From Haplodiscus bocki (lineage: Eukaryota): 64,000 nucleotides of DNA. Positions 1-64,000 of the stretch are shown piece by piece (the first letter of the stretch is position 1; the number at the start of each line of letters is the position of its first letter). The notes beneath the pieces were generated by a model. That model did not search any database. It saw only the letters and a program-made list of their open reading frames with translations, and was not told the origin of the DNA. Position numbers and translations under genes: made by a program. The DNA is taken from assembly GCA_965655095.1 (NCBI GenBank), contig OZ296656.1:13144001-13208000 (forward strand), read 5' to 3'.

Positions 1-21824: not shown

Positions 21825-24800
21825 CTAAAATTCGACTTCATAGAAATATAAAACATACGCTTTTCGGAATGTATGAATTGTATGATTCAATTGCGCATAA
21901 TTAGCTTTGTTAGTAATAATCGCTAAGTATGTACAAATAATTCAGATGACCATTCATCAAGATTACAGCTGAATTTAATATTCTGACGCAAGTAAAACTA
22001 CTTCTTTCTGACGCAAGTAAAAGTAATCGTTTCAATGACATCATATTTAAATCAGGTTGAAAATCTAAATGAGTCATTTTGACTTGCAGACAAAAACTTG
22101 GAGAAAAACGTAAGCGCAACGCAATATCGCGCCGATGCTCAGAGATATTTTTGTATTTGTTTTTGACGAGAAAATGTTCCCGTTTTTGCAAAACATGCTA
22201 CCATCAGTGGCGCAGATTGTAATGTATCAAATGTAGTCCGAAATTTGTCAAAAGTAAATGTAGTATATTGTCCAGATGATAACAAAATTAGCAGCATCCG
22301 CAATGAGCATGGAAAAATCATTTTTCAAAGGAGCTGCTCCGCATTTTGGAAAACTGTCATTCCTACGTCGACTCTCTCTTATCAGACGAAAATTGCATTG
22401 TTGGAATACCTCTTCATTTACTTCCGCTTTGATCTGTTATCTGATGTGATTGTCTTAATAAACCCGTTTGCGATCCATTTTACCAATCGTCACAACATGT
22501 TCAAACGTTCTAAATCTTTTTCAATATCAAACAATTTGCGAATCGGCACCGCCCTTAAAGCCCAAAATGTGCATGGGGATCCATCAATTTTGTGAAATCG
22601 TGGCTTTTCGGACAAAAATTGCTACAAACACGTTTTATTCTCTGGCAAAATAATTGTCGCACAGCGCCCCAAACTTAGTAGAGGGATTTTTTTGGCATGA
22701 TATTTACAGTCTGAGAAAGTCATGATTTCAGAAATTTCTGATATCTTCGCCAAAAATAACAGGAATGTTTTTGTGCATATCAACTTTTTTTAGTCCCCGA
22801 GCATTTGAACAGTTCTTCGTCTAGACAGTCGAATAAAATACAAAACTCATTGTAATACTCGGGGTCTCTTCAAGTGCCAACAAAGAATAGGCCCCGTCGG
22901 AGTTTGAAACTCGAAGCACAAGATTTTGAAAAACTCTGAATTCGCTCATATTTTGAAGAACGGCATCTTCAATATTGTATCAGAGTGAACACAGGATCAT
23001 TCTCTTTAACAGGTACAGACAAATGACAACATATTCCGAAAATCCAAATTAACGCGGCAGCAGTAGTACGGGAATCGCCGGTCTTTCCTGTCAGGGAGGG
23101 GTCCACCAACTACCTAGGAACTACCCCCGTTGAAGGAAAAATTCCAATAATTGAGTATTACATTCTCTTATCGCATATTAAAAAAAACACATGATCTGAC
23201 TCCAGCTAAGTTTATTTCTATTGACCATACTTTTAAAATCTCACTCTTGCTATGTTTTCATTGATTGAAACGACTTACTATCTAAATTTGACAATTCTTC
23301 GAAGCATCTGACCGTAGAATCAACATTTTTCTGATCGGAGTGTCAACATTAAGTGGTGCGACGATTGACGGGTATAACGGCCCCAAACAGTAAAATTCAC
23401 TCAGAATGTCATTAGAAACAGTAACCGTAGAACAACTACGCCATGCATTCACGATCGGGGAAATTGGGTGTTGTGATGACGAGCTGTGACAAAACTAAGG
23501 CTTCAAAAAACAAAGGGTTCATGACGACTTAGCAATTCTAGAGACAAGGCAAGATATGATGGTCAAAGAGCTAGAGCTCGCGTGCCAGCTGAATGTAGGC
23601 ACAACGGAAAAAGCAATAGACATAGAGCGAGCCTCAATCCAAAACGATATGGAATCAGAAAGTGACTTTGAAATGAAGACTCAAACCAAAATCATATGAA
23701 TTGAACGACTATACGAAAAACTTGTTCCCCAACAACTGGACCTAAAATTTTACTGCCATGCCAAAAACAATCGTATTAAAGGAGCCAGATTTTGATCTAA
23801 CAAAGTTTTCAAGGAAGAAATTGCATCCCATTCCATGATCATTTCAAGCCCGCTATAGATAAGAATGATGCTATCTCAGACATCTAGAATTCGACTCATC
23901 TCAAGGCATGCTGGAAAGACGAGGCCGCTAATGTGCCAGCACACATTCCCCTAACAGCATGTAACTACAAAATTGGACTCAAGCTGTCGGAGGATCATTA
24001 TTCGAACAGAAGATTGATCCTAAAGGCACATCTGGACGCAATTTTAGAGGACCCACTTGTCTTTTTCAATCGTCAGAGGATCTTCGTTGCTTGTAGTTGA
24101 CCCTGGATGAAAATTAGAAGCAAGGAAAATTGACAAAAGTCTGACTGCTACGTTTGTTTTCAAACACTTCACGAAAAGCTGGACCCAGTGTCAAGAAGGC
24201 AATGGGAGTTGGACCTTGGTGACTACACTCGGCAGTATTAGTAGAGGATTAGCCAGTCTTTCCTTTTACGGAGGTGCCCTTAAAGGTCCGAGGAAGGACC
24301 TCCTGTTAAAAGAACGGCCATTTTCCTTATTACACTGAACGCAAAATAAAATAGTTGAATAATTGAAAGTTAGTGACAGAGATAATCCGAGTATATTAAA
24401 CTTATGGCAATTAGAACGCTAAAATTTCGGCACTTCGATGATTTTACTTTTTTGTGACAATTTTTCTCTAATTATTGATTGTATAAGACGGAAAAATAAA
24501 CACAGAGGCAGAGAAGCTGTGCTTCGCAACAGTTGCGCTAACGGAAAACTAGTGAAATTATAGAACATGTATAACTGATTCTTAAAAGGGCCACAGTACG
24601 ACACAGGCCAATTGAACAATTAGACAAATTTATATATCCAAGTTGTCACAAATTCATAAATAAGTGTAACAAGTACGATTGACTACAGCAGCTAATTCGC
24701 CTTATTATTTTCAATTGTAATATATTTCTCAGAAAACAGACTTTTTTCAGAAATTTTCCTACTCGGAGTGAACATGATCACGTTTTTTTTGAAACCCAAA

Positions 24801-26602
24801 ATGTTACTCTGGACACGTAGAATTCTGTTTTGACGACTCTGCCGAAAAATTTTCACTGAAAGTCCGAGAAAAAATTCCAGAAAACCTTCCTCTGGACACC
24901 TAGTAGGTAGTTTTGACAAAACCTTTTCTTAAAAGCCATTATTGTGGGTGCAGTCCGTTAATTTCTGATAATTTTCTTTGCAATAGAAATTCAAGAACTG
25001 ACCTAGTTTAGCCCAATTCAACGAAAGTTGTCATATTAAAGGTCGTTTCGTTCCACACGTAAGACTCCAAACTGCGAGACTTTTCACAGGTTTAACGAGA
25101 CGCTGTACTATCACAAACTGAACTTTGATTGTAGTCCGACACTTTTCCGATCTTTTTTTTCGGCGGAGGAAACTTGAAAACTGAGCTAATTTCGTCATCT
25201 TGAATACGATATTTGTCATAATAAAAGTCAATTGTTTCCCCACGTGGGGCTCTAAAATGCCTGAATTTTGTACAGGCACAACGAAGATACTGTTCCACTC
25301 CATACTAAATTTTCGTTTCAGTCTTATATTTTTCAATTGTTTTTTTTTCCTGCGAAGGAGTATTGAAATCTGGCAAATTTCACGTACTTTGACGATAATT
25401 TTAAGCTTTTAAGTCGTTAAGCTAAGGTAATTTTACGCATTTCCGTATCTAAGGCTCCAATTTCACTCAATACCGTCAGCCTTTACCATAGGACTCTTTT
25501 CTTCTTATACTAAACTTCAGTTGCGGTCTGGTAATTTTTCCGTTTTTCTGCAAAAGAATCTTGAAAGTGGAGCTTTTTTGGGCAATTCGAAGATGTCTGT
25601 GAGTTTCAATCTTTTAAGTTGACACCTAGCTCCTCAATTTACCTCAATTTTGAACAACCACAACAAGAAATCTCAAATCTATCAGATGGCTAAATTTAGC
25701 TGCAGTGGCGAAGTCTTTCGATAGGTACTATACGAACACACATTGAAAACCGAGCTTTTAAAACATTTTCGTCAACTTTTAGTCATTTGTACTAGAAGCA
25801 AGACCAAAAACCATTAGTTTGCAATGGCGTAGCAAGAAGTCACGAATCAATAATCGATCACATTTTAGTTGCTGAGAGATTTTTTCTCGTTGGGGTTTAA
25901 TTCGGAAGAAATTGAAAATCGAGCTTATTTTGGTGTTCCAAAAATAGTTGTCAATTTGCAGTCTTTTGTCTTGGCACCTACGTCTTCAACTTCCTCGAAG
26001 AATGTATCAGCTTTAATCAAAGACTCCCATTTATAAGATAGTAGATTTTCGTTTCGGTGTTAATGTTTCTCGATGGGTTTTTTCTGCAAAAAAATTGACG
26101 GTCATTTGCTTGAATTTCTTTTGTCAAATTGAAGTCTTATATACCGGAAATAATTCCAAGAATGAACCTTTTGCACAAGATTAATGGACTTATATTATTT
26201 TGTGGATGTTCAAACTCAATCTTTAAAATTTCTAGCGCAAGTGTAATAAATAATTATCATAAACTAATTATAATGGAAAATTACAAATTAAATTAAAGCA
26301 AAAAAAGTGGCCTAAATTCATCCGACAAGGTGTCAATCGAAAACCCCTTGTTGCATGATCGATCAATCATTTCGACACCCCTTTGACGGAAAAGATCACA
26401 GTCTGACTGCGCCTTTTGTGTTTAATTAAAACAAGCGAGAACGCTGGAAAACAGGCCACGTGAAATTTCTGCAACTGAGAAAATTTTTTGCAAGAAAGCG
26501 AGAACACATGAACGAAAACCAGACAACAATAGAATTTAGGTACAAATGTGAGCTGAGAAAGGATCGGAGAAGTGCGCAAAAAAACCTGTAACATTACGCT
26601 TG

Positions 26603-29165
26603 TAGTAGTAGAGTCTTTAGGGCTTGAGCCCATGGGTTTTCATTCATTATTTTCCAAATTGGCACGAGTTTGTCAGTTTTGAGTGTATATTGCAATCTCC
26701 GCAGTGACAGTATAATCTCCAAATGCACATGACATTCTCGTTGAAATGGTTTCGGAAGCAGTGCCAATAATTTGCAGTGAACGTTTTCTTATTCATCAAC
26801 GTTTCAATTCTCTTGAATAGGTGGCGTCTCAATGTTGAATAAGACAGCTGCACGAACACTGAAGTTTTCGTCACATCTCTTCAGGGATGATAAATTCATT
26901 TAGCGCTGTCTGACTAGTTCTCGAACCTGTAGCGGTTGATAAGGCCTTACAAGTGTCGATGTTGTACTTGCCTTCGATCACTTACATGAGGAAAAGAAGG
27001 TCATGAAGTTCAAAGTACATCGACAGAGGCAGTAATTTCGATGCAAGGAGGCGATCTTTATAGGACAGGACAGACGTACATAGAATCCAGGTACTTGCTC
27101 GTCTTTGCAACCTTTCTATTTCCTTCATATCACTTTTACTGGGGTACCAGCCTAGACTAGCATAACTGAATATGGGAACCACAGAGCCAAGATAAACGTT
27201 TAAATTTGTTGGCTCAGCAACAGTGGGAAAAATATTTCTCTTCACAAAACAGAATCTACGGCAGCCTTTCTGAAATCTTGTTTCACAGTTAATCGACCAT
27301 GAGAGCGATGAGTTGATCGTAACACCCAGATCACGTTGATTCTTTACAATCTGTAAGGGGGACAAAATTCAGCTTCGCCCTTGAAGTTTACAATGCTGCA
27401 TTCGTTTGTGCTCAATTGCATTCTATTGTCTACATACCATTTTTGAATCACCGCAATGTCTTTCTGCATTCCAAGTCGATTAGTCGATAATCGTTTTTAA
27501 TCATCGGCGTAGCCGAACGGCTCGCAGCTACTCAGTGAATCGCAGATGTCGTTAACATAGTAGGGGACGTACTATGAAACCAGGAGGAACCCCGTTTGCT
27601 ACTTTTATTGAATTTGAGACGCAATCGCCGATACGGACTTGCTGTTACTTTTGGAGGAGATAACTTTGTTTCAACCTCAAGGATTTGTCTCCGATACCCA
27701 TGGCAAAAAGTTTGTCGACCACCTTTTGATGTGGGACGCAGTCAAAAGCCTTCTTGAAATCTAAGTTAAGGACAGAGAGGTTCTCAACGGCTGCGTTTAG
27801 GGGTTTGTAGATATCATCAAGCTACAGAAGTAGTTGTATCACGGCAGACCTATCTTTGCGGAAACCGAATTGGGAGTCAACCAATTGGAGGAAACAAATT
27901 CGTAAAGATCATCAAAGACTATTCTTTCAAATATCTTTGACACGTTCGTCAGTATATTGATTGGGCGATAGTTTTCTATTTGCCTTCTGTTACCATCTTT
28001 ATTCAATGGTACCACTTCAATGGCTTTCCAAGCAGTGGGAAATTCTCCTTCGTTCAAGCACCTTTGATAAGGCAGAAGTAGGAATTTGGACAAAACAGTT
28101 GCACTTTTCAGAAACACGTTTCCAACGTTGTCTGGTCCCCGAGCTTTTCTTATTCGTAGGGCATTTAGGCAATTCAATATTTGGTTCTCGGTGACTGACA
28201 TTCTGCTGAAAGCTGATGGAGGTGACTCCTCTAACTTTATAATTTGCCAAGAAAAGTTAAAGACGCTACCAATAAACTTGTTGAATAATGTTGCTTTGCC
28301 GAGGGCCTCTTCTGCTTCTTCGTTGTTGAAAAGCATTACAGATGGTAAAGGGGGCGTTTGTGGAGACATCTCAGGTATCCTTGTGTTGACGAAACCCTCT
28401 GCTTCTAAAGAGTTTGTCTTCGAAGGCTGTTATATCTTCCAATAATCGCGCTCGAATGGTTTTCTATTGCCTCTTGACTTTAAGTAAAAGTGACAGTGCG
28501 ACTCTGCAGTTTTTTCTTGAGAGTTTTCAGCTTCTTGATCTCATGTGAGGTGGGACTAGTGACCCAAGGAGGGAGCGTCGAACGATGTTGAGTTACACGA
28601 GGCACGTTCTCATATACTTCGTTTATCCGGTCGCACCATAATCTCAGTAGCTCGTTGACATTACTAAAGCAGTATGGTTGGAACGGATTTTGGACAATGT
28701 AAAGATTTAGTTGATGCCAGTCAACTTTTTTGAAGCAGTTCTTTGGCCTAGGTTTTGTCTTTTGGGCATGGAAGCACAGGTCAATGTAGACGGAATATGA
28801 AACATAGTCAGAGCAAGGTTTTCCATGTATTGAGTAATCGTTAGTCATTCCAACATGTTCAGATGCAGCACTAACGATGTTTGGGTTATTTGACAAGAAG
28901 ACATCCAACTGTTTTGGTGCCCCAGTATGAAGAAACTCCTCAAGGCCCATATCCAGGAAAACTTTCAGTATTTACTCTTCCTAAAAGTCGGTGGAGTTTA
29001 GAGAGTTCCCATTGGTTTGTTCAGATTCAAGTCACCAGTGAGAAAGAGTAAAGAAGGAGTATGACATTGCGCATATGTGTTCATAGAAGTCAAAAGTTTC
29101 ATGAAATCTGTGGGAGGCATCCTATCGTCACTTCGAGCAGGTGGATTGTAGTATAACATTAGAAA
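26603..29165 (-). mobile_element. 5'-truncated CR1/L2-type LINE in the MBLAC1 intron, decayed
   Basis: YNPP and TGDLNL (endonuclease), GPDNVG, NYRPINIL, DFKKAFD, GYADD (~27500), QRDLGV; (TAC)3 tail at 26603-26611. Confidence 0.9.
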
Positions 29166-29476
29166 GTAGGCACAAAATTAGAATGTAGGCACAAATGTGA
29201 GCTGAGAACGGATCGGAGAAGTGCGCAAAAAAACCTGTAACAATACGCTTGCGCAAGTGTAACCATTTATTGCATGAAGACAAGACTTTAGAGTATGGGC
29301 ACTCAGGGGTTTTCCCGTCCATTTTTTTCAATGAGTCGATTTTCCTTCTTTGAACTTTAAGGCCCTTTACTTGATGAAATGGTTTCGGGTAAAATTTCAT
29401 TCGAAAAATGATATTTACCATTTGTGTAAAATCATCACGGCTCATACATTTTCGAAAAATCCACTAATTAACATAC

Positions 29477-29809
29477 CCGATAGTCGTTACTTCTCAAATC
29501 AAAATTCTCATAAACATTTTTTGTCGCAATATCACATCCCACTATCATCTTTGATTCTTGGAACAAGTTGATATTGCCGATATGATCAATGTGTCCATGC
29601 GTACCGAAAACCCAATCAATTTGAAGAGGATTAACTTTTTTCTGTGCGAGCTTCTCCAAGAGTCCATCACGGTCCCATGGACTCCCAGTATCGATGACTG
29701 CATGAAACTTTGCCGACCTCAGCAAGCTAATTGTCCCAGAAGCCTCAAGGCTATCGCCCAAGCATTTTGAGTAGCCGATTTGTAGAGCAGCAAAATCCAT
29801 TTTCACCAT
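29477..29809 (-). CDS. MBLAC1: MBLAC1-like metallo-beta-lactamase, exon 1
   Basis: ATG 29809; VIDTGSPWDRD, THGHIDHIGNINLF (HxHxDH); phase-0 donor CGG|GTATGT at 29477/29476. Spliced product 209 aa, intron 7652 bp. Confidence 0.9.
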
Positions 29810-30479
29810 CCATTAGTTCATCACTGAAAAACAGGGATTCCGCAAAAAAAAGCAGGAAAATAAATAATGGCCATAAAAGTTTTACTTTTGTATATTTTCG
29901 CTCAAATTATTTAATTGGGAAACATTTTATGGCATCTATTTACGTGAAGATGAAGTTAATATACTAATGTGCTTTGTTTCATACAACATCGAAAAATAGT
30001 TTTCAAAAAAACACTAGGACCGTCCAAACGCTCAAGTTGGTTTGTCGAAGGATGACAGCCAACCAAGTCATTAGAAATGGAGAACATCAACGGAATATTA
30101 CGTCGGCTATTAGTTGACCCGAGTATTTGCTTCTAAGTTCTCCAATATTTTCGAGAAGTATAAGGAGACATATTAACTTTAACAATCGGTTCGTCAATGG
30201 CAATCAAAAAATTGAGTAATCGAGCACAACGCCGAATTTTTTACCAGAGCATTGGTCTCTGTACGTACCTTCCCGAGTCAAAACTTCACACTTCTAAATA
30301 ATTCGATTTTCATGCAAAGGAACTCAGAAAACCACAATAATGCTCACCTCACCTCAGTGGAACATTCATGTAAACTTGCAGATTTCCAATGCATGAAGCT
30401 CATTCAACTTAAGCATTCCACTTTGTTGAGTAAACCAGTGAAAAACTTTTTGTTCCCGGAATATATCGGTCATTAAAAT

Positions 30480-31280
30480 CATTCCTGAGCTTTTATAAAT
30501 CGGCAGGAGTGAGTTTTTAGTGGTGCACTCGTAAATCAAAATTCTACAGTAGTGAGAGTAGTAGGGCCTTTGTGGTTACTTGGGCGTCCACAAGTGGCTG
30601 TGAATTCATATTGTCTACTTGTTTCGGCAAATTTTGAAATTTCAGTCGCACGCTATGCTCAAGGTTTTTATTCCGTTCTCAAAGTTTTGTTACTCCAGAA
30701 AATTTCCAGCAGTCTGTTTGAACCATCACTCCAGCGCAAGTCGACGCCTATTATAGTTGCGAGACCGACACGTGTGACAGGAAAAGTTGTCGACTGTTTT
30801 TTTGGAGTCGCTGTGCCTGAAACATAGTTTTAGGTAGAATCTTGGTAAGCAAGCATGTTTAATGATTCTACAGCATCCTCTGGTCTGTGGGAAAAAACGA
30901 CGAAGGTCAAGACTCAGAATACGGAGTAACTTTTCTGATATCACTAGAAAGGAAGACTTTTGCCAAAAAAAAACTTGAAAAAGGTTGTGAGATCAATTCA
31001 GAGAGAATCGTTTGAGGTTCAAAAAAAACAGAGACAGGGCACCGAAGCAGCCTAAATATCCCATAAGACCGAGAACGTTGCTCAAAACTCACACTTACCT
31101 GGGAATAATTATAGTTTTGTTTAACTGATCCATCGAAACTCAAGGAAAGCTGCCTTTAAAAAAATAATCAAGGTTGATACTGACAAAAACCGACAGTGAC
31201 TTTGCAAAAGACGTCGATCTCGAAAGCCGGTTTGTTTATGGGTTATCACTGATCATAAGTTACTCGTTCGAGGGATGAAA
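30480..31280 (-). mobile_element. Old LINE RT fragment
   Basis: ILSELISQPFSS..VFLSSDIRKVTP resembles the RT-N 'FP..K.AKVTP' block; DNA blocks shared with ~36870-37010 and ~37565. Confidence 0.45.
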
Positions 31281-32115
31281 ACTCGTAACACAGATTTCAC
31301 TGCAATGAGGTGTCAGTGATTTTTACTGTATGACACCATGATGAGTCCCAGCTGTGTTGTTTACTTTCGATTGTTATGTCTGTTCTAATTTTTTTTCAGA
31401 GTTCTGAGGACCGTTATAGTTCCATATCAACCGGAAACTTTGTTCTAACGGACTTTGATCTTTTCGAGGCGTTTCTCGTGTATTAGATAGTAACTACTAT
31501 GAATTTGTTGCTTTTCTGCACAGGTTCGTCCGTTCTTTGGAAAGTAATTGGTCTCTGATACTGTACAAGACAAAAACTTCGTTTTTCATTCTCCATTTTG
31601 TAGTTTTGCCGGGTCTGACACAATTTGTTGCCCCTAAGTCGTCAACCGATGTTTTGCAACATAGTTCAGGAGAATGGAAAGAGGAATGTCCAGAAGTTTC
31701 CAGAAAAGACGAATGAAGCTTGACGACGAGGAAATTTTAGTGATTGAATTCAGATGAGAAAAGGAGTGAATTCTGATGGAGAGTAAATTCGGATGAGAGG
31801 AGAATTTGATGACCCTTGGCAACACTAGAGCGTCTTCTGGAATGTTGGAAAAAAAAGGTGAACAAATTATTTCGAGTAAAATGCCGAAGAACTAATTTAA
31901 TGTTAGAAGACTGGAATATTCTTCCTATTGAAATAATTCGAGAAAAGCTTGTCTATTGAATTCAGAGAAAATATTTCGGGTGTTTTGAGTCAGTGAAGAC
32001 AAATGTCCGGCATCTCACTCTGCCTAAGTATAATAACAATAATAATTGGTTTCTCCAACGGAAGGGTATTGAGCCCACGCAAAAACCAGTTACTTCATGA
32101 CGAGCAGGTTCGACA

Positions 32116-34990
32116 TTAACAATTGAGTCGCCAAGAGCACAGGTTTTCTTCACAAAAGATGTTGATGAAGAACTTCCAGTGATAATCTTGGATACCTTCT
32201 TTCACGTAGCACAATTCTTGTAAATTTGCAGTTCTTGATAATCTTCGGTGAAGTTGAAGAGTTCTGTACCAAAAATTGTCTTTGCTTTTGCTCCTCCTTA
32301 TTTTTGGTAAATGAAACGGGGATGATGTTGTTGTTCTCAGGGCGCTTTTTTCAATAGGGGTGATGTGCCTTTTCCAGTCGAAGTTGTATTGATCAGCTAC
32401 TATTTTACAGGTTAGTAAATAGTGCATTTCGATGTATAAATAAATTCACAACAGCTTCAGTTGGATCAAGCGGGTTTTGTAGTCTACTTGAGATGTTCTG
32501 CAAATCCATTTCGTTACTCTCTTCTGTACCAGTTCGACTTCTTTCCTGGATGTCCTGTTTGCATGCCAGACTTGAGAACAGTGTGTCAAAAATGGTACGA
32601 CATACCCACATTACATATTTAGGCGTGAACACAACGAACTCAATAGTGAGGTGTTCCCTTTTAGATTGAAAAAGGCTCGATAGGCTTTGTTGCATCTAGT
32701 CTTTGTTTGTTCAAACCACGAGAGGTCTTCCGAAAATACGACACCGATGTTTCGCTCGAATGGAGATGTTTGGAGGTTTACGTTCTTCGCTCTGAATTTT
32801 TGGGAGTCATCGCCGTGGAACATCATCAAAAGAGTTTTTTCAACATTGATTTCCACTTTGTTCTGGTCGCACCACTGGACAAATCGATCAAAATCTTCTT
32901 GTATTTCCATCGGGTTGGAAGACATGATATTGGTGTCATCGGCGCACATGTCGATGCTACTGGTGGTAACGACTTTTGGTGGACTGTTCCAGAAAACAAG
33001 GAAGAGGAGTGGGCCCAAAATTAATCCCTGCGGGACTCCACTGGTTACTGGTAATTCCGGTGATTTCTTTGTTCCAACTTTCACAGGTTGCATTCGATTG
33101 TCCAGAAAACTTCTCACAATGTCAACTGTCTTATTTGGAACTCCAGTTGCGTGTAGAGCTTCCAGGATGCGTTTATGGTCCAGCTTGTCAAAAGCTTTGG
33201 CAACGTCATTGTACACCGTTGCAAGGAATTTTGTCGGAGAGTCCAGGGTTCTGTAAATTTCATCTGTGTACGCTAAGAGTTGCAAGAGTTTGGAACGCTT
33301 CGGAACAAAACCGTACTGACTTGGGTGAACTTTCGAAAGAAATATTTCAGCAATGGTTTTCTCGATCATTTTCTCCCAAACTTTGTATATGTTACAGAGG
33401 AGTGATATTGGTCTATTTTTCTGTACCAGTGATCGATCCGTATCTTCAAAAATTGGAGTTATTTCCAACTTTTTCCAGAAGGTGGGAAAGCATCGTTTAT
33501 TATAGAAAGTTCTAAAGATAACGGATAGAGAATTTGCAAGAGATTCAGAACATTTGTTGAGCATAATGTTCGGTAGATTGTCCGGTCCACAGGCTTTTTG
33601 GGGCTTGAAGTTTTGAAGTAGATTTGTAATGTTGTCATTTGAGAAATGTGGTTCTATCGATTGGTCTACCAATATCGCAGGTATTTCGTTAAAGTCGGCA
33701 GTACATTCATCTTCACGGTCGTTAGATTTCGAAAAGACACTACAGAAGAAAGTATTAAAATGAACGCTCTTCTCTTCGTCAGTGTTAGCTGTTGAGTTCT
33801 CATGGTAAATTTCGGTCGGTATGGGATCAGGCCGACGAATATAGCGTAGGTATTTTTGGATCGTGCTAAATTGTCATGATTTAAAAATACTTTCTTCGTA
33901 TAGCATGAGATCTTCGTTGATCTTTGAGGCCACCAGGTCTTCTAGACTTCCAACTTTGTTTCGTAGTGCAGGCAATGGTTCAGAATTCAATTTGCGTTGT
34001 AGAGACTTCAGTTTTCTGATGACGCAAGATGTTGTTGATGTGACCCAGATTGGGAGACTGCTTCTATGATTAGTACGTATGGGAATTGTGGCAAGCATGA
34101 TTTCATGAAGCCACTCATACCACGTTTTCAAAAGTTTGTCGCAATTACTATAGCAGTATGGAAAGAAGGGGTTTTCAATGATGTACTTGTTGACCTTGTT
34201 GAAATCCACTCTTGAGTAGGAAAATGCGTGAGTCTGGGTTGTTTTAACAGAAGGAGTTTGCATATCGAAGAAAATTGAGAAAGGTTCATGATCAAAGCGA
34301 AAGCGTCCATTAAGAAAAGCACTTTTGCTTAAAAAGGTATTGCTAAACCATCGAACTACTTTTTCTGGATTTTCAGCAGGCAAATATCAAGTGAGCCGCT
34401 TGTTGTTTTCCTTAGAATTTGTTCGAAGCCGCTGTTCACGAACATTCCAGCAATGGAGTTTTCATTGTCACTCGTGCTTGAGAAACTGTACCAATCAGTT
34501 AACGCGAGTTTGATGTCTCCAGTGACGATGATTTCTGCTTTGTAGTACTGTTGTTGAACCTTGTCAATTTCTTGCAGTAAGTGGGTAAATTTACTGCTAG
34601 CCCATCGATAAGGACTATTTTCAGGGGGACAGTAAACCGATAAAACTAAAAGATGAACTGAACAAAAATGGCAGACAATGCCCACAACGTCTTCAAAAAC
34701 GTTGAACTCGGTAATTTCTTTGCAGGGTGTCGAGCTGTCGACGGCAATTAGTACGCCACCGTGACTCGATTTCCCGGTTCTGTTAGGTTGTCAATCACGA
34801 CGGAATATTGACTGGTCTCCAAGAAATAGGCCACTGTTTGGTATTGTGTCTACTAGCCAAGTTTCGTACAGGCAAATGATGTGGAATTGTTGCAAGGCAA
34901 GTGCATTTGTTAAAACTGTTCGTCGATTCAAATCGACCATACTTCTAACATTCCACATCAGTAGGTGTACTTGCGTTTCGTGACTGTCCG
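32116..34990 (-). pseudogene. LINE ORF2 (APE endonuclease + reverse transcriptase), multiple frameshifts
   Basis: WNVRSM, LYETWL, HGGVLIAV, YCPP, TGDIKL, LDICL, DH; RT GPDNLP, RPISLL, QYGF, DVAKAFD, SGVPQG..GPLLF, CADD. Confidence 0.93.
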
Positions 34991-35839
34991 CCACGTTGTC
35001 GTAAACCTCTTCCCAAATCCCTTGGTCATTTTGCATCTCAAGTTTGAGATTTCGGATTCGAATCTTCTCCCTAGGAACTCCTTGATCGATTTTATTTTTC
35101 TCATTCGCAGTGAACCGTTTTCAGTTTTTAGTTCTTCGATTGTAAGCTCCTTCGAGAGAAACACTGGTCCCGACAACTCTCGGTAATTCTTCATTTCTCG
35201 TGAGGCCTTCAACAGAAGTGTACGACACGCTTCGTTATCGACATGTACTATCAGAGTTCGTCGCTTGGGACTGAGGTCTTTGAATTGGCCAACTCTTCTT
35301 AGGCTTTTGACATTGCACTTCTTTCCGGCAAGAAACTCGGAGACAGATTCTACTTTCTCCATGTCTTTCGTGAACGCTTTGTCAGGAAGAATGCCAGGCA
35401 TTTCAGGAATGCCTCGTAGTCGAAGGCCTCTGGGTCCTGCAACCTTTGTTTCAAATGCTTTCACTTGAACAGGCTGTTCTAGCTCCGAGGCAATGTCTTT
35501 AGTTTCTTTTTTCAGAGCCACAACAGATGCGTACGTGTCGCTAACGTTCATTTTGTACTCGTCGAGTTTGTCTTGTATTGCTTGCAGTTTGTGGTTGTTT
35601 TCTTCTTCGAGGCGGCTCATTCTGGTGGCGTAGACGTCTTGAATCAGCGTTTCGCGTTTATTTTCAGCGAACAAATTGCAAAGGAAGAGCACGTTTCTTG
35701 TCAGTTCTTGAAAATTTTTGACAACTGAAGCTGAGAAACCAGTACATTCTGGCGTCATGTGGAGTACTACACCACAAGAAAAGCACCAAAAGCGTTGTGT
35801 TCCAGATACTTTCTCATCGCAAGTTTTGCATGTGGTCAT
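34958..35839 (-). CDS. LINE ORF1: PHD finger, coiled coil, RRM-like domain
   Basis: CxxC..CxxC..H..C..C N-terminus, heptad-rich middle, LRLRGIPE..RRVG..R.LIV..VFLSKELT; C-terminus probably frameshifted. Confidence 0.85.
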   Translation of the reverse strand: MTTCKTCDEKVSGTQRFWCFSCGVVLHMTPECTGFSASVVKNFQELTRNVLFLCNLFAENKRETLIQDVYATRMSRLEEENNHKLQAIQDKLDEYKMNVSDTYASVVALKKETKDIASELEQPVQVKAFETKVAGPRGLRLRGIPEMPGILPDKAFTKDMEKVESVSEFLAGKKCNVKSLRRVGQFKDLSPKRRTLIVHVDNEACRTLLLKASREMKNYRELSGPVFLSKELTIEELKTENGSLRMRKIKSIKEFLGRRFESEISNLRCKMTKGFGKRFTTTWRTVTKRKYTY

Positions 35840-36140
35840 GCCACGTTTGCGGGTTTCTGATGGACTGATTCTTTGAGCTCCCAGCCACCAAGCAAAGTCC
35901 GTGATAATTAAATCTCAGGAGTCACGAGGAAATCAAGAGAACAAAGTTTCCAAACCTGTAGACTTTTCTCGGGTCCCAAGCAACGTCCGAGATAATTAAA
36001 TCTCAGGGGTCACGAGGAAAACGGGAAAGGAATGTTTCAAGAACTGTGCACGTGATAAAGGCGTTACGTTCAGTTTTGTCCGTTTTGGTTTATTCGCTGC
36101 TTCAAGGAGGGTTTGTTCTCACAGCTTTTGGAGCGGGTTT

Positions 36141-36681
36141 TTAAATGAGTTTTTCAAGTTGTTCGGCGTAAGCGAGGATAGTTGACAGAATGGTGAAGTC
36201 AATTTTTGTCGTTGGATGAATTCGGGCAAGGTCTTTGATGATGAACAAATTTTTCGTTTTTCGTTTTGACAAAATGGACTTCTTCACGTTCAGCGTCAGG
36301 ATACGAGTCTCACACAGTTTTTGAAACACGTCAGGAGTTCCGCAGCGTTTGCAGTACACAATTGCTGATATGCAGTGCTTGTAGTGTATTAGAATTCGCT
36401 GTAGCTGCTTTGGCGTCAATCGGGTTTTCAAGTATGAAGGGTGTCTGGAGAGAGAATTGTTGACAGTGTCGTGCCAGTTGATAAAATTTTTCATTCCTGG
36501 AAATCTGTGACAATCTTCCTTTTGACAGCAAGGTGGGAATAACCTCGAGGTCGTTTTTGTTGTTCTGATTGGACAAAAGACCAAGAATTGCTGTTATTGT
36601 TTCCTTCAGGGCTCACTTGGAGTTGTAGTCAAATTTTTTGATGACTCGGGAGAGTGATGAGGCGCCAAGAATATGGACCAT
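36141..36681 (-). pseudogene. SGNH/GDSL-esterase-like ORF upstream of LINE ORF1
   Basis: Manual: MVHILGASSL (block I-like)..*..TAILGL (II)..frameshift..WHDTVNNS (III)..ARIHP (V). Confidence 0.55.
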
Positions 36682-36859
36682 TTGTCGCTGAGGGGAGAAG
36701 ATTAGGGGGCCGCCACGGCTGCCCCAGTAATCATATTCCTGAAAAAACACTTTTTAATAAGTTTAATAAGTTTAACAATGAGAACGTTGGGCGAAACTCT
36801 CCCGTATTTCGGAAGGTTTATGGTTTTGTTTGACTGATCCGTCGAAAACCCAACTATTG

Positions 36860-39750
36860 CTGTTTTTTAAAAATACTGTCACTGTTGGTACTGACAAAAC
36901 AGGACACTGACTTTGCGACTTTGCTAAAGCTGTCGAATTTGACAATCGGGTTATGTTTATTGGTTATCAGACAGGTTTATTTTTGGGACAGATCATAAGT
37001 TACTCCTTTTATTGAAACTTTTAGTTACTTCTAAAAATTCTTTTTCGAGTATCTCGTGAATCTAATTCATACATACTGGAAAGAAGCTTCGATATCAGGA
37101 AGAGTTTTTCAAATTGTATATTCATTGGCAATGGGAGAATACTCATAAGTCATGAACGCCATTTTTAGCGATGGACGTGTCGAACTATCCAATGGCCGAC
37201 TTGACTTGTTTTAGCGCAATCCACACTTGGGACAAAACATGTTTCGGAAGGCCAAAATAAGGTCTGGACCAAAAGATAACCGGCACGATCGTGCTTTTGT
37301 AAATATCTAGCTTTGACATTCAACCCAGATTAGAATTATTTTTTCTGTTCATGTCGAAATCTTTCAAATCAATTGAACTGCTTTTGTCAATGTACGGACT
37401 CAAAGTGAGACCCAAGTCACAGTGTGATGCAATCATGGGAAGATCATTGTTGTCGAATTTGTAATCGAAATCACTACAAGTCGGTCAATTTCCATTTCTG
37501 TACACTTGCCGATGCTGAAAAACAACATGTTATCCTTTGAAATTTTCGAAACCGGCAGGAGAGTGTTTTAGTGGGGCACTCGTAATTCAATTTACCGTAG
37601 ACTATAATGGCAACTGTGAACTTTCACTAGAAATTTTTTTGACACAAAAGAGCGAATCAAGGTAATAAATGAGCTCGGGGGAGCAACCCTAAATACTCAC
37701 GGAACGTATTGTCAGTTCTTGTTGCCTTTTTGGAAATTCCATCGAATATTTGAAAAATTTCAACTGTGGTGACAATTTTTAGAAACAGTAAACAAGATTC
37801 GTTTTGAAATTTGGTGCCATACCTCTCCCTATCTACTTTTACGATATTCGCAACACTGTTTCCAATCCATAGGAAAACTTCCCTGAATAGTTGCACTACT
37901 TCTATTGGGGACAACAAAAGTGTGTCATTGTACTGTGATAAATGAACGGCCTGTGTTCTACGTTTTTTGACAACATTGTTTAGGTTTTTGGATATTTCAT
38001 TTGGATCGTTCATACGAGTTTTGCTAATTTTCACTTCGAAATTTCCTTCTCATTCCTAATACTAATTGTCATTTGTTGAGGAGTTTTTCGCCTTCAACTG
38101 CGTCATTGCTTGTTAGAAACTTTCTGCGAGTTTTACGTAACTTGATAAATTTTATCTTGAATTCGTTGATCAGTAATTTGTCAAACATGACCATCTCCTT
38201 TCTTTAGCACCGCACCTTGTAAGGGACGCCTCTGTTATTTAGATACCTTCTATCAAAAAGGAAACAGCATCGTTCAATTCGGGTGTCAAAATATTTGCTT
38301 GTCCAATTTATTTTGAAGCCGTGGCAGGGTTTAATATTGTTCTATTTCAATCTCGATACATAAAGTTTTCTTATAATTATTCCCACTTTTTTGGTTTTCT
38401 TTCTGGGTGATGAAACTCCACATCTGTACAAAAGTGATCGGATATAGTCAGTGTGATGACAACACAATAGGTTGCGCGAATTAAACCGTTGTGTATCATA
38501 TGATTAATTGTGTTCAATGAGTTTTCCGTAACCCTCGTTGAACACCATTCTGTTTGAGGAAGACCACAATAAAAGATGGTCTTCAGATATTTCTAACGTT
38601 TTGGAGAACGTTTCGAAATTTCAAGTGTCAAGTCACCCAGAATAATCCGAGGCACCCGAAAGGTAGAAGATTTTTGCAATTATGTAGCCCTTTTCTCCAT
38701 GAAAATAAAACATTCTCAAAACGAAAGTGAGTTATGGAAACAGAATTGTGTCAAAGTGTTGTTATTTGTTTCGTTTTCGAATAGCTCCACAGTCAAATGA
38801 TTTGGACGGTTTTGTGCTGGATACGATGGGTCAAAGCGAATTCAAACTCCGTCCTCGCGCAAAACACTAGAAAACGTACTACTTCATGGTAGCTAGGGAT
38901 ATGGAACCCTTAGAGTTGGGCGTCAACCTTCAACCAAGTTCTTCAGAGATAATTAAAAGACTGCTCGGTAACAATTGTACAAACTAGTGGTTGTAATCCA
39001 TGTTTTTTTTTCAGTGACGGAATGTTCCGACGTCACAACCAGCTGTTGTTTTCACGAAAAGTCTTATTCTGACACCTTTTTCAATATATAAGTGTTTTTG
39101 AGGGACATTTAAGTAATTTGACTTAAACTATTTCAATTCGTAGAGAAAACAAGGAGATCCTTTTTTGTAACTTTTAACAATTCTAGGAAACCAACATCTC
39201 AATAATACCCAAAAAGGCTATTTTTCTTCATTGACTGTTGATACTCCTCTTACACAAGGTTCGTGTTTAAAGGTTCAGAATATTTTTGCTCATAAAAGAG
39301 TGATATCATCATTTACAAAAAAGGTTGGAATGTCTCCACCGTCAACCAATTTAGCGCTTTTTTGCCATGATGAAAGATTTGCTTTTCCATTGGGCATAAA
39401 TAACCATGAGAGGTATGCGGTCACTTACGGAGATGTCAACCAATGAGCCACGATGCTGTCGTATTCGGATATAGCGATTCTAATTTCCGTTGTAACTTTC
39501 GTGAACCCTTCTTATGGTCCATCCTCTTCCTCTTCAGGCACCTCGAAGATCATAATCTCTTCACGTCTTCCGTACTGCTCGAGACAGTCTGCTTCTTTGA
39601 AGTTCAAATAATCTGCAACACAATCCATTGATAACTTCAGACTTTTAACTGCCTCAGCGACACAAAATCCAAAATAGAATATTGGGTGGAAAATTTTATT
39701 CCCGACTTCTGTTGCCGTCCATTACAACTGCATTACAACCCGCATTGCCC
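36860..39750 (-). mobile_element. Old, heavily decayed LINE (ORF1 + EN + RT remnants)
   Basis: DCLEQYGRREEIMIFEVPE (~39540-39590), DISVSDRIP (~39420), IILGDL (~38635), TRVT (~38510), NDPNEISKNLN..FLKIVTTVEI (37657-38034). Confidence 0.65.
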
Positions 39751-42599
39751 AGACATATACCTGTACAATAGTTTACAAACAAGCTACCATGGTTTGCAGA
39801 CATTGATGTATCGTTTTGATTAGAGTGCCTTGATAACAACTGAAACTACTTGATATGCATATCACAACAATTAGGCTGGTTCAATTTGGTCACGGACAAG
39901 ATGCGAAAAACTTTTTCACACTTCATCTAAAATTCTCAAAAACGTCATTACAGCTGCTTGCTGGCAGGAAGTCAATTGCCCTCGGGAAAGTATTCTGAAA
40001 GCTCCAAACTAATGTGGAAGACGTGTTTTCAATGGCCAAGCCCGATATGGTGTCAAAGACTGATCAGTTTTGACACCCCTTTTTACACGTTATGGTTTGA
40101 AAGCATTCTCCAGAAAGGTTTATCAGAGGATCAATTTTATTTCGGTTGCAATCCTTGTAAAAACTTTAGAAATCTTGTTTTCGAAGCCAATTTCTACTTG
40201 TCGCGTGTTCCATAAAAATCAAAATTTTTCGTCGAGTCCGAACAAAAAAGCAAGAAAATAGTTTTGACATACAACATCATAAGGTTCGAGCTGGGAAAGA
40301 CCTTGTGTGGAAATGGCTAAAACTTATACCCATCAAGCACACTGGTTTTTTAATAGACTGGCTGAAACAACCAGTTGGGCAAAAGTGAGCTGCTTGAGGA
40401 AGAACAGTAGTGATGAGCGTGCGAATTCTGGTCATACTTGCGTCTCACTGCCAAAAATTGCCACCCTCAAAGTTTTCAACAATACGAGTCTCATGATTTC
40501 TTTTTTGATCAATGTTCGAAACTAATCGGCTAGAGGCCGACATGAACGGAGTGTTTACAGCGTTCCCTGTGAAATCTCTGAGATCAAGGTTCTGAAACAA
40601 ACTTTTCGGTCCTTGTCCTCTGAAATAACTCGGTGATCGATCTCGCTGCCTTTCCAAATCGCGGTTTTACTACGTTATCCATTGCTGTCAAAAAAGTGTC
40701 ATGCACCCAATTTTTGACAGCCATAACATCGTTATCAATCTCCTTTCTAATCTTGTCCGCGATACTCTTTCCAATGACTTGAGCTGACTTTGCACTGTTT
40801 TAGCCAACTGAGGAACTTCCAAACTTTTTGATGCGACCACTGGTCAGAGGTTCCAACTGTTCATTTCCAATTGCGTCTGCATCGGTATTATTTCCAAAAA
40901 CGAAATCATTTAAGGTTTCGTTTAACTGACTAAGTTGTTTTCTGTACTGGTGGTTTTTTACGCGTAGAAAGCATTTTGCGTGAGTAAAAGTGCAAAATCA
41001 GCAAATTATAACAGAACAATCAAAAAAACTGAATTATCAATTTGATGTGAGTTCTGAATGTAAAAGGTCAACTGTTTTGCAGAACGTTCAACAAGGTTCT
41101 TATTGCAACTGTTTGGTTGCTTGATTGTAGGGATTCCAACTTCTTCTTAATTACTTCGTCATCTGGGATAACTGAGAGTCATTTCTTCTTCTCGTCATCC
41201 ATTCAGGTTTTCTTCGAAGATGATGTTATATGTGACACTACAACTGAAACTATAACATCAGAGGAAAGGTTACTGCCCTAACCTGACATCATGTTACGTA
41301 GTTCAAAAAAAGCATTTACATTCTGAATATAAAACATCACGGGGGAGAATACCTTTTTTGAAAGACATTCCAAGTATAAGTACTTCTGGTTATTTATGGT
41401 AGTAAAAATGGGTACTAGAACTTCATGTAATTTCACACGCACAGATAATTTCATGTGGACAAAATGGCGTCCTGATTTACTACGTTCAATGCGATCATTA
41501 CATAGCACCACATGGGGCTGTATGAAGGCGAATAATTTTATGTCTTAAAAAAATTTGACACAGTTCTGACATTAGTCGTCATACTTCTGCATTTATTCCC
41601 ACTTGTAGCATAAAACTAGGGAAAGGATTTTACACAAGTTTCTTTATCAATTTATATGTAGTTTTTCAATAGTTCATCGTCAGTAAGAATGTAAGACAAC
41701 GGTTGGCTAACTCGTGGTACTGGCATCATTTTTATGTCATTTCTTCTTTTTATCAATTTTCCGATCGTTGAGGTGATTTTGAGACAAGTTTGAACTGGCA
41801 GTGCGGCGGAAGAAAAAAGGCTTGGTTGCCGTCAACTACGTCAAGATCACGTCAATAGCACTTTTTACCACATGAGAGATAAAAAGCCCTTGTTCTATGT
41901 CAATGGTTGTTCACAGTAGCCTTAGCCAATAGGAGTTTGAGAAAGCAAAAAAAAAACAACTGAGTACAACAATATTACTTTGAACCTTCTTTCCTTCTTT
42001 TCACTTAAGTGTGCTTCATTTTGTTGGTGTTAGCATGGATTTATATTTGACGCAAAATATAACATATAGTTGTCATAGCCTTGAGGAAAATGATGCCTTC
42101 GAATAGGCACATAAGGGTCTCCGTTCTTAATATGGTATATTATGCCGGCACACGAGGCAGCCTGCAACATAGTCTACAAACCCAACCACTAAGCATTACC
42201 ACAATCCAACAACTAAATGACATTTTTTAATAATTCGTGTCAGAACCAGTGGCCGGCAAAAGATCTAGTACACTCTGTCATTCTTATTTTTCGTTTGCCT
42301 TCAAAGCAGGTTGAAGAACGGATTCGAAAACTCCAAAAATTGAAAATTTTCGAACGAATTACTAACTTCCCGGCTTTTTTGTTGTCAATAGCCGCTGATT
42401 TGCGTCAGCGGTTTTCACAGTCAAAGAATACCACCGCATTGATGAATACTGCCTCGGTCAATGTGGAACGCAAAACTTCAAAATATTGAGTGCGAGCATT
42501 ATCAAACAATTCTTAAGGCAGTTTCGTACCTTACAAAAAGTTCACAAAATTTTTCCCATAGAAATTTAAACGCAACCGTGTAATTTCCCTGATTTCTTC

Positions 42600-42900
42600 C
42601 TGACGAGAGCCCAAAGTTACAGAGTATGGCGGCGAACATTGTTTAGATGTCAAGTGGGAACATTATACAAACTTTACGATTTAGTAACAAGATGCCCTGT
42701 CGCTCTGCGATGTTTGTCGTTAAAGTTGTGCAGAAATGATGGGTGGAAGATACATCAAAGGATTTTGAAAGTTTATTTGGCTCACAATAAGTTGTCCTAT
42801 GAGACCTTGTTGGAAAAAGTCCATCAAAAAACTTTAGAAAATGAGAAGTTTGAATATCGCTAAAATACGACAATAATAGCACTTTTTTGAACTTTCGGCC
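42600..42900 (+). mobile_element. Decayed LINE ORF2 C-terminal fragment
   Basis: KIHQRILKVY..LSYETLLEK..TL resembles the post-RT region of CR1/L2-like elements. Confidence 0.35.
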
Positions 42901-44084
42901 AATCGTGGAAATCTATTGCTCCTGCAAGAATTGAGAAATTTCAGTTGGAAGTCCCTTCCACAGAACGAAAGCTGCCAATTGAAAACATCATATGGGAAGT
43001 CTGGTTGACAATTATAGCGATAAAAGAACTCAATGATCGGGATTTATCAAAATTGTTTGATTTCCTCGGCTTTTTTCTGTTTTTAGTGTTCTACGCAAGG
43101 ATCAAGATCCATGATTTTTCTTTTGAAACGTCCTCCTCAACTATAGGATTGTCGAACGGGCCATTGATGGAAGAATTCTCGAACGTCATAATGGAGAATT
43201 AGGAGTTTCAAAACCAAAAGTCCTTGTTAATAATAGCAGTTTTGCCATTTTCTGCCTGTCACGATGCAGACGCAGAGAGGAAAGAGATGATTTTTTCGAG
43301 AAATCCTCCTCTCGTATCAACTGTTGATTGAGACTTTTGCAGGAGAGAAGCAAAACGTGTGCCAGAAAAATGAAAAGGAAGTTCGAAATATGGCAAATTT
43401 ATCAGCAGTTTCTCGTAATTTCCGAGTTTCAGGCTTCCGACATTAAAAAATGAGATGTTTTCATGGTTACAGTCTTCTTTATGTAGGAAGCAGTTGCTTG
43501 AGATTTTCATGGACGAAGCCAAACCAAGACTTCATGAAGAATGTTTTAGACTATCGAAACACCGAACTGAAAAGAACCTTTTGATGTAATTGAAGTATAA
43601 AGAATACCACGGAAGGAACAAAGACACTCATCTTCGTTTGAAAAGTCATAGTAAGGTAAAAAAAGGTCAATTGAACCCGTGATGGGAAACATCAAGTTGG
43701 TTCTTTTGCATAATTACTTGTTCGAAAGACAAGATATGTAGCTTTTGAATAGCGTTTTTTGCATTTACGCCCGTCTTGATTCGGATGCGAAGAGAAGATA
43801 TTCAAAAATTTTTCAAATGTCCATCGTAAGAAAAAATTGTCCACTGAACCCCTGGTGAACGAAATGGATCATTTAGTTTTGAAGGAGAGGGAGTTTCAGC
43901 TTCCATGAAAAGTAAGGTGTTCCAGCAAAAGAAATCTCGAGGTTATTTTGTTATTTTTAGTTTCTGGGGATTGAGAGTAGTAAAAAACATACCGAGAGGC
44001 AGAGAAAAAATCAGTTAATTATATTGAAAAACAACTTAATAGCGGAAATTTTGTAATTCTTCCAAATTTTTCGAAAATCCTATG

Positions 44085-45130
44085 CCGCAACTACACTCTA
44101 CGTGTCTAAAGGAACAAAATGAGCGAAATTTTATGGAGAACTTTTCTCGAAAAACCTAAATTTTTTTCGTACTCTGAGCAAAACTTTTCCGCCATGGTTC
44201 TCAAAATTGTCTTCTATCCGTCCAGAGGAACATTTTTGAGAAGATTCATTGACAAAGTTTTTTGGGCGCAATTTTTTGGACTTTCAGCGCAAAATATTTC
44301 CTCAGGGTTCTCAAAAACTGTAGTCTTCGTCTCAAGAGTAGTTTTCAGTGTAAAACCTTGGGGTTTTCATCGAATGTTGGCCGGAAAAATATCCAATAGT
44401 TTTACCAAAACTGCACAACATGTGTCCATAGGAACACTTTGAGCTAAGTTTCTTCTGAAGACCACCTGAAGCAAGAAGCTGTCGACGGAGACCCTGATGA
44501 AAAGATTGAATCTCTCTGAAAAAACTGATTTTCAGCATTCATCGAAATCAAAATTCGATGTTCGTTTTCGCATGCAGGGATTGAAAAACTTGCTCTTGTT
44601 TTGTCAATTTTGGTTTTTGGGGTACCAGTATATTAAACAAACAAAGCAAGAGAGAGTTGTCTTTTTTTGTATTCAACTTTCTAAGGAAATAAATTTCCCT
44701 CAGTTTTTTTGAAACTCTTGTTTCGCTGCAGCTATACACTACGTGTCCAGGGGCAGATTATGAGCTCAACTTTTTGTGGAAGTTTTTAAAAAGGTAAATA
44801 AAGCGTACTTTGACCAAAACGTTTTCACCAGGATTGTCGAAATTGTACTCTAAACGTCCAAAGGAACATTTTCAGAGAAAAATTTCCCACAAAAGCTTTT
44901 AACGCAAAGTTTTTAGTCTTCCGGCGGAAAAAACCTCTGCAAGGTTCCCAAAATGTAGTCTACAAGTCCAGAAGAAGGTTGAGAGCGAATTTACAGGGTT
45001 TTTTGGACATTGGCCTATCAGAAATTTCCACCAGATTCGTCAAGACTGCACTCTAAGTATCCGGAAGAACTTTTGCGAGAAATTTTCTGGAAATGTTTCG
45101 ATTTTTGAAAAATTTTCGGACTTTGAATTA
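44085..45130 (+). repeat. Degenerate satellite, ~100-115-bp period, core ctacgtgtccagaggaacattt
   Basis: Core variants at ~44098, 44212, 44325, 44418, 44739, 44850, 44960, 45050; inverted copies at ~24800-24905. Confidence 0.75.
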
Positions 45131-46315
45131 TTCTCCTACCAGCTCGATTGGCTTTCATGATTACGGCCAGTCTCACACATACTCGATTGGCCTTTACGAT
45201 TAAAGTCATTTTCGAAAACTTTTGTGAAAAAGTTTGAGAATACGCTCACGACACAACCGCCGACCCATATTAAAGTCTTTCAAAATGATTTGAGAAAACT
45301 TTCGCCAGGCGGTGGCAGCCGCAAACCTTCAAAACTAATTTGAAAAGTTTCTGATCGTACAGAGAAGTTTCACAAAATTACTGCAAAAATACTGAAATAA
45401 GTGCTTCAGACTTTCCGAAGAAAACGACAAAACCTTCAGAAAAACTTCAGAGACTAATGAGAACAGAAAACTCATGGCCGTGATGAAAAAATCGTAGAAT
45501 AATTACAATTTGAGTGATAATCGCGAATGGGGAGTCCTTCTGAAGATATTTCCAATACTACAGTGCCAAAATCAAAAACTTGAAAAACGCAACAGCTTTG
45601 ATTTCGATATTACTCAGAGAGAAATGTCGCCAGTTGACAATCCATTCGCCACCCTATCACCGTATCAACCGAAAACCAGTCTCTGAAGTTGATAATCTTC
45701 AAGCAAATGCCAGTCAGAGTCTGCCAAATGACCATCTCGATGCCGGTCAGTAGTTAATTCCGGTGCAATAGGACTCAAAGTAAAAGATCTGAAAATTAAA
45801 TCAGAAATTCGACTTGCGTTGGATGGAAAAAAAGAAAATGTGACGAACGGCATGATAATTTCTTGAGATAAAAAAGATACCTCCTTTTTAAACATGAAAG
45901 CGCTCAACGCTGTTTACCACAAATTGATCTCGTGAACAATTTGTTGGACTGGAAAACGAACCAACTCCATGCAATAGAACATCAGAAACTGAACTCCAAG
46001 AAAAAAAACAAGGATTTCAAAGGCTATGGTGGCATCTGCAGCTCCTCAAACTTCTACGGAGGCAACACATAGGCCGCATAACAAAGACAAAAAGGCCTAA
46101 TTATCTGTTCTTATTTACAAAAATCGAGCAACTTCGATATCCAGTCGAAAAAAGAAACCAATACCTCAGGGAGGACCATCAAATTCATCAGCTCGGATCT
46201 CCACCTTTTCTGACCTTCTAGACATGATAATTTTTCCGGAGCATCCACCGGCAAAACAATTTGGCAGTTGGTTTGTTGTCCAACAGAATTTAAGGAAACC
46301 ACCTGCTCCCAAAAC

Positions 46316-48150
46316 GGTTACATGTCATTTCGTCCTACGCCATTTCAACCGCTGCAATTTCAACCGTTTACACTTTCGACCGTTCTCACTTTCAACCGCT
46401 GGCCTTTTCGACCGCTTGCAAATTCAACCGCTTGCAAAATCAACCGCCACAAATTCGACCTATTTAATTAAGTTCAAGGTTATTCAATTTTTTAAAGACG
46501 TTCGAAAACAAGTAAAGTAATTATAGAATCAATTAAACTTCATCAATAAGACAGTGTTAGGTAATTTCCAAAGGTCATATTGGACAAACTACCATATGTA
46601 CCAAACTTGAAAATGATGTTTCTGAACGCCATTAGGAAGAAATCAGATGCAATTAGCATCTCACTAGGACAACAAACTCGAAGGGACTTTGATTTCTTGT
46701 CACCGGCTTTGAACATTTTTCTAAAGGGTTAGCCAGCCCGTAGTCCAAATGTACTTCCGATCTCACAAGAGACAATGTCTCTTGGATTAAACTGTACAGC
46801 CAGTCATGTTAATGTTCTGAGACGCACTCCGGGAGGCTGCAAGGAGGCGTCAAGACAAAAAATCAAACATCCCTTCACGTAATGATTGTTTTTTCTGCGA
46901 AAAAAAAACAAAAACGGAATTTTATTCAGAAGACAAAAAAAGAATATTTACAGAAAAAAAACATACTAAAAATGTCTAAACGTTTTTTATCTAAATTTTG
47001 CTACTGCTCTGAGATATGGCACAGCATTTTCGAACTCATAAGTGCTTTGGATATTTTGCATCTGTTTTTTTATTTTTTCGTATCGGGGGCGCTTGGAGCA
47101 CAATAATCCGGCAGTTTCTTGAACATATTTAAACTTCTGCATTTTCGAATCCTTTTCCAAGTTCCGTAAGAGCAACCAAATATTCGGCGTAGAACCACTA
47201 AAATACGCCTGCAGTCCGTAATGCCAGCCTTCTACGCTATTTGTTGTCCGGGCTACCCCCTCTCCTGCTGCATCGTACTGGTTCCACATTTCGATTGGAA
47301 AAGGCGGTTTCTTATTAACAATTGGGTTTTCTATATATGTACTTTTGAAATATATTGCAAGCTCATCCATTTTTTCGACGACACTTTCTTCGAACTGTTC
47401 ACTCTCGATAACGTCTGTTATTTCCTCAATAACAAGCTCAAAAGTAAGCTGAACTGCATAATCATCCGAAATCTCGTATATTTCATTGGCAATTGCCACA
47501 GTTGGTGTTGAATATTCGGCTCTTCTTTTAATTTGGTTCACAATTTCTTTCGCTTTACATTCGCCGGGGTCGCATTCGTGATTATGGGTACCTTTTGTTT
47601 CGATGACAGTTTCGTTTTTAGTTTTCAAGATTGCGGGACATTTCAACTTATAATATTTTGTGCAACGCCAGTGGATACAGTTATTAGTTGATTGTTTCTG
47701 ATTATATGAGTGGCCGTCGTGAAGTGCAATTTTTCCGCCTCGGTTTGATTCTATAATTTGAACTTGCATTTTGGAACGTCTGATGGGTGCTGCTACTGGA
47801 AAACTGAATGGCTCAAAATTTTTACACAATTTCGATTACGATTAGGTGCGAACGGTGTCAATTTCCTATCATCGGTGTGTAAATTGCTGAATCCGGTAAC
47901 TACGACGCTTTTATATTCAAACCTTATTTTAATTATTACGTTTAAAAAGGATTAATCTTAATTACACTTAGTTACTGTAATTAATTGATTACTATATAAT
48001 TGAAGCGGTTGAATTTGCGGCGGTTGAAATTGCATGCGGTTGAAATGGCACGCGGTTGAAAGTGTGAAAGGTTGAAAGTGTGAACGGTTGAAATTGCAGC
48101 GGTTGAAATTGCAGCGGTTGAAATGGCATAGGACGAAATGTCCTGACACC
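46316..48150 (-). mobile_element. Mutator-like (MULE) DNA transposon, internally deleted
   Basis: ~150-bp TIRs (GG..CATTTCGTCCTA.GCCATTTCAACCG) made of ~15-bp TTTCAACCG subrepeats; 8-bp TSD CCCAAAAC at 46308-46315 and 48151-48158. Confidence 0.92.
46987..47769 (-). CDS. FLYWCH domain fused in frame to C-terminal part of a MULE transposase
   Basis: SNRGG..GHSY..WRC..KCPA..HNH (FLYWCH); YFKSTYI..FPIEMWN..RTTNSVEGWH; central DD-containing core absent. Confidence 0.85.
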   Translation of the reverse strand: MQVQIIESNRGGKIALHDGHSYNQKQSTNNCIHWRCTKYYKLKCPAILKTKNETVIETKGTHNHECDPGECKAKEIVNQIKRRAEYSTPTVAIANEIYEISDDYAVQLTFELVIEEITDVIESEQFEESVVEKMDELAIYFKSTYIENPIVNKKPPFPIEMWNQYDAAGEGVARTTNSVEGWHYGLQAYFSGSTPNIWLLLRNLEKDSKMQKFKYVQETAGLLCSKRPRYEKIKKQMQNIQSTYEFENAVPYLRAVAKFR

Positions 48151-51100
48151 CCCAAAACACACTATACAATGAATACAGTTCCACTGAGGGTCGGAAGTTT
48201 CGGAACCGCGTCAAATAACGATTGTTCGTTTGTTCACGAAATCGGACAAAACTCAAAACAATCAAACGGTTCGTATCGATAGTTTCTGTGAAATTATTGC
48301 CACCGAAAGTTATACTGGAACTGAAGATCAACGATTGAATTTGATTGGGGTAGAGAAAACTAATTTGGACCGACAACAATTCATGACTGAAAACGAAAAG
48401 ACGTCTTTGGTATAAGACTATTTTACGATAAAACCCGTCCTTTAACTTGAAATAAACTGTCGGCCGTTTTTGATTTTGTCGACAAAATATTCGATCTCAA
48501 CTAAAGACGCTGTGCAATTGGAGCTGAGACGCTGTGCAATTGGAGCTGGAAAAATTCAAACAGGTGTTTCTTTTGTTTTGCCTAAGAAACAACATCGAGA
48601 AGGTCTTAACCGTTTCTTAGATAATCTTGAAGGACAAAGCGTTAGAGGCTAGCCGCCTGAAGGTTGAGTAACACTTGACTAATAAGTTTTGCATTGGTTC
48701 AAAAACGATATCGCACATCCAGGAATATGGAACATGTTATCTTCCAAGTACGATGACGAAGCATTCATGATGAACCTTCCGACTGTAGAAAAATATGCTA
48801 TGTTGCTAACCAGTACGCCCGGCTTCAAAAGTCTTGAAAACATATGCAACAAAACAACTCAACCAGACAATGTTTGTCTGTATCAAACTCTCAAGAAAAT
48901 ATCAATACTTTGGAAACTCACCAACAAATACGTAAAAATATATTCCATCCAAATGCTTAAAAACTATAAGCACTGGTGCGACCCTGGGTGCAGCTAGCAC
49001 AGGCAATTTATGCCCTGCATGAACCTATAACTGAAAGACTTCAATGACTCCTTTATGCAGATTCTCAAAAACTTTTGAGACTGTACATTCTCTCTTGAAT
49101 AAACGCATGGAATCCATTCACGAAGAAACTGTACAAAATATTGACCACTCAGACACATTTGGAAGAGCATTCGTAATTTAAAGAACCACTTGGGATTTTT
49201 GGATTTATTGATCTCACTTCTGCAAATCTGGAATGTTCTGTTGGGCTAAAAAGCTTGATTGGTACTGGAGCTGGAACTTCACAAAAAAATGTTCTGCATG
49301 AAGAGAGCTAGAATGGAGTCAAATTCAATTAGATGAACAAAAAATCCGCAAAAACCGTTAACAAGAAACTGATTGTGATTTTGGACTGGCAAAATGAAAA
49401 TATGTTGGTACTGCTGGACATGAATTGAAAACCTAATCAATTGTGGTTGAATAGTTGTTCGAAGTAAAGTTCCTTGTCGTGCGGACTTCCAATTGCAAGC
49501 TTCTTGTCCGCCTTGGCATGTATCAACGATTGACGATCGTACGCAACTCATACCTTTCTAGTCCCGACTGTACGAGGAGACACTGAACTAGCTGATTTCT
49601 CACACACTGAACCCGTCACTTGCTAAAAATCGCATATTGCTGCCTGTGGGCTATTGGAAGTTACACAATTTCCAACAACTTTAGTTAACAACTTTAGCTG
49701 ATGAAAAGTTTCCGGAAGGATAATTCTGAGGTTGTTTTAGGATGAACGATTGCCACTATCGATAGTGACAGTTGTAGCTAAGTTTATGCCCCAGCACTGC
49801 CTGGAACATCCTGCAGCTCGAATTTGGACAGAACACGGCCTCATGTATCCTTGTTGCATATGAAGTCACTGGTCATTTTCTTAAAGCTAGTTACCAAGAA
49901 AAAAATGTTTGCCATAGAGTCTTTTCAAAACATTTTAAACGCGTTCTTCTACCTATTCTAATTTTTCTTTCGATGACGTTCTTAATTCAAGGGGATAGTT
50001 TTGCTACAGACGGTTTCAGACAGTAAATAAAACATGCCTTATTTGATATTGAGAAGCTGAAAAAAAACATAACCAGCAACTTTTTCGAGAATTAATGACT
50101 AACAATGTTTGTAAAATATGAACAAGAAACGCTGTCAAACTGCCATCTTCTCCGTTAAAGAGGCACTGAATATACTGACTGAACAGACAGCACAGCAGAA
50201 GATTTCAGAAAAGAACTCCTGTTTGAGAATAGAAGTTTGTAGATGTTGACCTTGATGACAGAATTCAATCTCTAGAGAATCTTGAATTTGGAAATCGACT
50301 GAGCAACAGTATTAAGTGGAATCCATTGCCTTCTTGGCGCATCACAATTCAAATTTAAGGGAAAAATTCAGAAACCGTTCAGCTTAACAGTCGTTTGTGA
50401 GTGTAATACTGTATTTTCAGCACTTGAGGAAAAAGTTCAAAGCCGTCGTTTTCAAGAACAATGATTGGGAAAATTGAAATATGTCTCTACTACTAGCATT
50501 TTTGACTAATTTGGTCTATCTGTCTTCCTGTTCAAAGAAAGGAATCAAATTGTGTACCTTTGAAAACAAATAGTAAGGCCTAAAAAAGGCTACGGACTGA
50601 CACCTCGATGGAATAGTGAACTAGTCCTGATTGAGGAAGTAAGAGTTTAAATTGGGAGATTTGTTCAGACCTTCAACACTTCCTGGAATCTCCTGATCTT
50701 CCAGATTCCACTCCAAGGAATTATATCAATTTTTTTTCGAAATTTCCAAGGGAAGTAGAAACCTTTAGATTGAAGTTTTGAAAGAAAGAATGGAGTCAAA
50801 GATAATAGAAAAACAGGCTCTAAAAGCTACAAGGTCCATAATTGGTTCAATTTCAGCATAATTGGACGGTCAACATTCCAATGCAAGCAACGGATTTGAC
50901 CGTTTTTCAAACCACTGTGCATTCATGAGCAGATACTTTTCGCTTGAGACCTTGGTGGACGAAACCAAATATGTAGTTAAGGCGAAATTGAGTTTAAAAA
51001 TCGACACAAAGCAACAACAATTTGATTATAAGGAATCTGATAGAGACATCAAAACAAATGATTGTACAAAAAACGCCCTCCTGCAGTTACAAATATTTCG

Positions 51101-52779
51101 ATTGACACGTTGTTAGAAGAAATCAAGTATGTGGTTACCGAGGATAAAACTTTAAAAATCAAGACGAAACGTTATGAAAAACACAGTTTCGATCAATCGA
51201 ACCAGCAAGATTCTGATGCAAAGAAGCTGATGCACATTCTTTTCTGTAAATTGAGTAGCGAACTAAAAAAAACAATGCTTTTGATTAAAACCATGTGGAA
51301 AGAAACAAAGCATGTCGTTTTGGGAAGATGTTACTTCGAAAAACAAGTGAAATCAAAATTATTGGAGGTTTTCGAGACTGCCGACTATCAGGAGTTTGAA
51401 GCAGCAACCAATTCATTTGTTCCTCTGAATGCTGCGCTAGAATTTTCACTCCTCCCACTGAGACGTTGATGGAAGAAACCATGTCTCTAGTTGAAGAACA
51501 TAGAAACTCTGGAAAAAAATCGACAATCATGTTTTGGATGCGAGACAAAAGTTTACAATTCTCCCAACGAAGAATTTACTACGAGCAGAAACTTATTGAA
51601 TGACATTGTCTTGGAAAAAACGAAAACAAATGAAGCCCGTGTTTTTGGTCGAGTTTTAATTTGAATATTGAGATTTTACAATTTAACACAACCTTATGCA
51701 ATTTTAGCTTTATCAGGAGTTTGTTGCTAGGAACCAAAACAGTAAATTTGCTAGGAACGAAAACAGTAAACAGTAGTTCCAAGCTTCTAATTGAAAACTT
51801 TATAGATAAAATCATTTTTGCAGTTAGAGGGGAAGAGAGTTTGAGAGTGAGATAAATCGTTTTAATTAGCAACTTTTGCAGATTTTGTACTATCAGGCTT
51901 CTGATGCCAGGAGCAAAATCAAAGAAAAATCACTATGAAACCCATACATTTACAAATTTTTGGGTTGAAATATTGATGGAAAGAATGAATCCTGTTGTTA
52001 TGGGGAAAGAAAGTTTGAATCTACTTTAAAATCAAAATTTATAGGAGACTATGGAAAATTTGGACACTTAGGATTTTGATGCAAAAAGCAAAAATGATAC
52101 ATTTTTCATCGAACTCTTCACCACAAAAGGAAAGTTTTTACAGACGACAAAGACTATAACCAAATATTTTTGCAGAAGTGTGAGTTCCAAGAACAAGGAA
52201 AATGAATGCTGATCCGGTTTTTGGAATTTTTTAATATTGAGATCACAAAACGATACACTGCAAAAAATAAATCCCAAGAGCTTGTGTTTATTATGGCCCT
52301 AGAATGAAAAAGGTAGTGGAAAAAATTGAAACGAAAAACCTGAAAAAAGTTCAATTGTTCACATTTATGTTTGATTTTTTTTCGGTCTTTCAAGAAAATC
52401 AAAGAAAAATCCCACTTTCCATAAAATTAATCGGAGAGCGCATTTTGTATTTTTAGTTTGAAAAACCGTAATTGCTTGCGGAAACAGAGCCCACGTATCA
52501 TAAAACCTCAACTTCTTTCAAAAGAAAATAGAAAAAACACTAAGTTTTGCTGTTACAAAATAAGAATATGATAACGAGTATCTCAGGAAAAAAACGATGG
52601 GCCACATTAGGATAAAAACCTGCATTTTGAGGCTTCCATTACAACGGCGCCATCGCAGTTTTTTATTATGCCAGCCGCCAACGAATCTATAGACGAATAA
52701 GCGCAATTTGGACAATTTTGGGAAAAAACTCCGACTACTGAAAAGACTGTTTTCTTTTCGAAAGTTTTTTTTGGTTGTA

Positions 52780-53286
52780 TGTATTATTCTAACGAATATT
52801 CTAAGACTAGCTATATTCTAATTGGAGAAGCATGATCTCAATTTAGTTCAATTTTTTTTCATCAAACCTAGGAGCTACTAGATTTTTTGATGTACCTTTT
52901 CTTGACAACGAACCCTCTCCTAACCGGAAATATTAAGATCCGGAAACATAAACAACTAATAAATCAGTGGGCAAGAAATAAATATCTAAAAATAGCATGG
53001 AATTTAAATGCAAAGGAGAGATAGTGAAGATGAACTTATATTGAACTCTACTTTCCGCATGATGACAAAAATAATACTGGATAATTTATGAAGCTGTAAA
53101 TAAGACATTTAAGGAGAGAGAGCAGATTTTGGGATTGCTACTGACTAGGTCCCTATTTTCCTGAAAAAAATCTTCAATCAAGATAAAGAATATTCTCCTC
53201 ACGTCACGCGCTGAAGAAAACCACTAAAGAATGAATTGTAGTCTTTAGGCTAGAAGGGGAAGGATATCAAAGATCTATATCTTACA
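52780..53286 (+). repeat. 5' LTR (507 bp, TG...CA)
   Basis: Matches 63807-64000; ends ..cttaCA immediately before TGG of the PBS. Confidence 0.9.
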
Positions 53287-53304
53287 TGGTGACAAGGAGG
53301 AAGT
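53287..53304 (+). promoter_or_regulatory. Primer binding site
   Basis: TGGTGACAAGGAGG directly after LTR; primer tRNA not identified. Confidence 0.7.
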
Positions 53305-53328
53305 GCGGAATAAAACTATTCGAAACCA

Positions 53329-54480
53329 ATGGCAGCAGCAAACCCACAACCACATATTACTCTCAACCCATTCCGCGGAAAAGCAGATGAAAAATTGGCC
53401 GGATTTCGAAAGTCTTGTCAAAAGTCTCGTCAATGTTGGCATTATCCCAAACGCCAACCAACCCCAGTTTCTTCGACTTCACTTACCAGATCAAACCCTG
53501 CAGTTCTTCAGGACTTTGCCACAAGCCATCAGAGATGACTTTGATGCAGCAATAACGGCACTGAGAAATCATTACTGCAACCCAAACCTCCGAGAACACA
53601 CAAACTACAGCTTCACAACTTAAAATTTGACCACAAGCATGGTAGTCCAGGAGACTTTTTGGTAAAAGTGCAGATAAAAGCAACACAAGCTTAGCCAGAT
53701 CCAGTGTTACAACCAATTCCGCCAGCTAACCCATCGAATGAACAAGCAGAAACTGACAGAGTCCAGAACGCACGAGATGCCAACCAAGCAGTACTAGACA
53801 ATGCAGTTAATGAGCGAAACAGGAGAATCAAGGAAATCTTCACGAACGCCATGCCAAACTTTATCAAAAGAAAACTACTGTACCAAAATGAGGCAGCAAC
53901 AGTGCAAGACCTTTGTGCAGTTGCAAGACGCCAAATGGTGTTCTTCGAACTTTGACAAAGTGACAAATGGACGAGAGATGCCTTCAATGAGGTTAGTTCA
54001 ACACTTTCAAAAAACTTAGTAGGGGCCTTAACAAAACTTACACAGCAACAAGATGAACTGGAAGAACAACAAACAGGCTTATCTAATAGAATCAACTCTC
54101 TGAACCTCCCAAGCCACCAAGATTCCAACATTAGTAACAATGGTTTCATCCCCTCACAACGCGGCAATTACAGATTCAACAATCAACGAGGGTTCAGAGG
54201 ACGGGGATATGCCAACAACAGAGGACGAGGGCGCTTCAAAAAAAAAACAGGTTTCTTCAATGGTAATCAAAAGCGTACGGACTACAGCTCCTATTCCAAC
54301 TATAACTCACCTCAAATTCAGGAACCCACCAAATAAGAGCTTATAGCGGAAACTGCATATTCCAAACAGGTATGTTACATTTGTGGTTACCCAAACCACT
54401 ATGCAAAAGATTGTAACAAACGGAGACCAGCGAACAGAAACCATTAAATACCATACCAAAGCGCACCAAAAAACGAGTGA
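53329..54480 (+). pseudogene. gag (capsid + CCHC nucleocapsid)
   Basis: MAAANPQP..PFRG..FLRLHL..LQFFRTLP; RG-rich segment; CYICGYPNHYAKDC at ~54373-54414; ends PKNE*. Confidence 0.88.
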
Positions 54481-57400
54481 TGCCACACCAGTGTGAAAAA
54501 CGACGGAAGACGACGGATGAACAAAATGAAATAACAGCATGCATTTCTCTTGAAGGTGATGTCCTATCTTATGTTCCACTGAAGTTCCCTAACAACCAAC
54601 AAAGGAAAGCACTAATAGATACTGGTGCCTGTGCAAATGCGATCAATAAAAAAGACTACGAGGACCTGAAATCATCTTTTGGAGCAACAGTCAGTATCTC
54701 AAAACCTTCTGAGGTCAGTAAAGTTAAATTAGCTTCGGAACAACTTCTACCCGTGCGTGGCCAAATGGAAGTCAAATTTTCAATAGCAGAAAATTATTTC
54801 AAAGAACAGTTCCTAGTACTTCCACACACAAACAGTATCATTTTAGGAAATCCATTTTTCAAAAACAACTCTACTGAACCTTACCCCAGAGAGAATCTGA
54901 TGAAATTACCCAACTTAACGCTGCGCAGTGGAACGAAACATCAACACAGACTGATAAATCGCGAAAACCCCAATACACTGTTAGAACAATGGAAAAATGC
55001 GGTACTGCCCCCAACCAACGAGCTACATTAAAATGCAACCTTTCAATGAAAAGCGAACGATTTGCTGATGTATGTGGTATTGCAGAACCAAAAATGAGCT
55101 TTGAAGAAAAAACAGGACTGTGCATCACTTCTTCATTATCACGAACTGACTCGGATGGAAACTTGTACTTATCTGCCTTAAACCTTCAAACCATTGAGAT
55201 CACTATTTCCCGAAATTCGGACAATGCACTTTTCAATTTTCTCTCACCCCAACAAGCAGAAACATTAACCCCGATAGAGCCACAACTACTATCAATGGCC
55301 AAATTCAAAAATCCAGACGACTTTGAGAATGAAATCAACCAGCTGATAATTGACGAAGAGTTTAATGCAGATTCTCAACCACCTCGACCAAAACCCGACT
55401 ATAAAAGATTCTGGTTCCCAACGCCAGAAACATGCAAGAACCCCACAGCACTGAAAGGTGTTGAGAAGAGAATCTAGAATGAACTAGAGAAGCTAAGGGA
55501 ATTAGACAGTATAGACCCACACATTATTGATGGATACCGTAAACAGTTTCTACAGAGATTCAATTAGAACAAATCTTTACTTAAAGTGGATGAAAAACAG
55601 CAAGTTCAAGACTTCTTGATAGAAGTTTCGGATAATTTTGCTAAACAGAGATTTGATGTTGGATATATTTCCGAGATTTCAATGAAGCTAACACCAGAAA
55701 ATGACCAACCGGTCTACACCTATAGCCCATCAACGCCGATTCACTTACGTGAAGAACTACAAGTAGAGCTTGCCCTTCTACAATTTTTTGGAATCATTAC
55801 AAGCCTCAAATATCCAAAATACAGAAGCCCAATCTTTGCACACCGCAAACCAACTGGAGAACTCAGAATTCTAGTGGACCTACGCCGAATCAACCACCTT
55901 CTCCTACATGAATATCATAACAATAAGTTCCCGATTTCTACAATGGCAGACGCAACAGCACATTTTGCTGGAAAATCAACCTTTTGTAAATTAGATTGCT
56001 CTCAAGCTTAAAATTGTGTACAAATGGCAATTAGATTGCTCTCAAGCTTAAAATTGTGTACAAATGGCTGACCCGCTTTCGGTACAACTACTTGCTTTCA
56101 ATTTTGCTTCCCGAACTGTGGCTTACCAAAGACTAGCGAAAGGTCTGAACAGATCAGTCACAGGCTTCAGTGCTTTTGTGAGAAACTACTTAGAGCCATG
56201 TCTCTCAGCAAAGGTTTGTACACAGTTCATGGATAATATTGGATGTGGAGCGGAATCATTTGAACAAGTCATACCCAATTTACGACTCATCCTCAAATGC
56301 TTATGCAGACCAGGACTCAAACTATTGCCAGAAAAATGTGTTTTTGGATCAGAAAAAGTTAGTTTCCTTGGATATGTCATAACTACAGAGGGCTTACGAC
56401 CTGAAAAAGACAAAATCGAAAAATTTCTGAGAAACCTTGAAACACTAAAATCAGTGAAAAAAGTAAAACGATTAATAGGTTTCCTACAATTCTTTCGAAG
56501 CTTCATCCCGAACCTGAACGAACACCTCATACCTTTCTACAAACTTTTGCGCGAAAATGTCTCGTTTGAAATAACAGATGAAATCAAGAATGCATTTGAA
56601 GTACTACAAGAAAAACTCCAAATCACCGCAACACAAACTCTTCGACTCGCCAAACCGGGACTGCAATACGCCATTCTTTGTGACGCTATTTACCACTCCA
56701 GCGGATTTGTACTAATGATCGAAGACTACATCAACAACAACCAAGGAGAAACTGTTAAGTCTTATGCTCCCGTCTCTTTCGGATCTAAAGTTTTCAATAC
56801 AGCGCAACTAAAGATGTCAATATATGGCTAGGAATTCTTATCTCTTTACTTTGCTGTGGAAACGTTTTCTCATTTTATATGGGGAAGTGAAAAACCAGTA
56901 CTCATACTGACTGACAACAAAAGTTTGACCAGATTCGTCCAAGCCAAAACCAGTCCCCATCACTTCGGAATTATGTGGATATAGTTACAGCATTTAACAT
57001 TGTGGTAACTCACATTCCAGGAAAAACCAATGCTGCAGCAGATTTCCTATCTCGTTTGCAATCAAACCCGAATGAAACAATTGAATTGAAACTTACGGAC
57101 AGGATCCCAATCAAAGAAATTGAAATAGATGTACGAGCAAAGCTACCAGACAAAACAATCAATGAGCTCTTTGCAGAAAAGTTACCTGTTGACCAACTCC
57201 ACGTAGTCGACATAAACACACTGATAACCCTCAAACAATCCCGACACTATGCTCAGGCGGAAGTTAACCAACTAACAAGTTTGATATCAGATAGAGAACT
57301 ATAATTGACGAAACACAACAGGAAAATAACAAAGGAACGCCACCCAACACACAAACCCGATGGACGACTACCCCGAATTGGAAACAACAATTACTAACCT

Positions 57401-58760
57401 GAATCAGGAACAAATTCAGATTCAGTGATAGCAAAAGTGCTCAAATGGATGGAAACCGACTCCGCACCCACAGCCAACATTTACTCTATAGGAGAAGAAC
57501 AAAAGTTCCTCAAGCAGTTACAAAGATTATCAACAGAGAATGGAACACTCTACAGGCGATACTTTGCACACGACGGCAAAATGTACAATCAATTGTGAGT
57601 GCCGAAAACAATGTTGAGAGAAGTCATGTACAGAATACACAACGCCTCAACTGGAGGTCACTTGGCAATAACGAGAACCATCGAGGAATTAAAAAAATGC
57701 TTCTATTGCCCAAACTATGTGGAATTAGTAGCAGATTACATCAAAAATTGTTCCACATGCCTCCAAATGAAGCAAGCACAACCCTCACTACTTAGACCAC
57801 CACTGCAAGAAGTTTTTACATTGAAATCGTTTCCAGGAGAACTAATGCAGATAGACATTCTGGGACCACTTCCATCGTCACCGTACAAGTACGGTCTGAC
57901 AGCTAATGATGTTTTCACTAAATACCTATTTGCAACGCCGCTGACTAAAATAAATCCAATCTCAGTGGCAAGAGCCTTAGTTTCCAATATGTTCCAACAC
58001 AGTTACATACCACAGGAATTACCCTCAGACTTAGGCACACAGTTTGTGTCTGAACTTTTCCAAGAACTCACCCGAATACTCGAAATCAAAATATCTCATG
58101 CATCATTGAAACACCCACAAACAATAGGTGTCGTGGAAAGAGCACCTGCAGCACTAACGCGAATTCTGAAACTAAATAGCAACCAGACCTTCACAAATTG
58201 GTGCAAACATTTACACTTGGCAACATTCATCCATAACACATCTTACCATACCTCAATTGGATGCGCATCAACGGTGATCCTCCATGGCAGAGACCCGGTG
58301 AAGCCTTTGGATATTCGTTTCTACAGCAACTGTATCCAGAAACCAGCATTCAACTATGACTTTGGAATCACTGAGAGATAAAATGTTGAAGAAATTCCAG
58401 AATACAAAGGAAAGTCTCGAGAAATCTTTTCAACAGATACAGGAGGTATTACGACCAAAAGGCAAGGGCAAATCCCCTTACAGAACACAAATATTGCTTA
58501 TTGCTGAGCCCCCGACTCACAGAACAATCAGTTTTCAGCCCGACAGTTATTCAAAAATGGCTTGCTCTGTATAGAGTGGAGAGCATTTTAACCGACTCTA
58601 ACTATCTCATCAGAAAAACTGGAACGATTTAAACACAAATTGACCACCGAATTAGACTACGTCCAATCAAGCCTCAATATCAGGTAACAGACATAGAGGA
58701 CATCAACTCTGAAAATTTTCAGACACACCCAACACTGGGATGTTACAGAGGCGATCAAGA
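54477..58760 (+). pseudogene. pol (protease, RT, RNase H, integrase)
   Basis: ALIDTGA; SPIF..LRILVDLRRIN, KLDCSQA, QFMDNI; AILCDA, LTDNKSL, HIPGKTNAAADFLSR; HNASTGGH..CSTC, IDILGP, SDLGTQF, VVER. Confidence 0.94.
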
Positions 58761-59340
58761 CTTCTTTGACAACAGTCTACCTTCTCTCTTGGATAATGAC
58801 CAAGTGGCGCCGGAAAAGAAAACTGCAAATTTGGACGGCCCCGTTCGAGTCTCAATTTCTTTTGGAGTGCAACCTCAACAACCACTGCCAGCAAAAATAG
58901 TCAATCAACCCGACACCGCAGCTGTGACAGCAGAACGGTTAATAATTCACCAAGCTCCTGGAGCTGAACAACCTAAAAGAATACTTACACCACCATCGTA
59001 CCTCACAGCTCAGTTGCCGGACTCTTCAGAAGAATCTGATGAATATGTGGAAAACAATACATCACCGGGGCGCTCAAGAAGGAAACAAGAACAACAGACC
59101 AAATGGTTAGGTGAACGTGTTCTTGAAGTGGCAGGACAACAACTACAACAAACCCGCAGCAGTAAACGCACAATGCAAGGACAATCGAAACAAGCCAGAC
59201 ACATTGTGAATTTTCTCAAAAACCGTCGACAGCAACGCCAGCAAATGCAGTTTGTACAAAGACTAGGCGCAACCCAAGAAGGAACGACTTCGAAGAAAAG
59301 TAGAACTGACTTGAACGAAATACAAGCACCTAAGAAAACC

Positions 59341-59770
59341 TCACAAGTGACAACGGTAGAAGAAGAACTTTTTGGAACTTCATTTGGCATGGTACATTGT
59401 GTTTCTTCCGACTTTTTCATGGGAGCAGGTTTTGCTAAGCGATTTGACCGACTCTATCCATAATGAAAACAGAAGCCTGCAAAAAACTAACACCAGGATC
59501 AGTGTTATCATTTTACGACTTTTATTCACAAAGACGGATATACAATTTGGTATCGAAACTAAAATACTTCCACAAACCCTTCTATGATGCATTGAAGAGC
59601 ACCCTTTTCTTGATGCGCAATCAAGCTGAGGCTCATCGCGTGAAAAACATTCGACTACCAGAACTTGGATGTGGCCTATACAAACTTTAATCACCAATAG
59701 TGCACAAAATTCTACACGAAATTTTCCATCAGACAACTGTATGTATAACATTTTGTATTAGAAACGATAA
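59341..59770 (+). pseudogene. TARG1/OARD1 (DarG-related) macrodomain, one frameshift and one stop
   Basis: ELF..MVHCVSSDFFMGAGFAKRF..IYNLVSK.KYFHKPFY..L..MR..IRLPELGCGL, colinear with TARG1 (AHCISEDCRMGAGIA..IYYLITK..HKPTY..MPRIGCGLD). Confidence 0.88.
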
Positions 59771-62148
59771 GGTATTGAAACGGAACGGCTAAACAGACAC
59801 TGAACCGAAAAAGATTGGCAAAGAGACAGAAAAAGTCCCAAGATAAAAAAATTCCCAAATTCTTGAACACCACAAAAAATACAAGAACTGACGACAAAAA
59901 AACCCCGGAGAACCCGCGGAATGGAAAATTTCTGTATGTAAGGCTCAGGGACAGGTTTTTACCCAGCTACATTGCAACAAAGGAACCAGTTTTGCAATGA
60001 AGTCCAAAAACACCTCAAAAACCATGCTAGTCATCAACGAACGCGCACTTCGACTGAGAGACCGAAAAGCTTTAGTGCAGTCCTATAAACCTCAGCATCA
60101 AGCACAGAGAATGCCGGTTACAGTAGGATACTAGGCCTAAACTATTCGGTACAAAACCACTATATTTATGGAAAAACTTCACCATAAAAATGTTCACCCT
60201 ATAAAAACGGCTGAACGCGGACTTCGTCTGCCTAAGATTAGTGAGTGAGGCCAAGACATCATACCTTCTCGAACGCCTAAACCAAAGCTTGTTTCAATGG
60301 GATATAAGGCATCTCGGCGTATGCAAAGAAATTTTTTAAGAAATATAACGAAAAACAGAGCCCCCTAACCATCATTTAGAACAAATATTAAACTAACCGA
60401 GGTATTTGCGAACGGTCCGATGTTTTCGAGAACCAAACTTCTTTCTTGTGACGCCGCTCCGTTTTCCACGTAATCCTTGATAGATACGCTCTTTGCTCCC
60501 CCGAGTCACATTCCAGCACTTGATCTCCAATCTTGCAGCAACAGCAGGAGAGTGACGAAGGTTGTGAGATAATAACACATTCCAATTTTCATTTGGACCC
60601 ACAGATAAAACTAGATGGGCAGTACGAGCAAGTAAACAAGCAGTGTCTCCGACCTCTTGCACACAATATGTTAGACCCCGAAATTGCTTTTAAATAACTC
60701 CCTCAATAAAATACTCAAAATTGCTGGCCTCTCTTACACTTGGTAACTACGCCGCCTCCCTGGACCATTTGGAAGCAAAAACCCAGATTTTCCGACCCCG
60801 TAAAAGCATGGTAATAACTTCTGTCGAAGGATCATCATCTCTGTGCCACCCAGTAACACAAAAACCCGTTGATACCAGGAGAATAGGGTCATGAACTCAA
60901 CTCACGGGTAGTATAGCACTGTTAAGCCATAAGTCATATCTTTGCGAATTTTCAATACGCGGCACTAGTGCAGTCAAAACCCTTGTTTCGGGAAATGCAC
61001 ATAAATTAGGTTTAGCTTCGCCCCAATTTTTGAAGTAACGTAATAATTGAGGAATATTAATGCAATTTAGAGCTAACGCTTGATGTTTCACTGACTTGTA
61101 AGAACAACTGACTCCCTTCACAATACAGGGACTGTCACACTTGGCAGCCTCCTCCACGGACGTTGGCTCCAAAGCACTGAAGTTGTCCGAGCACAAACTG
61201 AGAAGTAGATTATACTTTTCCTTTCTAAACTCTCAAAAGTAGCAACATTGCGTTACATGCCCATGATTTGGAAGAAACAGACACACAGAGGAATACACCT
61301 TCATACTCATATTTTTAAGCATGCTCAGTAACCAAGTGAGTGAAATTAAATTCCAATTGCAAATTTTTCTCTTGCAAAAACATAAAGGAAGATACACATT
61401 CAATTTGCAAATCACTTCCAATCAACTAACACAACGCCTACACCTAAACGGTAGTAATCTAACTAGAGTATCAAACTGAACTAAGCAATGACAGTGCTTA
61501 AACTGCAAATAAAGCTCTTAGTCTGCAATGACTGTCCCTCATGCTGTCTGTTCTTTCTTCCGTCCAACCAAAAAAAAACAACAGAACGCAGAAGAACAAC
61601 AGGAACGAAACCCCCAGAAGGACATACTTCCCCACTTCCGGTTCATAACCAGTAGCTAGAAGACTGCCATAACTTAAACCCGGACATTGCTCAGCACGAT
61701 GAGGAGAAAAACTCTCCCTTCGGTAGCCCTGCCAAACGGTTGTTCCATCATCGCAACATTTCAGGATGGCGTCGGCAAACAAAGTAACAAATGAACATTC
61801 CATTCTCTGAAAAACAATAGCATAACTCAGAAATATGTAAAAAAACAGCAGGTCGCCAAAGCCCAAAAACAACTGGTCACTTTACAATAGGCGACAAAAA
61901 GCTCATTACCTCAGCGAAAAAAATAAATTAGGCCTTTTTCCAGTTAAACGACAAAGTTTAAAAAAGGTTTTCAATGAGAAAACAGCCAAAAAAAATTTCA
62001 GAGGACACCTAAGACGTCGCCGACATCAATATCCGCCGGAAAAACAACTACCAACTAAGTTACTTCTAGCGATTCGCCCGTAAAAACGACACTTCTACAA
62101 TTTTTTACCCAGCGTGCGAACCGACGAAAAAGCAAAAAAACACAACAA

Positions 62149-62433
62149 ATGGACGAATTTGACGTTAAATTACAGTGGGATCAACCTGGAAAAGATACCC
62201 TGCTTACGATACACCGAATTCAATGGCAAAAATGCTCCGGTTGTGCACCTCTGAGACTTTTAATCAGCGAACCTAACATGAACAATGGCCAAAAAGCGAT
62301 CTTTGATATTTCCACAACAAACAAGAAATTCGTTAACCTCTACAAATTGCTACGTCTGTATTTATCTACTCATCTGACTGAACTGGATGCCTTAGTTCAA
62401 TTCATGAGAAATCAAATTATTGAAAAAGCCTAG
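62149..62433 (+). CDS. Accessory hypothetical protein within the Gypsy element
   Basis: Clean ATG-to-stop 94-aa ORF, sense to the element; contains CSGC; no recognised family. Confidence 0.4.
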   Translation: MDEFDVKLQWDQPGKDTLLTIHRIQWQKCSGCAPLRLLISEPNMNNGQKAIFDISTTNKKFVNLYKLLRLYLSTHLTELDALVQFMRNQIIEKA

Positions 62434-62649
62434 TTGGCTCCACTGGAACACTAACAAATGCATTTCATGATCCAGCAATAACCATGACAGCTCTGACAAC
62501 CTGTTCATATCTGACCGGACACATTTAAAAATCCGTACCAACAAAATTTAATATCCGGCGAAGTCCCGCCCACATCAACTTTAATATCTGTCAAAACACA
62601 GATACTGAATGCTCGGAATTACAATTCGTTTTCTACTGCGACAATCATT

Positions 62650-63630
62650 CTACCACTTGTTCTCAATAGTGGTACCTCTACCCCAAATGGACGAAAACAC
62701 GGCAATTAAAAAGGATGTGGGGGCAGAATTTTTGGCAGTGTCAGAAAATTTGATGGAGGTTTTGCTTGTAACGAGAGATCAACTTGACAAATGTATTAGT
62801 TCAAGCAAGTATCGAATATGCCATGAAACTTTGGCCACAAAAAATAAAGACTCGTCATGCCTCGTAATTTTATATTTTGGAATTATCATGGATGCGTTAG
62901 AAGTCTGTGAAACAGTCACAGTCCCACTACCACTGAAAGCTGAAGCAACAAATCTGGGATATGGAGTATGGCTAATAACTTCAGCCAACGCCAACTTCGA
63001 ATTCAGAGAAAATTATATGGATGCTAAAACATTGGCAGGTTCGAAAACAGTCAAAGGATGTAGAATCTGCGTAATAACGCTAGAATGAGGTAAACAGTTA
63101 ACTGGTGAAAATAACAGGATCCGGTCTGACCTATCGTCATGTGCAAAAGTCCCACCAGTCAAACTGGACAAGGAACTGCCTCAACCAATGGCACGCTTTT
63201 CAGCCTATTGCCAACAGTGGATGAACTACCTTACTACAATACGAAACTGGAGGCTAATATGAAACTATTGAAGTCGGTCAAACTCGAACTTCAAACCCAA
63301 CCACAATATGGCTACAGAAAGAACATTCAACAAATAGCTGAAGCCATCGCACAGAAACTAACGATGCTAAAGCCCTCTTTTGAAAAACAATTCAAAAACT
63401 ATTTATCCTGGAAAAGTCAATTGGTTAGTGGAAATGCAGTAGTGATCCTTAGTGCGGTACTACACTTGGGACTAATGTTGGCGCTACACCGCTACAAAAA
63501 ACTCCACAAATTCCAACCCCTCTCTCACAAACTGGACAAACAAAAAATTCCCCTAAAACCAATAATGGTGGTAGAAGACCAACACTTTGATCGGGTACAG
63601 GATGATGAAAATTTCCGAAGGCGTAATTAA
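62650..63630 (+). pseudogene. env-like glycoprotein, C-terminal half (baculovirus F/errantivirus env-like)
   Basis: VPLP..EFLAVSE..QLDKC..ICHE..SSCL..C..LGYGVWLI..GCRIC..C Cys pattern, then TM (LVSGNAVVILSAVLHLGLMLAL) and cytoplasmic tail just before the 3' LTR. Confidence 0.75.
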
Positions 63631-63806
63631 AGCTCACTACTACCCGAATCTCAACTGATGGATACCAGAGAAGAAAGTGCACCCACATATGCAGAGCTCA
63701 ATCGACAAATGCACCGAATTTAAAGAAGAAGTAGCCTGCAAGAAAGCATGGATAATATTTCATCAAATAAAAATAGAGCCGGAGAAATAAGCTTAACGTC
63801 GGCTAG

Positions 63807-64000
63807 TGTAATATTCTAACCAAAATTCTAAGATTAATTATATTCTAATTGGAGAATCTTGATCCCAATCTAATTCAATTTTATTTCATCAAACCTAGGA
63901 GCTACTAGATTCTTTGATGTATCTTTTCTTGACAACGAACCCTCCCCTAACCGGAAATATTAATATCCGGAAACATAAACAACTAATGAATCAGTGGGCA
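63807..64000 (+). repeat. 3' LTR (truncated by window end)
   Basis: Ungapped match to 52780-52973, 17 mismatches in 194 bp by hand count. Confidence 0.92.

What the first reader, a model, noticed from the sequence alone, without database searches (positions are those of the whole stretch)
59341..59770. TARG1/DarG-type macrodomain carried downstream of integrase in an env-bearing Gypsy element
Seen: after integrase and a Pro/Gln-rich linker lies a full macrodomain colinear with TARG1; the K84-equivalent Lys (LVSK) is kept and the D125-equivalent reads TAC (one change from GAC). Known: TARG1 removes ADP-ribose from acidic residues of proteins, and TARG1/DarG reverse thymidine-linked DNA ADP-ribosylation; RNA-virus macrodomains counter PARP defences. 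Inference: a retroelement-encoded counter-defence against host ADP-ribosylation of its proteins or cDNA, possibly as a pol C-terminal extension. Macrodomains have been noted in some retroelements, so novelty lies in the subclass and combination.
Basis: partly seen in the sequence, partly recalled or inferred. Interest (0 to 1): 0.8.

Follow-up and report, generated by a model that had tools for sequence, protein, structure and literature searches.

The report
Retrotransposon-borne ADP-ribose eraser domain
A family of envelope-carrying retrotransposons ends its Pol protein with a captured enzyme of the kind that strips ADP-ribose tags from DNA, RNA and proteins, which suggests these elements undo a host tagging response, although the copy in this window is itself dead.

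Summary
Confirmed and extended. 59341-59770 is a TARG1/OARD1-type macrodomain at the end of pol in an 11.5-kb Gypsy LTR element. The window copy is dead: the domain is split by a frameshift and a stop, the catalytic Asp is lost, and env lacks its first half. Natural relatives settle the open question: unbroken ORFs run integrase-linker-macrodomain-stop (P0017, 957 aa) and RT-RNase H-integrase-linker-macrodomain (sister family P0183, 1338 aa). Across sister families the linker is unalignable while the domain keeps 38-48% identity and the catalytic Lys/Asp. A model of an intact copy matches TARG1 (E 1e-15). Env is F-type. TARG1-type domains also occur in distant Gypsy Pol proteins at four positions, including sawfly and beetle records, so this is a recurring accessory domain, not a one-off. 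Most likely role: removing ADP-ribose from the element's own RNA or cDNA intermediates (inferred, about 0.5); no activity was tested. Two further leads: a decayed antisense JmjC-like gene between pol and env, and a diverged second macrodomain at the position that a recent paper calls 'pseudo-RNase H' in insect errantiviruses. Macrodomains in fish retroviruses are in print; I found no paper on TARG1-type Pol fusions.

The parts
52780..53287 (+). 5' LTR (TG...CA), followed directly by a TGG-starting primer-binding-site-like stretch
   Evidence: Direct repeat with 63807-64000, 17 differences in 194 nt; right end read from the sequence, not confirmed against the 3' LTR
53330..54480 (+). gag, broken by stops and frameshifts; CCHC-like knuckle near 54370-54420
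   Evidence: Position and sequence; weak Pfam DUF1759 E 0.0095
54480..57300 (+). pol: protease, RT, RNase H, in pieces; 40-nt tandem duplication at 55989-56068
   Evidence: Pfam gag-asp_proteas, RVT_1, RT_RNaseH_2; 61% identity to sister Pol P0183 over 308 aa
57400..58900 (+). integrase (zinc-binding, core, C-terminal part), broken
   Evidence: Pfam Integrase_H2C2 E 9.5e-15, rve E 2.2e-8; 76-83% identity to P0017
58900..59340 (+). Pro/Ser/Gln-rich linker, in frame between integrase C-terminus and macrodomain
   Evidence: linker position kept but sequence unalignable between sister families (22-32% over short local matches)
59341..59770 (+). TARG1/OARD1-type macrodomain, last domain of Pol; frame change near 59460, stop at 59688, Lys84 equivalent kept (59556), Asp125 equivalent not kept (59679)
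   Evidence: fold of intact relative
60393..61232 (-). Decayed antisense reading frame with a JmjC-like domain (His-x-Asp near 60845, distal His near 60617); membership in the element family untested
   Evidence: Pfam JmjC E 0.004 over profile 3-109 of 114, below the curated cut-off; 4 stops in 280 codons against 11-20 in the other five frames; 8 of 2000 shuffles as stop-poor
62149..62433 (+). Unexplained 94-aa ORF upstream of the env remnant
   Evidence: no Pfam match; singleton cluster
62609..63720 (+). C-terminal half of an F-type env (cysteine-rich ectodomain end, transmembrane helix, tail), frameshifted near 63190
   Evidence: 76-83% identity to 729-aa relatives P0203/P0206 from about residue 351-358 on; relatives P0186, P0192 pass the Baculo_F cut-off
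63807..64000 (+). Start of the 3' LTR, cut by the window end

Best explanation
Shown: this Gypsy lineage makes a Pol polyprotein whose last domain, hung on a variable low-complexity linker behind integrase, is a TARG1-type macrodomain kept under constraint with its catalytic Lys and Asp; the window copy is a dead insertion. Inferred: as part of Pol the domain is carried into the particle and stays near the genomic RNA, the reverse-transcription intermediates and the cDNA ends. It is an active ADP-ribosyl hydrolase working through the lysyl-ADP-ribose intermediate of TARG1, and its selected job is to strip ADP-ribose that host PARP-family enzymes put on these nucleic acids (bases in single-stranded RNA or DNA, phosphates at ends and nicks), marks that would stall RT or block integration and gap ligation. 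Whether the host mark is a dedicated defence or a by-product of break sensing cannot be told apart here.
For: In-frame fusion in natural ORFs P0004, P0011, P0017 and sister families P0183, P0134. Between sister families integrase 53-66%, macrodomain 38-48%, linker unalignable. Column conservation in six lineages follows that in 121 other homologues (Spearman 0.61 over 141 columns; 0.83 in the 34 strongly conserved columns against 0.42 in the 73 variable ones). Lys84: 18 of 21 family rows, 6 of 6 sister rows, 8 of 8 other-LTR rows; Asp125: 20 of 21, 6 of 6, 7 of 8. Model of P0003 matches TARG1 (4j5q, E 1.4e-15, TM 0.90 by target, rmsd 1.5) ahead of DarG, Poa1p and alphavirus macrodomains. The three basic positions that TARG1 needs for RNA docking (K50, R86, R126; bioRxiv 2026.03.31.715305, section 7) are all basic in 10 of 21 family rows against 11 of 121 other rows; net charge of 11 element lineages is higher than the rest, p 0.03. 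TARG1 is reported as the hydrolase for base-linked DNA and RNA ADP-ribose and for PARP1 marks on single-stranded DNA at unligated fragments (PMC8501950 passages; PMC11102865 abstract), and one of several for DNA-end marks (PMC5725667 abstract). The same subclass turns up in other Gypsy Pol proteins, in invertebrate viruses, and fused to DNA ligase 3 and PNKP.
Against: No activity or substrate was tested. The full basic triad is in 0 of 6 sister rows and 2 of 8 other-LTR rows, so the nucleic-acid signal is family-specific and the charge test is weak (related rows, Pol proteins are basic anyway). Position 119 is acidic in 16 of 21 family rows where most homologues are basic, effect unknown. Only 7 of 19 near relatives keep the published TARG1 pattern, because most are decayed copies. 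One search for PARP1, retroviral integration, retrotransposon and ADP-ribosylation together gave a single unrelated paper: I have no literature showing that a host ADP-ribosylates a Gypsy element's nucleic acid. No codon-level selection test was possible.
Confidence: 0.5

Rival explanations
1. Active hydrolase, but on proteins: it removes Glu/Asp-linked ADP-ribose from the element's own Gag/Pol or from host immune and silencing proteins, as RNA-virus macrodomains do.
For: TARG1 cleaves acidic-residue protein marks with the same Lys/Asp (PMC8501950, PMC6397177 passages). Best viral structural neighbours are invertebrate RNA-virus and small DNA-virus proteins. The basic triad is not general among element lineages.
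Against: The known viral protein erasers are a different macrodomain clade (PMC6397177) and rank far below TARG1 for the model; the recurring choice of the subclass that uniquely removes base-linked marks, and the basic surface in this family, point to nucleic acid.
Confidence: 0.22
2. One reading: placed where chromoviruses carry a chromodomain, the domain binds ADP-ribosylated chromatin or PAR at breaks and steers integration or recruits repair; hydrolysis is secondary.
For: C-terminal to integrase on a long linker in this clade and in P0090, the chromodomain position (PMC13524379 passages). Host-type homologues are fused to ligase 3, PNKP and HMG boxes.
Against: Catalytic Lys and Asp are as well kept as binding residues. 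In other Gypsy elements the domain lies before the protease, after it, or between RNase H and integrase, so a link to integrase is not required.
Confidence: 0.18
3. Passenger: a recently captured host gene piece, nested insertion or processed pseudogene without a function for the element.
For: The window copy decays evenly: 6 of 34 conserved and 19 of 107 other columns differ from P0003. Nine-base repeats occur on both flanks.
Against: Even decay fits a dead insertion (LTRs 8.8% apart, stops throughout pol). The domain is in frame in at least three diverged families whose linkers are unrelated, forms one well-supported clade (100/98) and keeps its active site. The 9-mers are A-rich, lie inside coding linker and are expected by chance in 200 x 200 nt.
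Confidence: 0.04

Closest known systems
Human TARG1/OARD1/C6orf130 (PDB 4j5q, 4j5r, 4j5s)
   Same: Fold (TM 0.90), 36% identity, His32, Cys33, Ser35, Thr83, Lys84, Pro118, GxG loop and Asp125 in intact copies
   Different: Last domain of a retroelement polyprotein, not a free host enzyme; position 20 Asn or Asp, position 119 acidic in this family; window copy broken
DarG antitoxin macrodomain (5m3e; NCBIfam NF048014)
   Same: Same clade and catalytic Lys; P0003 scores E 3.9e-10, TM 0.83
   Different: 23% identity, 39.5 bits against a cut-off of 250, no C-terminal DarG domain, no DarT partner seen in the element
Env-carrying Ty3/gypsy elements (errantiviruses in the wide sense; PMC13524379)
   Same: LTR-gag-pol-env layout, F-type env with furin site, fusion-peptide-like stretch and transmembrane helix in relatives
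   Different: That survey of 1512 elements has no mention of macrodomains in text or supplements; it describes chromodomains at this position
Macro-domain ORFs of fish epsilon-like endogenous retroviruses (Basta et al. 2009, seen only as cited in PMC4977317)
   Same: Macrodomain captured by an env-bearing LTR retroelement
   Different: Retroviridae, described as additional ORFs; subclass not stated in the passage seen; primary paper not available
RNA-virus Mac1/X domains
   Same: Parasite-encoded ADP-ribose eraser inside a polyprotein
   Different: Different macrodomain clade and mechanism; 10-14% identity to the model
AlkB/2-ODD ORF of orchid Gypsy elements (PMC9289625)
   Same: Gypsy element carrying an eraser of a host nucleic-acid mark; nearest precedent also for the JmjC-like ORF
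   Different: m6A demethylase in a separate ORF in plants

Membership tests
TARG1/OARD1-type macrodomain | Closest solved relative by sequence and fold is TARG1 | tested here: met
TARG1/OARD1-type macrodomain | Catalytic Lys84 and Asp125 in the element family | tested here: met
   Lys 18 of 21 and 6 of 6; Asp 20 of 21 and 6 of 6; fragments under 105 residues left out, one of which (P0022) has Glu at the Asp position
TARG1/OARD1-type macrodomain | Catalytic pair and unbroken frame in the window copy | tested here: not met
   Lys kept, Asp position Tyr, frame change and stop
TARG1/OARD1-type macrodomain | Published pattern TKx(30,35)Px[IL]GxGxD (PMC6397177) | tested here: met
   Met by P0003, P0004, P0006, P0013, P0017 and 4 of 4 sister proteins; 7 of 19 near relatives overall; 0 of 1 for the window piece
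TARG1/OARD1-type macrodomain | ADP-ribosyl hydrolase activity via a lysyl intermediate | not testable with these tools
   Needs biochemistry
DarG antitoxin | Full-length DarG profile score and linked DarT toxin | tested here: not met
   39.5 bits against cut-off 250; no Pfam toxin match in element ORFs or intervening frames
Ty3/Gypsy LTR element | Two LTRs and order protease-RT-RNase H-integrase | tested here: met
Ty3/Gypsy LTR element | Target-site duplication | not testable with these tools
   The window ends inside the 3' LTR
Env-bearing (errantivirus-like) element | F-type env between pol and 3' LTR | tested here: met
   2 of 9 close relatives pass Baculo_F; full-length P0203, P0206 do not score but show signal-like start, furin site and transmembrane helix; window keeps only the C-terminal half
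JmjC 2-oxoglutarate/Fe(II) oxygenase (antisense ORF) | His-x-Asp...His triad inside a JmjC profile match above cut-off | tested here: inconclusive
   Triad present, E 0.004, 18 bits against cut-off 24; no PDB, NCBIfam, phage or GTDB hit; single-sequence model uninformative, pLDDT 32
Nested insertion or processed pseudogene | Own target-site duplication, out of frame with the host element, absent from other copies | tested here: not met
   In frame and present in 15 contigs of relatives and in sister families

The most novel reading that the evidence does not exclude
ADP-ribosylation of retroelement RNA or cDNA is a widespread, so far undescribed restriction pathway in invertebrates, and Gypsy elements answer it with TARG1-type erasers built into Pol: gained or moved several times (four positions in Pol), and possibly carried by nearly all insect errantiviruses if their 'pseudo-RNase H' domain is a diverged TARG1 macrodomain, as the second domain of the sawfly Pol P0096 suggests. 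The element in this window would add a second eraser, an antisense JmjC oxygenase, making it a two-enzyme counter-modification cassette alongside env.
Probability: 0.3. Interest if true: 0.85.

Novelty: new variant of a known kind. Interest (0 to 1): 0.62.

Why it matters
[quoted passage not shown] A parasite that keeps the one eraser subclass known to remove base-linked marks, fused to its replication protein, points to retroelements as natural targets and offers small, naturally intact enzymes to test that. It adds TARG1 to the short list of accessory Pol domains and gives a cheap check on a published domain assignment (pseudo-RNase H) that concerns a large clade of insect elements.

Tried and rejected
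Pfam on the raw window pieces barely sees the domain (Macro E 0.08); the PDB search and a custom profile were needed. Multiple independent captures: trees put other LTR-borne domains in four places, but the AU test does not reject a single origin (p 0.186), so I do not claim it; one origin followed by moves within Pol stays possible. Donor of the domain: not resolved, no host TARG1 of this organism was in hand. JmjC-like ORF: PDB, phage tblastn, NCBIfam, GTDB scan gave nothing; the model failed; the whole 960-codon frame did not score, and a fixed-grid scan of 280-codon blocks did not pick the region (10 of 456 blocks, none here), so the shuffle result is for a region chosen after seeing it. 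Atlas search of the env piece was uninformative; atlas search of the P0096 domain returned only stand-alone Macro/OARD1-like clusters. No tRNA genes in the window, so the primer tRNA is unassigned. Papers checked without any macrodomain mention: PMC6338049 (first quarter and term search), PMC6431247, PMC5408684, PMC9289625 (term searches), PMC13524379 (term search, section 7, supplement search); PMC4695847 and bioRxiv 2021.11.30.470311 mention the terms in unrelated contexts.

Full report
Observation. The stretch 59341-59770 lies inside an LTR element whose repeats start at 52780 and 63807 and differ at 17 of 194 comparable bases. Between them lie gag, protease, RT, RNase H and integrase in Gypsy order, all in pieces. 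After the integrase C-terminus a Pro/Ser/Gln-rich linker runs in frame into the first 40 residues of a macrodomain; the frame changes near 59460 and the rest follows with a stop at 59688. Both pieces hit only TARG1/OARD1 chains in the PDB (E 0.03 and 4.8e-9), and a profile of 121 other homologues finds only these two places among 324 six-frame segments of the window. The Lys84 equivalent is kept and the Asp125 position reads Tyr.

Is it part of Pol? Yes. Two searches with the C-terminal piece gave 3 of 31 and 5 of 5 candidates as relatives, and cluster look-up added twelve more proteins. P0017 is a natural 957-aa ORF from the end of RNase H through integrase and linker to the macrodomain and a stop, 76-83% identical to the window; P0004 and P0011 show the same fusion. 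A search of 1.84 billion representatives with P0020 gave 1981 hits at E 0.001, of which I saw the best 150. Among them and their clusters are sister families: P0183, one 1338-aa ORF with RT, RNase H, integrase, linker and macrodomain, 61% identical to the window in RT, and P0134. Between P0017, P0183 and P0134 integrase is 53-66% identical, the macrodomain 38-48%, and the linkers give only short local matches of 22-32%. The domains of this group form one clade (91 in the 156-row quick tree, 100/98 in the 45-row careful tree). Left out of the trees: fragments under 105 residues, ten members of one cluster and the two window pieces. P0036, P0051 and P0131 were added to the group after seeing the first tree and have no retroelement domain in their ORFs.

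Is it under constraint? At protein level, yes. Lys84 is present in 18 of 21 family rows, 6 of 6 sister rows and 121 of 121 other rows; Asp125 in 20 of 21 (one gap; P0131 aligns poorly there), 6 of 6 and 118 of 121. His32, Cys33, Ser35, Thr83, Pro118 and the glycine loop follow suit. Conservation across six lineages tracks that of the other homologues (rho 0.61, 141 columns). The window copy differs from P0003 equally at conserved and variable columns (6 of 34, 19 of 107), as expected of a dead insertion (all). The published TARG1 pattern (PMC6397177, introduction and first results read) is met by 7 of 19 near relatives, 4 of 4 sisters, 5 of 7 other LTR proteins and 122 of 150 representatives. 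A model of P0003 on a 70-row alignment has pLDDT above 85 over the domain and matches TARG1 best (4j5q, E 1.4e-15, TM 0.90, rmsd 1.5), then DarG (TM 0.83), Poa1p and alphavirus domains; the alignment consisted of TARG1-like proteins, so this confirms compatibility, not activity. One difference stands out: position 119, mostly basic elsewhere, is acidic in 16 of 21 family rows.

Env. The piece at 62669-63085 found 9 relatives among 245 candidates; two pass the Baculo_F cut-off. Full-length relatives of 729 aa have a signal-like start, a furin site at 127-130, a hydrophobic stretch after it and a transmembrane helix near 630, though they do not score on Pfam themselves. The window keeps only the part from about residue 358. 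Of 15 contigs with macrodomain-bearing relatives, 8 have the same length as contigs with env relatives (15 of 19 members of the main env cluster were listed), which I read as the same elements.

How widespread? I scanned 60 of the 150 representatives, mostly the longest, with Pfam and a few more. Five of the 60 carry retroelement domains at E 0.001: P0090 (RT-RNase H-integrase-macro, only 23-27% identical to this Pol), P0096 (sawfly Athalia rosae XP_048515211.1, two macrodomains between RNase H and integrase), P0047 with its cluster mate P0172 (same position), P0052 (after the protease) and P0118 (beetle Exocentrus adspersus KAJ8910199.1, before the protease). Other fusions are to DNA ligase 3, PNKP, HMG box, NADAR, SLOG and TatD. 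The trees scatter these LTR-borne domains, but holding all thirteen together is not rejected (p-AU 0.186). The nearest viral structures are Kadipiro virus VP8, a cressdnavirus protein and thrips-associated RNA-virus polyproteins.

Mechanism. Shown are the fusion, the constraint and the active-site residues. Inferred: a Pol domain travels with the RNA genome and cDNA. TARG1 uses Lys84 and Asp125, reverses thymidine-linked DNA marks and rescues DarT (PMC8501950, passages), removes PARP1 marks from single-stranded DNA at unligated fragments (PMC11102865, abstract), removes end-phosphate marks along with other hydrolases (PMC5725667, abstract) and selectively removes uracil- and guanine-linked RNA marks using a basic patch K50/R86/R126 (bioRxiv 2026.03.31.715305, abstract and section 7). 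Reverse transcription and integration pass through just such single-stranded, nicked and end-exposed states (general knowledge). All three basic positions are basic in 10 of 21 family rows against 11 of 121 others, but in 0 of 6 sisters. I put protection of the element's nucleic acids at 0.5, protein de-modification at 0.22, a reader or tether role at 0.18 and no function at 0.04.

Beyond the finding. On the minus strand between pol and env, 60393-61232 is a stop-poor frame (4 in 280 codons against 11-20; lower AT skew than the rest of the element; 8 of 2000 shuffles) that matches Pfam JmjC over nearly the whole profile at E 0.004 with a His-x-Asp...His triad. It is below the cut-off, other searches and the model gave nothing, and I could not test whether sister copies have it; I put it at about 0.75 for a decayed JmjC gene and 0.5 that it belongs to the family. 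Second, the domain of P0096 directly before integrase (907-1043) scores 62 bits on the TARG1-type profile against at most 7.5 in 1000 shuffles and keeps His32, Ser35, Lys84 and Asp125. This is the position where PMC13524379 (section 7) reports a five-stranded 'pseudo-RNase H' in almost all insect errantiviruses. That the two are the same domain is a lead from one protein, not a test; I did not check that P0096 belongs to that group.

Novelty. Accessory domains in LTR elements are a known kind, including an AlkB-type eraser in orchid Gypsy elements (PMC9289625, passages), and macro-domain ORFs are reported for fish endogenous retroviruses (PMC4977317, passage citing Basta 2009; the primary paper was not held). 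Nine searches of the open-access library showed no paper on TARG1-type domains in Gypsy Pol or on JmjC in LTR elements; I saw listings only, for 61, 70 and 89 the top 20-30 of 46, 450 and 71. The survey of 1512 env-bearing Gypsy elements does not use the word in text or in seven supplements. Subscription journals and Repbase reports were not searched, and I recall, from no call, that automated domain annotation labels such fusions and that macrodomains are noted in some non-LTR elements. Verdict: real, selected in the family, dead in this copy; a new variant of a known kind; interest 0.62.

Noticed in passing
window 60393-61232, minus strand: Decayed JmjC-like frame, antisense, between pol and env, with a cysteine-rich stretch upstream of the JmjC part; Pfam E 0.004, triad present.
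   Followed up: partly
P0096 residues 907-1043 (Athalia rosae XP_048515211.1): Second, diverged TARG1-type macrodomain directly before integrase, at the position described as 'pseudo-RNase H' in insect errantiviruses (PMC13524379).
   Followed up: partly
window 62059-62433 (+), ATG at 62149: Open frame of 94-124 aa just before the env remnant, no family match; singleton cluster.
   Followed up: partly
window about 62600-62670: Junction where the first half of env is missing; whether by deletion or replacement is unknown.
   Followed up: partly
window 55989-56068: Perfect 40-nt tandem duplication inside RT, shifting the frame.
   Followed up: no
window 739-4881, minus strand: Cluster of ORFs with an integrase core (Pfam rve) and an A32-like ATPase, resembling a Polinton/Maverick remnant (label recalled).
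   Followed up: partly
window 9379-10803, minus strand: Host annexin gene with a long Pro/Gly/Tyr/Gln N-terminus, annexin A7/A11-like; indicates an animal host.
   Followed up: partly
window 27839-28971 and 32611-35914, minus strand: Decayed non-LTR retrotransposons (RT E 2.7e-29; ORF1-like frame with a C1/PHD-like start).
   Followed up: partly
window 46316-48150: FLYWCH-domain ORF (46987-47835) between 110-nt inverted repeats, probably a small DNA transposon.
   Followed up: no
window 13310-13869: Tandem array of about five 122-nt units.
   Followed up: no
P0144, P0157, P0069, P0089, P0099, P0141, P0111, P0142: TARG1-type domains fused to DNA ligase 3 or its BRCT, PNKP and an HMG box in unnamed proteins.
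   Followed up: no
top hits: TARG1-like folds in Kadipiro virus VP8, a cressdnavirus protein and thrips-associated RNA-virus polyproteins.
   Followed up: no
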